Shown: positions 1 to 33,640 of the stretch, piece after piece
Position numbering within the stretch: position 1 is the stretch's first letter
How the letters are laid out: every line of letters begins with the position of its first letter
UHGV virus genome: UHGV-0206080
Length of the DNA stretch: 33,640 nucleotides
Origin: a virus
Reading direction: 5' to 3' (one strand)
Translations under genes and position numbers: made by a program
The notes under the pieces: generated by a model
What the model was told of the DNA's origin: nothing
Seen by the model: the letters and a program-made list of their open reading frames with translations, nothing else
Databases searched by the model: none

Positions 1-104
1 GGACTCCGGTCCTTTGTTGGCTGGCAGCTCCGGATTTTTGACCCTGCCCGCCCCATCGGTTTTTTATACCCGCGAAAAATGAAATTTAACCAGGAGTGCC
101 GCAT

Positions 105-599
105 ATGGCTGGAACGGCGGGGCGTTCCGGGCGTCGCCCCAAGCCAACGGCGCGCAAGGCGCTGGCCGGAAACCCCGGCAAGCGAGCCCTGAATAAAGAT
201 GAACCTGTTTTTACGCCCATCAAAGGTGTTGAGCCACCGGAGTGGTTCGCTGAAGAAGATCTCCCTCTCGCCACGATCATGTGGCAACTGACAACCAAAG
301 AACTCTGTGGTCAGGGCCTGCTGTGCGTGACTGACCTCGCGGTGCTTGAGCGGTGGTGCGTGGCCTACGAGTTCTGGCGACGTGCCGTGAAAAATATTGC
401 CAGACAGGGCAACACCATCATCGGTGCAATGGGCGGCAGGGTCAAAAATCCGGAGCTGACCGCCAAAAAAGAACAGGAGTCCGAGATGAACAGTACGGGG
501 GCAATGCTCGGACTCGACCCCAGCAGCCGCCAGCGTCTGATTGGCCTGGCGGGGCAGAAGAAAGCCACTAACCCGTTTCTGAAAATCATCGAATCATGA
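105..599 (+). CDS. Terminase small subunit (P27 family-like)
   Basis: ORF 96..599; ATG at 105 preceded by AGGAG (92-96); stop overlaps terL start (ATGA at 596-599); basic N-terminus [14 protein letters not shown] typical of P27-type small terminases. Confidence 0.75.
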
Positions 600-2329
600 G
601 CCGGAAATCTTACCCCAACGTAAATGCTGCCAATCAGTATGCCCGTGATGTCGTGCGCGGAAAGATTGTGGCCTGCCAGTTTGTGATTCAGGCCTGCCAG
701 CGCCATCTTGATGACCTGATGGAGGAAAAAAGTAAGTTGTTTCGTTACCGCTTCGACAAGGACCTGGCTGAACGGGCCGCGAAATTTATTCAGCTGTTGC
801 CGCACACCAAGGGTGAGTGGGCATTCAAGAGGATGCCCATCACGCTGGAGCCGTGGCAGCTCTTTGTGATCTGCTGTGCGTTTGGCTGGGTCAATAAAGG
901 CTCCCGGCTGCGCCGCTTCAGGGAGGTGTATACCGAAATCCCTCGTAAGAACGGCAAATCGGCAATCTCTGCCGGTGTTGCCCTGTATTGTTTTGCCTGT
1001 GATAACGAGTTTGGCGCGGAAGTGTATTCCGGTGCCACGACAGAGAAACAGGCGTGGGAAGTCTTTCGCCCGGCTCGACTGATGTGTAAACGCACACCCA
1101 TGCTGACGGAAGCGTTCGGGATTGAGGTTAACGCCTCAAACATGAACCGTCCGGAGGATGGCGCGCGGTTTGAACCGCTGATCGGTAACCCCGGTGATGG
1201 TTCATCACCCCACTGTGCGGTGGTGGATGAATATCACGAGCACGCCACCGATGCGCTTTATACCACGATGCTTACCGGGATGGGGGCGCGACGTCAGCCA
1301 CTGATGTGGGCTATCACCACCGCCGGATACAACATTGAGGGGCCGTGCTACGACAAACGGCGGGAAGTCATCGAGATGCTCAACGGTTCGGTACCCAACG
1401 ATGAACTGTTCGGGATCATCTATACCGTTGATGAAGGTGATGACTGGACCGACCCGCAGGTGCTGGAAAAAGCCAATCCAAATATTGGCGTGTCGGTTTA
1501 TCGCGAATTTTTGTTAAGTCAGCAGCAGCGTGCGAAAAATAACGCCCGTCTGGCAAACGTCTTTAAAACAAAACACCTCAATATCTGGGTGTCGGCGCGT
1601 TCGGCGTATTTCAACCTGGTGAGCTGGCAGAGCTGCGAGGATAAATCATTGACCCTTGAGCAGTTCGAGGGGCAGCCGTGCATTCTGGCCTTTGACCTAG
1701 CGCGTAAGCTGGATATGAACAGCATGGCGCGACTTTATACCCGCGAGATTGACGGTAAAACGCATTACTACAGTGTGGCCCCGCGTTTCTGGGTACCGTA
1801 TGACACGGTGTACAGCGTCGAGAAAAATGAAGATCGACGGACAGCCGAACGCTTTCAGAAATGGGTGGAAATGGGCGTTCTGACCGTTACCGATGGTGCG
1901 GAGGTGGATTATCGCTACATCCTCGAGGAGGCCAAAGCGGCGAACAAAATCAGCCCGGTCAGTGAGTCACCCATCGACCCCTTCGGGGCGACCGGGTTGT
2001 CACATGACCTTGCTGATGAAGACCTGAACCCCATCACTATCATTCAGAACTACACCAACATGTCCGATCCGATGAAAGAGCTAGAAGCGGCGATTGAATC
2101 GGGGCGCTTTCATCATGACGGCAATCCCATCATGACCTGGTGTATCGGCAACGTGGTCGGCAAAACCATTCCTGGTAACGATGATGTGGTGAAGCCTGTC
2201 AAGGAGCAGGCGGAAAACAAAATCGATGGTGCGGTTGCACTGATTATGGCGATCGGTCGGGCAATGCTCAAAGAACCCGACGATTTCCTCTCATCTCTTG
2301 ATCCGGACGATGCTCTCTTAATTCTATGA
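596..2329 (+). CDS. Terminase large subunit
   Basis: 577 aa; P-loop-like motif EIPRKNGKS; position directly after terS and before portal. Confidence 0.9.
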
Positions 2330-2487
2330 AATCAATAATTGCTGATGTTATCGGGCTGGCTGGTTTTGGCCTGCTTACGTGCGGGTTTTACCTGCAGTTT
2401 GGTATGGCTCCGGCTCTGATGCTGTCCGGCGGTTTACTGCTGGTGGGCGCACTGGCTATGGCCAGAAGGGGGGCGCGTGCTGCTTGA
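2326..2487 (+). CDS. Small hydrophobic protein (53 aa, two predicted TM segments)
   Basis: ATG 2326 overlaps terL stop (ATGA); translation [53 protein letters not shown]; below the 60-aa ORF-track cutoff. Confidence 0.3.
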
Positions 2488-3703
2488 TGCTCTGTTCAGA
2501 AGTAAATCACTGGAGAATCCTTCCACCCCGATAACCGGGGATGCCGTTGATACTGATGGGCTGTTCCGGGCAGACGTTTATGTCAGTCCTGAAACTGCGA
2601 TGAAACTGGCTGCGGTGTATTCCTGTATCTATGTCCTGTCTTCCAGCCTTGCCCAGATGCCGTTGCATGTTATGCGCAGGCACAATGGGAAGGTTGAGCC
2701 CGCACGCGATCATCCGGCGTTTTATCTGGTTCATGATGAGCCCAATACCTGGCAAACCAGTTACAAATGGCGCGAACTGAAGCAACGTCACATCCTTGGC
2801 TGGGGAAATGGGTATACCTGGGTGAAACGTAATCGTCGCGGTGAAGTCATATCCCTGGATTGCTGTATGCCGTGGGAAACGACGCTGATGAATACTGGTG
2901 GCCGATACACCTACGGTTTGTACAACGAATATGGGGCGTTTGCGATCAGCCCCGACGATATGATCCACATCCGTGCGCTGGGTAATAATCAGAAGATGGG
3001 GCTTAGTCCGATTATGCAACATGCCGAAACAATAGGCATGGGGATGAGCGGTCAGAAATACACAGAAAGCTTCTTCAGCGGTAATGCCCGTCCGGCGGGG
3101 ATAGTATCCGTTAAAAGCGGACTCAATAAGGACAGCTGGGGCTGGCTTAAAGATCAGTGGCAGAAGGCATCGCAGGCGTTACGCAGCCAGGAAAACAAAA
3201 CCATGCTGCTGCCAGCCGATCTGGATTACAAGGCACTGACTGTGTCGCCAGTTGACGCTCAAATCATTGACATGATGAAACTGAACCGTTCAATGATTGC
3301 CGGTATTTTCAATATTCCTGCGCACATGATTAATGACCTGGAAAAAGCCACATTTTCGAATATTACACAGCAGGCGATTCAGTTTGTTCGCTACACGATG
3401 ATGCCCTGGGTTGCGAACTGGGAGCAGGAGCTTAACCGTCGCCTGTTTACCCGTACAGAACGGGCTGCCGGGTATTACGTTCGTTTCAACCTCACGGGGT
3501 TGCTCCGTGGGACCCCACAGGAGCGTGCGCAGTTCTATCACTTTGCCATTACAGATGGCTGGATGAGCCGGAATGAAGCGAGGGCATTTGAGGACATGAA
3601 CCCGGTTGATGGTCTGGATGAAATGCTGGTCAGCGTAAATGCAGCAAATCCGTTGAATGATTTTAAAGATACGAAAGGCAAAGAGGAAAAGAACGATGAA
3701 TGA
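2477..3703 (+). CDS. Portal protein (HK97 family)
   Basis: 408 aa; GTG start at 2477 preceded by AAGGGGGG; position between terminase and prohead protease. Confidence 0.85.
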   Translation: MLLDALFRSKSLENPSTPITGDAVDTDGLFRADVYVSPETAMKLAAVYSCIYVLSSSLAQMPLHVMRRHNGKVEPARDHPAFYLVHDEPNTWQTSYKWRELKQRHILGWGNGYTWVKRNRRGEVISLDCCMPWETTLMNTGGRYTYGLYNEYGAFAISPDDMIHIRALGNNQKMGLSPIMQHAETIGMGMSGQKYTESFFSGNARPAGIVSVKSGLNKDSWGWLKDQWQKASQALRSQENKTMLLPADLDYKALTVSPVDAQIIDMMKLNRSMIAGIFNIPAHMINDLEKATFSNITQQAIQFVRYTMMPWVANWEQELNRRLFTRTERAAGYYVRFNLTGLLRGTPQERAQFYHFAITDGWMSRNEARAFEDMNPVDGLDEMLVSVNAANPLNDFKDTKGKEEKNDE

Positions 3704-4295
3704 CCGTGAGACGCGCTGTTACAGCGGGGAAGTGCGGGCAGAACAATATGATAATGCCCCGACCCACATTCTGGGGTATGGCTCGGTATTTAACAGTCGT
3801 TCAGAACCTCTGTGGGGATTTCGTGAAATCATCAAGCCGGGGGCTTTTGACGATGTACTGAATGATGATGTACGTGGCTTGTTTAATCATGATCCTAATT
3901 TCATTCTCGGACGAAGTTCTGCCGGCACGTTGTCATTGTCGGTGGATGAACGCGGTTTACGTTATGACATTGTTGCACCGGATACTCCGACTATTTGTGA
4001 CCTGGTGCTGTCTCCAATGTTGCGTGGTGACATTAATCAGTCCTCGTTCGCGTTTCGTGTCGCCCGTGACGGAGAGAGCTGGTATGAAGACGACGAGGGG
4101 ATTGTTATCCGGGAAATCACGCGCATTTCTCGTCTGTATGATGTCAGCCCGGTGACATATCCGGCCTATCAGGACGCAGACTCTGGTGTCCGCTCAATGA
4201 AAGCCTGGCAGGAAGCGCGGGCGAGTGGTGCGCTGAAGAAAGCTGTTAACGAACGAATGGCGCGTGAGCGCCTTTTGACCCTTCTTAATGCATAA
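3696..4295 (+). CDS. Prohead protease (HK97 family)
   Basis: ATG at 3696 with GAGGAAAA RBS, overlapping portal stop; ORF 3657..4295 immediately upstream of major capsid gene. Confidence 0.8.
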   Translation: MNDRETRCYSGEVRAEQYDNAPTHILGYGSVFNSRSEPLWGFREIIKPGAFDDVLNDDVRGLFNHDPNFILGRSSAGTLSLSVDERGLRYDIVAPDTPTICDLVLSPMLRGDINQSSFAFRVARDGESWYEDDEGIVIREITRISRLYDVSPVTYPAYQDADSGVRSMKAWQEARASGALKKAVNERMARERLLTLLNA

Positions 4296-4309
4296 GGATA
4301 CTACTGACG

Positions 4310-5527
4310 ATGAAACTTCATGAGATGAAGCAAAAACGAAACACCATTGCAAAGGATATGCGTGCACTGCATGAAAAAATTGGTGATAACGCATGGACTG
4401 ATGAGCAGCGGGCAGAGTGGAACAGGGCGAAAGCTGAGCTGGATGCGCTGGATGAGCAAATCGCCCGTGAAGAAGAGTTGCGCCGTCAGGATCAGGAATA
4501 TGTGGATGAGTCCGGGCCGGAAGAGCGCCAGAATAATGAGGCGGAGAACGGGAAAAAGGCGGTGGAAGAGAAGCGCGCTGCGGCATTTAACCGTTTTCTG
4601 CGTGCCGGATTTGCAGAACTGAATGCTGAAGAGCGTAATCTGATGCGTGAACTGAGGGCTCAGAGTGTAACAACGGATTCTCAGGGCGGATATACGGTGC
4701 CCACGCAGATGCGTAACAAAATCATTGACACCATGAAGGCTTATGGCGGGATTGCCAGTGTGGCGCAACTTCTGACCACATCAACCGGGCAGGATATCAC
4801 CTGGTCAACGTCTGATGGCACGACTGAAGAGGGCGAACTGCTGGCGGAAAATACAGCCGCAACGGAACAGGATGTGACGTTCGGGACCGCTATTCTGGGG
4901 GCTAAAAAGCTGTCATCAAAAATAATTCGTGTGTCCAATGAGCTGCTCCAGGACAGTGGGGTGGATATTGAATCTTATCTGGCAAACCGTATTGCCCAGC
5001 GTATTGGTCGTGGAGAGGCGAAATATCTGGTTCAGGGGACCGGAACTGGATCACCGTTACAGCCAAAAGGGCTGGCAGCGTCGGTGACGGGAACCATCCA
5101 GACTGCAGCCTCTGCCGCTTTCACCTGGAAAGAAATGAATGCTCTGAAACATGCCATTGATCCGGCATATCGTGGTGGGCCGAAATACCGCTGGGCATTC
5201 AATGATGCCACATTGCAAACTATTGAAGAGATGGAGGATGGACAGAAACGCCCGTTATGGCTGCCGGATATTGCAGGCGGTACGCCAGCTACTGTGCTGG
5301 GGATCCCTTATGTTATTGATCAGGCTATTGACGGGATTGGTACCGGAAAAAAATTCATTTTCCTGGGGGATTTCAACCGCTTTATCATTCGCCGCGTTAC
5401 TTATATGGAACTGAAACGTCTGGTTGAGCGTTATGCTGAGTTTGATCAGGTGGCATTTCTGGCTTTCCATCGTTTTGACTGTGTGCTGGAAGATGTGGCA
5501 GCCATCAAGGCGCTCACTGGAAAATAA
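4310..5527 (+). CDS. Major capsid protein (HK97 family) with N-terminal coiled-coil delta domain
   Basis: 405 aa; charged, heptad-like N-terminus (EQRAEWNRAKAELDALDEQIAREEELRRQ) followed by capsid-fold region; followed by intrinsic terminator. Confidence 0.85.
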   Translation: MKLHEMKQKRNTIAKDMRALHEKIGDNAWTDEQRAEWNRAKAELDALDEQIAREEELRRQDQEYVDESGPEERQNNEAENGKKAVEEKRAAAFNRFLRAGFAELNAEERNLMRELRAQSVTTDSQGGYTVPTQMRNKIIDTMKAYGGIASVAQLLTTSTGQDITWSTSDGTTEEGELLAENTAATEQDVTFGTAILGAKKLSSKIIRVSNELLQDSGVDIESYLANRIAQRIGRGEAKYLVQGTGTGSPLQPKGLAASVTGTIQTAASAAFTWKEMNALKHAIDPAYRGGPKYRWAFNDATLQTIEEMEDGQKRPLWLPDIAGGTPATVLGIPYVIDQAIDGIGTGKKFIFLGDFNRFIIRRVTYMELKRLVERYAEFDQVAFLAFHRFDCVLEDVAAIKALTGK

Positions 5528-5548
5528 CCACTCGTTGTTCAGTTACAG

Positions 5549-5570
5549 ACCGCGCCGACGCGGTTTTTTT
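5549..5570 (+). terminator. Rho-independent terminator after major capsid gene
   Basis: ACCGCG-CCGA-CGCGGT stem-loop followed by a T7 run. Confidence 0.6.
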
Positions 5571-5604
5571 ATGCCCGCACAGTGTTGCGGGCACAGGAGG
5601 TTTT

Positions 5605-5928
5605 ATGCTGTTAAAAATGGAAGAGATTAAGCTTCAGCTTCGTCTGGATGATGATTTCTCTGATGAAGATGAGTTGCTTGAACTACTTGGGAAGGCCGCT
5701 CAGAGTCGGACGGAAAACTTCCTTAACCGTACGTTGTATGCAACCGCAGATGACAGGCCTGCGGATGATCCTGATGGGCTTGTGATATCTGATGATGTGA
5801 AGCTGGCGCTCCTGCTACTTGTCAGCCATTTCTACGAAAACCGCTCAACGGTTACAGACGTTGAGAAAATGGAGTTGCCAATGAGCTTTAACTGGTTGGT
5901 TGCTCCTTATCGCCTTATACCACTATGA
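5605..5928 (+). CDS. Head-tail connector (gp6-like DNA packaging/connector protein)
   Basis: 107 aa; AGGAGG RBS; position after MCP; acidic N-terminal region typical of the family. Confidence 0.65.
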   Translation: MLLKMEEIKLQLRLDDDFSDEDELLELLGKAAQSRTENFLNRTLYATADDRPADDPDGLVISDDVKLALLLLVSHFYENRSTVTDVEKMELPMSFNWLVAPYRLIPL

Positions 5929-6335
5929 AAATTCGTCAGGCGCAGACCAGCGCAACCTACATTCTGCCTGACCCTGGCGAGCTGAATAAACGCGTCCTGA
6001 TCCGCCAGCGGGTGGATATGCCCGCGGATAACTTTGGCGTGGAGCCTCAATACCCGGTTGCGTTCCGGGCATGGGCGAAGGTTATCCAGACCAGTGCCAC
6101 CACCTGGCAGGAAACCGCGCAGATCGGAGACGCCATCACCCATTACATCACCATTCGCTACCGCCGGGGGATCACTGCTGATTATGAGGTGGTCTGTGAT
6201 GACAGTGTGTACCGGGTGAAACGTCAGCGCGATCTGAACGGGGCGCGGCGCTTTCTGCTGCTGGAGTGTACGGAACTGGGCGAATTTACGCAGAGTCACG
6301 GAGGCAGCAATGGCGACTCCCTTTTTTCACGTTGA
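5925..6335 (+). CDS. Head closure / head-tail adaptor protein
   Basis: 136 aa; start overlaps upstream stop; position and size. Confidence 0.65.
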   Translation: MKIRQAQTSATYILPDPGELNKRVLIRQRVDMPADNFGVEPQYPVAFRAWAKVIQTSATTWQETAQIGDAITHYITIRYRRGITADYEVVCDDSVYRVKRQRDLNGARRFLLLECTELGEFTQSHGGSNGDSLFSR

Positions 6336-6816
6336 TGTTCAGCAGCCCGCGGAGATGCGCTTTAACCGCGCCCGTGTCCGGCGGGCGTTTGTCACGATTG
6401 GGCAGCGTCATATGCGTGATGCCCGTCGGCTGGTGATGCGCCGTGCGCGGTCGGCACCGGGTGAAAACCCCGGTTATCAGACCGGACGCCTGGCTCGTTC
6501 GATTGGTTACATGGTGCCGAGAGCCAGTAAAAAGCGAGCCGGTTTTATGACACGCATTGCCCCTAACCAGCGCAACGGTAAGGGGAACCGGATGATCTCT
6601 GGTGACTTCTATCCGGCGTTTCTGTTTTTTGGTGTCCGGGGAGGAGCAAAACGTCGTCGTAGTCATCATCGTGGTGCATCCGGTGGCAGCGGCTGGCGGC
6701 TGGCTCCACGTAATAACTTTATGGTGGAAACGCTTGAAAAGAACCGCAGCTGGACACGCTATTTTCTGGCGCGGGAATTGCGTAAATCACTGAAGCCGGA
6801 GCGACGACACAGATGA
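6310..6816 (+). CDS. HK97 gp10-like head-tail joining protein
   Basis: 168 aa; basic protein; synteny in HK97-type head module. Confidence 0.6.
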   Translation: MATPFFHVDVQQPAEMRFNRARVRRAFVTIGQRHMRDARRLVMRRARSAPGENPGYQTGRLARSIGYMVPRASKKRAGFMTRIAPNQRNGKGNRMISGDFYPAFLFFGVRGGAKRRRSHHRGASGGSGWRLAPRNNFMVETLEKNRSWTRYFLARELRKSLKPERRHR

Positions 6817-7373
6817 AACTGACGCCTGTTATTGCTGCGCTGCGTGTCCGCTGCCCGTATTTTGAAAACCGGGTGGCAGGCGCGGCCCAGTTCAAAAATC
6901 TGCCGGAGGTCGGAAAGCTGAAACTCCCGGCGGCGTATGTGGTACCGGGGGATGATTCTCCGGGAGAAAACAAAAGCCAGACCGACTACTGGCAGGAGCT
7001 GAAAGAGGGCTTCTCCGTGGTTGTCATACTGAGTAACGGGCGTGATGAGCGCGGTCAGTTTGCCTCGTATGATGTGGTGGACGATGTCCGGCAGATGCTC
7101 TTTAAGGCCCTGCTGGGCTGGAACCCGGAAGCGTGCGGTAACCCGATTACCTATGACGGCGGCACGCTGCTGGATCTGAATCGTCATGAGCTGATTTATC
7201 AGTTCGATTTTTCGGTCATCAGCGAGCTGACTGAAGACGATACCCGCCAGCTGGATGATCTGAACAGTCTGGATGAACTGCAAACGCTGGCGATTGATGT
7301 TGATTATCTCGATCCCGGTAACGGGCCTGACGGCGATATCGAACATCACACCGAAATAACCCTTCCTTCCTGA
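6813..7373 (+). CDS. Putative neck / tail terminator protein (family not resolved)
   Basis: 186 aa; ATGA overlap with upstream gene; lies between head completion genes and sheath. Confidence 0.5.
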   Translation: MKLTPVIAALRVRCPYFENRVAGAAQFKNLPEVGKLKLPAAYVVPGDDSPGENKSQTDYWQELKEGFSVVVILSNGRDERGQFASYDVVDDVRQMLFKALLGWNPEACGNPITYDGGTLLDLNRHELIYQFDFSVISELTEDDTRQLDDLNSLDELQTLAIDVDYLDPGNGPDGDIEHHTEITLPS

Positions 7374-7381
7374 GGATCCTC

Positions 7382-7552
7382 ATGTTTGTCAAACCTGTTA
7401 AAGGGCGGTCAGTGCCTGACCCTGCCCGCGGCGACCTTTTGCCCGCCGAAGGGCGAAATGTTGACGAGAACAACTACTGGCTGCGCCGTGAAGCAGCGGG
7501 TGATATCCGGCGCGTGAATAAAAAGGTGAACACCGATGACGATAAGCTTTAA
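7382..7552 (+). CDS. Small hypothetical protein (56 aa)
   Basis: ATG 7382 preceded by GAGGA; ends overlapping sheath start; below the ORF-track cutoff. Confidence 0.3.
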   Translation: MFVKPVKGRSVPDPARGDLLPAEGRNVDENNYWLRREAAGDIRRVNKKVNTDDDKL

Positions 7553-9032
7553 CACCATTCCGTCGAATACGCTGGTTCCGCTGTTTTATGCGGAAATGGA
7601 TAACCAGGCGGCGAATACTGCACAGGACAGCGGAGCATCGCTGCTGATTGGTCATGCCAATAACGGTGCAGAGATTGTTGCCAACAGTCTGGTGCTGATG
7701 CCGTCGGCAGACTATGCACGCCAGATTTGTGGTGCGGGAAGTCAGCTGGCGCGTATGGTCGAGGCTTATCGCCAGACTGACCCGTTTGGCGAGCTGTATG
7801 TGATTGCCGTTCCTGAATCCACAGGCGCGGCGGCAACGGTTACGCTGACGGTGACCGGGGAGGCAACCGAAACCGGCACGGTGAATGTTTATGTGGGACG
7901 TACCCGCGTGCAGGCACCGGTGACCAACGGCGATAACGTCGCGACGATTGCCAGCAGTATCAAAGATGCCATCAATGCCGTTCCGACCCTGCCGTTTACT
8001 GCCTCATCTTCGGCAGGCGTGGTCACACTGACCGCGCGTCATAAGGGGCTTTGCGGGAATGAAATTCCTGTCAGCCTCAATTACTACGGCTTTGGTGGGG
8101 GCGAAGTGCTGCCAGCGGGCGTACAGATTGCCGTGGCGACGGGGAACGCCGGAACGGGCGCTCCTGTTCTCACCGGCGCGGTGGCTGCAATGGCGGATGA
8201 GCCGTTTGATTATATCGGCCTGCCGTTCAACGACACGGCCTCCGTTAACACGCTGGTGACCGAGATGAACGATACCAGCGGTCGCTGGAGCTATGCGCGT
8301 CAGCTGTATGGTCATGTGTATACGGCAAAGATCGGCACGCTGTCAGAACTGGTGACCGCAGGTGACCAGTTTAACCAGCAGCACATTACCCTGGCGGGGT
8401 ACGAAAAAGAGACCCAGACGCCTGCCGACGAGCTGGCGGCAAGCCGTACCGCCCGCGCAGCGGTGTTTATTCGCAACGATCCGGCACGTCCCACGCAGAC
8501 CGGTGAGCTGGTGGGTATGCTGCCTGCGCCGAAGGGGAAACGGTTCACGATGACCGAACAACAGACCCTGCTGTCTCATGGCGTGGCAACGGCGTATGTC
8601 GAAAGCGGGGTGCTGCGCATTCAGCGTGATGTCACCACGTACAGGAAAAACGCTTACGGTGTTGCGGATAACAGCTACCTCGACAGCGAGACGCTGCATA
8701 CCAGCGCGTATGTGCTGCGCAAACTGAAATCCGTCATTACCAGTAAGTACGGGCGTCACAAGCTTGCCAGCGACGGTACCCGCTTTGGTCCCGGTCAGGC
8801 GATTGTCACCCCGGCGGTGATCAAAGGGGAACTGCTGGCAACCTACCGTCAGCTTGAGCGTGCGGGGATCGTGGAAAACTACGAACTGTTTAAGCAGTAC
8901 CTGGTTGTGGAGCGTGATGCCAGCGATCCGAACCGCCTGAACACGCTGTTCCCGCCTGACTATGTTAACCAGTTGCGTGTCTTTGCCGTGGTTAACCAGT
9001 TCCGTCTTCAGTATTCAGAGGAGTCTGCATAA
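7536..9032 (+). CDS. Tail sheath protein (Mu gpL-like)
   Basis: 498 aa; immediately followed by a 118-aa tube gene with start/stop overlap. Confidence 0.8.
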   Translation: MTISFNTIPSNTLVPLFYAEMDNQAANTAQDSGASLLIGHANNGAEIVANSLVLMPSADYARQICGAGSQLARMVEAYRQTDPFGELYVIAVPESTGAAATVTLTVTGEATETGTVNVYVGRTRVQAPVTNGDNVATIASSIKDAINAVPTLPFTASSSAGVVTLTARHKGLCGNEIPVSLNYYGFGGGEVLPAGVQIAVATGNAGTGAPVLTGAVAAMADEPFDYIGLPFNDTASVNTLVTEMNDTSGRWSYARQLYGHVYTAKIGTLSELVTAGDQFNQQHITLAGYEKETQTPADELAASRTARAAVFIRNDPARPTQTGELVGMLPAPKGKRFTMTEQQTLLSHGVATAYVESGVLRIQRDVTTYRKNAYGVADNSYLDSETLHTSAYVLRKLKSVITSKYGRHKLASDGTRFGPGQAIVTPAVIKGELLATYRQLERAGIVENYELFKQYLVVERDASDPNRLNTLFPPDYVNQLRVFAVVNQFRLQYSEESA

Positions 9033-9388
9033 TGGCCCGTATCGGGGGAACCTGTTATTTCAAAATTGACGGTCAGCAGCTATCGCTGACCGGCGGCATT
9101 GAGGTGCCCATGAACAGGACGGTAAATGATGACATCATCGGCCTGGACGGTTCAGTGGACCGCAAGGAAACTCACCGTGCACCTTATGTCAAAGGGACCT
9201 TCAAGGTGCCGAAGAATTTTCCGGTGAGCAAAATCACCTCGTCTGATGAGATGACCATCACTGCCGAGCTGGCGAACGGTCAGGTCTATGTATTGTCGTC
9301 TGCCTGGCTGCACGGTGAAGCGAACCATAATGCCGAAGAAGGCACGGTTGATCTTGAGTTCCACGGTGAAGAAGGGGATTACCAGTGA
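9032..9388 (+). CDS. Tail tube protein (Mu gpM-like)
   Basis: 118 aa; ATG overlaps sheath stop; canonical sheath-tube order. Confidence 0.75.
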   Translation: MARIGGTCYFKIDGQQLSLTGGIEVPMNRTVNDDIIGLDGSVDRKETHRAPYVKGTFKVPKNFPVSKITSSDEMTITAELANGQVYVLSSAWLHGEANHNAEEGTVDLEFHGEEGDYQ

Positions 9389-9708
9389 TTGAGCTTGTAC
9401 TTAAAAAACCGATCATCGCCCACAAAGAAACACTGCATGTGCTGGAAATACGTGAGCCTACGTATGACGAGATTGAGGCGCTGGGGTTCCCTTTCTCTGT
9501 TTCGCCTGATGGTGGTATGAAAATGGACAGTCAGGTGGCGCTGAAATATATCCCGCTTCTGGCCGGGATCCCGCGCTCGTCTGCAGCGCAGATGACGAAG
9601 CTGGATATTTTCAAGGCAGGCATGATTGTAATGCGTTTTTTTACCGGCTTGGAGACGGAAGAGACCTCCGGAAGCGATTCTACAATGTCGCGTGGTTCTG
9701 GAAATTAA
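9385..9708 (+). CDS. Tail assembly chaperone, with predicted -1 frameshift extension to 9800
   Basis: 107 aa ORF between tube and tape measure; T7 slippery run at 9636-9642; -1 frame stays open for 52 codons and ends at the tape measure start. Confidence 0.6.
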   Translation: MIELVLKKPIIAHKETLHVLEIREPTYDEIEALGFPFSVSPDGGMKMDSQVALKYIPLLAGIPRSSAAQMTKLDIFKAGMIVMRFFTGLETEETSGSDSTMSRGSGN

Positions 9709-9792
9709 ACCCCCTTGAACTTCGCAGGACGGCTATTTCCCACTTTGCTGATCTGGAGGCAGAGGCCGTCCGTATAAATGAGGAGATGAAGC

Positions 9793-11694
9793 ATGGCTGA
9801 TAATTTTCAGCTGAAAGCCATCATCACCGCCGTTGACAGGCTGTCCGGCCCGCTTAAAGGTATGCAGCGTCAGCTTAAGGGGTTTCAGAAAGAAGTCTCC
9901 AGCCTTGCTCTGGGCGCTGCCGGGGCGGGTACTGCAATAATGGGGGCACTGGCACTCCCTGTAAAATCAGCCATCACCCTTGAATCGAAGATGGCTGATG
10001 TCCGCAAAGTGGTGGACGGTCTGGATACGCCGGATGCGTTTAAGGCCATGACGGAGCAGGTACGCGCTTTGTCTACTGAGCTTCCCATGTCTGCAGACGG
10101 GATCGCGGAAATTGTGGCGGCTGGCGGTCAGGCCGGGATTGCACGTGATGAACTGATGCAGTTTGCCACTGATGCGGTGAAGATGGGCGTGGCCTTTGAT
10201 ACCACGGCTGAAGAGTCCGGGCAGATGATGGCCCAGTGGCGTACTGCGTTTAATATGACGCAGGATGAAGTGGCTGGGCTGGCTGACAAAATCAACTACC
10301 TTGGTAATACCGGCCCGGCGAATGCGAAGAAAATCTCCGATATTGTTACGCGTATTGGTCCTTTAGGTGGTGTTGCAGGTGTGGCTTCCGGCGAAATCGC
10401 GGCAATGGGGGCAACCATTGCCGGGATGGGCGTGGAGTCAGAAATTGCCGCCACAGGGATCAAGAACTTCATGCTTTCCCTGACCGCGGGAAATTCAGCG
10501 ACAAAATCGCAGAAACAGGCATTACGTTTTCTGCGGATCAATCCGAAGAAATTAGCTGCTGATATGCAGAAAGATGCCCGGGGAACCATGCTGTCTGTAC
10601 TGGATGCGATGGCTAAAGTGCCTAAAGAAAAACAGGCAGCTGTGCTGAATGCCCTGTTCGGGAAAGAGTCTCTGGGCGCGATAGCACCTCTGCTGACTAA
10701 CCTTGATTTGTTGCGTACCAACTTCAGGCGGGTTGCGGATTCCCAGCAGTATGGCAGTTCGATGCAGAAGGAATATGCTTCGAGGGCAGCGACGACGGAA
10801 AACCAGCTTTTACTTCTGCAAAATCAACTTGATGCCATTTCTTCCACTCTGGGGGAAACGTTTCTTCCTGAGGTTAATGATGGTCTTGAAGCGGTAAAAC
10901 CGCTCCTTGAGGAAGTGAGAACGTTTGTCCGTGAAAACCCGGAGCTCGTTAAGACCATTGCTAAAATCGGTCTGGCTTTACTGACAGTGGGGGCCGCTGC
11001 AGGCTCTTTGTCCAGAATCATGAAAGTTCTCGGCGGTGTGATGAATATGACGCCTGCTAAGGGTCTGATTGCTCTTCTGGTCGGTGCCGCTTACCTCATT
11101 ATTGATAACTGGGAAACCGTAGGTCCTGTCATAAAAAAAGTCTGGCGCGTGGTGGATGAAACGGCGCAGGCGATGGGGGGATGGGAAACTGTTCTGAAAG
11201 CGATCGCCCTGTTTATGACAACCAAATGGGTTGCTGACGTTACCAAATCCATTACCGCAGTGACCAGAGAGATGCGTACGCTGGGGAAGGTGTCGGCAGA
11301 AACGGGATTGATGGGGAAAGGCCGCGGCTTTATCGGGAAGGCCGGGGTATATGGTTTTCTGGGAACCCTGATGTATGAGCCGGTTAAAGATACTCTGGAA
11401 AGTGTTGTTCCTGAAGATACAGTTAACTGGCTGGATAATAAAGGGCTGTTTCTGGCTTCAGACTGGACGCCTTTTTTTGATCGTAAAGAGTACGAGCAGT
11501 ATCAGGCCAGCCTGAGTCAGTACAAACCCAATGTTCCGCTGTTGAATCCATCTTCTTCCATGACACAGCACAGCGAACTGAAAGTCACGTTCGAGAATGC
11601 TCCGCCAGGCATGAAGATAATTGATGTACCGGGCAAAGCCGATCCCCTGATGAAAATCACGCACGATGTGGGGTATTCTCCATTCAGGCGATAA
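9793..11694 (+). CDS. Tail tape measure protein
   Basis: 633 aa; Ala/Gly-rich with hydrophobic segments; position after chaperone. Confidence 0.85.
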   Translation: MADNFQLKAIITAVDRLSGPLKGMQRQLKGFQKEVSSLALGAAGAGTAIMGALALPVKSAITLESKMADVRKVVDGLDTPDAFKAMTEQVRALSTELPMSADGIAEIVAAGGQAGIARDELMQFATDAVKMGVAFDTTAEESGQMMAQWRTAFNMTQDEVAGLADKINYLGNTGPANAKKISDIVTRIGPLGGVAGVASGEIAAMGATIAGMGVESEIAATGIKNFMLSLTAGNSATKSQKQALRFLRINPKKLAADMQKDARGTMLSVLDAMAKVPKEKQAAVLNALFGKESLGAIAPLLTNLDLLRTNFRRVADSQQYGSSMQKEYASRAATTENQLLLLQNQLDAISSTLGETFLPEVNDGLEAVKPLLEEVRTFVRENPELVKTIAKIGLALLTVGAAAGSLSRIMKVLGGVMNMTPAKGLIALLVGAAYLIIDNWETVGPVIKKVWRVVDETAQAMGGWETVLKAIALFMTTKWVADVTKSITAVTREMRTLGKVSAETGLMGKGRGFIGKAGVYGFLGTLMYEPVKDTLESVVPEDTVNWLDNKGLFLASDWTPFFDRKEYEQYQASLSQYKPNVPLLNPSSSMTQHSELKVTFENAPPGMKIIDVPGKADPLMKITHDVGYSPFRR

Positions 11695-11723
11695 TAACCC
11701 TACTTTAATCAAGTAGGGTTATT
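11693..11723 (+). repeat. Perfect 13-bp inverted repeat (AATAACCCTACTT / AAGTAGGGTTATT) with 5-nt spacer
   Basis: Read directly from the sequence just after the tape measure stop; no T-run follows. Confidence 0.7.
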
Positions 11724-11758
11724 GAGTGGTAAAGTTTGTGCTGAATGTAGGAGAGAAT

Positions 11759-12247
11759 ATGAAGAAAATGTTTATATTGTTGTTGGCTGCAGGACTGCCA
11801 TTAAACTCCTTTGCGAAGCCAGTAACGGAAAAGCAGCTTGCTACATACTTTATAGATAACGTTAAAACTTCAGCAGATAAGAATATAGATCTAGATGTAG
11901 GTGGAATAAATAGACTGTCTGTAATATGCCCAGCAAAGTCGGCAAGTGGAACTCTTTTAATAAAAAAAGCATCCTACGAGTTTAATAAAGGTATTGGTGT
12001 TTTTGATTTTGAAAATAACTCACAATCTGCACCATTGGCTTTTATTGTACCAATTAGTGAGGATGAAAATAACTTTGACTCGGAAATTATTGGTTTCTCT
12101 TTTGCATTTAAAATGCCAAGAGGGCAATTCTTTGTTGATGTTACGAAATCAGGGAAGGTAAAGGCTGGCGTAAATATTAGTGGTGAAAGCGGAATTACTT
12201 ATTCATCATGTAGAATAGATACTCATAATGTTGATTATGATCTTTAA
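11759..12247 (+). CDS. Secreted hypothetical protein (moron) with N-terminal signal peptide
   Basis: ATG 11759 with AGGAGA RBS; MKKMFILLLAAGLPLNSFA signal-like N-terminus; strongly AT-rich relative to flanking tail genes; own terminator. Confidence 0.6.
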   Translation: MKKMFILLLAAGLPLNSFAKPVTEKQLATYFIDNVKTSADKNIDLDVGGINRLSVICPAKSASGTLLIKKASYEFNKGIGVFDFENNSQSAPLAFIVPISEDENNFDSEIIGFSFAFKMPRGQFFVDVTKSGKVKAGVNISGESGITYSSCRIDTHNVDYDL

Positions 12248-12261
12248 TTTTATTACCTAAT

Positions 12262-12290
12262 AAAAAACCGCGTTTACACGCGGTTTTTAT
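12262..12290 (+). terminator. Rho-independent terminator after moron (A-run, stem-loop, T-run)
   Basis: AAAAAACCGCG-TTTACA-CGCGGTTTTTA. Confidence 0.7.
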
Positions 12291-12303
12291 TTGAGGTGAC
12301 ACC

Positions 12304-13677
12304 ATGGATTTTTCTCATATTTCTTCGTACCTATCCTCTAATTCTCGAAGTGGCTGGCGTGAAAAGCTACTTGAAGCATCATTTCGAGGTGTGCCGTTTA
12401 AGGTTGAAGAAGAAAGTGCGGGAACCGGTCGCCGTGTGGAAACACATGAATACCCGAACCGCGACAAGCCTTATACCGAAGATCTGGGAAAAGTCACTTT
12501 CCGCCCGTCCATCACAGCTTATGTGGTGGGAGATGACTGCTTTGACCAGCGCGATCGCCTGATTGACGCGCTGAATAAACCCGGTCCCGGCACGCTTGTC
12601 CATCCGACATACGGTGAGATGAAAGTCTGTGTTGACGGGGAAGTTCGGGTCAGCACATCGAAAAGTGAAGGGCGTATTGTCCGCTTTGACCTGAAGTTTG
12701 TCGAAGCGGGAGAACTCTCTTACCCCACATCAGGTGCGGCGACGGCGCAGACGCTGATGTCATCCTGTTCTGCACTGGATGACTGCATCAGTGACAGCTT
12801 CAGCGGTTTCAGTATCGATGGCGTGGCGGATTTCGTGCAGAACGACGTTATCGGTAATGCCAGCATAATGCTGGGGTATGTTTCTGATGCGATGAAAGTG
12901 GTGGATTCTACCGTATCGGATGCCGCCAGGCTGTTGCAGGGGGATATCTCGGTACTTCTGCCGCCGCCATCGTCAGGCAAAAATTTCGTTGAGCAGGTGC
13001 AGAAAATGTGGCGTACCGGGAAACGCCTTTATGGTAACGCCAGCGACCTGGTCACCATGATCAAAACGTTTTCCGGTGTCAGCCTCGGCAGCGATCTGCA
13101 ACCGCGCGGCGTCTGGAAAACGGACAGTAAAACCACCGCCACGGCTACGCAGCAGCGTAACGTGGTTGCCAGCACCCTTCGTACGACCGCAATCAGCGAA
13201 GCGGCGTATGCCGTCACGCGATTGCCTGCGCCAACAACTTCCGCGGTGATGCAGAATTCCGCAGTGGGGCAGGCAACAACACCCGCGCAGAGCACTGGCT
13301 GGCCTGCCGTCACGCATCCGGCACTGAACAATGCACCGGCGGTGAAAAACACGGTTGACCTGCCGACGTGGGAAGAACTGACTGACATTCGCGACACACT
13401 GAATACGGCAATTGATAAGGAGTTGTCCCGTACAACCAGTGATGCGCTGTTTCTGGCGCTGCGCCGGGTGAAAGCAGATCTGAATGCGGATATCAACACG
13501 CGCCTTGAACAGTCTGCACGGATCATTCAGCGCACACCGGATGAGGTTTTACCCGCGCTGGTGCTGGCGGCGACCTGGTTTGATAACGCGGCGCGTGACG
13601 CGGACATTATCCGGCGTAATGCCATTACGCATCCCGGCTTTGTGCCGGTGATCCCTCTGAAGGTGCCAGTGCAATGA
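12304..13677 (+). CDS. DNA circulation protein (Mu gpN-like)
   Basis: 457 aa; position after tape measure in a Mu-like tail cluster. Confidence 0.7.
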   Translation: MDFSHISSYLSSNSRSGWREKLLEASFRGVPFKVEEESAGTGRRVETHEYPNRDKPYTEDLGKVTFRPSITAYVVGDDCFDQRDRLIDALNKPGPGTLVHPTYGEMKVCVDGEVRVSTSKSEGRIVRFDLKFVEAGELSYPTSGAATAQTLMSSCSALDDCISDSFSGFSIDGVADFVQNDVIGNASIMLGYVSDAMKVVDSTVSDAARLLQGDISVLLPPPSSGKNFVEQVQKMWRTGKRLYGNASDLVTMIKTFSGVSLGSDLQPRGVWKTDSKTTATATQQRNVVASTLRTTAISEAAYAVTRLPAPTTSAVMQNSAVGQATTPAQSTGWPAVTHPALNNAPAVKNTVDLPTWEELTDIRDTLNTAIDKELSRTTSDALFLALRRVKADLNADINTRLEQSARIIQRTPDEVLPALVLAATWFDNAARDADIIRRNAITHPGFVPVIPLKVPVQ

Positions 13678-14753
13678 ACGACAATGTCACGCTACGGGTA
13701 AATGGCCGGGAGTGGAATGGCTGGACATCGGTGCGCATCGGTGCCGGTATTGAACGGCTGGCGCGGGATTTCAGTGTGGAGATCACCCGCCAGTGGCCGG
13801 GTGATGAGGGTATCACCACGCTTCAGCCGCGCATTAAAAACGGTTCAAAAGTGGAAGTGCTGATTGGTGATGAGCTGGTGATCACCGGCTGGGTGGAGGC
13901 GACTCCCGTTCATTACGATGCCCGTTCGGTCAGCACCGGTATTGCCGGACGTAGTCTGACGGCTGACCTGATTGACTGTGCAGCCGAACCGACACAGTTT
14001 AACGGACGCTCGCTGGTGCAGATTGCGCAGGCGCTTGCTGCGCCTTTCGGCATTGAGGTGGTGAACAGCGGTGCGCCATCGGGTGTTATTCCTGATGTTC
14101 AGCCTGATCACGGTGAAACGGTGATTGAGGTAATCAACAAAATACTCGGTCAGCAGCAGGCACTGGCTTACGACGACCCGCACGGCAGGCTGGTGATTGG
14201 CGGTATTGGCTCAACGCGGGCACATACCGCGCTGGTACTTGGGGAAAATATCCTTTCCTGTGATACGGAGAAGAGTATCCGGGAGCGGTTTTCTGTTTAC
14301 CAGGTGGCGGGGCAGCGTGCCGGAAACGACGATGATTTCGGTGAGGCCACCACCACCGCGCTGCGGGCCCGCACAGAGGACGCATTTATTGCCCGTTACC
14401 GTCAGATGTATATCAGGCAGACAGGGCAGGCTACGGGGGCAGGCTGTATTGCGCGTGCTGACTTTGAAGCCCGACAACGGGCGGCGCGGACGGATGAAAC
14501 CACCTATGTGGTGCAGGGCTGGCGACAGGGTAACGGTACGCTGTGGCAGCCCAACCAGCGGGTGATTGTCTTTGATCCGGTCTGTGGTTTTGACAATACC
14601 GAACTGCTTGTCTCGGAAGTCACGTTTACTCAGGACCAGAACGGCACCCTGACGGAAATCCGTGTCGGCCCGCCTGATGCTTATCTGCCTGAACCCGAAG
14701 ACCCCGGCGCGCGGAAAAAGAAAAAAGCCAGAGTACAGGAGGACCCGTTCTGA
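13674..14753 (+). CDS. Baseplate hub / tail protein (Mu gpP-like)
   Basis: 359 aa; overlapping start/stop with neighbours; synteny. Confidence 0.7.
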   Translation: MNDNVTLRVNGREWNGWTSVRIGAGIERLARDFSVEITRQWPGDEGITTLQPRIKNGSKVEVLIGDELVITGWVEATPVHYDARSVSTGIAGRSLTADLIDCAAEPTQFNGRSLVQIAQALAAPFGIEVVNSGAPSGVIPDVQPDHGETVIEVINKILGQQQALAYDDPHGRLVIGGIGSTRAHTALVLGENILSCDTEKSIRERFSVYQVAGQRAGNDDDFGEATTTALRARTEDAFIARYRQMYIRQTGQATGAGCIARADFEARQRAARTDETTYVVQGWRQGNGTLWQPNQRVIVFDPVCGFDNTELLVSEVTFTQDQNGTLTEIRVGPPDAYLPEPEDPGARKKKKARVQEDPF

Positions 14754-15301
14754 TGAGGGCGATTGAAGCCATGCAGCGACAACTACTCGGCCTGATTGGG
14801 CGGGCCGTGGTGAAAAGCATCAGTGCCGCCACGAAATGTCAGACCGTGGATGTGTCCCTGATTGCCGGTGAACCCAAAGCCGGGGTTGAACATCTTGAAC
14901 CCTACGGTTTTACCGCAAGGGCAAACAGCGGTGCGGAAGCGGTGGTGTTGTTTCCGGATGGCGACCGTTCTCATGCGGTGGTTGTTACGGTGTCGGACCG
15001 GCGCTACCGCCTGAAAGGACTGCAGACGGGTGAGGTGGCTGTCTATGACGATCAGGGGCAGTCCGTGACGCTGACCCGGGAGGGGATCGTGGTGGACGGT
15101 GCAGGTAAAACGATCACGTTTCGCAATTCACCTAAAGCACGTTTTGAAATGGACCTGGAAGTGACAGGACAGGTGAAAGACCTGTGCGACTCCGGCGGCA
15201 CCACCATGTCAGCGATGCGGCTTGCCTATAACGGGCATCGTCACAGAGAGAACGGTCAGGGCAGTAACACCGACAAACCGGATAAAGCGATGGAGGCATG
15301 A
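14753..15301 (+). CDS. Baseplate assembly protein V (Mu gp45-like spike)
   Basis: 182 aa; synteny. Confidence 0.7.
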   Translation: MRAIEAMQRQLLGLIGRAVVKSISAATKCQTVDVSLIAGEPKAGVEHLEPYGFTARANSGAEAVVLFPDGDRSHAVVVTVSDRRYRLKGLQTGEVAVYDDQGQSVTLTREGIVVDGAGKTITFRNSPKARFEMDLEVTGQVKDLCDSGGTTMSAMRLAYNGHRHRENGQGSNTDKPDKAMEA

Positions 15302-15726
15302 TGGAACTGTGGCTGACGGTGAACGGTAAACGCACCTGCGCCAGCGCACCGCTGGATCCGCTGACCCGCGCCGTGGTGATTTCCCTGTTTACCTGGCGGC
15401 GGGCGGAGCCTGATGACAACGCCGACGTCCCGATGGGATGGTGGGGGGATACCTGGCCTGCGGTACAGAATGACCGTTACGGCTCCCGGCTGTGGCTGCT
15501 TCAGCGCAGCAAACTGACCAATCAGCTGGTGCAGACGGTAAGGGGGTATATCCGCGAATGCCTGCAATGGATGATTGATGACGGCGTGGTGTCCCGTATT
15601 GATCTGGATATCCGCCGCACCGGGATTAATGAACTGGGTAACAGTATCACTCTCTGGCGTCGTGACGGACCGGTAATGATTTCTTTTGATGATCTGTGGA
15701 GTGCGATAACGCATGGCGGACAGTGA
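15298..15726 (+). CDS. Baseplate protein (Mu gp46-like / GPW-gp25 family)
   Basis: 142 aa; synteny. Confidence 0.7.
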   Translation: MMELWLTVNGKRTCASAPLDPLTRAVVISLFTWRRAEPDDNADVPMGWWGDTWPAVQNDRYGSRLWLLQRSKLTNQLVQTVRGYIRECLQWMIDDGVVSRIDLDIRRTGINELGNSITLWRRDGPVMISFDDLWSAITHGGQ

Positions 15727-16771
15727 ATTTCAGCGCCCGACGCTGGCAGAAAATATCAGTATGCTCCGTAACGATTTATTCGCCAGGCTGGACGTCAGCG
15801 ACACGCTCCGGCGCATGGATGAAGACGTGCGGGCAAAGGTGTATGCGGCGGCGCTGCATACGGTTTATGGGTACATCGATTATCTGGCAATGAATATGCT
15901 GCCTGACCTGTGCGATGAGTCCTGGCTGGCACGACATGCTGCGATGAAACGGTGTCCGCGCAAGGGGGCCACGGCTGCCAGCGGGTATATGCGCTGGGAA
16001 GGTGTCAGCGATGGCCTGAAGGTGACTGCCGGGAGCGTGATTCAGCGCGATGACCTGGTTCAGTACACGGCAACTGCCGATGCAACCAGCTCCGGTGGTG
16101 TCCTGCGTGCGCCGATCACTTGCTCAACTACAGGCGCGGTCGGTAACGCTGACGACGGTACGGCATTAATCCTGGTCACGCCGGTGAATGGTCTGCCGTC
16201 TTCCGGTGTTGCAGATACCCTGACTGGCGGATTCGATACTGAAGATCTGGAAACGTGGCGCGCCCGCGTCATTGAGCGGTATTACTGGACGCCGCAGGGC
16301 GGGGCTGACGGGGACTATGTCGTCTGGGCTAAAGAAGTGCCCGGCATTACCCGCGCATGGACATACCGTCACTGGATGGGAACGGGAACTGTCGGTGTGA
16401 TGATTGCCAGCAGTGACCTGATTAATCCCATTCCGGAAGAATCAACGGAAACGGCGGCAAGACAACATATCGGGCCACTGGCCCCGGTGGCAGGCTCTGA
16501 TTTATATGTATTCAGGCCGGTGGCGCATAAAGTGGATTTTCATATCCGCGTGACGCCGGACACACCGGAAATACGGGCTGCCATCACCGCCGAGTTGCGT
16601 TCGTTCCTGCTGCGTGATGGTTATCCGCAGGGAGAACTGAAGGTGTCGCGTATCAGTGAAGCGATTTCCGGTGCGAACGGGGAATACAGCCATCAGTTGC
16701 TTGCACCGGCAGACAATATCTCCATTGCAAAAAATGAACTGGCGGTACTGGGGACGATTTCATGGACGTGA
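15713..16771 (+). CDS. Baseplate J-like protein (Mu gp47-like)
   Basis: 352 aa; synteny. Confidence 0.75.
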
Positions 16772-17346
16772 CAAACGATGATTACATCCGTCTGTTGTCG
16801 GCACTGTTGCCCCCCGGTCCGGCGTGGTCATCCAGCGATCCAGCGATTGCCGGTGCGGCACCGTCATTAACCCGCGTTCATCAGCGTGCGGATGCCCTGA
16901 TGCGGGAGCTGGATCCGCGCACCACCACTGAACTGATAAGCCGCTGGGAGCGTCTGTGCGGCCTGCCGGATGAATGTATTCCGGCGGGAACGCAGACCCT
17001 TCGCCAGCGTCAGCAACGGCTGGATGCGAAGGTTAATCTGGCGGGCGGCATCAATGAGGATTTTTACCTTGCACAGCTTGCTGCCCTGGGCAGACCAGAC
17101 GCCACCATCACGCGATACGACAAAAGCACGTTCACCTGCTCATCGGCCTGTACTGACGCAGTGAATGCGACGGAATGGCGGTATTACTGGCAGGTCAACA
17201 TGCCAGCCGCCACCAACACCACCTGGATGACATGTGGCGATCCCTGTGATTCCGCACTGCGTATCTGGGGCGATACCGTTGTCGAGTGCGTGCTTAACAA
17301 ACTCTGCCCTTCGCATACCTACGTAATTTTCAAATATCCGGAGTAA
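16762..17346 (+). CDS. Tail protein (Mu gp48-like, DUF2313-type)
   Basis: 194 aa; position immediately before tail fibre. Confidence 0.65.
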
Positions 17347-17349
17347 TCC

Positions 17350-19725
17350 ATGCATCGTATAGACACGAAAACCGCGCAGAAGGATAAGTTCGGCGCGGGT
17401 AAGAACGGTTTTACCCGTGGTAACCCCCAGACCGGCACGCCTGCCACCGATCTGGATGATGACTACTTTGACATGTTGCAGGAAGAACTTTGCAGCGTGG
17501 TGGAGGCCTCCGGTGCCAGTCTGGAGAAGGCGCGGCACGACCAGCTGCTTACCGCGCTTCGTGCGCTGCTGTTAAGCCGCAAAAATCCGTTTGGCGATAT
17601 CAAATCGGATGGCACGGTAGAACGCGCTCTTGAAAATCTGGGGTTACAGGATGTAAAAGCTGGTTCATTGAACAATCTGTACACTAACCATTCCCGTAGT
17701 GTCTTAATGGAATTGCCGTTATTATTCCCAGACTACGATACGGTGCTGGCTGCTCAGTCTGGTGCGGAATATATGTATCCACAGGGATTTGTGGTGACAG
17801 GAGAAAAAATCTATCTGAGTTATACCGTTGAGCCAAAGCAGACACGGAACGTTATAGTTCAGTACACAACATCCGGCGAATATGAGGGATATTATTATGT
17901 CGATAATGGAGGTCGTGGCGTTGTCAGCGAAGGCCTTGTGGTGACAACGGATTACGGTGGATTACGTTTGTTCATGTCAGGAGAAAATGGATTACTGAAA
18001 CAGTTTTCGCTTGATGGGGCAATTTCTGGTTCAGTATTGCCGTTAATTGATGAACATGATGTCGGTGTTTACAACCAGTTCAGCTATCGTAAAAACCGCT
18101 GGGTGGTTGAACAGTCAGCGCCGGAAGTGGGAGGCCTGATCACCCGCACAGTATTTGCGGTGTATGATTTTCAGTTTCGTCGGACAGGGACATTCACATT
18201 ACCGTTGCATGATTCCGGATATATCACGGAAAGCACAGACAGCTATGCAAGACGCTTCACAAAACGTCAGGGAATTGCTGTGGGAGACGATTATATTGCC
18301 TGTTCTTATGGTGGCTATTTTAATACCGGGGCATCAGCCGGATTTAACCAGTTTCAGGGGGTTAAGGTCTTTTCTCCGGATGGAGTAAAGCAGCAGGAAT
18401 CCATTCTTCATCCCCAAAAAATGATAGATGTGCTTACCAGGCAGGGTTTTACACCTTCGCGCATTGAGAACGAAGGAATTTGTATTTCTGACGACGGCGG
18501 CAGTATATATTCGCTTTATATCTTTCTGGAGCGTGGGTTACCACAGGCTTATCAGAAAGGAATTGTTCTGATGAAAGAGTTCAGTACTGGCAGAGATGCT
18601 ATTGATTTTCGTCAGGCAGCCTGGTTGTACACGGGGTTTGATGTGTCTCATGCCAGTATTGGAACATTTCCCCGTAGTGCCCAGGGGTTGGTAAACCCGG
18701 TGTTGGGGACGGTATTCACATCCCTGTCTGAAATTCTGGCATATATGCGTTCTGTGAGTCAGAAATGGTTTTGTCTGCATACAACCACGACACCGATTAA
18801 AGATCTGAGTGGAAATGACATTCCTGCTGACAATTATGTGTTCATCAAGAATGCTAATAACCAGACATTCTATATAACGCAGGAGTCAGCTGAAGGTGGA
18901 ATAAAATATAAAGCTGTCACTACAGACAGCGGAGAATATGGTTTTCAGCGACAAAGAGAGGCAATCTGGTCCAATGTTATCACCATCGCACAAAAGAGCG
19001 ATGGTGAGGATCAGTTTAATCGTATTATCGCTGCCTCGAAAAGTGGTTCAGGTAAAAATCAGGATAAAATACTGGTAGTTGACCAACAGGCATCAGAGGG
19101 GAATAACACGCTGGTAATTGGCGGTGGTTCATCTGTGTTCAGGTCAGCGACAGTGATTGATTTTGCAACGAATCAGGATGCAAATGCCACAGGAGGAGAA
19201 AAGAGATGGCGCATAGATTCATCAGGAAATCTCCGCCCTTATACAGATAATACGTATTCGATCGGTTATGCCTCATGGCGACCCGCACAGGTTTATTCAG
19301 CTACGGGAAGTATCAGTACATCAGACCGGACTCATAAACAGGACGAAACAATTCTGTCGGATGCAGAAAAAAGGGTTGCCAGAAAGCTGCTCGGGTATAT
19401 CTGTCGGTTCCGTTTCAGAGATGCAGTGTCCAGCAAAGGGAACGCAGCCAGATGGCATGTAGGAGTGATTGCTCAGGACGTACAGAAGGTCTTCTCTGAG
19501 GAAGGGCTGGACGCTTTTGATTACGGTATTTTGTGTCGTGATGAATATCCGGCGGAATATGAAGTGGTTTACGGGACTCGTATGGAGCTTGGTCCTGACG
19601 GACTCCTTACAATGGAAGAATACGATACCGGAGAGCGCAAGCTGGTCAGGGAGGCTGGTGAAATAATGTCTGTAAGGAATGATGAGCTGCATTATTTCAT
19701 GCTGGCATCGCTGTCTGGCCAGTGA
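17350..19725 (+). CDS. Tail fibre protein with C-terminal intramolecular chaperone-like (S74-type) domain
   Basis: 791 aa; GC-rich conserved N-terminus ([17 protein letters not shown]...), AT-rich distal part; SDRTHK motif at 19321-19338 resembles the S-D-x3-K autocleavage motif. Confidence 0.8.
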
Positions 19726-19765
19726 ATAATATTAATGTAAGGAGCGATATAAGCTCCTTACATCA

Positions 19766-19945
19766 TGCATTTTATGCTGCGATTATGCGTTCTCCTGTTG
19801 TTTGTTGCTGAGAGTGAAACACCGGAAACATACTGGTGGATTGAAATGTTCTGTGTGGCAGCGTATGAATATGTCGTGGTAGGGTGGATAAAAAATGCCC
19901 GTGATGATCCGGGCAACATAGCAGTATGCATTTTTCTATTGTGAA
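19766..19945 (+). CDS. Small hydrophobic hypothetical protein (59 aa)
   Basis: ATG at 19766; translation MHFMLRLCVLLLFVAESETPETYWWIEMFCVAAYEYVVVGWIKNARDDPGNIAVCIFLL; nearest SD (AAGGAG, 19739-19744) is 21 nt upstream and inside a hairpin. Confidence 0.25.
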
Positions 19946-20453
19946 CTGATGCATTATACAAGTAATGCTGTTATTGAGGAAAGTTTAAAGAAGCGGCTCT
20001 TCTCCGCCTGTAAAGTTTGGTCATTATTGCTTTATATATAAGTTCCACCAGTAGGCGATCATCTATGATGTTGGCATATCGACTTTGTATAAGAGGTTTC
20101 CGGTCGGAGATAAATGAAACCGTAGCACGTCGTATGCAAGAACGTGCCACGGCTGGCTGGCGAACTTTCGATAGTGCGAGTATTGAATGATTTCCAGCTG
20201 TTACTGATTTTATATAACTGCAGTGGAATTATTCAACACACAGGCAAAACGGAATAAGCTGAGAAAAAAAAGCGTGCTTTCCCAATCTGGGGTAAATCAC
20301 ATCTGAATGACACCTGAAAACAGGTGGTGGCCTCAAGAAGGCTTGGAATATTCTTCTTTAATGTTATGTAATTTATTGATTTTTCGTGTACGATTTTAAG
20401 ACATTTATTCCAAGAAAAATTTTTAACTCTTTGATTTTTCGACTCTGTATCAT

Positions 20454-20515
20454 CGGTCTCGAAAACCGGAGTGGGGGCAACTCCACCGGGGGTTCAAATC
20501 CCCCTCTCTCCGCCA
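20454..20515 (+). other. attP core: 3' portion of a tRNA-Ser gene (anticodon loop CGA region through T-arm and CCA)
   Basis: GGTCTCGAAAACCGGAG...GGGGGTTCAAATCCCCCTCTCTCCGCCA matches tRNA-Ser with long variable arm; no 5' half upstream. Confidence 0.75.
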
Positions 20516-20560
20516 AAATTCAATCACTTACACATCATTAAGTCAGTGACAAAAATCACA

Positions 20561-20594
20561 CTTGGAATTACTTGGAATATTGTCTTGGAATATT
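20561..20594 (+). repeat. Three direct CTTGGAAT(A/T) repeats, putative arm-type integrase binding sites; further copies at 20342-20350 and inverted at 20406-20414
   Basis: Read directly; repeats flank the tRNA-derived core and overlap the integrase 3' end. Confidence 0.5.
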
Positions 20595-21593
20595 TTCAGG
20601 TAACGGGACATCAAGTGTTGGTGAAACTTTAACCTTCCTGTCATAGATTAGCACTTGCCCTTCGGTTTTGTGACCAGAGAAAAGTTGCTTATCCCGACTG
20701 CTTCCTTCATAGTCTGAAATTCCTTTCGCCTTCAGATCATGAAAGGTGAAGTCGGTTAAAATACCTGAAATTTTGCCTGCGCGATTTCTTGCTTCTACCC
20801 ACATTTCGTTAAAGCCTTTGTACATATATCGGTTGCCGTATTGATTGCTGATTACATAGGCGGATGTTGGTAACTGTTTTGCTTTTTCGATCGCCGCCTG
20901 TAATCGTGGACTCCATGCTTTTATCTGTTTTTTCCCTGTTTTCCCTTGCTGGATAAAGATCCCGTCGTTTCCAATCTGCTCCCATTTCAGCGATAACACA
21001 TCGGAAACCCTCGCTGCACACAGATAGGCAATTTCCATTGCGATAAAAACAGGAAGAGGTGCAACGCTTAATACTGCCTGGTATTCTTTGTCGGTTACAT
21101 ATCGTTCGCGGTTTTTGGCCTTGAATTTACTTACACCTGCACATGGGTTAGCCTTCACGTACCCTCGCTCATATCCCCAACTGTAAACGCGGGACATACT
21201 GCTTTTTTCATGGTTGGCTTGCGTTTTGCTCTGTTCCCCTCTTTTGTCCATGTATCGACGGATGTGTTCTGGTTTTATGGAATCCGCTGGTACCTTACCG
21301 AATACGGCAAGCAACTTTTTTTGATGTTGCAGATAATCTTTTTGTGTTCTTGGGCTAAGGTCACTGTAACAGGCGCTGGCGAGGAATTTTTCCCACAAGC
21401 GACCGAATGTCATTGCACGATCGCGATTATTTACAGTTTCCTCATACTTTTTCCATAAAGCAGCTAAACCATCCTTGATGGCGGTTAGTGTTACAGATTC
21501 TCTGGATGTTGGTTTCCATACATAACTATATTTATTTGGGTATACATTTGGAGGTAATTTTTCGTGTTCAGGATTTTTCCTTCGTCTTCCCAT
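20568..21593 (-). CDS. int: Tyrosine integrase (lambda Int-like)
   Basis: 341 aa; C-terminal catalytic region ...RVSDVLSLKW...FHDLKAKG...GHKTEGQVLIYDRK with Tyr nucleophile; adjacent to attP. Confidence 0.9.
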   Translation of the reverse strand: MGRRRKNPEHEKLPPNVYPNKYSYVWKPTSRESVTLTAIKDGLAALWKKYEETVNNRDRAMTFGRLWEKFLASACYSDLSPRTQKDYLQHQKKLLAVFGKVPADSIKPEHIRRYMDKRGEQSKTQANHEKSSMSRVYSWGYERGYVKANPCAGVSKFKAKNRERYVTDKEYQAVLSVAPLPVFIAMEIAYLCAARVSDVLSLKWEQIGNDGIFIQQGKTGKKQIKAWSPRLQAAIEKAKQLPTSAYVISNQYGNRYMYKGFNEMWVEARNRAGKISGILTDFTFHDLKAKGISDYEGSSRDKQLFSGHKTEGQVLIYDRKVKVSPTLDVPLPENIPRQYSK

Positions 21594-21796
21594 CAGATCG
21601 CACCAAAATTCGGCTCTACCTCGCGTGGTGGTAAAGTTTTATTGCAGGTAAATAGATCCCGGCTGACAATCGGTTTGCCACTACGATTGGTATAGAACGG
21701 AAGCCCGTTTTCCATTAACCATTTTCGCTGGTGGCTTGCATATTTGCAGCCCGTTAATATTAGCAATTCATCTTCGGTTAAAAATAAGCTGCTCAT
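21593..21796 (-). CDS. Excisionase-like small protein (DUF4224-type)
   Basis: 67 aa; immediately upstream of and overlapping int start. Confidence 0.5.
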   Translation of the reverse strand: MSSLFLTEDELLILTGCKYASHQRKWLMENGLPFYTNRSGKPIVSRDLFTCNKTLPPREVEPNFGAI

Positions 21797-21812
21797 AGCT
21801 ATATCTCATAAC

Positions 21813-21840
21813 CGCCGCTAACTATATGCGGTTAGCGGCG
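21813..21840 (-). promoter_or_regulatory. 10-bp stem / 8-nt loop hairpin between exonuclease gene and xis
   Basis: CGCCGCTAAC-TATATGCG-GTTAGCGGCG; no T-run, so likely processing or regulatory structure rather than an intrinsic terminator. Confidence 0.4.
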
Positions 21841-21854
21841 ATCAGGGTTGAACA

Positions 21855-24326
21855 TTAAAAATCAGCCTGACTCGGGATCAGTTTTTGCCAGATAGCTGAA
21901 ACGTATTTTGCCTGGTAACGGGCGTCATCAAGTGCATTATGGCGCTCACCTTCGAATGGAATAGCCGTTCTGGCATCGAAGTCTATGGCTTTCCCCAGCT
22001 CAACGATTGTGCGTACATCGCGATCGTTGTAGTAACGCCACGGGCAGGGGATCCCCTGCCGTTCGTATGAACGGCGCAAAATTGTGTTGTCGAAGTTGGC
22101 TCCATTTCCCCAGACCTGAACAAAAAATTCACCGGAGTTTTCGTCGATAAATTCCCGCAATTGTAACAGTGCATCATCTAACGGGATTTCATCGGTCATA
22201 ATGGCAGATTGCGCCTCCCGTGATTGCTTAAGCCACCATTTAATGGTGCCACGATCAATGACTCCGCCAGCAGTATCCATATCGATGGTCTTACTAAATT
22301 CCGGCCCCATATCTCCGGTTTGCGGATCGAAAAATATTGCACCTATTGAGATAAGCGGGGCATCGGGATTTTTTCCCATGGTTTCAAGGTCGATCATCAT
22401 GTGGTGCCACATTCTGCTGGTGGATGTGATTTTATGATGACCGTTCATGGTAATTAAGGGATTTGCCGTCCCGCCAGCTTCATTATCGCTGGTGTGATGC
22501 TGATTACCGTCAGCGTTCTCTTTGTGCGGATATTCAACACGTTCCATTTCCTCCGGATCATTTTCCTGAACTTCAACCTGATTCTCTTCATTGAATGTTT
22601 CCTGGTATGTTGCGTCACCCATCACCGCGCCACAATCAGGGCTGTTGCCGCCACCGCTTTGACCGCAGGCGGTGCAGACTTTTTCCGGTTCCTGTTGCGC
22701 TACTGGCTCAGGTTGTTTCGTTTCTGGCTCGTTTTGTTGCGTATTTGGGCTGTTTTGTTCCGCTTTCTGGTCGTTCTGTTCCGATTCTTGCTGGTTCTGG
22801 TTTACAGAATCGCGGGTTTCAATCCCCTTTACCCATTTCGGATCATTCGGGTCGCTAATCCCTGCAACAAATTCTCCGCGAGAGGCAGCAAGCAACTTAT
22901 CGGCGTCAGGCTGGCTGATATTAGCTGCCTGCATAATTTTGTTTACTTCGTCAGCGGTAACTTTTACCGGCTCTGGTTGTGCGGTCGTGTCAGATGCACC
23001 AGTATTTTGTTGTGAACCTGAGTACGTGCCGTTTTTACGTGCGAAGTATTCCTCTTTTGTGATTTCCGTAGCTCCCAAGGCTAGTGCTTTTTCCAGACCA
23101 GAAAGTTTGTTTGCGCGACCGTATTTTTCGCCATCCTTGTCGGTGAAGAGGAAGTAGAACGGCCCCTCACGCTCTACAGATGGTTCGACTTCCACTTTGC
23201 ATTCGGTTTTTTCGTTGTCCGGAATTGCCGTTTCCACTGCATCAGTTTCTGGTACTGGCGACGAGAGAGTATCAGTTGCGCTCTGATTTCTTCCTTCATC
23301 TTCAAACACGCCCTTTGTAGTCAGGTATTCAGTAATGTATTTGTTCAGTGCCACAGGGTCTTTGTGAATGTCGATCGGACGTTCACGGACAAGGCCAAAA
23401 ATAGTCTGGCGGTCGTAGCGAAGGACATCAGGCTGTTTGCGCATTGATGCCGAGATACGCTTCCAGTCTTCGCGGTCGTTGTCGATAACTTCATTTTTTG
23501 CCCAGCGATGGATGCTGCCGTCAATGTTTCCGGTATCAATATCGCCAGGCCAGAGAGCGTAGGCCAGTTCTTCATCCAGCGTTTTCCATGTCTGCTTGTA
23601 TTCGCGACAAATGGCGGCAGTGACTGGGTTGATTTTTCCTGCTGAGTTTTCAGTGTTCTGTTGATTGACTCTGGCGCTGGCGAGATCAACAACAGACGTG
23701 TATTTTCCAGTCTCTTTGCGCTCTGCGTCCTGCCGTTTTTTCCAGTTACGTAATTCAGCCTGAATTTCGGGCCATTTGGCACCCGGATTACATTTGTGTT
23801 TAACCCATCCGATAGCGAACAGTTTGCGTTCCGGATACATAGCGTTAATTTCAGGCGTTTTCATCAGTGCTTCAACGATATGCCCGTCAAAGGTAGCAAC
23901 GTCTTCCTGCAGTAATTCCTGCGCGTCAATCGCCATATCAACGGTGATGTTTTCACATGTACCGAACTTAACCAGGACCGCGTTCTGTACTTCAAGGGAC
24001 AGCTTGTCAAAATTGACGTTCATCGGATCGGATTCTGGTTCGACCGGAATAAAGGAAGCGGATTCCTCATCCCAGCGGTTTTCCTGCATATATTCAGCAT
24101 CCCAGGAATCGAGGGCAGGGCGGGGTATACCGGGTTTATCCTCGCAGACAAGAAATTTATAAGCGCAGTCCTGAGCAGCCGGATAATGTTCCAGGAATTG
24201 CCAGTGAAATTTTGCGCGGGCGCGACGTTCATCACCGGCTTCAATGGCAGTGGCTACAGCGACGGCACCTTCTTCCTTTATTGCCTGTTCGTCCGGAATG
24301 GCGGCGCAAATAAAGACTTTACTCAT
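21855..24326 (-). CDS. Exonuclease: RecE-like N-terminal/middle region fused to a C-terminal DnaQ-like DEDDh 3'-5' exonuclease domain
   Basis: 823 aa; C-terminal motifs MIDLETMG, WGNGANFDN, HNALDDARYQ; KLLAASRGEFVAGISDPNDPKWVKGI segment recalled from RecE-family proteins; Q/E/N-rich linker. Confidence 0.75.
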   Translation of the reverse strand: MSKVFICAAIPDEQAIKEEGAVAVATAIEAGDERRARAKFHWQFLEHYPAAQDCAYKFLVCEDKPGIPRPALDSWDAEYMQENRWDEESASFIPVEPESDPMNVNFDKLSLEVQNAVLVKFGTCENITVDMAIDAQELLQEDVATFDGHIVEALMKTPEINAMYPERKLFAIGWVKHKCNPGAKWPEIQAELRNWKKRQDAERKETGKYTSVVDLASARVNQQNTENSAGKINPVTAAICREYKQTWKTLDEELAYALWPGDIDTGNIDGSIHRWAKNEVIDNDREDWKRISASMRKQPDVLRYDRQTIFGLVRERPIDIHKDPVALNKYITEYLTTKGVFEDEGRNQSATDTLSSPVPETDAVETAIPDNEKTECKVEVEPSVEREGPFYFLFTDKDGEKYGRANKLSGLEKALALGATEITKEEYFARKNGTYSGSQQNTGASDTTAQPEPVKVTADEVNKIMQAANISQPDADKLLAASRGEFVAGISDPNDPKWVKGIETRDSVNQNQQESEQNDQKAEQNSPNTQQNEPETKQPEPVAQQEPEKVCTACGQSGGGNSPDCGAVMGDATYQETFNEENQVEVQENDPEEMERVEYPHKENADGNQHHTSDNEAGGTANPLITMNGHHKITSTSRMWHHMMIDLETMGKNPDAPLISIGAIFFDPQTGDMGPEFSKTIDMDTAGGVIDRGTIKWWLKQSREAQSAIMTDEIPLDDALLQLREFIDENSGEFFVQVWGNGANFDNTILRRSYERQGIPCPWRYYNDRDVRTIVELGKAIDFDARTAIPFEGERHNALDDARYQAKYVSAIWQKLIPSQADF

Positions 24327-24421
24327 TTTGTTTTAACCTCATTACAGATTTCAGGGTGAACGAATCCCTGCCATTGCTGGCATTTTTAATCCGTTGGTAT
24401 GGCGTTAATATGGCTGGCGGG

Positions 24422-24610
24422 TTATCCAGCCGGTATTTCGTTATTCAGGTTCAGCGATACTTTTTTTAACGGGAGGCATTCACCGGGGATTTTTTGTTCG
24501 TCCCTTACCTGAATGCAGGATGACTTACTGTCATAAATTCCGGTAATCACATTTTGTGGCTCACCCGTTATAAGAAAAACGGTCATCACCAGTGCAAATG
24601 CTGAAGTCAC
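24422..24610 (-). CDS. Small protein with hydrophobic N-terminus (62 aa)
   Basis: GTG start preceded by GGAGA; translationally coupled to upstream gene; N-terminus MTSAFALVMTVFLITG. Confidence 0.4.
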   Translation of the reverse strand: MTSAFALVMTVFLITGEPQNVITGIYDSKSSCIQVRDEQKIPGECLPLKKVSLNLNNEIPAG

Positions 24611-24795
24611 TGCTGTTCTCCGATAATACCAAGTTCAAGAAGGGCAATTCTGGAAAGTATGGAATTATCATTGAGAAGATAAGGTTCATATTTTCTCATC
24701 TTAATGGCATCTTCCGTAAACTCCCGGTTACTGAGCAGAACACCAATATCAAAACAACCTTCAGACGTATTAACGTTTGGTAATAACGTTTCCAT
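24607..24795 (-). CDS. Small hypothetical protein (62 aa from ATG at 24795; alternative GTG start at 24900 gives 97 aa)
   Basis: ATG at 24795 has GAGGA RBS 7 nt upstream; the GTG at 24900 has no SD. Confidence 0.4.
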   Translation of the reverse strand: METLLPNVNTSEGCFDIGVLLSNREFTEDAIKMRKYEPYLLNDNSILSRIALLELGIIGEQQ

Positions 24796-25327
24796 TATCG
24801 CGTCCTCAACAATGAATTTTGTGATGCGGTGCCTGGTGCCTCCAGGTGACGTTAACCAGTTAACAATTAACGCCGGATACAGAGAATCCACCCATAACAC
24901 TGTTTTTGGTTTTAACTGTTCCGCGTGCGCTCAGCCGCATTCACCACATCACAAAATTCACTTTAAAAAGGGCGGCAGAGCAGTCACGGAGTAAAACTGA
25001 TACCGCCAAACGTCACCAGAAAATTGATAACAGAGGGCGTTGCAGCGGGGTTGTCACTTAAGCGTATGGTCAACCTGACAACCCGGTGTCCTCAGCGGGG
25101 GAAGGAATAACCCCGCCATACTTACCGCCGCGCCATTTCGCGGATTGCCACAACCGGAAGCGCACGATCGAATTAAATTTAACGACGACCTATACAGAGA
25201 GACTAACTTCTCCGGGCGCTTTCGTGTTATGCCCTGACTTTTCAGGGATATATCCTTTTCAGTAAACTGTCAGTGCCGGATTCTTATCCGTGTCCGGCGC
25301 ACGCACTCTACCTCACCTGTGAATAAA

Positions 25328-25702
25328 TTAATGATTAATCGATATTTTGTTGTTTGATTCAACTTTCCCATCGGATGTGTGATGCTTTAAATCACAGGAA
25401 TTAATACTGCTTGCTGTAAAATGATTTTCAAGGGGAGCTATTCGAATCCCTTTCTTTTTCATTAACAAGCCAAATCCTTTATTAATGATGTCCATTAATT
25501 CCAGAAAGTATTTTTCATGTAAATCCTGGTTATCAGAGAGCTGCTTCTCTTCGTACAGCCCGATAAAGGCTCGGCGTACGTTACCGGATATATTGTCGAT
25601 GGTTTCTTTTTCTACGGTACTCAGGTCAAGAGTCGCCAGTTGAGAGCGAACCACATTCGATGCCATTTCCTGGAATGGTACTGGTAAATCTTTAAATTCC
25701 AT
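25328..25702 (-). CDS. Hypothetical protein (about 124 aa), AT-rich accessory gene
   Basis: ATG at 25702 with GAGG SD; ORF 25328..25714; coupled to the 85-aa gene upstream. Confidence 0.5.
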   Translation of the reverse strand: MEFKDLPVPFQEMASNVVRSQLATLDLSTVEKETIDNISGNVRRAFIGLYEEKQLSDNQDLHEKYFLELMDIINKGFGLLMKKKGIRIAPLENHFTASSINSCDLKHHTSDGKVESNNKISINH

Positions 25703-25713
25703 CGTCAACCTCA

Positions 25714-25971
25714 TCAGTCGGAGTTTCTTGCTAACCAGCGATGCGCGCCAGCTTCGGTTTTAAACGTTTTGCTTTTGGTATACGTCATGGCGGTGAATGT
25801 GCCGTCCTGGTTGGGGAACACACCACATACCAGAGATTCGCTGTTGCCAAGATCGATAGTATCCATGCTGACCTCATTACCCCTTAACGCCGGGTAGCGG
25901 AACTGTTTGCTGAGAACACCGTGCGGTGTCTTGATGGGTGGTAATTTAGTTTTCTCATGAATGTCGGTCAA
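25714..25971 (-). CDS. Hypothetical protein (85 aa; TTG start, internal Met at residue 36)
   Basis: First gene leftward of the repressor; stop overlaps start of the next gene (TGATG). Confidence 0.4.
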   Translation of the reverse strand: MTDIHEKTKLPPIKTPHGVLSKQFRYPALRGNEVSMDTIDLGNSESLVCGVFPNQDGTFTAMTYTKSKTFKTEAGAHRWLARNSD

Positions 25972-26017
25972 GCATTTTTAATGAGAAAACTCAATATTTA
26001 ATGCAAAATAAAGCCAA

Positions 26018-26031
26018 TACATTGAAATGTA
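26018..26031. promoter_or_regulatory. Operator-like inverted repeat TACATT-GA-AATGTA within putative leftward early promoter region
   Basis: Read directly; lies in the 84-bp AT-rich gap between the dicA-like stop and the first leftward gene. Confidence 0.3.
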
Positions 26032-26055
26032 AGGCTTTAAAATTTGTGAAGGGGG

Positions 26056-26463
26056 TTACTGATGTTTGTTACGTTTGCGAGCTTCTAGTAGCTCGGTGAA
26101 TAGGCGATTAAAATTCTCAACGCGGGCACGGAGTTCGCTGATTTGTGCTTGCTGCTCTGATTTTGGAAGTGCGCGATACAATCGCAACATCTCCAACTCA
26201 TCTTCCGATAAGTCTAAGGCGCTGTTGAGTGCTACTGGTGGATCTGGTGTTTTATCCTCGTCACCAAACAGTATCCAAGTTGGTGAACATTGCAATACCT
26301 CAGCCAGGCGATGCAAATTTTGCCCGCGCGGGGCTGTATGGTCGCTTTCCCATAGTGAAATTGATGAGCCAGATACGCCAGCGGCTTTGCTTAAATCGTT
26401 TTGACTTAAACCAACCTGTTTGCGTCTTTCTCTAATTCGTTGACCTAAAGTTTTCTCGTTCAT
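26056..26463 (-). CDS. dicA: DicA-like HTH (XRE-family) phage repressor
   Basis: 135 aa; close match in length and sequence to recalled E. coli Qin DicA (..GERIRxRRK...QCSPTWILFGDEDK...RARVxNFNxLFxELLxAR..). Confidence 0.85.
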   Translation of the reverse strand: MNEKTLGQRIRERRKQVGLSQNDLSKAAGVSGSSISLWESDHTAPRGQNLHRLAEVLQCSPTWILFGDEDKTPDPPVALNSALDLSEDELEMLRLYRALPKSEQQAQISELRARVENFNRLFTELLEARKRNKHQ

Positions 26464-26484
26464 ATTTAGATATCTTAATAACCC

Positions 26485-26514
26485 TTGACTTGAGATTCCT
26501 TGAATGATTACTAT
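26485..26514 (+). promoter_or_regulatory. Putative rightward early promoter (-35 TTGACT, about 17-nt spacer, -10 TTACTA/TACTAT) for the dicC-like gene
   Basis: Consensus-like hexamers in the 77-bp divergent intergenic region; GGAGGGG RBS at 26533-26539. Confidence 0.4.
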
Positions 26515-26540
26515 TGAGAAAACTCAACTTTGGAGGGGTG

Positions 26541-26768
26541 ATGTTTAAATCAGACGTAATTAATTTTTATGGGACGAAAGCCAAAGTAGCGAAAGCTGCT
26601 GGTGTTGATCCATCTGCTGTTTCTCAATGGGGGGAACTGGTTCCTGAAGGTCGCGCGATGCGCCTGCAAGAGGCATCCGGCGGGGAACTTCAGTACGACC
26701 CCAAAGTTTATGACGAATATCGTAAGGCAAAGCGGGCGGGGCGGTTGAACAATGAAAATCACCCCTGA
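26541..26768 (+). CDS. dicC: DicC-like Cro-type regulator
   Basis: 75 aa from ATG 26541; ...LVPEGRAMRLQEASGGELQYDPKVYDEYRKAKRAGRLNNENH matches recalled Qin DicC; divergent from the repressor. Confidence 0.8.
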   Translation: MFKSDVINFYGTKAKVAKAAGVDPSAVSQWGELVPEGRAMRLQEASGGELQYDPKVYDEYRKAKRAGRLNNENHP

Positions 26769-27303
26769 ACAGGTTTGTGAGGCTCTGGATGCCTGGGTAT
26801 GTCGACCAGGAATGACACAGGAGCAAGCGACGATATTAATCACGGAAGCATTCTGGGCTCTGAAAGAACGCCCGAACATCGATGTTCAACGCGTCACGTT
26901 TAATGATGGCGAGGTTGATCAACGGGCGCTGGGCGTTAACCGGGTGAAGATATTCGAACGCTGGAAAGCTATCGACACCAGGGATAAGCGGAAAAAATTC
27001 ACGGCGCTGATTCCGGCAATTATGGAGGCTATCCGAATTAGTGATTTCAGGTTGTATCGTGAGATCAGTGATGGAAAAAGCATTACGTACATGATCGCCG
27101 GATTAAACAAAGAATATGGCGATGTGGTGGAGTCCGGGCTGCTTTTTGCGGATCCAGCTGTTGTGGAACGTGAGACTGACGAGCTTATAGAAAAAGCTAT
27201 TGCTTTCAAGCATGCGTATCGTCAGCAATATCAATATTACTTTGCAGATAAACAAATGTCTGCCAGGGGTTTGTATGAGTATCGATGCACTACGATGGGC
27301 TAA
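26752..27303 (+). CDS. YdaT-family protein (cII-position regulatory protein)
   Basis: 183 aa; position after cro-like gene; MKI..E....A..W and KIF.RW...D......ALIPAI segments resemble recalled Rac YdaT. Confidence 0.5.
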   Translation: MKITPEQVCEALDAWVCRPGMTQEQATILITEAFWALKERPNIDVQRVTFNDGEVDQRALGVNRVKIFERWKAIDTRDKRKKFTALIPAIMEAIRISDFRLYREISDGKSITYMIAGLNKEYGDVVESGLLFADPAVVERETDELIEKAIAFKHAYRQQYQYYFADKQMSARGLYEYRCTTMG

Positions 27304-28315
27304 AAAGGTGAAAACCGGCAGTTCATCCAGTAAGTCTGTATTGACCTGGCTTGCTGATATGTGCGGTGCCGATTTGTGTGCATACCCGTCTGTATCTGCA
27401 CTGGCAGAAGTAACGGAACTAAACAAAAAGACTGTGCAGGACAGCTTACGACACCTGATGGAGATTGGGTTAATTGTTGATACCGGTGAGAGAAAAGGCA
27501 GAACAAAGCAAATTGTGGTGTACCGACTTATCGGTGTAGAAGAAAGTGTTGCCGAGCCTGAATACACCCAAAAACGGGAGTCTTTAAAGGTGGGTAAAAT
27601 TGGTGCTGTTAATAAAAACAGTACCGAAAATGGTTATGTTTCAGCACAAAACAGACCCAAAAACGGAACTCTTAGCTGCATGGAAAATAACCAAAGACAC
27701 CCAAATTTTCCATCAAAGACACCCAAAAACGGATCACGGAACCCAAAGGAACCCAAAGATCTAAACCCCACACATAACGCACGCGAGAGTGCTCCGACCA
27801 GTGAGCAGGAAGTTTTGTCGTTACAGGCAGCACCCCTTGTATTCCTGGATGGCCTGAGCGAACCCATCGGAAAATTTCCGATGACCGATAGCTGGTATCC
27901 GTCACGGGATTTTCGACGACGGGCTGCGTTGTGGGGGATGGCTTTGCCGGAGACAGAATTTACACCTGCTGAACTTGCCGCCTTCCGGGACTACTGGGCA
28001 GCGGAGGGGAAAGTGTTTACGCAGATTCAGTGGGAGCAGAAATTCGCCCGTCACGTAAATCACGTCAGGGCGCAGGTTAAACCAGTCAGCAAGGGGGTAA
28101 ACCATGCAGCAGCACCAGGTGGCACCGCATCACGGGCAGTTCAGGAAATTCGGGCAGCACGTGAGCAGTGGGAACGTGAAAACGGATTTATCAGCGACGG
28201 AAACGGTCTGGAAGCTGTGGGAACTCATGGGGGAGGTTTATTCGAACCGCTGGACCCAGAAGAACGGGGCCGCACCTTCGAAGCTCTGGATTGCACAGAT
28301 TGGCGCGATGACTGA
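27275..28315 (+). CDS. Replication initiation protein (N-terminal winged HTH, C-terminal DnaT-like region)
   Basis: ATG 27275 with AGGGG RBS; N-terminus MSIDALRWAKKV...ALAEVTELNKKTVQDSLRHLMEIGLI; ORF 27200..28315. Confidence 0.65.
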   Translation: MSIDALRWAKKVKTGSSSSKSVLTWLADMCGADLCAYPSVSALAEVTELNKKTVQDSLRHLMEIGLIVDTGERKGRTKQIVVYRLIGVEESVAEPEYTQKRESLKVGKIGAVNKNSTENGYVSAQNRPKNGTLSCMENNQRHPNFPSKTPKNGSRNPKEPKDLNPTHNARESAPTSEQEVLSLQAAPLVFLDGLSEPIGKFPMTDSWYPSRDFRRRAALWGMALPETEFTPAELAAFRDYWAAEGKVFTQIQWEQKFARHVNHVRAQVKPVSKGVNHAAAPGGTASRAVQEIRAAREQWERENGFISDGNGLEAVGTHGGGLFEPLDPEERGRTFEALDCTDWRDD

Positions 28316-28769
28316 GCAGCAAATCCGACAGGTCTGCCGCCAGTGCATGGACCGCTGCCGGGCGGGTGAAACATGGCCTCCGGACCTGGCTGAGTTTGTG
28401 GCGCTGATTTCAGAAAGCGGGGCCAATCCATTTGGCCTGACGGTGGATGCTGTGATGGAGGAGTACCGCCGCTGGCGTGATGAGTCCTGGCGATATGACG
28501 GAAGCGACAAATATCCGTGGCCTCAGCCTGTGCTGTACCACATCTGCCTCGAAATGCGTACCAGAGGGATTGAGCGCCAGATGACGCAGGGTGAGTTAAA
28601 ACGACTTGCGGAACGGCAACTGACGAAATGGGCAAAGCATGTTGGTAACGGGATGAGTGTTCCGCCAGTGCGACGACAACTGGAAGGGGCGAAACACCCG
28701 CAAGGGCCAACGCCAATTGAACGGCTGAAACAGGAATACGAACGCCGGAAGGCAGCTGGTTTTATTTGA
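28104..28769 (+). CDS. Replication protein P-like (helicase loader); start uncertain (28104, 28227 or 28308)
   Basis: C-terminal region KYPWPQPVLYHICLEMRTRGIERQMTQGELKRLAERQL resembles recalled lambda P (SYPWKSNAHYWLV...LTDAELRRKAADEL). Confidence 0.6.
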   Translation: MQQHQVAPHHGQFRKFGQHVSSGNVKTDLSATETVWKLWELMGEVYSNRWTQKNGAAPSKLWIAQIGAMTEQQIRQVCRQCMDRCRAGETWPPDLAEFVALISESGANPFGLTVDAVMEEYRRWRDESWRYDGSDKYPWPQPVLYHICLEMRTRGIERQMTQGELKRLAERQLTKWAKHVGNGMSVPPVRRQLEGAKHPQGPTPIERLKQEYERRKAAGFI

Positions 28770-28802
28770 ATCTGAGAAACGATTTTGTCGGAGGAAATTT
28801 TA

Positions 28803-29573
28803 ATGGAAACCGTATTTGACGCACTGAAAGCAATGGGAAAAGCCACATCGGTAGAACTGGCCGCGCGACTTGATATCAGTCGTGAAGAGGTTCTCAACGA
28901 GCTGTGGGAACTCAAAAGAAATGACGTCGTTGATAAAACTGGTCACACCTGGTTTCTGGCTGGCGAAGGTGAATCCCGGGTAACCGAAGAGCGGCCAGTA
29001 AAATCTGAAGCACAGGATATGCTGACCGGAGAGGTCGAACAAAAAGTTACCGCAGACATGATGATTGAGTTTATCGGTCAGGATGGTGCTAAAACGTGTG
29101 AGGAACTGGCGGGTAAGTTCGGCGTCAGTACTCGCAAGGTTGCCTCCACGCTGGCGGTGGTAACCGCAACGGGGCGGCTGGCACGAGTTAATCAGAACGG
29201 TAAATTTCGTTACTGCATGCCGGGCGATAATTTACCAGCAGAGCCGAAAGCCGCGCTGGTAACGGAAAGTGATGGTAAGGCCTTTCCTCAGCCAGCAGGT
29301 GCTGCGTTACCAGTCCGGGAAGCCGCAACACAGGAAGAAATTAAAACAGAAACTGTGGCGGACATTGTGCAGCCGTTGCCATCGTTTACCGAAACGCAAG
29401 CAGATGAGCTGATTTTTCCGTCCCTTCGCAGGGCAAACCTGGCGCTGCGCAGGGCGAAAAGTGATGTTCAGAAGTGGGAGCGAGTCTGCGCCGCGCTGCG
29501 GGAGCTGAACAAGCACCGGGATATTGTTCGACAGATTACTGATTCTTCCCGCCGTGTTGTATCGGAAAAGTGA
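28803..29573 (+). CDS. Hypothetical protein (DUF1627-like, winged-helix-like N-terminus)
   Basis: ATG 28803 with GGAGG SD 8 nt upstream; 256 aa. Confidence 0.5.
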
Positions 29574-29588
29574 TTGCCGGAGGCGCTT

Positions 29589-29981
29589 ATGGCAAAAGTA
29601 TTTACACCAGAAGAGCGGGAAGAAGTGAAGGCGCGCATTGTGGAATTCGTGCGCCTGAGCGGACGAGAAACTTTTCGACAACTGGCAGATAAAACGGGTG
29701 TCAGTAAGACCGCTATTCGTCGTTTATCTGGTGCGCTTGCGGCCAGTGGTGATGTCTGGCTCTCTGGTTGCGGGGTATTTCCATCAGAGCAGGCGTATCG
29801 CGTATGGCGTAAGACACCGGAGAAGGCTGCTGACCCGACACTGATTCGAAAGTTACCTGACGGAGAAATACGTCGTTACAACAGACGGCAGAACATAATT
29901 TGTCGTGAGTGCCGCCAGAGCGAAGTTATGCAGCGTGTGCTGGCGTTCTATCGGGGAAACTTTCAGGAGGTGATGGAGTGA
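29589..29981 (+). CDS. Hypothetical protein (130 aa)
   Basis: ATG 29589 with GGAGG SD; ORF 29574..29981. Confidence 0.5.
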   Translation: MAKVFTPEEREEVKARIVEFVRLSGRETFRQLADKTGVSKTAIRRLSGALAASGDVWLSGCGVFPSEQAYRVWRKTPEKAADPTLIRKLPDGEIRRYNRRQNIICRECRQSEVMQRVLAFYRGNFQEVME

Positions 29982-30274
29982 GGGTCAGAGTTTATATTGC
30001 CGGTCCAATGACGGGATATGAAAATTTCAACCGTGAGGCGTTTCACAAGGCGGAAGAGGAACTGAAACGGGAAGGGCATACCGTCTTAAACCCGGCAGTA
30101 CTTCCGGACGGGCTGACACAGCCGCACTACATGGATATTTGCATGGCAATGATTCGTTGTGTGGATGCGATTTACATGCTGAATGGCTGGCAGCGGTCAG
30201 CGGGCGCTAAGGCAGAGCTGGCACTGGCGGAGAAACTGGGGCATGCAGTGATTTATCAGGAGGTGGCTCAATGA
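29978..30274 (+). CDS. DUF4406-like protein (nucleoside 2-deoxyribosyltransferase-like fold)
   Basis: GTG 29978 preceded by AGGAGG (29965-29970); N-terminus (M)RVRVYIAGPMTGYENFNREAF is typical of this fold. Confidence 0.55.
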   Translation: MRVRVYIAGPMTGYENFNREAFHKAEEELKREGHTVLNPAVLPDGLTQPHYMDICMAMIRCVDAIYMLNGWQRSAGAKAELALAEKLGHAVIYQEVAQ

Positions 30275-30732
30275 GAGAGGTTAACTATGAGGCGCTTCGT
30301 GAGGCAGCACAAAACTATCAGTCGACGCTGGCGTGGTATCAGGCTATCCCGGACAGCCCAAATGCTGAACGGGATTGTGATGCGGCTCTTGCTGCGTTTA
30401 AGCGTCACATCCGTCATCGGGAAGCGGATATTATCGCTGATTTGCTGGATGGACTGGAAGAAGCAAAATCACAACTCAAAGAGCAGCGTGAGTATTACGA
30501 AGGCGTTATCTCTGATGGGAGCAAGCGTATTGCTGAACTGGAAGCGCGGGAAGTTCAATTACCGACTCGCTACGACCTTCGATATGGACACCCGATAAAT
30601 GCAGATGAGCGACATGTCATGATACCTAAAGAAAATGGCAGTTGGCTTTACCTGATTGACCTAGAACACGCATTACGCGTCTCTGGCATTCGCATCAAAG
30701 GAGAGGAGCATGGAAATAAAACCAGAGGATGA
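30271..30732 (+). CDS. Hypothetical protein (153 aa)
   Basis: ATGA overlap with upstream gene; coiled-coil-like middle region. Confidence 0.5.
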   Translation: MREVNYEALREAAQNYQSTLAWYQAIPDSPNAERDCDAALAAFKRHIRHREADIIADLLDGLEEAKSQLKEQREYYEGVISDGSKRIAELEAREVQLPTRYDLRYGHPINADERHVMIPKENGSWLYLIDLEHALRVSGIRIKGEEHGNKTRG

Positions 30733-31066
30733 GTTAAGCAATATCGTTTTATTTCCGGTAAAAGAGGATGACCCTCGTAATCAGGTTAATTTTCTTTATG
30801 AGCCATCGGAAAGACCATATTGTCATCACGCCTCTGTCCGGGTTGACGAAAAAGAGCGTCAGGTCCGCTGTAAAATCTGCGGTGCAGTTGTGGAGCCATT
30901 TGACTGGATGCTCTCTGTGGCGAAAAGAGAAACCAGACTGGCAGATGATGTAAGGCACTTGCGCCAGGAGGAGCGGGAAAGGCGAAAAAATATAGAAAAG
31001 CTAATTCAGATTGAGCGTAACGCGAAAGCGCGGATACGCAGGGCGACAAAATCCAGAACTGAATAA
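30710..31066 (+). CDS. Hypothetical Cys-containing (zinc-ribbon-like) protein with basic coiled-coil C-terminus
   Basis: 118 aa; CHH...CKICG cysteine/histidine pattern; RQEERERRKNIEKLIQIERNAKARIRRA tail. Confidence 0.45.
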   Translation: MEIKPEDELSNIVLFPVKEDDPRNQVNFLYEPSERPYCHHASVRVDEKERQVRCKICGAVVEPFDWMLSVAKRETRLADDVRHLRQEERERRKNIEKLIQIERNAKARIRRATKSRTE

Positions 31067-31159
31067 TTAAATTTAGCTCTGTTAAAAATTTAATCCTTAA
31101 CCGGAGGGATTTCTGCACCCTCAGAACATCAGGAGGCCGCCCGAAAGGGCGGTAGTTAA

Positions 31160-31342
31160 ATGCGAAAGTTTAAAATAATTATTGAAACGGGAATAGCCGG
31201 TGGAGATTTCGAGGATGAATTCGAAGTGGATGATGATGCGACGCCTGATGAAATACATGACGAAGCAAAAGATATTTTCTTTAACTACTGCAATTACTCA
31301 TATCACGAAATAAAAGACGAAGAGGAAGAGCAAAATGGCTGA
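31160..31342 (+). CDS. Highly acidic small protein (60 aa)
   Basis: DFEDEFEVDDDATPDEIHDEAKD...KDEEEEQ; SD AGGAGG separated from the ATG by a GAAA-tetraloop hairpin. Confidence 0.45.
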   Translation: MRKFKIIIETGIAGGDFEDEFEVDDDATPDEIHDEAKDIFFNYCNYSYHEIKDEEEEQNG

Positions 31343-31511
31343 TTTTGGTTCAACTAAATACAACGTCAGTTTTGAAGCATGGCATGAACTGTTAATGGAC
31401 TATGCAGAGTTACGTGGTGGCAGTGCTGCTGATGCTGAAGCATGGCGTGATGATTATGAAGCAGGAAAAACTCCGGTCGAAGCATATTGTGATGAGTGGG
31501 GCGATGAATGA
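31335..31511 (+). CDS. Acidic, Trp-containing small protein (58 aa)
   Basis: ATG 31335 overlaps upstream gene; stop overlaps next ATG (ATGA); below ORF-track cutoff. Confidence 0.35.
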   Translation: MADFGSTKYNVSFEAWHELLMDYAELRGGSAADAEAWRDDYEAGKTPVEAYCDEWGDE

Positions 31512-32023
31512 GCGAGATTAATTATCAGGAAGGGCATGAAACGGCAGGGCAGGCAAAACCAGTTGCATGGCGATATCGCTACGTGAAAAAAGACGTTACA
31601 GACTTTCAGGGGAAGCCGTGGGCTGGTGACTGGAAATATGTACCGACAAAAGAGGATTGTAACGACAGGCCGAACTATGAAATTCAGGCCTTATTCATCG
31701 GCCCGCCAGTCCCGGTGACATCAGAAGGACTGGTTAAAGCCGTGCGCTTTTATGAACAGGTAAAGCGTGAGAATCCGCCAGTCGAAACAGGAGCATGGAA
31801 GGATGCTGTTGACTGGGTGCTCAGAGAGGCCTGCTGCGCTGCCATTCTGGGTAAAGCCGACAATCCACCAGCATCCGGCAATCAGGTTAGCGAATTAACA
31901 ATGTGGGTTAAACGACTGGTCAGTCAACTGAAAAAAGCTCAGCCGGACTGCAAATTACCGGAGAAGGCGATGGATTACCTGAAACGAAATGGACTGATAA
32001 GCGTGGAGGATGTTTTACGATGA
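31508..32023 (+). CDS. Hypothetical protein (171 aa)
   Basis: Translationally coupled to the two acidic genes. Confidence 0.5.
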   Translation: MSEINYQEGHETAGQAKPVAWRYRYVKKDVTDFQGKPWAGDWKYVPTKEDCNDRPNYEIQALFIGPPVPVTSEGLVKAVRFYEQVKRENPPVETGAWKDAVDWVLREACCAAILGKADNPPASGNQVSELTMWVKRLVSQLKKAQPDCKLPEKAMDYLKRNGLISVEDVLR

Positions 32024-32143
32024 ATATTTAGACTAAAGAGTTTGTAACGCTATGTAAGTGATTTTTTCTGGTTTAGATATTTATATGTCCGGCCAAATTG
32101 AGGTGTGTTTAAATGTTATTGCACATTGATTGTAGGGGGAATA

Positions 32144-32323
32144 ATGAAAAACGCATTGCAGTTTTTGTTTGTTGCGTTCTGGTTGTTCGCATCATGTATG
32201 CCCATCATCTTCACAGCAAGGTATATGGAAAAAATTGATGTTTTGATATTAATGTTTGGACATATAAATGCCCTTTTTTTAGGGGTGTTCATGGCGGTCA
32301 TGTGCATTGAATACTGGCGGTAA
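32144..32323 (+). CDS. Small membrane protein (59 aa, two hydrophobic segments)
   Basis: ATG 32144 after AGGGGGA; very AT-rich; ORF 32105..32323. Confidence 0.4.
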   Translation: MKNALQFLFVAFWLFASCMPIIFTARYMEKIDVLILMFGHINALFLGVFMAVMCIEYWR

Positions 32324-32580
32324 ATACAGCGAACACCATTGGTTTAGTTGGATATTTACTGTGCCGGACAAAAACGGTTTGCGGGGAAATCTTAGTTAAG
32401 TAGAATAACTGCGGGTGCTTGAGGCTATCTGTCTCAGGCATGAACACCAAAAGGCAGATAGAGAAAAGCCCCAGTTAACATTACGCGTCCTGCAAGACGC
32501 TTAACATTAATCTGAGGCCATATCTATGCGACACATAGAGATTAGCCTCTTACGGACCGAAAGGTCAAGGAGAAGCAGGC

Positions 32581-32737
32581 TATGAAGCAGCAAAAGGCGA
32601 TGTTAATCGCCCTGATCGTCATCTGTTTAACCGTCATAGTGACGGCACTGGTAACGAGGAAAGACCTCTGCGAGGTACGAATCCGAACCGGCCAGACGGA
32701 GGTCGCTGTCTTCACAGCTTACGAACCTGAGGAGTAA
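32581..32737 (+). pseudogene. hokD: hokD/relF-type Hok toxin gene, apparently frameshifted by a 1-bp insertion near 32700
   Basis: Residues 1-40 MKQQKAMLIALIVICLTVIVTALVTRKDLCEVRIRTGQTE match recalled HokD; after GAGGG at 32698-32702 the conserved tail VAVFTAYEPEE is encoded in the +1 frame; in-frame product ends GRCLHSLRT at 32730. Confidence 0.65.
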
Positions 32738-32744
32738 GAGACCC

Positions 32745-32766
32745 GGCGAGGGAGAAATCCCTCGCC
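32745..32766 (+). promoter_or_regulatory. 8-bp stem hairpin just downstream of hok (possible fbi-like 3' element)
   Basis: GGCGAGGG-AGAAAT-CCCTCGCC. Confidence 0.4.
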
Positions 32767-32806
32767 ACCTCTGATGTGGCAGGCATTCTCAACGCACCCG
32801 CACTTA

Positions 32807-32830
32807 ACCCGCTTCGGCGGGTTTTTGTTT
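32807..32830 (+). terminator. Rho-independent terminator after the hok locus
   Basis: ACCCGC-TTCG-GCGGGT followed by TTTTTGTTTTT. Confidence 0.7.
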
Positions 32831-32953
32831 TTATTTTCAACGCATTTGAAGTTCTGGACGGTGCCGGAATAGAATCAAAAATACTTAAGTAGCGCGCAGG
32901 GATAAGAGGGATGGTCCCTTAAAGGGGAGAGCTAATTATCCGGAAGGATTCTG

Positions 32954-33205
32954 ATGATGAACATCGAAGAACTGCGTAAAATTTTTTGTGAAGATGGCCT
33001 CTATGCTGTGTGCGTTGAAAATGGAAATATTGTTAGTCATTACCGCATTGTGTGTTTGCATAAAAATGGGGCTGCGTTAATTAATTTTGTGGATGCCCGA
33101 GTGACGGACGGATTTATCTTGCGCGACGGTGAGTTTGTCACTTCATTACAGGTATTGAAAGAGATCGGAATAAAAGCTGGCTTTTCTGCTTTTTCAGAAG
33201 AATAA
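32954..33205 (+). CDS. Hypothetical protein (83 aa)
   Basis: GGAAGGA SD before ATG. Confidence 0.45.
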   Translation: MMNIEELRKIFCEDGLYAVCVENGNIVSHYRIVCLHKNGAALINFVDARVTDGFILRDGEFVTSLQVLKEIGIKAGFSAFSEE

Positions 33206-33271
33206 ACTCATCTACAATCTTGCGCGGGGCTGAACTCCCGCTGAGTAACACCGTGCCACCGGAGAAAACCG

Positions 33272-33550
33272 ATGGCACGCAACGCAAAATATTACAAACA
33301 TGATAATTCGACCGTTCTTGCCCACACGCACGAGCGGTATTCTCACGCATTTAAGTCAGACTGGTACCAGCATCCCCCATGCACTGAAGAACAGGCCGAA
33401 TGGCTCATTCAGTGTTACCGCAGGCGCGGATGCGAGGTTAAAAAAGCCCTTAGCCTCGACTACCGTCACTGGATAATCTCCGTCAGGCTGCCTTACTCCG
33501 AACGCCCACCGCGTCTGTCCCGCACATTCCAGCAACGCATCTGGAGGTAA
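33272..33550 (+). CDS. Hypothetical protein (92 aa), basic, Cys/His-containing
   Basis: ORF with stop overlapping the SD region of a downstream ORF. Confidence 0.45.
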   Translation: MARNAKYYKHDNSTVLAHTHERYSHAFKSDWYQHPPCTEEQAEWLIQCYRRRGCEVKKALSLDYRHWIISVRLPYSERPPRLSRTFQQRIWR

Positions 33551-33551
33551 C

Positions 33552-33640
33552 GTGCGGGTAGTACTTCGACCTGTTCTGGTACCGGCACTCGGGCTGGTGA
33601 TCCTTAAGCCGGGCCGTGAATCCATGCCGGTCTTCCACAA
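33552..33640 (+). CDS. Partial CDS running off window end (hydrophobic N-terminus VRVVLRPVLVPALGLVILKPG)
   Basis: GTG at 33552 after GGAGG (spacing 3 nt); open to the end of the window. Confidence 0.25.
   Translation, partial: MRVVLRPVLVPALGLVILKPGRESMPVFH

Follow-up and report, generated by a model that had tools for sequence, protein, structure and literature searches.

The tail assembly chaperone gene in the 33,640-nt stretch of viral DNA analysed here (hereafter, the window) very probably directs a programmed -1 ribosomal frameshift of the G/GT type (we put the probability at about 0.85), which would yield a 107-aa short form, G, and a 138-aa long form, GT. The window represents an SfIV-like phage or prophage carrying a contractile-tail module of the Mu/P2 type. 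The original prediction of such a frameshift is supported by the conservation of the site among relatives, by purifying selection in the -1 frame and by the lack of independent initiation of that frame; these features, along with the anatomy of the locus, are directly established. The G/GT-type tail assembly chaperone frameshift of long-tailed phages was reportedly described by Xu, Hendrix and Duda in 2004, and reviews treat it as conserved across these phages (PMC5009743).

As in other G/GT systems, the chaperone gene pair lies between a tube gene and a tape-measure gene (Table 1). The tube gene, located directly 5′ of the chaperone gene, is named tail tube protein in the SfIV and Escherichia coli RefSeq records, and the sheath, tube and DNA-circulation genes of the window are Mu-like. 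The chaperone gene starts with a GTG that overlaps the stop codon of the tube gene and, in the 0 frame, terminates at TAA 9706-9708. Its product matches PF10109 over residues 5-86 (32.1 bits, with a cut-off of 25) and PHROG 166 (E = 1.3e-25), and the Phage_TAC_7 domain ends exactly at the two Phe codons of the slip site. Direct reading of this site bore out both the predicted heptamer and its register, with the P-site codon at 9637-9639 and the A-site codon at 9640-9642, the first codon after a -1 slip being UAC (9642-9644). Translation likewise agrees with the prediction that the -1 frame is open for 52 codons and closes just inside the tape-measure gene, which it overlaps by 7 nt (ATGGCTGA). 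Because the tape-measure ATG lies at 9793 and the -1 stop at 9798-9800, the -1 ORF spans the whole of the apparently non-coding gap 9709-9792, as had been proposed, and joining 9385-9642 to 9642-9800 gives a fusion of 86 + 52 = 138 aa (...MRFF-YRLGDG...EEMKHG), the size anticipated. Peptides specific to the predicted extension, T, include FYNVAWFWK, LNPLELR and TAISHFADLEAEAVR. The second ORF thus overlaps the first (9642-9708) out of frame and lacks an independent start: from 9510 to 9785, the -1 frame contains no ATG, GTG or TTG, and its sole start codon, ATG 9786, stands four codons ahead of the stop. Beyond the site, three stops within 45 codons close the +1 frame. The tape-measure gene has its Shine-Dalgarno sequence within the final codons of the T extension, in the region encoding the conserved ...INEEMKHG end of that extension.

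Table 1. Features of the chaperone locus (coordinates in the window).
Feature	Position	Strand	Basis
Tail tube gene (118 aa)	9032..9388	+	Pfam PF10618 Tail_tube, E = 2.4e-33
Tail assembly chaperone gene, 0-frame product G (107 aa)	9385..9708	+	Pfam PF10109 Phage_TAC_7
Slippery heptamer T_TTT_TTT	9636..9642	+	In register: CG[T TTT TTT] ACC
-1-frame extension T (52 codons + TGA 9798-9800)	9642..9800	+	Translation
Proposed downstream stem, unsupported as a functional part	9644..9675	+	Folding, alignment and pair counts all negative
Shine-Dalgarno GAGGAG for the tape-measure gene	9779..9784	+	Direct reading; 8 nt upstream of ATG 9793
Tape measure protein gene (633 aa)	9793..11694	+	Pfam PF10145 PhageMin_Tail, E = 2.2e-42

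In a single sequence, the combination of a heptamer with an open -1 frame is not statistically significant: the long stop-to-stop ORFs of the window contain 84 in-frame X_XXY_YYZ heptamers, and at 13% of their in-frame codon positions the -1 frame is open for at least 52 codons. The significance of the pattern therefore rests on its conservation. Alignment with related phages, the check suggested along with the original prediction, showed that all 33 distinct relatives retain, within the overlap and at the same codons, an in-register T_TTT_TTY followed by a -1 ORF of 51-54 codons, with none of the 33 carrying stops scattered through the -1 frame. The T6 core is invariant throughout this set, two synonymous third positions included, and the degenerate third positions near it vary among the same sequences. 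The seventh base is only ever T or C, with C in 9 of 33 and as the ending in the SfV subgroup, and the T run always keeps the same register with respect to the reading frame. Among 12 related phages, including SfIV, phiP27, ST64B, SfV, YeP2, AH07, EPP-1 and Pseudomonas DVM-2008, T_TTT_TTY occupies the same spot, and the -1 frame extends the protein by 52-54 aa before terminating 0-10 nt inside the tape-measure gene.

The same heptamer and the same behaviour of the -1 ORF were found at all 26 loci from the genomes of 26 species-level representatives, the retrieval of which was blind to the slip site because only the N-terminal 80 aa served as the query. Searches for related loci used subgroup alignments, and the IMG/VR matches of the SfV subgroup, being about 99% identical to one another, added little. 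When the fusion was used as a tblastn query, two-frame matches were obtained in 28 phage records, down to 33.6% identity, and in IMG/VR the exact site occurs as T7 in 78 contigs and as T6 or T8 in none. The 0-frame tail that follows the slip site comprises 21 residues here and 3 to 22 codons across the relatives; a 0-frame stop soon after the site is retained in every lineage.

The pattern of substitutions indicates that the -1 frame is under purifying selection at the protein level. In the gap region, pN/pS calculated by the Nei-Gojobori method is 0.26 in the -1 frame compared to 1.87 and 1.90 in the other two, and substitutions at third positions number 706 in the frame of the extension against 227 and 194 in the alternatives. 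In the overlap region, the corresponding value is 0.48 in the -1 frame vs 0.94 in the 0 frame, and that for the chaperone body is 0.36. By the same measure, the last 21 residues of the 107-aa product, downstream of the slip site, are unconstrained. Together with the tblastn matches, these ratios identify the extension as a conserved, selected protein sequence, as is typical of G/GT pairs.

One component of the original prediction did not hold, namely, the potential stem placed 2-3 nt after the slippery run. The strings on which it was based are present (CCGG 9644-9647, GGAG 9651-9654, CTCC 9666-9669 and CCGG 9668-9671), but two of the bases of CTCC also belong to the second CCGG, so that the nested helix cannot form as drawn. 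The best fold of 9643-9680 has an energy of -7.4 kcal/mol vs a mean of -8.95 for shuffled sequences (z = +0.69), and longer windows gave z = +1.30 and +0.29. RNAalifold predicted no pairs in an alignment of 19 relatives, with both subgroups that were run being negative, and explicit pair counting revealed neither covariation nor excess pairing in the named helices, which pair in 56.6% and 36.8% of cells vs 55.2% and 35.2% in shuffles. A scan of 9300-9950 against Rfam produced no match, and the results do not support a stimulatory structure of the type found in dnaX, IS elements and coronaviruses, in which a stem-loop or pseudoknot that is both stable and conserved follows the heptamer at a distance of 5-9 nt. 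An upstream Shine-Dalgarno-like sequence, AGGCAGG, 14-20 nt from the site in the window, was also considered as a stimulator but is not conserved in the relatives.

The same RFF-YRLG... fusion would be made if RNA polymerase stuttered on the T7 run, adding one U to some of the mRNAs, a protein identical to the -1 frameshift product being the outcome of any such one-base insertion. We regard transcriptional slippage as unlikely, even though the site is an uninterrupted homopolymer, bacteria are known to show slippage on A/T runs (PMC5009743), and the run is mutable in DNA, with T8 alleles in some assemblies. The efficient bacterial cases are described for runs of about 9 (PMC5009743), compared to 7 here, and the same architecture is found with T6 followed by C, in the nine relatives mentioned above, and by G, in phage P2; hence, the X_XXY_YYZ rule of tRNA re-pairing fits these sites better than a rule of run length. 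Moreover, the strict conservation of register is a requirement of ribosomal slippage but not of polymerase slippage. Changes in run length also bear on the very unlikely scenario in which the true gene is a contiguous T8 ORF, and T7 is either a sequencing error or an inactivating mutation in a decaying prophage. T8 alleles hard-wire the GT fusion in some lineages, notably in an ST64B-type prophage of Salmonella Dublin-like assemblies; a few assemblies with T8 have the exact 138-aa fusion annotated as one uninterrupted gene, and the ST64B-type fusion is present on about 20 contigs. Sources of T8 sequences include UGCZ01, JANHPG01, AHUK01 and the ERR114995xx runs. Nevertheless, all 33 distinct relatives, from many genera, have T7 or T6C, the IMG/VR contigs with the exact site are T7 without exception, and the 0-frame stop just past the site has been kept in every lineage. 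All 12 complete E. coli genomes among the matches listed carry the region with 100% identity to the window; identity reaches 99% or more in 122 records, and coverage of the query is at least 80% in 211 genomes. Two of the T8 cases in E. coli are on megabase-scale contigs, one of them from the UGCZ01 assembly, and homopolymer error is plausible for both if these are long-read assemblies. A mutation considered for sb15 was found to be in sb21/sb22 rather than in sb15. There is a small chance that the T run acts as a mutable switch in addition to being a ribosomal slip site. If the T8 alleles are real and functional, or if polymerase stutter is appreciable, the G:GT ratio would be set by slippage in replication, transcription and translation alike, and a change in run length could then switch tail production by the prophage on or off.

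Less credible still is the possibility that the -1 ORF constitutes a small gene in its own right, with translation beginning at a start codon of its own or through reinitiation. Phage 689R6 does annotate the equivalent ORF as a separate hypothetical protein, and the extension alone matches PHROG 32181 (E = 4.5e-6), a family of separately called ORFs; yet the stretch from 9510 to 9785 offers no initiation codon in this frame, protein-level constraint begins at the slip site, within the overlap, and a separate gene would give no reason for the heptamer and its register to be conserved. Finally, given how frequent in-frame heptamers and open -1 frames are in the window, 9709-9792 might be thought of as a non-coding spacer or regulatory region across which the -1 frame is open by chance. 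We give this coincidence almost no credence in view of the strong codon periodicity of the substitutions, the low pN/pS confined to the -1 frame and the conservation of the extension as a protein down to about 34% identity. Furthermore, the scan of the gap for promoters and terminators found no match on the + strand, and none was found in Rfam.

The programmed -1 frameshift favoured here most closely resembles that of phage P2, in which, according to PMC3091744, which cites Christie et al. 2002, gpE and gpE+E′ are produced by a -1 shift at T_TTT_TTG in the FETUD tail operon. Both phages have a contractile tail and a chaperone gene placed between the tube gene (FII in P2) and the tape-measure gene (T in P2), with the same PF10109 domain (47.8 bits for P2 E+E′ compared to 32.1 bits here). 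In both, a -1 slip on a T6N heptamer is located where the chaperone domain ends, at an equivalent ...GF[FL] position in the P2 record (...VGF/L; ...RFF in the window), and the long form stops 7 nt past the start of the tape-measure gene. The likeness extends to RNA structure, there being none downstream of the P2 site (PMC3091744) and none supported downstream of the site in the window. In contrast, the P2 heptamer ends in G rather than in T or, in the SfV subgroup, C, the window has a longer 0-frame tail past the site, and the products are of 91 and 142 aa in P2 vs 107 and 138 aa in the window. The extension might be a distant homolog of P2 E′, since the two parts line up colinearly with P2 E+E′, E′ included, in a profile alignment (E = 1.4e-4, probability 52%), but this is unproven: BLASTP of the fusion against P2 E+E′ detects no similarity (E = 15), and PF06528 (Phage_P2_GpE), which scores 76.3 bits with P2, does not match four extensions of this group at E up to 10. 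In a sequence search of the PDB with the family profile, the only match was spurious (E = 0.22).

Phage lambda similarly encodes a chaperone and its frameshift-extended form between the major tail gene and the tape-measure gene (PMC5009743) but differs in its siphovirus tail, in the protein family and in the slippery sequence, G_GGA_AAG, at which a -1 shift sets a gpG to gpGT ratio of about 30:1. In lambda, G and GT are made in a fixed ratio and neither is found in mature virions (PMC5009743), so that mass spectrometry of virions, one of the checks proposed at the outset, is a poor test for the fusion. For Mu gp41, named as a member in the Pfam description of PF10109, PMC5009743 reports a -2 shift into the +1 frame; this protein is 144 aa long and has no T run at the site. 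A shift of the Mu type does not fit the window, where the +1 frame is closed by stops and selection acts on the -1 frame. The E. coli dnaX gene shares with the window tandem -1 slippage on an X_XXY_YYZ heptamer and an enterobacterial host; however, its A_AAA_AAG is accompanied by an upstream Shine-Dalgarno sequence and a downstream stem-loop, whereas no conserved stimulators were found at the site in the window, and its shifted product is the shorter one rather than the longer.

That ribosomes do shift at this site, how often they do so and what the products bind are inferences. During translation of the late tail operon, most ribosomes would stay in frame and finish at the TAA to make G, whereas a minority would pause on U_UUU_UUU with the P and A sites each occupied by tRNA-Phe. 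Both tRNAs could slip back by one base and re-pair perfectly, and the shifted ribosome would then read UAC and continue through the 52 codons to the UGA, releasing GT. As in P2, a cis-acting RNA structure is apparently not needed. In synthetic E. coli constructs, U_UUU_UUU is far less shift-prone than A_AAA_AAG (PMC5009743); given this weak propensity and the lack of a stimulator at the site, shifting probably occurs with an efficiency of just a few percent. If the products act as lambda gpG/gpGT and P2 gpE/gpE+E′ do, the N-terminal domain common to both may coat the tape measure protein, and the rare T extension would recruit the tube protein; first the tube and then the sheath would thereby polymerise to the correct length, with the two chaperones departing before completion of the tail. 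Termination of GT within the start region of the tape-measure gene (ATGGCUGA), the Shine-Dalgarno sequence of which lies inside T codons, may additionally couple the translation of the two genes.

In the GenBank and RefSeq records that we examined, only the 107-aa product is annotated, leaving an 84-nt "gap", and the SfIV genome paper calls ORF-12 hypothetical. The feature is real and of a well-known, widely conserved kind but has been omitted from public annotations of the SfIV-like prophage. Conceptually, it adds nothing new to recoding or tail assembly. The prophage type is common in E. coli, with part of the region matched by 1081 of 5426 complete genomes and most of it by 211, and the main value of the finding is for annotation. 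Once the GT product is recognised, the group of SfV, SfIV, ST64B and phiP27 has a complete set of genes for tail assembly, and the chaperone of these phages is linked to the E/E+E′ type of P2 rather than to the -2 type of Mu, despite their Mu-like sheath and tube genes.

The predicted −1 frameshift site in the tail assembly chaperone gene is a real feature, and this part of the original prediction stands together with its predicted 138-aa fusion product (GT), whereas the stem placed downstream does not. The chaperone frame reads the run of seven Ts as CG(T TTT TTT) ACC, i.e., in the X_XXY_YYZ register, placing Phe codons in both the P and A sites, and translation after the slip gives 52 open −1 codons (YRLGDGRDLRKRFYNVAWFWKLNPLELRRTAISHFADLEAEAVRINEEMKHG), the T extension, ending 7 nt beyond the tape-measure ATG. 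The tape-measure Shine-Dalgarno sequence lies inside the final T-extension codons, and the overlap of the GT stop with the tape-measure start region (ATGGCTGA) is compatible with translational coupling. The T extension carries the conserved motif Y-x-x-A-x-[FY]-W-[KR]-x-N-P...A-x-R-I.

Features of the chaperone region and other sites in the window
Feature	Position	Strand	Remarks
Sheath gene	7536-9032	+	PF04984, PF17482, PF17481
Tube gene	9032-9388	+	PF10618
Chaperone gene (0 frame, 107 aa)	9385-9708	+	PF10109, residues 5-86, 32.1 bits (cut-off 25)
Slip site	9636-9642	+	T_TTT_TTT
T extension (−1 frame)	9642-9800	+	TGA stop at 9798-9800
Gap between chaperone and tape-measure genes	9709-9792		84 nt
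Tape-measure Shine-Dalgarno sequence	9779-9784	+	GAGGAG
Tape measure protein gene	9793-11694	+	PF10145
Low-GC island	11650-12400		GC 0.31-0.39; flanks ~0.5-0.58
173-aa ORF	11726-12247	+	no Pfam match
Other T_TTT_TTY heptamers	21203, 23207	+
Other T_TTT_TTY heptamers	4378, 26996, 11138	-

Taken from a single sequence, the slip-site pattern is not above chance: the long ORFs of the window contain 84 in-frame heptamers, and at 13% of their in-frame codon positions the −1 frame is open for at least 52 codons, so that the case depends on comparison with relatives. Other in-frame T_TTT_TTY heptamers in the long stop-to-stop ORFs are followed by −1 frames open for 35-59 codons; several of these lie in antisense, probably non-genic ORFs.

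Searching with the 138-aa fusion (tblastn) recovered two-frame matches with at least 80% coverage in 28 phage records, down to 33.6% identity in Pseudomonas phage DVM-2008. Twelve of these were inspected (SfIV, 720R4, phiP27, ST64B, F1055, 689R6, SfV, YeP2, AH07, EPP-1, DVM-2008 and 118970_sal3): all have T_TTT_TTT or T_TTT_TTC at the same codons, and in 11 a 52-54-codon extension stops 0-10 nt into the tape-measure gene. The exception is Salmonella phage 118970_sal3 (NC_031940 7871-8269), in which a 1-nt deletion ~40 nt past the slip site fuses the 0 and −1 frames, hence the aberrant 132-aa "tail protein" annotated there; the probable cause is an error in sequencing or assembly, or else a mutation affecting one of the two copies that the 77-kb record holds. 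To avoid circularity, the query for bacterial genomes was restricted to the N-terminal 80 residues, which precede the slip site. The heptamer and a 51-54-codon −1 ORF are present in each of the 26 loci retrieved, which belong to Shigella, Escherichia, Mixta, Buttiauxella, Erwinia, Pantoea, Leclercia, Mangrovibacter, Lonsdalea, Atlantibacter, Edwardsiella, Yersinia and a Rhodocyclaceae MAG. The conservation proposed as a check thus holds in all relatives (33 distinct sequences). None of the 33 departs from the six-T core, which takes in two third codon positions, one in the codon ahead of the Phe pair (Arg, Asn, Ser, Gly or Pro) and one in the first Phe codon; at other degenerate third positions in the vicinity, the majority base has a frequency of 0.33-0.76. 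The 0-frame tail past the slip site ranges in length from 3 to 22 codons.

Selection on the reading frames was gauged in ungapped comparisons of 11 sequences sharing the window's geometry. In the gap, pN/pS was 0.26 in the −1 frame, 1.87 in the 0 frame and 1.90 in the +1 frame; in the overlap, it was 0.48 in the −1 frame and 0.94 in the 0 frame, and the chaperone body gave 0.36 in the 0 frame. Gap substitutions at −1-frame codon positions 1, 2 and 3 numbered 227, 194 and 706. This pattern, with its third-position excess, shows that the gap, apparently non-coding at first reading, is protein-coding in the −1 frame; the 21 C-terminal residues of the 107-aa product are essentially unconstrained.

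Other routes to the −1 product were also considered. Separate initiation of the −1 ORF is excluded in this window, its frame lacking ATG, GTG and TTG from 9510 to 9785 and offering as sole start codon an ATG at 9786, four codons ahead of the stop; a Mu-like −2 shift is likewise excluded by three stops closing the +1 frame. That the T7 run is a sequencing error is unlikely, given that the exact window site is T7 in 78 IMG/VR contigs, T6 and T8 occurring in none. Transcriptional slippage on the T run would yield the identical protein and is disfavoured: efficient bacterial slippage is described for runs of about nine (PMC5009743), against seven here and only six in a quarter of relatives and in P2, and the strictly conserved reading-frame register of the run is required by the ribosomal mechanism only.

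A few public assemblies have T8 in place of T7 (loci L125-L131, T run at about 852-862), such that the GT fusion is called as one uninterrupted gene of 138 aa (E. coli) or 139 aa (ST64B-type, e.g., "Sb15", WP_001676089.1). The two E. coli cases, on megabase-scale contigs (one from assembly UGCZ01), may be homopolymer errors if the assemblies are long-read; the ST64B-type T8 may be a real allele because about 20 contigs share it, many of them built from public sequencing runs. The ST64B mutation in the literature (sb21/sb22, not sb15) is distinct from the programmed slip site.

The downstream stem is not supported. The nested helix CCGG...GGAG...CTCC...CCGG is impossible as drawn, CTCC (9666-9669) overlapping the second CCGG (9668-9671) by two bases, and the best fold of 9643-9680 (-7.4 kcal/mol) is weaker than the shuffled mean (-8.95; z = +0.69), with longer windows at z = +1.30 and +0.29. 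RNAalifold predicted zero pairs for 19 relatives of the window's subgroup and, for the SfV subgroup, only two short helices (net -4.36 kcal/mol, covariation term unfavourable). Pairing of the two candidate helices (56.6% and 36.8% of cells) was at the level of shuffles (55.2% and 35.2%), and an Rfam scan around the slip site gave no match.

Region 9032-9900 shares 99.1% identity with Shigella phage SfIV and Escherichia phage vB_EcoM-720R4, 74-77% with phiP27, ST64B and relatives, and 100% with prophages of the 12 listed complete E. coli genomes, without exception; 1081 of 5426 complete E. coli genomes match it partially, 211 over at least 80% of it. Up to the end of the tube gene, SfV, SfI and SfII share ~96% identity with the window, and identity collapses at a mosaic boundary where the chaperone gene begins. 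Their fusion proteins are ~42% identical to that of the window, in agreement with the <50% given for ORF-12 and ORF-13 in the SfIV genome paper; the chaperone and tape-measure pair is exchanged as one unit. Between the tape-measure and DNA-circulation (PF07157) genes, the low-GC island holds an ORF with a signal-peptide-like N-terminus (MKKMFILLLAAGLPLNSFA), which looks like an inserted accessory ("moron") gene.

G/GT-type frameshifting is widely conserved in long-tailed dsDNA phages, with a −1 shift in most, −2 in Mu and +1 in some (PMC5009743). Although the sheath and tube genes of the window are Mu-like, the chaperone departs from the −2 shift of Mu. The closest specific known case is P2, with E (91 aa) and E+E' (142 aa, "-1 frameshift") in its RefSeq record. 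The P2 site, T_TTT_TTG at ...VVGF|L, lies at the end of the same domain, PF10109 ("Phage tail assembly chaperone proteins, E, or 41 or 14"), E+E' stops 7 nt into tape-measure gene T, exactly as in the window, and the downstream hairpin is absent from P2-like phages (PMC3091744) and the window alike. Similarity is very low by BLASTP of the fusion against E+E' (E = 15), and the T extension fails against PF06528; a profile of eight fusions gives a colinear alignment to both parts of E+E' (E = 1.4e-4, probability 52%). On these grounds, we file the element as a putative G/GT-type frameshift whose chaperone domain is P2-E-like and whose T extension may be distantly homologous to P2 E'.

In lambda, the tape measure protein is the binding partner of both products, and the major tail protein that of the T part (PMC5009743). 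Here, the majority of ribosomes would produce the 107-aa chaperone, and a minor fraction would slip −1 on U_UUU_UUU, both tRNA-Phe re-pairing perfectly, to yield the 138-aa form; coating of the tape measure protein would fall to the N-terminal domain, and recruitment of the tube protein to the T extension. With no stimulator evident, efficiency is expected to be low, a few percent.

None of the phage and RefSeq records examined annotates a frameshift; one phage record calls the −1 ORF as a separate hypothetical protein, and the SfIV genome paper lists ORF-12 as hypothetical and nowhere mentions frameshifting. The window frameshift is, thus, an unannotated example of a long-known kind, and its chief value lies in annotation.

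Follow-up and report, generated by a model that had tools for sequence, protein, structure and literature searches.

The gp15 moron of phage HK97 is an envelope-located superinfection exclusion protein (Juhala 2000; Cumby 2012; summarised in PMC3594210). Its block on genome entry depends on the incoming tail, and both a promoter and lysogenic expression have been reported for it (PMC3594210). The protein is small, sits in the inner membrane, belongs to the YebO family and is encoded upstream of the tape-measure gene of a siphovirus. The gene described here lies in a 33,640-nt stretch of viral DNA (UHGV-0206080, hereafter the window) and resembles gp15 in that both are single small genes in a tail operon that adjoin the tape-measure gene, are missing in close relatives, differ in GC content from the surrounding DNA and have a product directed to the envelope (a predicted property in the window). 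However, the two proteins have no sequence or fold relationship, that of the window being predicted to be a soluble beta-barrel with a cleaved signal, encoded downstream of the tape-measure gene of a contractile-tail phage. Spackle of T4, Llp of T5, Cor of phi80 and N15 and SieA of P22 are likewise small phage proteins of the periplasm or membranes which stop phages at adsorption or DNA entry, and some envelope exclusion proteins are encoded near tail genes. Of these, Spackle is helical, SieA is integral to the membrane, and both Llp and Cor are lipoproteins, whereas the window protein lacks a lipobox. No homology between the window protein and any of these four was detected in Pfam, NCBIfam, PADLOC or PDB sequences.

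The window gene is carried by an SfV/SfIV-like E. coli prophage and occupies the gap between the genes for the tape measure (PhageMin_Tail, PF10145, E 2e-42) on the upstream side and DNA circulation (DNA_circ_N, PF07157, E 2.5e-34) on the downstream side, the position originally predicted from the DNA letters. The predicted ORF was also found at its place, although it encodes 162 aa and not 163. Its GC content is 34.2% compared with 54.4% in the flanks, in agreement with the AT-rich segment proposed within a GC-rich tail module, and low GC (33–36%) extends across positions 11700–12400. This range takes in the 5' end of the DNA-circulation gene, which encodes a variable N-terminal extension and moves together with the cassette; the DNA_circ_N domain itself begins at residue 22 of the protein. 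The features of the locus are listed in Table 1.

Table 1. Features of the accessory gene and its surroundings (positions in the window)
Feature	Position	Strand	Basis or remarks
Segment differing from the ~97% identical SfIV	11679–12390	+	Alignment with SfIV, SfV and 720R4
Perfect 13-bp inverted repeat, 5-nt loop	11693–11723	+	Arms 11693–11705 and 11711–11723, 13/13 complementary
Weak extended -10-like motif TGgTAAAGT, low-confidence candidate	11727–11735	+	Read from sequence
Shine-Dalgarno sequence AGGAG, 5 nt 5' of the ATG	11749–11753	+	Read from sequence
CDS, putative exported-protein precursor, 162 aa (ATG at 11759, stop at 12247)	11759–12247	+	phrog_5586; identical to RefSeq WP_001566765.1 'hypothetical protein'
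Predicted signal peptide, residues 1–19, MKKMFILLLAAGLPLNSFA	11759–11815	+	Predicted SPase I site between A19 and K20; without lipobox
Predicted mature protein, 143 aa, 15.6 kDa, pI 5.1	11816–12244	+	Helix 24–41, then eight-stranded beta-barrel (model); conserved Cys57 and Cys151
Intrinsic-terminator-like hairpin, core CCGCGT-TTAC-ACGCGG, flanked by an A-tract and TTTTTATTT	12263–12292	+	
AT-rich 5' end of the DNA-circulation gene, variable N-terminal extension before the DNA_circ_N domain	12304–12373	+	GC content, alignment

According to the Juhala/Hendrix definition (PMC3594210), which was applied here, a phage moron is extra DNA missing from close relatives at the same position, with a composition unlike that of the surrounding genes, its own upstream promoter and downstream terminator, and expression from the repressed prophage. 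Relatives of the window differ at this junction in the way that definition describes: 1) SfIV has flanks of ~97% identity and lacks the accessory segment, its matching region measuring 1625 bp compared with 2201 bp in the window, so that the net extra DNA amounts to 576 bp; 2) SfV lacks the accessory gene and has only a 45-nt gap at the same junction, and matches to SfV-type genomes start at 12373/12379; 3) the gene is missing from all four of the infectious phages SfIV, SfV, SfII and SfI. The exchanged segment spans the last codons of the tape-measure gene, the accessory gene and about the first 23–29 codons of the DNA-circulation gene. The gene was found in 101 of 5426 complete E. coli genomes, and is thus accessory, while a related DNA-circulation gene was present in 1094; only one of 50,697 phage records contained a member of the protein family. 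Comparison with related SfV-like tails, proposed as a check in the original prediction, therefore bears out extra DNA as far as SfIV and SfV are concerned, but not a recent one-off insertion, since alleles sharing only 37–64% amino acid identity sit in this very slot of further SfV-like tail modules. These tail-slot alleles have GC contents of 35–40% compared with 47–56% in their flanks, and each is followed by its own predicted terminator. Judged by its sequence, the window gene is a genuine moron-type accessory gene for a putative exported protein, real but fairly ordinary, and comparison of the alleles marks it as an old resident of the slot rather than a fresh insertion.

More distant homologues (23–30% identity) are located outside tail modules, in the maintenance regions of phage-plasmids, where P0019, P0020 and P0023 adjoin genes for IncFII RepA, ParA, toxin-antitoxin and CI-like repressor proteins. 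This location argues against a tail structural or assembly component, e.g. a factor associated with the tape measure or baseplate, an explanation that the retention of the gene's position in several diverged SfV-like tail modules might otherwise favour. A tail protein of the Mu/SfV type would be present in all functional members and cytoplasmic, whereas the infectious phages named above do without the gene, its composition is foreign to the module, and a cleavable signal peptide would take the product out of the cytoplasm, where tails are assembled. We consider a role in the tail already largely refuted and scarcely credible.

Searches with the protein gave a full-length match to phrog_5586 of PHROGs v4 (residues 1–161 to profile positions 1–161 of 161, E 2.1e-82, 275.7 bits), a family annotated as of unknown function. 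The statement that the product belongs to no recognised family was accordingly nearly right: it has no annotated family, although a PHROG without assigned function does contain it. The database entry provides the membership, and the conservation of the slot, the phage-plasmid homologues and the fold come from the present analysis. No family was matched in Pfam or PADLOC; NCBIfam gave only a sub-threshold match (E 0.095, 12 bits compared with a cut-off of 376), and there was no sequence match to known anti-phage defence or exclusion families in any of these three collections, in which 11 family members likewise had no meaningful match. The family profile and P0023 matched PDB sequences only with E values of 0.2 or more. 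No relatives of P0023 were found in IMG/VR, and its sole match in PLSDB was the window-type gene. Weak HMMER matches to the large repeat proteins P0021, P0022 and P0025 were discarded as spurious, arising from cadherin-like or other repeats on short beta-stretches, or from the leader. No relevant literature was found under the accession, the PHROG or the name of the phage.

The N-terminus of the precursor has the n-, h- and c-regions of a Sec/SPase I leader, consisting of a basic MKK, the hydrophobic stretch MFILLLAAGLPL (the single hydrophobic segment, maximum KD 2.76) and NSFA followed by K, with S at -3 and A at -1 of the predicted cleavage site. The alignment with P0007 and P0001 shows no variation at A19 or K20, full-length homologues also begin with a hydrophobic leader, and the AxA-K site is conserved. 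Hydropathy of the whole protein revealed no second hydrophobic segment. No lipobox (L-[AS]-[GA]-C) was found in the window protein, which has no Cys in residues 1–56, so that the signal-peptide-like N-terminus without lipobox Cys originally described is upheld. The 49% identical allele P0007 carries the sequence LTSCC and might conceivably be lipidated. From the leader we infer that the mature protein, which is hydrophilic and acidic (GRAVY -0.15), would be periplasmic.

Structure prediction, another of the proposed checks, gave an AlphaFold2 model with a helix followed by an eight-stranded beta-barrel (pLDDT 86.4, pTM 0.79) when an alignment of 10 sequences was used; the single-sequence model (pLDDT 47.5) was dropped in favour of it. 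In the alignment-based model the two conserved cysteines are at or in the first and last strands of the barrel, and they probably form a disulfide (Cys57–Cys151) that staples it. An outer-membrane eight-stranded barrel of the Lom/Ail/OmpX kind was rejected, given the lack of a Pfam match, the hydrophilic mature part and the conserved Cys; the C-termini of the family are variable and non-aromatic (...VDYDL, ...INDD, ...IVKPS), in contrast to the aromatic beta-signal of those proteins. The same up-and-down eight-stranded topology, in about 100–140 residues, is found in the MoaF-like structures 4q51 and 5hal, avidins, the PliC/MliC lysozyme inhibitors and Gid4, but no close structural relative was obtained and the structural neighbours of the barrel model were not informative. 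PliC/MliC proteins are periplasmic, as the window protein is predicted to be; the latter does not match the PliC/MliC family model with its conserved inhibitory motifs. A periplasmic calycin-like barrel might be a carrier of some small hydrophobic ligand or an inhibitor of a host-derived enzyme such as lysozyme, in which case the gene would be host-fitness or virulence cargo unrelated to conflict between phages, aiding survival of the lysogen in the gut or animal host. We regard such a role as unlikely.

The gene evolves rapidly. In 14 of 15 pairs of loci the accessory gene was the most divergent gene of the module (37–49% identity compared with 48–89%), the exception being the near-identical pair L028/L029, in which the tape measure and gp45 differ more; in the pair L036/L042 it shares 64% identity compared with 81–92% for the other module genes. 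No co-variation was seen between moron divergence and that of the tape measure or the DNA-circulation protein; as it does not track tape-measure divergence, a tape-measure-specific interaction finds no support here. Among close alleles its dN/dS was 0.82, compared with 0.11 and 0.22 for the neighbours, a value calculated from only 10 substitutions. Such a pattern would be expected of a protein engaged in an arms race or in host interaction, and relaxed constraint would account for the elevated value equally well. Occasional damaged copies also exist: P0002, P0003 and P0005 are in-frame-deleted or interrupted, L031 contains an IS1, and L043 a premature stop. Such copies, the dN/dS of ~0.8 and the many relatives that lack the gene at no evident cost could point to a decaying or selfish hitch-hiker without current function, kept because the junction tolerates extra DNA. 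Against this, the ORF is intact in all 23 close loci (10 nucleotide alleles), at least five divergent classes of allele keep it intact as well, and the motifs KASYEF, GVFDF, FKMPxGQFFVD and AGVNxxGESG, conserved across homologues of 23–49% identity, are retained together with the two cysteines down to 23% identity. That a confident AlphaFold model came from only 10 sequences further implies a conserved fold. We therefore consider a functionless passenger highly improbable.

The gene was originally described as bracketed by a perfect 13-bp inverted repeat upstream and its own terminator downstream. The upstream repeat, which overlaps the stop codon of the tape-measure gene (11692–11694), is perfect and lies where it was predicted, and as RNA would fold with -18.5 kcal/mol (z -7.05; none of 200 shuffled sequences was as stable). 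Among the 23 close loci, however, it is perfect in only 9; it has 3 mismatches in 13 (-7.4 kcal/mol, z -1.7) and has lost its left arm in one, so that it does not serve as a conserved bracket of the cassette. In L008, a deletion breakpoint falls in its loop. Since the half-site has no second copy in the window, whether exact or with one mismatch, a repressor operator was rejected, and degradation in most relatives without compensatory changes likewise led us to reject a conserved cassette element. The perfect repeat is lineage-specific and not a conserved part of the cassette.

On the downstream side the terminator prediction was confirmed in so far as a hairpin of 11/11 complementary positions (12263–12273 and 12278–12288) with a 4-nt loop is followed by a T-tract; its predicted fold has -15.8 kcal/mol (z -4.5, with none of 200 shuffled sequences as stable). 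A consensus terminator scanner did not call it, apparently because the stem runs into A/T tracts, and in Rfam it was matched only below threshold (Leu_leader, 26.7 bits compared with a gathering score of 50). The hairpin is near-identical in the 23 close loci, with single-base variants, and hairpins of other, non-homologous sequence come after every divergent allele and the phage-plasmid homologues. The predicted terminator is in this sense conserved in presumed function, not in sequence, across all alleles. In SfV a terminator-like hairpin is present at the same junction without the accessory gene.

A promoter is a different matter. A consensus scan of the + strand identified no sigma-70 promoter upstream of the gene here or in three other alleles, and the sole promoter-like element of the intergenic gap upstream of the gene is the TGgTAAAGT motif, whose PWM score of 6.7 (~99.96th percentile of window sites) is not distinctive. 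In the L039 allele only 16 nt separate the tape-measure stop from the accessory ATG, so that the gene may just share the transcript of the late operon. These two results do not bear out the view that the locus has a classic moron architecture implying independent expression. With the upstream hairpin degraded in most close relatives and no convincing promoter seen for any allele, we do no more than infer independent expression from the prophage. The missing promoter and the short gap of L039, together with the late-operon orientation, tight spacing and strong Shine-Dalgarno sequence, and the synteny and co-divergence of the gene with the tail module over a long evolutionary distance, would fit a late-expressed periplasmic factor which lacks its own promoter, depends wholly on the antiterminated late tail operon for its transcription and acts in lytic growth. 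Such a factor might keep a cell, once infected, from wasteful re-adsorption or superinfection, hide receptors on debris in the manner of T5 Llp, or prepare the envelope for lysis. However, every allele has kept a strong predicted terminator directly 5' of essential baseplate genes, which makes more sense if part of the transcription has to end at that point, although the gene-less hairpin of SfV weakens this argument; in addition, the distant homologues lie by parA, toxin-antitoxin and repressor genes in phage-plasmids and not in late operons. On balance, exclusively late expression seems to us rather improbable.

The reading that we prefer, and hold to be about evenly poised between right and wrong, is that gene and terminator form a moron cassette whose periplasmic product serves the envelope of the carrier cell, through exclusion or some other benefit to the lysogen. 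The cassette sits at the junction of the tape-measure and DNA-circulation genes in some, not all, SfV/SfIV-like temperate phages with Mu-type tails. Its product would carry a cleavable Sec signal peptide and reach the periplasm as a soluble ~15.6-kDa eight-stranded beta-barrel preceded by a helix, and would be dispensable for virion assembly. By binding a periplasmic protein or ligand, the barrel might exclude superinfecting phages or alter the envelope to the lysogen's benefit. The terminator would stop non-antiterminated transcripts before the baseplate genes, while late transcription, being antiterminated, would continue past it. As for the function itself, superinfection exclusion is our best guess; since neither a PADLOC, Pfam or NCBIfam match nor an informative structural neighbour was obtained, it is analogy with the systems described above that suggests it. 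A bolder and doubtful extension is that the family represents a new class of soluble periplasmic exclusion proteins, distributed among SfV/Mu-type temperate phages and enterobacterial phage-plasmids, in which the disulfide-stapled barrel intercepts some part of the penetration machinery of the incoming phage. Candidate targets in the periplasm would be, for example, the ejected tape measure, the tail-tip complex or a cell-wall hydrolase, and an arms race with such targets would lie behind the fast divergence of the family.

As it stands, the gene is one uncharacterised moron among many. The locus nevertheless illustrates neatly how an accessory gene can be both long-lived and fast-evolving while recombination among related phages keeps it at one tail-operon junction, and its fixed genomic slot would ease the mining of further alleles. 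If the product does block phage entry in the periplasm, it would constitute a mechanistically new exclusion family, relevant to phage therapy of clinical E. coli and Shigella carrying such prophages.

The window represents the genome of a temperate SfV/SfIV-like phage with a contractile tail of Mu type; in it, the accessory ORF lies between the tape-measure and DNA-circulation genes. E. coli from humans and wastewater, e.g. DA33137, carry chromosomal prophages that are 100% identical over the region and encode the same product as WP_001566765.1, labelled 'hypothetical protein'; phage vB_EcoM-720R4 (720R4) shares 97.8% identity with the region. Every element listed in the original prediction was found in the window sequence. 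The ORF itself was confirmed, with a length of 162 codons plus stop in place of the 163 aa proposed. It is preceded at 5 nt by the ribosome-binding site AGGAG, no competing ORF is present on its opposite strand, and Rfam returned no family above threshold. Its GC content is 34.2% versus 54.4% for the flanks, with the trough extending from ~11700 to 12400.

Features of the window around the accessory gene and in the distal regions
Feature	Coordinates	Strand	Remarks
Sheath	7536-9032		
Tube	9032-9388		
Tail assembly chaperone	9385-9708		
Tape measure	9793-11694		PF10145
Upstream inverted repeat	11693-11705 / 11711-11723		13 bp, perfect; overlaps tape-measure stop codon
Accessory ORF	11759-12247	+	
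Downstream hairpin	12263-12273 / 12278-12288		followed by TTTTTATTT
DNA-circulation protein	12304-13677		PF07157
First ~23 codons of DNA-circulation gene	12304-12373		AT-rich; differs from SfIV and SfV; Ser-rich N-terminal extension
Baseplate hub, gpP-like	13674-14753		
gp45-like	14753-15301		
Tail-fibre protein	17350-19725		791 aa; C-terminal Peptidase_S74 intramolecular chaperone domain
Tail-fibre gene to integrase	19725-20568		only ~840 bp
Early-region protein	21855-24326	-	823 aa; sole Pfam match a C-terminal Rv2179c-like 3'-5' exoribonuclease domain (E 3e-66); N-terminal ~640 residues without match

Elsewhere in the window no tRNA gene was found. The interval between tail-fibre gene and integrase, part of which matches almost every E. 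coli genome, contains no gtrA/gtrB/gtr-type O-antigen modification genes, in contrast to SfIV and SfV. In the DA33137 prophage, the region matching the tail-fibre gene is annotated as a split/pseudogenised stfP plus a separate tail-fibre gene.

The accessory gene was predicted to be an insertion, and relative to phage SfIV this holds: the SfIV tape-measure and DNA-circulation genes are ~97% identical to those of the window, and the junction is 576 bp shorter. Among 5426 complete E. coli genomes, 101 carry the accessory gene and 1094 a closely related DNA-circulation gene; in an evenly spaced sample of the E. coli genome ranking, the SfIV-type junction without the gene was about as frequent as that with it. 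The segment unlike SfIV exceeds the gene, starting at ~11679 in the last tape-measure codons and ending at ~12373-12390, ~23-29 codons into the DNA-circulation gene. Since it extends into both neighbouring genes, de novo insertion was rejected, and the immediate event was recombination between related phages, one of them already a carrier. The DNA_circ_N Pfam domain starts at residue 22, preceded by a variable N-terminal extension which varies by phage lineage and appears to travel with the accessory gene.

Homologues are few. When 1.84 billion representative proteins were searched exhaustively with HMMER, 17 matched, of which several were fragmentary; word-indexed searches gave 10 and 16, and the only library match was phrog_5586, of unknown function. 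They occur in two contexts. 1) Alleles P0007 (49% identity; Shigella flexneri and 11 E. coli genomes), P0011 (46%), P0026 (39%), P0015 (36%) and a further one 64% identical to P0011 all take the same slot, between tape-measure and DNA-circulation genes, in other SfV-like tail modules; their GC is 35-40% versus 47-56% for the flanks, and a separate hairpin and T-tract, unrelated in sequence from allele to allele, follow each gene. 2) P0019, P0020 and P0023 (23-30% identity) are encoded in maintenance regions of phage-plasmid-like contigs, next to IncFII RepA, ParA, MazEF or Gp49/HTH toxin-antitoxin pairs and a CI-like repressor; their GC is host-like, and a terminator again lies 3' of the gene. 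Just 5' of two of these (L034 2870-2905, L038 690-725) is a near-palindromic AT-rich motif, TTAAATAAATATTTAA, possibly a promoter or operator under regulation; no similar motif was found 5' of the tail-slot alleles. A further copy (95.7% aa identity; NZ_CP126947.1 186075-186557, hit H96) is on a 205-kb conjugative plasmid of a chicken E. coli.

The accessory protein was the most diverged of its module in 14 of 15 pairs when six modules were compared (37-49% identity versus 48-89% for sheath, tube, tape measure, DNA-circulation protein, gpP and gp45), the exception being the near-identical pair L028/L029, whose tape measure and gp45 are more diverged. In the more closely related pair L036/L042, the values are 64% versus 81-92%. 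The gene is therefore an old resident that has diverged along with its module, at about twice its neighbours' rate. When the window is compared with 720R4, the accessory, tape-measure and DNA-circulation genes have similar synonymous divergence (0.024-0.033), and their dN/dS is 0.82, 0.11 and 0.22, respectively, the first being an estimate from only 10 substitutions. One rival explanation is a functionless hitch-hiker; the ORF is undamaged in all 23 close loci, which represent 10 nucleotide alleles, and strong motifs and two cysteines are kept family-wide. Damaged copies are occasional: an IS1 sits within the 5' end of the gene in L031 (5287-5984), L043 has a stop codon, and some metagenome proteins carry in-frame deletions. 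Shigella flexneri and a single E. coli genome also have an IS1 inside the DNA-circulation gene just past the 49% allele (L004/L005 6520-7270).

The original prediction of a 'classic moron architecture' with independent expression went beyond the evidence: consensus scans of the window and three other alleles detected no + strand promoter 5' of the gene, and in the L039 allele just 16 nt separate it from the tape-measure stop. None of the candidates from a PWM scan stood out; within the intergenic gap, the best was an extended -10-like TGgTAAAGT (11727-11735). The upstream repeat, taken to bracket the unit, folds well in the window (-18.5 kcal/mol, z -7.05, 0/200 shuffles as good) and is perfect in only 9 of the 23 close loci; 13 have three uncompensated mismatches (-7.4 kcal/mol, z -1.7). 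Judged by this comparison, it is incidental and not a conserved part of the cassette. As an operator of the phage repressor it was rejected, since the window has no second copy of its half-site, even with one mismatch allowed. In the prophage remnant L008 (IMGVR_UViG_2778261416_000006, 5880-6000), a deletion ending exactly within the repeat's loop truncates the repeat and joins the Rz/Rz1 spanin (lysis) genes to the accessory gene without a gap. The remnant lacks terminase, the head genes and the tail genes up to the tape measure, and retains the accessory and baseplate genes.

The robust feature is the predicted downstream terminator (-15.8 kcal/mol, z -4.5, 0/200 shuffles as good), whose function, but not sequence, appears conserved in every allele; a simple terminator scanner did not report it, apparently because the stem reaches into A and T tracts. 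SfV, which lacks the gene, has a terminator-like hairpin and T-run of its own in a 45-nt gap at this junction (L003 2938-2960; -12.6 kcal/mol, z -2.9), suggesting that the junction may be a natural partial-termination point of these late operons. In lambdoid late regulation the antiterminated late transcript reads through terminators, and a Q-like antiterminator is annotated in the SfIV record, the corresponding region lying outside the window. By analogy, such a transcript would read through the accessory-gene terminator; a late-expressed periplasmic factor is a rival explanation.

The only hydrophobic segment of the protein is the N-terminal MKKMFILLLAAGLPLNSFA, followed by K at the predicted cleavage site. 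Its S at -3, its A at -1 and its lack of cysteine mark it as a signal of the SPase I type, distinct from that of lipoproteins. The window allele cannot be lipidated; P0007 (L004), with a lipobox-compatible 'LTSCC' at residues 12-16 of its signal peptide, might be. The mature protein (143 aa, 15.6 kDa, pI 5.1) is hydrophilic, and no C-terminal aromatic residue is conserved in the family; both points speak against a Lom/Ail-type barrel in the outer membrane. AlphaFold2 with a 10-sequence alignment gave a confident model (pLDDT 86.4, pTM 0.79) of signal peptide, helix 24-41 and eight beta-strands; the single-sequence model was unusable and set aside. Cys57 lies just after the first barrel strand and Cys151 within the last; a putative disulfide closing the predicted eight-stranded barrel would fit a periplasmic location.

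The hallmarks of morons given in PMC3594210 include, besides an own promoter and lysogenic expression, three that were found here at sequence level: presence/absence in close relatives, deviant composition and an own terminator. The broad label of a secreted-protein moron in the tail module was right, and we file the gene as a moron-type accessory cassette whose predicted product is an exported soluble beta-barrel. Taken jointly, the phage-plasmid maintenance context, the signal peptide and the gene's absence from infectious relatives rule out a structural role in the tail. Searches of defence families, structures and the literature linked the protein to no activity. Our best-supported guess is an envelope-level activity from which the carrier state would benefit, superinfection exclusion being the most plausible, as suggested by predicted export, fast evolution, occurrence in phage-plasmid maintenance regions and the precedent of HK97 gp15, the original moron, which blocks genome entry (PMC3594210) and whose gene likewise adjoins the tape-measure gene. 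A further rival explanation is a host-fitness cargo gene. The accessory gene, itself uncharacterised, belongs to a well-known kind of element; the analysis adds its ancient residence at one specific junction of SfV-like tails and its fast evolution there, its relatives in phage-plasmids, its predicted eight-stranded barrel fold with a putative disulfide and its membership in an uncharacterised PHROG.

Follow-up and report, generated by a model that had tools for sequence, protein, structure and literature searches.

A prophage tail fibre gene combining an SfV/Mu-type baseplate anchor with a predicted propeller-stalk-chaperone cassette

A single tail fibre gene in a Mu-type baseplate setting

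The window, by which we mean the whole 33,640-nucleotide stretch of viral DNA analysed (UHGV virus genome UHGV-0206080), carries a tail fibre gene that appears in the ORF list as one uninterrupted reading frame and whose parts are collected in Table 1. Directly 5' of it, Pfam assignments place homologues of Mu gp45 (PF06890), gp46 (PF07409), gp47/Baseplate_J (PF04865) and gp48 (PF10076), with the PF10076 Mu Gp48 homologue as immediate upstream neighbour and the gene order as in SfV, so that the fibre ORF sits in the fibre slot of a Mu-type baseplate. On the 3' side follow an 840-nt gap, an integrase gene (20568..21593, minus strand) and a small ORF in the position of an excisionase. Position 17640, from which the distal region had been counted, is an internal junction of this gene and not its start (17350).

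Among complete E. coli genomes, 53, many of the ST131 type, carry the identical fibre gene together with the next ~750 nt, at the end of a prophage adjoining zinT. Similarity between the window and this ST131 prophage end fades at 20473-20530, the site of a 3' tRNA fragment, indicating that the window represents the excised, phage-form order of the ST131 prophage element. The fragment itself is the 3' half of a tRNA gene at ~20450-20530 (fragment ~20450-20512), ending ...GGTTCAAATCCCCCTCTCTCCGCCA, and was left uncalled by ARAGORN, which reported no tRNA in the window; it is probably the attP core, since the similarity to the zinT-side prophage end decays there.

RefSeq presents the same gene as broken, with PGAP splitting the identical sequence in NZ_AP022525.1 (L001 6001-8376) into an incomplete 'stfP' pseudogene (the first 99 codons) and a 326-aa 'tail fiber domain-containing protein' and leaving ~1.1 kb, the propeller, unannotated. 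Taken at face value, this annotation would make the locus a decayed pseudogene or remnant, but the frame is open over all 2,376 nt, does not differ between window and genome and contains no frameshift or stop, and full-length homologues align end to end with all domains complete, making such decay extremely unlikely. The split is best explained if annotation followed the homology of the first 99 codons to K-12 stfP, and annotation-based host-range surveys will miss an ST131 fibre gene that has been mis-split in this way. We therefore take the gene to be intact and to encode the single tail fibre of a temperate, SfV-like myovirus that has a Mu-type baseplate and resides in E. coli as a prophage.

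Table 1. Features of the tail fibre gene and of its immediate 3' flank, in window coordinates.
Feature	Coordinates	Strand	Residues	Basis or remark
Tail fibre CDS	17350..19725	+	791 aa, 87.6 kDa	stop included; single ORF (ORF list)
N-terminal baseplate-anchor module, SfV/Mu-type	17350..17646	+	aa 1-99	GC 55.7%; nucleotide identity to SfV-type fibres, protein alignment
Shared linker, likely crossover zone	17539..17646	+	aa 64-99 (36 aa)	in SfV-type fibres and a second Mu-type prophage lineage
Predicted five-bladed beta-propeller, putative receptor-binding 'platform'	17683..18639	+	aa ~112-430
Codon regions of near-invariant polar residues	17930-17932, 18263-18271, 18467-18475	+	E194, K305/Q307, E373/E375
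Alpha/beta sub-domain after propeller	18667..18948	+	aa ~440-533	AF2 pLDDT 70-86
Beta-rich stalk, holding R644 (19279-19281)	18967..19320	+	aa ~540-657	low monomer pLDDT; aligns with known stalks
Intramolecular chaperone / Peptidase S74	19321..19722	+	aa 658-791, 15.3 kDa	PF13884 and PDB sequence matches
S658 codon	19321-19323	+	S658	predicted cleavage between T657 and S658
K663 codon	19336-19338	+	K663	Lys of Ser/Lys dyad
Terminator-like hairpin closing the late operon	19735..19763	+		11-13 bp stem, then T-rich tail

A homology breakpoint behind the first 99 codons

Comparing the fibre gene with 50,697 phage records, we found that only its beginning has nucleotide counterparts, with nt 1-287/296 matching SfV orf21 (96.5% identity over nt 1-287) as well as the fibre genes of SfI, SfII and SfIV and of three E. 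coli myophages (94-95%). Past this point no nucleotide match of the fibre gene was found in these records, and no record covers more than 12% of it. At the protein level, the part shared with SfV-type fibres stops in the alignment at '...ALENLGL', aa ~99 (nt ~17646). Base composition changes at nearly the same place, with GC at 55.7% in 17350-17636 vs 45.8% in 17637-19725 and GC at third codon positions (GC3) going from 62.5% before to 42.7% after ~17640, the four upstream baseplate genes having a GC3 of 61-66%.

Such a drop might instead stem from the amino acids encoded or from local selection, with no horizontal acquisition involved, a reading to which further low-GC parts of the window lend something (a second island at ~11250-12750 and the whole int/early region at 43-48%), but the fall here is greatest at third codon positions and lies within ~10 nt of both the end of the SfV-type nucleotide homology and the protein module boundary, leaving composition or selection alone a scarcely credible cause. 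The GC step is informative through its coincidence with the homology breakpoint and not through low GC as such. The original prediction of a conserved myovirus-type N-terminus followed by a distal region swapped in at ~17640 is borne out on both counts, the first by the identity to SfV-type fibres and protein homology to aa ~99, and the second by the agreement of homology breakpoint, GC3 step and the finding of this distal module behind four further types of anchor.

These other anchors are the PF12571 (P2-type tail-collar), PF18668 (TSP1/gp66), PF09008 (P22 head-binding) and PF03906 (T7 fibre) N-termini, behind which the propeller-stalk-chaperone cassette is found at 36-77% identity; conversely, the SfV-type first ~100 aa precede at least 8 other distal architectures (entries P0017-P0049). 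Together these comparisons indicate that both halves of the fibre move independently. A second Mu-type prophage lineage, located near the psp operon (L008 6193-8533), is 97.3% identical to the window over 17539-19884, and there too no Tfa gene follows the fibre. The 2.35-kb cassette shared in this way begins at fibre aa ~64 and extends 159 nt beyond the stop, terminator hairpin included, and shows that the distal module as a whole has recently been exchanged between prophage lineages. The linker, being common to SfV-type fibres and to this second lineage, is the likely crossover zone.

A C-terminal intramolecular chaperone and no Tfa gene

At its C-terminus the fibre matches Peptidase_S74 (PF13884) at 38.6 bits against a gathering cutoff of 22, over aa 658-720 and the full 58-position profile, and this match starts at SDRTHK (S658-K663), whose Ser codon falls exactly at 19321. 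The SDxxxK motif by itself is weak evidence, because translating the window in six frames turns up the pattern 4 times; its surroundings are more telling. Searched against PDB sequences, the stalk end and C-terminal domain matched T5 pb1 (4uw8, E 1e-17), a phi29-type neck appendage fragment (3gud, E 3e-16), a phage tail fibre (7y5s, E 2e-15) and K1F endoNF (3gw6, E 3.5e-14), with two tailspikes as further matches. SDRTHK lines up with the sites at which phi29-type gp12, T5 pb1 and K1F endoNF are cleaved, and the first residue of the released 3gud fragment aligns with S658. In the 3gw6 alignment R644, S658 and K663 stand opposite endoNF R897, A911 (an S911A mutant) and K916; R644 lies 14 residues before S658, has an aligned Arg in 3gw6, 4uw8 and 7y5s, and is kept in homologues. 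The S74 domain is C-terminal and lies behind a beta-rich segment (monomer-model pLDDT <50) that is homologous to known stalks, aligning with the residues before the chaperone in T5 pb1 (4uw8), 7y5s and K1F endoNF (3gw6).

In endoNF, the serine-lysine dyad and the stalk arginine are required for autocleavage, which takes place only after correct trimer folding (PMC8326128; PMC3742443). On the strength of the conserved residues, we infer autoproteolysis between T657 and S658 for the present fibre, with a predicted processing of the 87.6-kDa chain into parts of 72.3 and 15.3 kDa (computed masses). One could suppose that the S74-like domain stays in place as a permanent, non-cleaving and purely trimerising part of the fibre, given that the MyRF domain behaves somewhat unlike the phage versions (PMC8326128), but all three endoNF cleavage residues are in register here (R644/S658/K663 vs R897/S911/K916) and S-D-x3-K is retained by every chaperone-bearing homologue, so we regard a non-cleaving domain as very unlikely.

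Behind the stop codon and hairpin, no Tfa-sized ORF exists between 19726 and int (20568), the ORFs of this interval spanning 25-67 aa and the longest of them 57-67 aa. A 59-aa ORF at 19765-19944 was considered as a cargo or chaperone gene and rejected, as it has no Pfam match and the homologous DNA in the second lineage is read in another frame. The proposals that SDRTHK near 19321 is an S-D-x3-K chaperone cleavage motif, that a domain search would recover the S74/intramolecular chaperone, and that no separate fibre chaperone gene follows are therefore all upheld, the motif opening an above-threshold PF13884 match with dyad and helper Arg conserved, and the hairpin and short ORFs taking the place at which SfV has orf22. 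Related fibres have already been documented to alternate between a built-in chaperone and a separate Tfa gene (PMC11990801, BASEL paper).

The distal module is predicted to be a five-bladed propeller

Modelling the fibre with AF2 (19 homologues), we obtained a confident prediction for aa 112-530 (pLDDT mostly 80-96), in which 20 beta strands lead into a small alpha/beta domain, whereas the monomer model is poor at the N-terminus and stalk, segments that are expected to fold only in the trimer. Foldseek placed 9m7x, the 80alpha RBP (6v8i), 5efv and the P68 fibre (6iab) at the top, with the chaperone structures 4uw8 and 3gw6 ranking next, and the best match in BFVD was a Staphylococcus Twort-like phage tail fibre. 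The predicted fold, a five-bladed propeller present once per protomer after a helical stem, is that of phi11 Gp45-like proteins. The seven-bladed nozzle propeller of phage SU10 was also considered and is unrelated to the fibre propeller.

At the sequence level the domain stands more apart. The propeller region alone (aa ~108-550) matched no Pfam family, an 18-member family profile retrieved no related chain from all PDB sequences (best E 0.72, unrelated), and sequence homology reaches only unsolved Staphylococcus and Weissella phage proteins, not the solved phi11 Gp45-like chains. Of the 52 phage records in which we found the domain, 31 are from Staphylococcus, ~16 from E. coli/Salmonella, 2 each from Erwinia and Weissella and 1 from Mammaliicoccus. 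Identity is highest in Kayfunavirus (52%) and falls to 20-31% in Gram-positive phages, and the alpha/beta sub-domain is conserved along with the propeller, Staphylococcus and Weissella phages included. The family as a whole counts 287 representatives among 1.84 billion at E <= 1e-3, and about one in five of those compared (29/141) carries the chaperone domain. Being small and lacking both a Pfam model and a solved member detectable by sequence, it is a reasonable target for structural genomics.

From the fold model, the swapped region appears to be a phi11-Gp45-like five-bladed propeller of the receptor-binding type rather than an endosialidase- or beta-helix-type depolymerase. The earlier proposal, which saw a receptor-binding region here and pointed to depolymerase or fibre genes of other phages for comparison, is accordingly supported and made more precise, a receptor-binding module agreeing with a propeller fold like that of Staphylococcus RBPs. 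GH58 endosialidase was specifically rejected, as PF12219 is matched below threshold (13.2 bits vs a cutoff of 25) over 37 stalk residues only (aa 621-657), aa 111-550 have no Pfam match, and the fold is five-bladed.

Near-invariant propeller residues and the question of an enzyme

Evaluating 141 representatives of the propeller family, we found five near-invariant polar residues, namely E194 (94%), K305 (99%), Q307 (100%), E373 (100%) and E375 (99%). Their invariance spans phages of staphylococci and enterobacteria, and with them Gram-positive and Gram-negative hosts, a degree of conservation that is unexpected for a host-specific binding site. Judging from the model, these residues would fall in four predicted blades, on the first strand of each or directly ahead of it, the usual location of active or ligand sites in propellers. 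A speculative suggestion, which we rate as quite improbable, is that the propeller may be more than a variable lectin and hold a conserved active or ligand site, able to recognise or cleave a chemical feature that wall teichoic acids share with certain surface polymers of enterobacteria. The group 2 K antigens of ExPEC, being phosphodiester-linked and teichoic-acid-like, are a possible example of such a shared feature. If true, phage domains that bind or degrade glycopolymers would gain a new propeller-type family, and there would be a pointer to the receptor of an ST131 prophage.

A broader alternative sees in the distal module an enzyme that depolymerises capsule or O-antigen, and not a purely binding fibre. 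Homologues are labelled 'endo-N-acetylneuraminidase' and 'tail spike', and the five near-invariant polar residues would be compatible with a catalytic or conserved-ligand role. We nevertheless consider a depolymerase unlikely, given that no sialidase or other enzyme family is matched and Pfam is empty over aa 111-550, that the sub-threshold PF12219 similarity is confined to the stalk, that the shared chaperone domain alone accounts for the endosialidase labels, and that the structures ranking first in fold are Staphylococcus phage receptor-binding proteins, which are non-enzymatic. The labels occur in coliphages and Salmonella phages (OQ469755, PP213477, PV833354, MT862763, PV029541 and PV053165; hits H40-H53) and are probably a propagated annotation error, because these proteins have only the chaperone domain in common with true endosialidases and carry a five-bladed propeller instead.

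A model for fibre assembly

Building on the observed module boundaries, domain identities, conserved catalytic residues and absence of a Tfa gene, we infer trimerisation, cleavage and receptor binding by the propeller, and consider it highly likely that the fibre as a whole is a two-module recombinant of a Mu-type anchor and a self-contained, autocleaving propeller-stalk-chaperone cassette. The two modules would be joined at the conserved linker (aa 64-99) that ends ...ALENLGL, with module 1 (aa 1-99) docking the trimer on the baseplate and module 2 (aa ~100-791) acting as a receptor-binding cassette that travels between unrelated phages. Each protomer would contribute one propeller with its small alpha/beta domain, giving three per fibre as in the phi11 Gp45 'platform'. 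The three chaperone domains may then trimerise and template the folding of the beta-rich stalk, and once the stalk has folded correctly, S658, activated by K663, would cut the T657-S658 bond, with stalk R644 stabilising the transition state. Cleavage is predicted to free the 15.3-kDa fragment and to leave a 72.3-kDa mature protomer. A built-in, self-cleaving chaperone of this kind would make a separate Tfa gene unnecessary.

Comparison with known systems

The fibre is closest to K1F endoNF in architecture and function, to T5 pb1 in C-terminal sequence, to phi11 Gp45 in propeller fold and to SfV orf21 in anchor ancestry. K1F endoNF (tailspike gp17, PDB 3GW6) likewise combines an N-terminal anchor, one propeller per protomer, an intertwined stalk and a C-terminal chaperone, with the Ser/Lys dyad and helper Arg in register (3.5e-14), but its propeller is a six-bladed GH58 sialidase where ours is predicted to be five-bladed and lacks a sialidase signature, and its anchor is podovirus-type where ours is of the Mu-type baseplate. 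The C-terminus of the T5 pb1 L-shaped fibre (4UW8) gives the strongest sequence hit (1e-17) over the final ~185 aa, which comprise distal stalk and chaperone, and its released fragment is 133 aa (PMC4690869), vs 134 aa predicted here; pb1 differs in being a 1,396-aa siphovirus fibre that has no propeller and whose receptor-binding tip is the stalk end.

The proteins giving the top fold matches for aa 112-530, phi11 Gp45 (5EFV) and those of 80alpha (6V8I), P68 (6IAB) and NF5 (9M7X), share the five-bladed propeller 'platform', one per protomer, with a helical stem before it (PMC4901313). In phi11 the three propellers make up a 'platform' that has been proposed to bind GlcNAc on teichoic acid (PMC4901313). 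The solved chains of this type nonetheless have no sequence similarity to the present fibre, end in a 'tower' domain without an S74 chaperone, and serve phages of Gram-positive hosts, with wall teichoic acid GlcNAc as ligand. Tail proteins of other Staphylococcus phages and of Weissella phages are related to it in sequence, at 22-31% identity.

SfV orf21/orf22 and their SfI/SfII/SfIV equivalents share the baseplate gene set and are nearly identical over the first ~96 codons, whereas the SfV fibre has 216 aa, an unrelated distal part and a separate Tfa gene (orf22) directly after it, as opposed to the 690-aa distal part, built-in chaperone and missing Tfa found here. The same difference holds towards Tfa-dependent fibres in general (Mu S/U, P2 H/G, SfV orf21/orf22), in which the assembly gene lies immediately downstream. 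Kayfunavirus (T7-like) fibres such as those of EcoIv39_Milel and EcoIv41_Bia and the P2-collar-type P0002 and P0003 carry the same cassette at 46-77% identity, but on other N-terminal anchors (PF03906 and PF12571, respectively) and in other virion types.

Phage mosaicism itself is well known, and nothing in the fibre finding challenges current understanding; what is added here, on a modest scale, is the propeller assignment, the precise cassette boundaries and the RefSeq mis-annotation. As a clear and well-delimited case, the locus illustrates how the temperate phages of E. coli pathogens, ST131 prophages included, may be re-targeted by a self-folding cassette on a fixed baseplate adaptor, and the linker ...ALENLGL and the predicted T657/S658 cleavage site offer ready splice points for engineered fibres and tailocins.

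Other features of the window

The 840-nt gap behind the fibre gene (19726-20567) has 40% GC and occupies the place at which SfV carries gtr O-antigen-modification genes. Rfam gave only sub-threshold matches across it, one AgvB-like (19890-19943, minus strand, 22.9 vs 56 bits) and one CssrB-like (20091-20151, plus strand, 29.6 vs 76 bits), and the minus strand bears a terminator-like hairpin at 19915-19896.

The second low-GC island (~40%), at 11250-12750, lies inside the tail module. It holds an ORF of 173 aa (11726..12247, plus strand) between the tape-measure and DNA-circularisation genes, a position at which SfV has no gene; the product matches no Pfam family but does match phrog_5586, of unknown function, and the ORF looks like a moron-type insertion.

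Follow-up and report, generated by a model that had tools for sequence, protein, structure and literature searches.

A tRNA-Ser(CGA) fragment in the probable lambda-type attP of a temperate SfV/ST64B-like Escherichia coli phage

The window analyzed here, a stretch of 33,640 nucleotides of viral DNA (UHGV-0206080), carries between its tail-fibre and integrase genes a 62-bp segment that resembles the 3' portion of a serine tRNA gene and lacks the 5' half. Such a segment may belong to a working phage attachment site, to a fossil of a former one or to an RNA gene with a function of its own, and its internal position raises the additional question of whether the window originates from a phage genome or from a bacterial chromosome. 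A preliminary description, made from the window alone, had interpreted the segment as an attP core. Comparison with host and phage genomes leads us, with a rough probability of 0.9, to assign it to the core region of the lambda-type attP of a temperate SfV/ST64B-like E. coli myovirus. A lambda-type attP for serU is ordinary, textbook biology and is well supported.

The tRNA fragment and the attachment site around it

The plus strand of positions 20454-20515 reads CGGTCTCGAAAACCGGAGTGGGGGCAACTCCACCGGGGGTTCAAATCCCCCTCTCTCCGCCA and aligns with the 3' 62 nt of K-12 serU, the gene of tRNA-Ser(CGA), with 60 of 62 positions identical, a degree of identity that chance would not produce. Identity to the host gene starts exactly at 20454, the sequence directly upstream ending in ...CTCTGTATCAT; both the nature and the limits of the fragment had been correctly recognized in the preliminary description. 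The fragment spans four of the five nucleotides of the anticodon-stem 5' strand, the loop CUCGAAA with the anticodon CGA, the long variable arm, the T arm, the 3' acceptor strand and the CCA end. The 5' 28 nt of the tRNA, i.e. the 5' acceptor strand, the D arm and the first anticodon-stem nucleotide, are missing from the attP. Past the CCA, a weak likeness to the DNA downstream of host serU extends for 15 bp, and matches to K-12 across the attP region are confined to 20454-20530. The two mismatches with K-12 are a G at 20473 (A in the host) and a C at 20484 (T in the host). These bases pair with each other in the folded variable-arm stem, where A:U is replaced by G:C, and constitute a compensatory pair; the phage-type and host-type tRNAs adopt an identical cloverleaf fold, long variable arm included.

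The fragment very probably lies within a complete lambda-type attP of ~250 bp (about 20342-20591) which overlaps the 3' end of the integrase gene int (Table 1). The motif CTTGGAAT occurs five times on the two strands of the 33.6-kb window and all five copies are located inside the attP; the observed count of the 11-mer arm-site pattern was reached in none of 100 shuffles. These copies flank the core, are distinct from it in sequence and are predicted to be bound by the integrase as arm-type sites, the three P' copies overlapping the last int codons. Salmonella phage ST64B and Klebsiella phage KpF5, which like the window carry a 3' tRNA-Ser(CGA) fragment beside int, display five sites at offsets -109, -47 (inverted), +109, +119 and +132, the corresponding offsets in the window being the same or differing by 2-3 bp. 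The motif is GAGAAAA in these two phages as compared to CTTGGAAT in the window, and the N-terminal domains of the integrases differ accordingly. Since the geometry is kept while the motif co-varies, the assignment of the arm sites receives good comparative support. The only two perfect matches to the IHF consensus in the 33.6-kb window are both found in the P arm, and KpF5 shows a one-mismatch match at the same offset as the leftmost of them. A third candidate, at +64, deviates by one mismatch and falls in the 15 bp still resembling host DNA downstream of serU; it is also present in ST64B and KpF5, and K-12 attB displays a perfect consensus at +65. All three are putative IHF sites.

The tail-fibre gene relic to the left of the attP resembles the ends of the tail-fibre genes of HK97, HK106, phi80, phiP27 and HK633, and marks the left edge of a lambdoid attP-int cassette joined to an SfV-like tail module. 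Positions 20112-20151 within this relic match the 3' hairpin of the Shigella sRNA CssrB in Rfam with 30.8 bits, the gathering score being 76; this is probably just a conserved hairpin. A bidirectional terminator-like hairpin with a stem of 11-13 bp (19733-19765) directly follows the tail-fibre stop codon and is separated from the attP by ~700 bp devoid of any convincing ORF.

Table 1. Features of the attachment region and adjoining genes in the window
Feature	Position	Strand	Remarks
Tail fibre, 791 aa	17350-19725		Peptidase_S74 domain
Relic, 3' end of a lambdoid side-tail-fibre or tail-fibre-assembly gene	20106-20215	+	87-94% to phage tail-fibre gene ends
Predicted arm-type site P1, CTTGGAAT	20342-20349	+	Offset -112 from core start
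IHF-consensus site, P arm, AATCAATAAATTA	20369-20381	-	Perfect WATCAANNNNTTR match
Predicted arm-type site P2, CTTGGAAT inverted	20407-20414	-	Offset -47
IHF-consensus site, P arm, AATCAAAGAGTTA	20424-20436	-	Perfect consensus match
Interval containing the strand-exchange (overlap) region	20454-20472	+	19 bp identical in attP, attB, attL and attR
tRNA-Ser(CGA), 3' 62 nt	20454-20515	+	Becomes 3' part of serU in the lysogen
Phage-type variable arm	20473-20484	+	G/C for host A/T at tRNA positions 48:59 (linear numbering)
IHF-like site, ATTCAATCACTTA, one mismatch	20518-20530	+	Just after CCA, H'-like position
Three predicted tandem arm-type sites P'1, P'2, P'3, CTTGGAAT at 20561, 20571 and 20584	20561-20591	+	Offsets +107/+117/+130
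Tyrosine integrase, 341 aa, lambda-Int architecture	20568-21593	-	PF00589 (3.5e-11), PF22022
Excisionase (recombination directionality factor), 67 aa, DUF4224	21593-21796	-	PF13986

Four att forms and the crossover interval

Prophages are known to occupy the serU gene of E. coli (PMC8767318, PMC7067040). E. coli THO-003 (locus L003) harbors a single serU prophage of the same phage, inserted between mtfA-serU and zinT, and allows the four attachment forms to be compared. The attP of the window consists of the P arm, the core, the phage-type tRNA part and the P' arm. The attL of THO-003 (L003 4553) joins the host 5' half of the tRNA to the core, the phage-type variable arm, the P' arm and int, and its attR (L003 44644) is made of the P arm, the core, the host-type 62 nt and host downstream DNA. 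The attB of K-12 (L004) is entirely host sequence. ARAGORN detects a complete 90-nt tRNA-Ser(cga) at the THO-003 attL (L003 4525-4614) and none at the attR. Ten further loci (L010-L019) encoding an identical Int also display an attL beside mtfA, and in each of them the reconstituted serU has the phage-type variable arm. While the composition of attR was read in THO-003, that of attL was read in 11 independent lysogen loci (L003, L010-L019), and the phage-type 3' 62 nt is found in all 11 copies with the host 5' half joined at 20454. The suggestion that this attP regenerates the tRNA gene upon integration is borne out by these loci. The restoration of a split tRNA gene by the integrating element is a general rule (PMC4383910), and the arrangement expected of a tRNA-targeting element is found here, the 3' part restoring the gene at attL and the displaced 3' fragment lying at the far end. 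Comparison with host genomes also confirms the predicted serU-like target, which is serU itself, located between mtfA and yodB/zinT.

At 20473 and 20484 the bases are of phage type in attL and of host type in attR, which puts the crossover to the left of 20473. Given this segregation of the markers, strand exchange has to take place within 20454-20472, in the anticodon stem-loop of serU. The core is shared by attP and attB, and the flanking markers segregate as expected for a lambda-type system. The crossover is localised by the sequence to this 19-bp interval and no finer; judging from other integrases with tRNA-gene targets, the overlap probably corresponds to the 7-nt anticodon loop. Only part of the 62 bp is core, as exchange is restricted to the first 19 bp and the remainder constitutes a replacement copy of the tRNA. 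The 62-bp attP core of the preliminary description is correct in placing the tRNA fragment in the attP, but the exchange interval is shorter than proposed and the attP, at about 250 bp, is larger.

The course of integration would follow the heterobivalent Int model summarised in PMC2951348. The N-terminal domain of Int would bind the five CTTGGAAT arm sites, two in P and three in P', the catalytic domains would bind the core, and IHF would bend the arms. The resulting complex would capture host serU and exchange strands within the shared 19 bp. Integration splits serU and combines the phage 3' 62 nt with the host 5' 28 nt into an intact, slightly chimeric tRNA-Ser(CGA). The rebuilt tRNA gene is located at attL beside int, and the host 3' fragment that was displaced is found at attR, next to the end of the tail-fibre gene. 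Excision, aided by the DUF4224 excisionase, would regenerate the exact junction present in the window. Natural products of such recombination are seen as attL and attR in many genomes and as the P-O-P' form in the window.

Two other readings of the fragment have to be weighed against a functional attP. It could be a dead relic, i.e. a fossil att site carried along unused, and relics of this kind do travel in phage genomes: the free lambdoid phages ev099 and mEp332 hold the same P arm followed by a host-type serU 3' fragment and host downstream DNA (a fossil attR), with a different, lambda-type integrase 2.4 kb away. Both arms of the window attP are nevertheless phage-type and complete, and all their five arm sites keep the conserved offsets; the matching int and xis genes lie intact directly beside them, and many lysogens display precise attL and attR sites made by the same module, all of which renders a relic highly improbable. 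The fragment could also represent a functional RNA encoded by the phage, either a tRNA or a tRNA-derived species (a truncated tRNA gene or an sRNA, for example), as the anticodon, the variable arm and the T arm are retained and tRNA-like Rfam models match weakly. The preliminary description had proposed tRNAscan-SE as a check for a complete tRNA gene; ARAGORN finds none in the whole window, where the full cloverleaf is not formed and the 5' 28 nt, including the 5' acceptor strand and the D arm, are missing. A permissive E-value Rfam search of 20000-21000 yields only partial matches below threshold (an antisense tRNA-like plastid 3'UTR model and a tmRNA fragment) and none at the gathering score; no tRNA family is listed for this segment, three lower-scoring overlapping matches of the same clan being suppressed. 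Moreover, no promoter-like site is found upstream on the plus strand within the arm, and the boundary of the fragment coincides exactly with the attL/attR junction. An RNA gene is the least plausible of all the readings considered, and a functional attP is retained.

Phages ev099 and mEp332 were at first sight candidates for free phages carrying the attP of the window; they were rejected, the alignment consisting of an attR-type relic with its host flank next to another integrase. In both ev099 (L006/L020, around L020 1063-1140) and mEp332 (L021), an AraC-type regulator gene and fragments of transposases come after the relic, which suggests a past aberrant excision or recombination with a serU prophage.

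Gene order and source of the window

The window proceeds from the vicinity of cos and the small terminase gene through the tail genes to the att site, int and the early genes. Positions 44-20530 correspond to L003 24234-44721 in the THO-003 prophage with 99.93% identity. Positions 20454-33640 match L003 4553-18629 in four blocks of 88.7-99.5% identity separated by divergent stretches (immunity region), the segments 20454-24383 and 26627-33640 corresponding to L003 4553-8484 and 11616-18629 at 98-99.5%. Because both its parts match L003 in swapped order, the window reads, by alignment, as a circular permutation of the single THO-003 serU prophage. It falls ~5.6 kb short of a closed circle, the segment L003 18630-24233 encoding DUF968 and DUF1133 proteins, an ATP-binding protein, lysis genes and HNH. 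Host flanking sequence, which the preliminary description had also proposed to look for, is absent on both sides of 20454-20515: the left flank is a P arm common to other phages and the right flank is int. The phage order, or circular permutation, advanced there is upheld by the collinearity with the permuted THO-003 prophage and by the phage DNA on both flanks. The associated claim of a phage-form copy holds for the permuted order, but the physical form is inferred and P-O-P' is also encountered in 11 chromosomes.

An internal P-O-P' alone does not prove a free phage genome. The window could come from a chromosome in which an intact P-O-P' is trapped in a tandem or composite prophage, either in a double lysogen of the same phage or after homologous recombination of a circular genome into a resident prophage; the anatomy of the attP would be unchanged, but the source would not be a free genome. 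Tandem integration of lambdoid prophages is documented (PMC2669165) and 11 complete E. coli chromosomes hold 20380-20600 contiguously. Because one of these copies lies inside a prophage region of 2013C-4991 which ends in intR/xisR at ttcA, an intact attP can indeed be trapped in a composite prophage. Positions 1-43 of the window, an inverted near-copy of a small-terminase segment in place of cos-upstream DNA, could reflect a rearranged locus. Against a chromosomal source, the junction proper to the window (19000-21600) is contiguous in none of 5,426 complete E. coli genomes, and no phage record contains it as one piece. In the 11 chromosomes with P-O-P', only a shared cassette from about 20125 rightwards matches. 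Both halves of the window belong to one THO-003 prophage. The identical tail-fibre protein is never followed by the int of the window in the ten places shown among the 24 longest-contig blocks read of 1,922: downstream, six places have zinT/yodB, two a further island beyond attR and two an integrase of the dusA type. A trapped chromosomal copy is consequently considered unlikely, and the window probably derives from a free phage genome, be it excised or packaged in a virion.

The joining of attL and attR by mis-assembly through the tRNA repeat was rejected as the origin of the junction, as the combination of a P arm with the phage-type base at 20473 needs a switch inside the 19-bp repeat. Other copies of P-O-P' are found in three contigs of IMG/VR and in five metagenome contigs. 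Because what these have in common with the window is confined to the cassette rightwards of about 20110-20257, they were rejected as the same phage and attributed to other phages. In 2013C-4991 (L001 and L034, NZ_CP027355.1 about 1243617-1313000), the intact serU-type P-O-P' is located inside a prophage region with intR/xisR at ttcA as its far end and three DUF1076 (NleG-like) genes just left of the attP. This layout is consistent with homologous recombination of a circular phage genome into a prophage already resident at the Rac site. For this strain a tandem array at serU was rejected, since the left prophage ends at intR/xisR beside ttcA and the whole is a composite at the Rac site.

The left edge of the window has a distinct structure. 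Homology to the SfV-like phages and to the THO-003 prophage begins at 44 with CTGCCCGCC, which corresponds to SfV position 7, next to cos, while in SfV and the THO-003 prophage the sequence runs uninterrupted through cos (...GACGTCT|TCCGGACTGCCCGCC...). Positions 1-43 differ from the expected cos-upstream sequence, and positions 1-48 nearly repeat (43/48), in inverted orientation, a stretch of the small terminase gene at 435-482. The left junction (about 20-70) could not be matched exactly in IMG/VR, in GTDB genomes or in JGI metagenomes, and 1-43 is covered by none of the E. coli genomes or phage records searched. This junction may be a chimeric sequence added at the physical cos end of virion DNA, or a rearrangement.

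The integration module, its relatives and its significance

Over its full length the integrase can be aligned with lambda Int (PDB 1Z1B, lambda Int 1-338), with an E-value of 6e-13 and ~22% identity. Its residues 1-60 align with the lambda Int N-domain (MGRRR..LPPN.Y), and this pairwise alignment points to an N-terminal arm-binding domain; Pfam reports no arm-domain match in the integrase at E<=0.01. Residues H285, H308 and Y317 align with lambda H308, H333 and Y342 and Arg I is present, so that a tyrosine recombinase with its catalytic domain adjoins the attP. The position of the catalytic Arg II (lambda R311, motif H-x-L-R) is occupied by K288 (FHDLKAKG). A lysine is also found at this position in the integrases of ST64B, KpF5, Pectobacterium phage ZF40 and Pseudomonas phage Dobby, while the arginine is kept in those of Xfas53, KS5 and the lambda type. 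Because it is conserved in these four phages, the lysine looks like a clade trait and not damage, and the integrases of this clade look functional from their sequences. PGAP labels the integrase 'frameshifted' in three E. coli records, a discrepancy limited to the final ~10 codons; these are supplied by the P' arm repeats, and the catalytic tyrosine is upstream of them. The ST64B and KpF5 integrases end before the C-terminal tail of the window Int, and the overlap of the P' sites with the last int codons probably explains the label. The DUF4224 protein matches the PHROG excisionase family phrog_1266 at 3e-21 and is 36% identical to Sb29 of ST64B; an exonuclease gene lies on the minus strand beyond int and the DUF4224 gene.

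Among the closest known systems is that of ST64B, for which insertion in serU has been published (PMC10100743). The integrases of ST64B (Sb28) and KpF5 are both 59% identical to that of the window, over aa 1-328 for Sb28, which also displays the HDLKAKG active-site variant. In addition to the excisionase homologue and the target gene, ST64B shares the order of Mu/SfV-like tail genes, attP, int, xis and exonuclease. The differences are that the tRNA copy of the window matches E. coli serU and not Salmonella serU, that the window Int alone possesses a 12-aa C-terminal tail encoded by the P' repeats, and that ST64B alone carries an effector gene and a DNA-binding-protein gene with pin/gin-like annotation between the tail genes and the attP. 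As in lambda, the integrase is predicted to be of the heterobivalent type, there are two P and three tandem P' arm sites with putative IHF consensus sites in both arms, xis is upstream of int and the attP is just downstream of int. Unlike lambda, which uses a gal-bio intergenic site and a 15-bp core, the window targets a tRNA gene, with which it shares 19 bp exactly and a further 43 nt of near-identical replacement tRNA; its excisionase is of the DUF4224 type rather than lambda Xis, and its Arg II is a lysine.

The structural module (44 to about 17640) is 94-97% identical to those of SfV, SfI, SfII and SfIV, a group in which attP and int likewise follow the tail genes in a phage-order layout. 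This similarity ends at about 17640 in the phage database search, and no SfV-group record matches the attP-int segment 19700-21800. The SfV group integrates in thrW and carries O-antigen modification genes next to its attP; the attP-int-xis cassette of the window is of ST64B/lambdoid origin. The E. coli serU prophages (ST131-type such as THO-003, STEC and the 'vB_EcoM-606R7' record) have a 99-100% identical int and the same attL, and the THO-003 prophage represents the same whole phage at 98-99.9%. These prophages are the integrated form, with attL, attR and host flanks, and the window is the recombined P-O-P' form. The identical 791-aa tail fibre and baseplate module also occurs in a second prophage type (L041, L042), where it is followed by dinI and a 365-aa integrase beside dusA; strain DA33137 contains both the serU and the dusA versions. 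One tail module is hence combined with different integration cassettes. At two loci (L038, L044) the attR of the serU prophage is followed by another island (DUF6387, an AlpA-like regulator and an H-NS-like protein) in place of yodB/zinT, which suggests serial occupation of the serU site.

This type of attP is already known and the phage is present, integrated, in many public E. coli genomes; by a rough estimate, roughly a quarter of complete genomes show a match better than the bare attB at the serU locus. The result fixes the attP, names serU as the host target and identifies the window as the phage-order permutation of a prophage widespread in E. coli. Its value lies mainly in annotation and nothing here challenges current understanding.

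A more far-reaching proposal, which we regard as very improbable, is that lysogeny rewrites serU: the lysogens examined would express a chimeric tRNA-Ser(CGA) whose variant is selected and not a neutral hitch-hiker. The long variable arm is the element used by seryl-tRNA synthetase for recognition, and selection on the phage-type tRNA could act through stability, charging or escape from a tRNA-targeting nuclease. Separately from this, the integrase clade with lysine at Arg II (the phage of the window, ST64B, KpF5, ZF40 and Dobby) offers a natural integrase pair in which the attP geometry is retained but the arm-site specificity is swapped. Two by-products may be of use. The crossover could be mapped to the anticodon stem-loop from sequence only, with the variable-arm pair as markers, and the comparison with ST64B and KpF5 reveals a conserved attP geometry in which arm motif and Int N-domain co-vary, a feature that could guide the choice or engineering of integrases.

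Follow-up and report, generated by a model that had tools for sequence, protein, structure and literature searches.

DicF is among the oldest known bacterial sRNAs and ties prophage induction to cell division, sugar metabolism, and EHEC virulence. In Escherichia coli K-12, RNase E generates the 5′ end of DicF, while the 3′ end results from either Rho-independent termination or RNase III (PMC5069750, PMC9438474). The RNA binds Hfq and represses ftsZ (PMC5069750, PMC10448788), and Hfq-dependent pairing with the ftsZ, xylR, pykA, and manX mRNAs has been published. Two species accumulate in K-12, of 53 nt and 190 nt (Ragunathan et al., 2023, PMC10448788). The 190-nt RNA ("long DicF") owes its 5′ end to RNase III and is cut to the 53-nt form by RNase E; the longer species is lost when RNase III is missing, is raised upon inactivation of RNase E, and is stable, accumulating in stationary phase (PMC10448788). 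The operon gives rise to a 1,146-nt transcript that stops at DicF and a 1,608-nt read-through transcript that extends to ydfD (PMC10448788). As with SroC, CpxQ, and MicL, which RNase E processes from the interior or the 3′ end of mRNAs, DicF is cut from a polycistronic mRNA and ends at an intrinsic terminator (PMC9438474); the DicF locus differs from these systems in that its RNase E site is preceded by an RNase III helix and a sizable structured domain that is conserved. The literature found treats the 190-nt RNA as a processing intermediate, whereas its fold, its covariation, and its occurrence together with other terminators in phage P1 and other phages come from the present analysis.

The window examined here is a 33,640-nt stretch of viral DNA (UHGV virus genome UHGV-0206080), in which a preliminary description had singled out a structured non-coding stretch inside a leftward operon. 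The identity of this stretch is already known: it is the DicF locus of a lambda-like E. coli prophage. A phage sRNA had been offered as one explanation of the stretch, and an Rfam scan identified the GGCGG...CCGCC element (24970-25007), which is followed on the minus strand by UUUUU (24969-24965), as DicF (RF00039; 76.7 bits vs. a gathering score of 48, E = 1.9e-15, model positions 1-52 of 52, match at 25021-24970 on the minus strand), with the same sequence and Rfam score as dicF of E. coli K-12. Nucleotides 1-14 of the sRNA are unpaired and precede a hairpin of -15.9 kcal/mol and then UUUUU; the element has the form of an intrinsic terminator (GGCGGUA...UGCCGCC, then CUUUUU), with a GC-rich hairpin directly before the U run, although a simple terminator scanner (loop 3-8) missed it owing to its long apical part. 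The location is likewise that of DicF: the element sits in a lambdoid prophage, under the control of a DicA/C2-type repressor, with small ydf-type ORFs on one side and dicB on the other, and the surrounding Pfam domains (HTH_3, P22_Cro, DUF1391, DicB, DUF1482) are syntenic with Qin. The other above-gathering Rfam match in the whole window is sok, at 32413-32584.

The dicBF layout of the cryptic prophage Qin is reproduced in the operon of the window (Table 1), and a prophage 100% identical to it is annotated in RefSeq. The order here is repressor, DUF1391, 128-aa ORF, non-coding gap, dicB, DUF1482 (ydfD-like), and an 823-aa exonuclease (Pfam/PHROGs), which parallels the order repressor, small ORFs, long untranslated region, dicF, dicB, ydfD, and exonuclease in K-12 Qin; the two share 90-95% identity over the ~300-nt spacer that precedes dicF. 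Qin differs in carrying ydfA-ydfB-ydfC upstream, in place of DUF1391 and the 128-aa ORF, and in being disrupted by IS2, whereas the left arm of the window prophage, with its full-length exonuclease, appears intact. The 128-aa ORF matched no Pfam family and is a "hypothetical protein" in NZ_CP029579; a 97-aa GTG ORF in the list of open reading frames is dicB extended upstream, the real DicB being 62 aa long (Pfam, RefSeq). A candidate early-left promoter lies just downstream of the repressor gene, a place that matches that of K-12 Qin dicBp between dicA and ydfA. The dicF-dicB spacer resembles STnc100 (RF02076; 38.7 bits, under the gathering score of 47, E = 2e-06), and a likewise sub-threshold STnc100-like element precedes kil in Rac-type phages and tciA in P1/D6. 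Of 5426 complete E. coli genomes, 4556 carry the 427-bp region that was first described, and the median copy number is two.

Table 1. Features of the early-left operon and its untranslated RNA cassette, in window positions.
Feature	Position	Strand	Evidence or remark
HTH_3 repressor	26056-26463	divergent from P22_Cro-type gene	Pfam
Candidate early-left promoter (PL / dicBp equivalent), TTGACC-17-TAAATT	25943-25971	-	Consensus scan alone
ydfA-like gene (DUF1391)	25714-25866	-	Pfam DUF1391 E = 7.6e-28; RefSeq 50 aa in identical prophage
128-aa ORF; its stop is the upstream edge of the gap	25328-25714	-	phrog_6937, E = 1.8e-76
Hairpin GCCGGA-loop-UCCGGC, right after the 128-aa ORF stop, in lineage-specific leader	25275-25298	-	-11.4 kcal/mol, z = -2.5
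boxB-like hairpin CCCUGA-AAAG-UCAGGG	25232-25247	-	-9.2 kcal/mol, z = -2.5
P0 upstream strand (GGGCAUAACACGAAAGCGCCCGGA)	25211-25234	-	Pairs with 25167-25146
P0 downstream strand (UCGUGCGCUUCCGGUUGUGGCA), with GUGCGCU motif and helix P1 5′ strand; putative RNase III site	25146-25167	-	
Module A, conserved 122-nt structured RNA	25035-25157	-	Covariance model R1, 142 bits
Single-stranded A/U-rich linker (CUCUGUUAUCAA), putative RNase E-dependent DicF 5′ processing site	25023-25034	-	K-12 annotation; PMC5069750, PMC10448788
DicF sRNA, 53 nt (25022-24970), with terminator hairpin and U tail (24969-24965)	24965-25022	-	Rfam RF00039
dicB 5′ leader, conserved, structured, resembling Rfam STnc100	24796-24964	-	RF02076 full-length alignment
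dicB (cell-division inhibitor), first gene past the DicF terminator	24607-24795	-	Pfam DicB E = 3.7e-38, full 62 aa; RefSeq

The stretch had been placed at 24901-25327. It is indeed non-coding on the gene strand, but it is wider than that, running on the minus strand from the stop of the 128-aa ORF (25328) to the dicB ATG (24795) and thus spanning 24796-25327. The reported lack of a sizable gene-strand ORF holds, with just 31- and 33-aa ORFs on the minus strand of the interval, as does the reported GC-richness (0.55-0.56 across 25000-25224 vs. 0.31-0.45 in the flanks), and all four hairpins of the preliminary description were recovered at their coordinates when both strands were read, including GCGGGG/CCCCGC at 25095-25116 and CGGGGTTGTCA/TGACAACCCGG at 25046-25086. 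In Qin-type relatives, the stem of the additional hairpin that follows the 128-aa ORF is unchanged and the differences are confined to its loop. Because folding energies are moderately unusual at most (z = -2.9 for the 371-nt stretch, and from -1.3 to -2.5 for single elements), the case for function rests on comparative evidence.

That evidence centers on a domain immediately upstream of DicF, referred to here as module A, of which the covariance model R1 finds a single copy in the window. Module A is a four-way junction with a pseudoknot, composed of a closing helix P1 (GGUUGUGGC/GCUGCAAC) and the hairpins P2, P3, and P4; the minimum free energy fold of the single sequence yields the same junction. 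P3 consists of CGGU/ACCG, an internal loop, and an apical hairpin of highly variable sequence, the GCGGGG/CCCCGC hairpin mentioned above, and P4 is the CGGGGTTGTCA/TGACAACCCGG hairpin, whose apex is nearly invariant, so that both GC-rich hairpins at 25046-25117 are arms of one RNA. In a MAFFT-only alignment of 29 representatives, 93.8% of cells are paired and 11 pairs are changed on both sides; none of 500 shuffles came up to this, and slid controls were 32-57% paired. Among 59 distinct sequences, in an alignment that was fitted to the covariance model and is therefore biased toward structure, 95.1% of cells are paired and 15 pairs are changed on both sides. In the pseudoknot, GUAUGG of the P3 internal loop pairs with CCAUAC of the P4 loop (98.9% paired); the phage P1 lineage carries a compensatory change here, GCAUGG/CCAUGC. 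Loops and junctions are nearly invariant, and conservation exceeds that of the downstream sRNA. A search of Rfam 15 with 25022-25330 returned no family at E <= 10, and module A is absent from Rfam. A tRNA-like four-way junction was rejected (ARAGORN was negative across 24500-25600), as was riboswitch-like exclusive pairing of module A with the terminator, for which complementarity, by inspection, is not consistent across lineages with different terminators. The decisive evidence beyond chance is the Rfam DicF match above the gathering score together with the covarying pairs upstream of it. The original description of a structured non-coding stretch inside the leftward operon is right.

The same variants weigh heavily against a decayed, frameshifted protein-coding gene, a reading whose probability we consider close to negligible. 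Some phage records annotate hypothetical proteins here, mostly on the opposite strand, and one antisense frame is open in 37 of the 59 variants; on the gene strand, however, stops occur in all three frames in at least 57 of the 59, element lengths (118-127 nt) differ by non-multiples of 3, substitutions in helices are compensatory, and the K-12 annotation at this place is dicF alone. Coding potential was rejected on the basis of these stops, lengths, and compensatory changes, and the element is conserved as RNA in related phages.

BLAST comparison with phages showed the region to be modular, with a ~120-nt piece (about 25154-25031) recurring without DicF. Module A without DicF is carried by Stx2c-converting phages, phage cdtI, Ayreon, 2H10, a Salmonella phage, P1, and P7; module A as such was found in 66 phage records and in 511 plasmid records (apparently mostly P1-like), pattern scans of IMG/VR gave at least 120 matches, and a pattern scan of one genome per species placed it in Escherichia, Shigella, Citrobacter, Trabulsiella, Erwinia tracheiphila, and Izhakiella. 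Of 98 loci searched with R1, 91 had a single copy each. Every one of the 85 distinct downstream flanks has, no more than 150 nt away, a hairpin (-8 kcal/mol or better) and then a T-run; in Qin-type prophages this terminator is DicF, and other lineages carry another hairpin there, which often shares the GGCGG/CCGCC base but goes unrecognized by the DicF model. Conversely, DicF-like RNAs (35-41 bits) are found without module A in Rac-type phages, and the N-encoding phages POCJ13 and phiSTEC1589 have a DicF-like RNA without an intact module A, the 3′ half of P4 alone remaining. Since DicF-like RNAs occur without module A and module A without DicF, the two modules are separable; moreover, the DicF-like sRNAs that lack module A imply that DicF biogenesis does not require it.

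A known parallel is what the phage P1 record calls a "dicF-like region", in the leader of the ban operon (AF234173, 68472-68573). It holds module A (R1, 89 bits) followed by an intrinsic terminator, lies downstream of the C1-controlled Pban, and is followed further on by an STnc100-like leader before tciA. It differs from the window in that DicF was not found there (Rfam, E <= 0.01), in its unlike terminator hairpin, in having no significant counterpart of the upstream helix described below (P0), and in the sequence of its closing helix. The arrangement in P7 is as in P1, with module A in the C1-controlled ban-operon leader and a terminator unrelated to that of DicF.

A further helix, P0, joins the leader to the 5′ edge of module A. 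All lambdoid lineages have, upstream in the leader, a segment whose sequence complements a conserved GUGCKCU motif together with the 5′ strand of helix P1. P0 comprises 18 bp in the window (-23.7 kcal/mol; -29.4 kcal/mol in K-12) and 17-20 bp in 34 of 34 distinct lambdoid variants (-23.7 to -37.4 kcal/mol), with two-sided changes at no fewer than six positions among these 34, the pairs being taken from per-sequence energy minimization, which favors pairing. Across 10 representative lambdoid lineages compared with shuffled controls, z ranged from -1.8, in the window, which is the weakest variant, to -6.5. Covariation is illustrated by AAAGCGCACGG/CCGUGCGCUU in Qin-type prophages, GAGAGCAUUG/CAGUGCUCUC in Salmonella and Erwinia, and AAGAGCAUUC/GAGUGCUCUU in Trabulsiella. 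P0 and helix P1 of module A are mutually exclusive, and cleavage of P0 would therefore free the strand that closes module A. An alternative long-range helix, in which the GUGCGCU motif pairs with AGCGCACG (24931-24924) or with AGAGCAU past the terminator, was set aside; the segment also pairs locally in the STnc100-like leader, and with one compensatory difference between two lineages the helix is a weak possibility.

P0 also bears on published long DicF (Faubladier et al., 1990, as cited; PMC10448788). Counting 190 nt upstream from the 3′ end of DicF (24970) leads to 25159, which is 2 nt upstream of the R1 match and inside the downstream strand of P0. From this boundary, and thus from the ~190-nt length of the RNA and not from a mapped nucleotide, we infer that long DicF consists of module A, the 12-nt linker, and DicF, which together amount to 188-190 nt with the same terminator end; a predicted ~20-bp duplex suited to RNase III lies at its 5′ boundary. 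The preliminary description had staked its reading on transcript ends mapping here, and in the K-12 orthologue there are 5′ ends made by RNase III and by RNase E and a 3′ end at the terminator (PMC10448788). In phage P1, which has no significant P0, module A begins ~30 nt past the Pban start, as judged from the annotated P1ban -10 signal, so a discrete RNA could have its 5′ end set either by initiation or by RNase III. With one or the other at the 5′ end and a terminator at the 3′ end, the conserved unit would thus be a discrete RNA of ~170-200 nt.

Taken as a whole, the stretch is very probably an untranslated RNA cassette of a dicBF-type early-left (PL-equivalent) operon in a lambdoid E. coli prophage. 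In the mechanism that we propose, transcription from the repressor-controlled promoter would cross two small ORFs and then the leader, module A, the linker, and DicF, whose hairpin and U-run form an intrinsic terminator; polymerases that read through would reach the dicB leader, dicB, the ydfD-like gene, the exonuclease, xis, and int. The suggestion that internal terminators are read through thus applies to the DicF hairpin, past which read-through is needed to reach dicB, but not to the other hairpins, which are arms of one RNA. P0, formed between the leader and the segment containing the 5′ strand of helix P1, is the presumed substrate of RNase III, and its cleavage would release that strand and allow module A to close. 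The folded 5′ body would then hide the 5′ monophosphate and set both the stability of the RNA and the release by RNase E of the seed-plus-terminator module. Service as the folded 5′ body of a discrete RNA, in processing and stability, is the most likely role of module A, a view that we hold tentatively. Its near-invariant loops and its pseudoknot exceed the needs of a protective 5′ domain, which suggests that module A has an additional function.

A rival reading is a role in trans. Module A and its terminator could form a stand-alone RNA of ~170-200 nt, made early in lytic growth, that binds or titrates a host or phage protein, with DicF as a lineage-specific 3′ add-on. The conserved discrete ends (RNase III or initiation; terminator) and a 3′ seed region that differs among lineages would suit this reading, as would the complex and conserved fold of module A and the stability of the 190-nt species, which accumulates in stationary phase (PMC10448788). 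No partner is known, however, there is no Rfam similarity, and with present data a trans-acting RNA is indistinguishable from one with a role in cis; we consider it unlikely.

A function in transcription elongation was the original proposal, in the form of N-type nut sites and terminators read through by N-like antitermination. The lambda nut system (boxA, boxB, and N) resembles this locus in its position in the PL operon and in a string, CCCUGAAAA, common to one hairpin and boxB; in addition, CCCUGAAAAG coincides with 9 nt of the lambda nutR boxB, and the DicF hairpin is a real internal terminator. The resemblance goes little further. No N gene is encoded, no boxA adjoins the candidate hairpin, and the hairpin has another stem and loop (a 6-bp stem and AAAG tetraloop, as opposed to the 5-bp stem and GNRA-like pentaloop of boxB) and is poorly conserved: in the commonest variant, that of K-12 Qin, it is CCCUGA/UCAGAC, with 4 bp left, in one other variant it is CUCUGA/UCAGAG, and a sister lineage has an unlike hairpin at this place. 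The 3′ side of the hairpin overlaps the upstream strand of P0, and it lies outside the widely conserved part. No boxA (CGCUCUUA-like) was found beside it, the 5′ sequence being ACUGAAAAGGAUAUAU; the sole boxA-like motif, the conserved GUGCGCU, is found 70 nt further down, where it covaries as one strand of a helix, and the GUGCKCU motif was dropped as a boxA candidate on account of its covariation with the upstream complementary segment in P0. Among the proteins of the operon, neither Pfam nor PHROGs revealed an N-like protein, under conditions in which the control, N of POCJ13, matched phrog_271, so the earlier remark that none was evident stands. Wrong in stem and loop, reduced to 4 bp in the K-12 variant, and without boxA or N, the boxB-like hairpin does not qualify as an N-type nut site, and we regard N-dependent antitermination here as highly improbable.

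Antitermination without N is harder to dismiss, and early antitermination in N-less lambdoid phages is an acknowledged open question (PMC12315714). Module A could be a protein-independent cis-acting RNA that controls elongation, like HK022 put or the Bacillus EAR element, modifying RNAP such that a fraction of it reads through the DicF terminator; it would also pass later terminators into dicB-exo-xis-int, replacing N/nut. Without exception, module A is located in an early operon under repressor control, with an intrinsic terminator downstream, an N-like gene is missing from every phage with module A that was inspected, and the N-encoding POCJ13 and phiSTEC1589 have kept a DicF-like RNA and lost or truncated module A. 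The near-invariant loops and junctions and the pseudoknot suggest binding to a conserved host machine, and read-through transcripts do exist in K-12 (PMC10448788). The put RNAs of HK022 and HK639 are likewise structured and situated upstream of terminators in the early operons of N-less lambdoid phages, but they are two ~70-nt stem-loops in two copies (putL and putR), as opposed to one 122-nt four-way junction with a pseudoknot. Read-through by put requires both the put RNA and the zinc-binding domain of RNAP beta'. With filters off, R1 detected no similarity to HK022 putL/putR or to the putL-like RNA of HK639, and in the HK022 PL/PR and HK639 early regions the put sites were unmatched at E <= 10. 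A second, PR-side copy was absent from the window and from 98 loci (R1), each phage having a single copy, and there are Rac-type N-less phages without module A. On these three grounds, membership of module A in the put family was rejected, and a 9-mer (GCGCGGCGG) common with put is within chance expectation. The RNase III helix at the 5′ edge and the terminator on the 3′ side, moreover, bound a discrete RNA, which points to a processed product. Control of elongation by module A is a possibility that we regard as doubtful. With similar reserve, module A may represent a hitherto unrecognized family of regulatory RNAs in phages, with its own function; in one version it would be an antiterminator that needs no protein and is unrelated to put, with P0 as the switch that decides when it can fold.

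Recognition of DicF removes the apparent mystery of this stretch, and the DicF locus itself is a known system. By comparison, the fold of module A, its spread independent of DicF, and the covarying RNase III helix appear undescribed; no earlier description of module A was found in Rfam 15 or in the literature found, although older papers may hold one. Two-thirds of the 190-nt DicF precursor, counted from the 5′ end, form a covarying fold that is deeply conserved and travels independently of DicF. If module A controls processing, the locus would illustrate in detail how a structured domain and an RNase III switch can govern sRNA release. If instead it acts on transcription, it would bear on the expression of delayed-early genes in lambdoid phages without N, and as an antiterminator it would let N-less lambdoid phages and the ban operon of P1 pass the terminator that follows.

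The spacer between dicF, which encodes the DicF sRNA, and dicB, the next gene downstream, is a conserved structured leader whose score against STnc100 (RF02076) falls slightly short of the gathering threshold. The same STnc100-like element lies ahead of kil in Rac-type phages and ahead of tciA in the phages P1 and D6. It is therefore possible that RNAs resembling STnc100 are the 5′ leaders of small genes for cell division or toxicity, and not sRNAs in their own right.

Locations of the STnc100-like elements and of other features in the window and comparison loci
Feature	Location	Strand	Remarks
STnc100-like structured leader (dicF-dicB spacer)	window 24763-24972	-	RF02076; score just under gathering threshold
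STnc100-like element, P1	L003 3842-3961		before tciA
STnc100-like element, D6	L005 2501-2621		before tciA
STnc100-like element, Rac-SA53	L176 3534-3723		Rac-type, before kil
STnc100-like element	L178 3508-3694		further comparison locus
C4 antisense RNA (RF01695) and IsrK (RF01394)	L004 538-726; L174 2040-2228		Rfam matches
sok antitoxin RNA	window 32413-32584	+	RF01794, 106.7 bits (gathering score 59)
Exonuclease, 823 aa	window 21855-24326	-	Rv2179c-like 3′-5′ exonuclease domain

Upstream of DicF, module A (the conserved four-way-junction/pseudoknot RNA) occurs in natural deletion variants (L042 about 1633-1754, from IMG/VR 2654588054_000006; L021; L090). These join directly to helix P2 either the boxB-like hairpin, its stem showing a compensatory change (CUCUGA/UCAGAG), or other sequence; they lack the 3′ strand of the predicted helix P0 and the 5′ strand of helix P1, and keep DicF together with the remainder of module A. 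Downstream of DicF, AGCGCACG (window 24924-24931, minus strand) is the perfect complement of CGUGCGCU (25161-25168, minus strand) at module A's 5′ edge; at the matching places, AGAGCAU stands opposite GUGCUCU in the Stx2c, Salmonella and Erwinia lineages. A bracketing helix may thus form in read-through transcripts, but the downstream segment is also able to pair locally.

In Stx2c/Ayreon-type phages that carry module A, adjoining C4 antisense RNA and IsrK matches lie across the immunity region from it. A pattern scan of genome contigs returned sequences that differ very little from Qin-type or P1-type DNA of E. coli in contigs assigned to Bacillota, Veillonella parvula, Collinsella and a soil proteobacterial MAG (L023, L024, L029, and L027), most likely through mis-binning or contamination of those MAGs. 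The early region of "Actinobacillus phage vB_Apl-pPE4" (L008) is likewise E. coli-like. Elsewhere in the window, the sok match indicates a putative hok/sok-type toxin-antitoxin locus close to the right end, and the recognizable domain of the exonuclease is confined to residues 642-813, the approximately 640 residues before it including a long, acidic, Q/E/P-rich low-complexity stretch without a Pfam match.

In the ban-operon leader of phage P1 (L003; AF234173 65920-71014), module A and a terminator are followed farther along by the STnc100-like leader and then by tciA. This order matches that of the lambdoid dicBF region (window 24796-25157 compared), with insertion of tRNA genes in between in P1. 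The shared order thus suggests an ancestral early-operon module common to P1-like and lambdoid phages.

Follow-up and report, generated by a model that had tools for sequence, protein, structure and literature searches.

Two unrelated families of small, acidic mobile-element accessory proteins encoded side by side in Escherichia coli

The locus described here encodes two very small and very acidic proteins, A and B, followed by a larger one, C. It raises the question whether A and B are DNA mimics that disarm host defences or acidic proteins of some other kind. A first-pass annotation of the window (the whole stretch of viral DNA that was analysed, 33 640 nucleotides) had read the three genes as one translationally coupled trio and had suggested, by analogy with Ocr and ArdA, that the acidic members inhibit restriction or other nucleic-acid-binding defences. 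The result obtained here narrows that claim to two independent conserved acidic families and no three-gene system. A and B are uncharacterised members of families that are already catalogued (DUF7167/PHROG 1997 and PHROG 519). A literature search with DUF7167, DUF1187 and the RefSeq accessions found no paper.

Prophage context and translation signals

The window is 100% identical to many E. coli chromosomes. The RefSeq annotation of one identical copy, together with Pfam scans, identifies it as a Qin/Rac-like lambdoid prophage of E. coli. According to the same two sources, the gene order starts with an integrase, an 823-aa protein with an Rv2179c-like exonuclease domain, dicB and ydfC. Repressor, Cro-like and YdaT-like genes follow, and then the DnaT-like and P replication genes. 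DUF1627, DUF977, DUF4406, an Ead/Ea22-like gene and the gene of a 118-aa zinc-ribbon protein lead to ORFs A, B and C, behind which lie hok/sok, rem, DUF968, RusA and the Q antiterminator. A, B and C thus lie downstream of the replication genes and ahead of hokD and Q, in the accessory, nin-like portion of the delayed-early operon read from pR. The first-pass annotation had spoken of an early region; the operon is indeed early, and the position is more exactly delayed-early and nin-like, downstream of the replication genes. On the plus strand, no promoter- or terminator-like site is predicted between positions 30600 and 32700. Coordinates of the features are collected in Table 1.

Some further observations concern the surroundings of A and B. 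For comparison we use 80 related viral loci, defined as IMG/VR loci with a copy of A that is 98–100% identical to that of the window. The PHROG 1621 gene, which encodes the 118-aa protein, lies 450–452 nt upstream of A in 65 of these 80 loci and at other offsets in 8 more, so it is a frequent companion of the A-B pair. The left operon of the window prophage (20568–26463, minus strand) has no recognisable Bet/RecT or Gam. The same stretch has just the 823-aa protein, in which the Rv2179c-like 3'-5' exonuclease domain is C-terminal, plus DicB. The idea that A-B replaces Gam in a Gam-less prophage is weakened by the Stx2a phage ArgO145, where A-B coexists with a gene for a Gam-like inhibitor of RecBCD, so A-B is no simple Gam replacement.

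Table 1. Features of the locus (positions in the window unless another sequence record is named)
Feature	Position	Strand	Description
PHROG 1621 gene	30710–31066		118 aa, basic; zinc-ribbon-like CxH...CxxC motif, charged C-terminal helix
SD of A, AGGAGG	31131–31136	+	Read from sequence; kept in 76/80 related viral loci
Hairpin GCCGCCC-GAAA-GGGCGGU	31136–31153	+	7-bp stem including a closing G-U pair; GNRA loop
ORF A	31160–31342	+	60 aa; DUF7167 family (PHROG 1997)
SD-like motif of B, GAGGA	31322–31326	+	In Glu codons of the tail of A, 8 nt before the ATG of B; putative function
A/B junction, ATGGCTGA	31335–31342		Stop-to-start overlap, 8 nt
ORF B	31335–31511	+	58 aa; matches C-terminal part of PHROG 519
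B/C junction, ATGA	31508–31511		Overlap
ORF C	31508–32023	+	171 aa, pI 7.6; PHROG 660 plus segments of several other PHROGs
hok/sok module	32413–32737		Intact; Rfam sok 106.7 bits plus 51-aa HokD
isrK-like match	32746–32827		Weak, sub-threshold
B homologue region, IncI2 plasmid pEC3II_1	L107, 7390–9662		ATGGCTGA overlap with the upstream gene at 8001–8008
B homologue, MOBH plasmid pRJA166a	L111, 20001–20183		230-kb plasmid
Decayed copies of A and B	L003, ~5104–5480; L004, ~4053–4455; L105, 4030–4381		Cryptic prophages

All three genes had been described as joined by ATGA-type overlaps. This is correct for B and C; A and B share the longer overlap ATGGCTGA. All 80 related loci keep the A/B overlap; at the B/C junction, GATGAATGAGC can be seen in 75 of the 77 sequences that reach far enough. 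Stops and starts overlap at both junctions and no promoter or terminator is predicted between the genes, an organisation characteristic of coupled operons, and translation itself is probably coupled. The first 8 nt of B hold an out-of-frame TGA that is the stop of the upstream gene, which is a DUF7167 gene in prophages and a DUF1187 gene on the IncI2 plasmid pEC3II_1, where the same overlap is found. The stop of the upstream gene sits inside B, and therefore the coupling would move with the B module.

Between the AGGAGG of A and its ATG lie 23 nt, unless the hairpin in this interval forms. This hairpin appears in both the RNA minimum-free-energy fold and the centroid, and when folded it leaves 6 nt (AGUUAA) ahead of the AUG. 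In the 77 loci with window-type upstream sequence, the sole changes in the stem are C-to-T and preserve a G-U pair; the remaining 3 of the 80 loci have a different upstream sequence and a shorter stem. Hairpin-bridged ribosome-binding sites are known from T4 genes 38 and 25, and the arrangement of Shine-Dalgarno motif and hairpin in front of A resembles these. The hairpin may have a role in translating A. Homology to phage ArgO145 starts just upstream of the Shine-Dalgarno motif, at TCAGGAGG, and the arrangement of motif and hairpin forms the 5' edge of a mosaic cassette.

Two families of conserved acidic proteins

Protein A contains 9 Asp and 11 Glu (33%) and has a net charge of −15 and a pI of 4.05. 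Protein B contains 7 Asp and 8 Glu (26%), has a net charge of −11 and a pI of 4.06, and includes 3 Trp, all conserved. Six-frame translation of the window gives 185 ORFs of 50 aa or more; by acidity A ranks first and B second among them, and the two are adjacent. The earlier description of A as extremely Asp/Glu-rich (20 of 60 residues) and of B as acidic with several Trp (15 of 58 residues Asp or Glu) is accurate. Two of the checks then proposed, isoelectric points and structure prediction, gave pI values close to 4 and compact predicted folds for both proteins. In the AlphaFold2 model of A (pLDDT 83.4), a β-hairpin (residues 2–9 and 16–23) is followed by a helix (29–43) and an acidic C-terminal tail. 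The model of B (pLDDT 88.1) is a three-helix bundle (13–26, 34–42 and 47–55).

A matches the Pfam family PF23768 (DUF7167) with 55.1 bits against a cut-off of 24.4, over profile positions 1–60 of 60, and phrog_1997 over its full length (E = 9e-31). It shares with DUF7167 the length of about 55–60 aa, the acidic tail and the core MRKFKV.IET...G..G...EV.DDAT.EEIEE.A. DUF7167 is a phage-only family, with members also in Klebsiella, Enterococcus and Phapecoctavirus phages. The RefSeq entry for A reads 'DUF7167 family protein', and B and C are annotated by RefSeq as well. B matches phrog_519 (E = 2e-22), covering positions 76–137 of the 143-position profile, and no Pfam family. Relationship between A and B was considered and rejected (hhalign probability 0.1%). 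Conserved non-acidic positions include I8, I32, A36 and F40 in the A family and F13, W16, L20, A24, W37, Y41 and W55 in the B family. Apart from a small number of Gly, Thr and Pro, such positions hold aromatic or aliphatic residues in both families, which suggests that they build the protein cores and that the charge lies on the surface.

The negative charge is kept throughout both families. All 54 aligned sequences of the A family have a pI of 4.05–4.53 and a net charge of −7 to −18, and all 57 of the B family a pI of 4.05–4.80 and a net charge of −4 to −15; acidic queries favour acidic matches in homology searches, and conservation of acidity may be somewhat overstated in these figures. Acidity persists down to 33–40% identity in both cases. 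It is a property of the families and no peculiarity of this locus. Against relatives at 45–78% protein identity, dN is 0.12–0.5 with dS saturated; wherever an estimate of dS is possible, dN/dS falls at 0.16–0.39, and purifying selection on A and B is evident. Together with the RefSeq entries and the Pfam and PHROG matches, these values show that A and B are real conserved genes.

Copies in cryptic prophages have decayed. In PhiR42_1 and Rac 442/2, the copies of the two genes are interrupted by stop codons or have lost their start. The annotation of the Qin copy in the DH5alpha assembly marks A as a pseudogene containing an internal stop; for B the observation is limited to its lack of a gene annotation. 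The neighbouring host-benefit genes dicB, hokD and relBE are still annotated as intact. Decay of A and B beside intact host-benefit neighbours fits selection that would act on the pair only in active elements.

Occurrence of A and B together and apart

Among 5426 complete E. coli genomes, 1750 contain the stretch of DNA spanning A and B, including the ribosome-binding site, over at least 80% of its length, whether or not its reading frames are intact. B is adjacent to A in all 80 related viral loci, with identical offset in 79. In phage ArgO145 the pair is located in the pL exo-xis region, amid Ead/Ea22-like genes and with a different gene downstream. The pair is kept together in this other operon and the edge of homology lies just upstream of the ribosome-binding site of A; therefore A-B behaves as one mosaic cassette in E. 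coli.

This tight linkage is restricted to E. coli, and elsewhere each gene occurs alone. Relatives of A without B (37–70% identity) are found in a Klebsiella lambdoid phage and in Phapecoctavirus. In Guernseyvirinae such a relative lies just ahead of a DUF2800/PD-(D/E)XK exonuclease gene, and in Enterococcus Herelleviridae directly after the gene of a DUF3850/ASCH protein. An exhaustive HMMER search of the A family gave 99 cluster representatives, nearly all of them stand-alone proteins of 50–70 aa. The possibility that A-family genes are plasmid genes was dropped, as the plasmid copies are integrated prophages.

Relatives of B without A (40–86% identity) are placed differently in each type of element. 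In Enterobacter lambdoid prophages the gene follows an Ead/Ea22 gene by xis-int; in Salmonella P2-like prophages it overlaps the end of replication gene A, directly after gpA; in Ackermannviridae such as Det7 it is downstream of the major capsid gene. The B family is also present on 554 plasmid records, of which 516 are typed as conjugative. The IncI2 plasmid pEC3II_1 carries a homologue of the WP_000753050 type that is 86% identical and is the third gene of a long transfer operon, in the order CaiF/GrlA-like regulator, DUF1187, B, SPFH, NfeD and type IV secretion genes. A location in the plasmid leading region was considered for B; this copy heads the transfer operon, about 15 kb from the relaxase module. 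On the MOBH plasmid pRJA166a, B is part of a one-directional array of small hypothetical genes, about 25 kb long, near hok. Variant architectures occur among four proteins (P0076, P0217, P0211 and P0146). One is a B in which 14 residues are duplicated internally, and another, of 105 aa, matches DUF7167 twice and has probably arisen by tandem duplication; the others are fusions, DUF7446+DUF7167 and DUF1187+B. The last, 127 aa long, is reported for 20 Enterobacteriaceae entries, and some PHROG 519 members are DUF1187 fusions.

ORF C behaves differently from its neighbours. Its product is near-neutral, not acidic, and coverage of it by any single phage record stays at or below 80%. It is a patchwork of at least three segments (approximately residues 1–115, 38–119 and 108–171), which are found separately in many temperate and some virulent phages; its first codons are constant at the ATGA junction. 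Both the upstream genes and ORF C differ among the 80 related loci, even where A is nearly identical. The proposal that the three genes form a unit does not survive these comparisons: distant relatives of A and B occur without each other, and C is a variable mosaic neighbour. With C a patchwork that no phage record covers beyond 80%, the three-gene grouping is thus an accident of neighbourhood and no system.

Possible functions and comparison with known inhibitors

A and B are two unrelated families of small globular acidic accessory proteins of mobile elements, and the evidence indicates that their negative charge is important. As to what they do, our preferred reading, held tentatively at somewhat less than an even chance, is that they may be host-takeover or counter-defence inhibitors in the broad sense, acting by stoichiometric binding of a host protein. 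Joined into one coupled cassette in E. coli lambdoid prophages, A and B would be transcribed within a long early operon, from pR after the replication genes in the window and in the pL exo-xis region in ArgO145. A would be translated from its strong Shine-Dalgarno sequence, brought near the AUG by the GNRA hairpin. B would be translated by coupling, because the stop of A lies within its first 8 nt, and the variable downstream gene would be joined via ATGA. During lytic growth or establishment, the conserved negative surface could then bind a host protein at a positive surface, probably one that contacts nucleic acid, and so block it. B is carried by several types of phage and by conjugative plasmids alike, so its target may be relevant to any incoming element in Proteobacteria, and a host factor that all such elements encounter becomes a more likely target. 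The target of A could be conserved from Firmicutes to Proteobacteria, or could be a phage-encoded partner.

Several features agree with inhibition of a host protein. The genes are constrained, their acidity is conserved and the predicted folds are compact. They are tiny, restricted to mobile elements, and found in early accessory positions (nin-like, exo-xis, and after gpA in P2-like prophages). Both families are present in virulent phages, B is on 516 conjugative plasmids, and such sharing between phage and plasmid is typical of establishment or counter-defence genes. Decay in the cryptic Qin/Rac prophages points the same way. T7 gp5.9 provides a precedent for a very small acidic inhibitor (PMC9836394). 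However, searches linked neither A nor B to a characterised inhibitor or anti-defence protein, the Ackermannviridae homologues of B next to the major capsid gene are not obviously early, and the search bias of acidic queries may inflate the conservation of acidity. Small acidic proteins can also be chaperones or subunits of phage complexes.

One such alternative, which we consider unlikely, is that A and/or B are accessory factors for the DNA metabolism of the element itself, modulating or chaperoning replication or recombination proteins. It would explain why A-B follows the DnaT-like and P genes in the window, why relatives of A in Guernseyvirinae and Enterococcus phages adjoin genes annotated as 'exonuclease', and why B overlaps replication gene A in P2-like prophages. 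However, the two 'exonuclease' neighbours of A belong to unrelated families (DUF2800/PD-(D/E)XK and DUF3850/ASCH), so a conserved exonuclease partner was rejected, and neighbours vary in every lineage examined. In ArgO145, moreover, A-B is far from the replication genes, in the exo-xis region, with a Gam-like gene also present, and on the IncI2 plasmid B heads a conjugation operon. In another reading, A and B modulate the lysis-lysogeny decision or host transcription and physiology, as do Orf60a, Orf61, Orf63 and Orf73/TraR-like proteins of exo-xis; we regard it as rather unlikely. Relatives of B do follow Ead/Ea22 genes beside xis-int in Enterobacter prophages, B lies downstream of a CaiF/GrlA-type regulator on the IncI2 plasmid, and exo-xis proteins influence lysogenisation and induction (PMC3824215, PMC8614690). 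Yet A and B have no Pfam match to the exo-xis families DUF1317 and DUF1382, and both families are also carried by strictly virulent phages, in which the question of lysogeny does not arise. A relationship of A to lambda Orf55, the T7 Gp2/p56-like protein of the exo-xis region (PMC8614690), was rejected at an hhalign probability of 0.2%.

That A and B are chance reading frames or decaying functionless remnants is hardly credible. Several copies in cryptic prophages are pseudogenes, as this reading would have it, but both families extend across distant phages and plasmids at 33–55% identity with conserved length, and the evident purifying selection, the confident fold predictions and the presence of the A-B stretch in 1750 of 5426 E. 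coli genomes effectively refute it already. DNA mimicry in the strict sense, with A and/or B inhibiting type I restriction-modification or related DNA-binding defences by the logic of Ocr and ArdA, we judge quite improbable. DNA mimics carry surface carboxylates spaced like DNA phosphates, usually on an elongated monomer or dimer, and compete with DNA for their target. A (−15 on 60 aa) and B (−11 on 58 aa) show the small size and strong Asp/Glu excess, this charge is conserved in both families, and charge is the sole feature that links them to DNA mimicry. B is common to phages and conjugative plasmids, and ArdA-type anti-restriction genes are likewise carried by both. No solved protein, Ocr, ArdA and gp5.9 included, is matched by A or B in sequence, profile or fold, which upholds the earlier statement that similarity to Ocr and ArdA is absent; A, B and C have no match to PADLOC defence-system models at E ≤ 0.1. 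The supposed trio is no unit, with A and B each alone in distant elements and C a neutral mosaic. Folds of DNA mimics are very diverse and go down to about 50 residues, as in gp5.9 (PMC9836394), which leaves some room for the idea, but mimics account for just 11 of 268 catalogued anti-defence proteins (bioRxiv 10.1101/2025.06.06.658234).

A more specific version of host-protein inhibition is distinctly unlikely as it stands. Here B would be a mobile-element decoy against a DNA-binding silencer or defence protein of Beta- and Gammaproteobacteria (for example of the H-NS family or type I restriction-modification), A, whose relatives occur in phages infecting hosts of different phyla, would be a separate inhibitor with a more universal target, and together they would form a hitherto unrecognised two-gene counter-defence cassette in about one-third of E. 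coli genomes. Should either protein turn out to act against a host or defence factor, the known inhibitors would gain a family that is both very small and very common, and this would bear on the host range of therapeutic phages and on plasmid spread.

Among known systems, the small proteins of the lambda exo-xis and nin regions (Orf55, Orf60a, Orf61, Orf63 and Ea8.5) occupy the same niches as A and B and are likewise small, early, non-essential accessory proteins (PMC8614690); unlike them, both families extend to virulent phages, and that of B to plasmids as well, and there is no sequence relationship. The very small DNA mimics T7 gp5.9 and phi29 p56 resemble A and B in being phage-encoded, about 50–60 aa long, of pI around 4, and part of an early or DNA-metabolism cluster; gp5.9 has a pI of 4.0 and blocks RecBCD by DNA mimicry (PMC9836394). 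In contrast to the parallel coiled-coil dimer of gp5.9 with its short β-sheet brace, A is predicted as a hairpin plus helix and B as a three-helix bundle. Ocr and ArdA are dimers of 116–166 aa, elongated and shaped like bent DNA. A and B are half their size, with unrelated predicted folds and no HMM or structural match to them. Both share with T7 Ocr and plasmid ArdA a strongly negative charge, and B shares with ArdA its presence on mobile elements, including conjugative plasmids.
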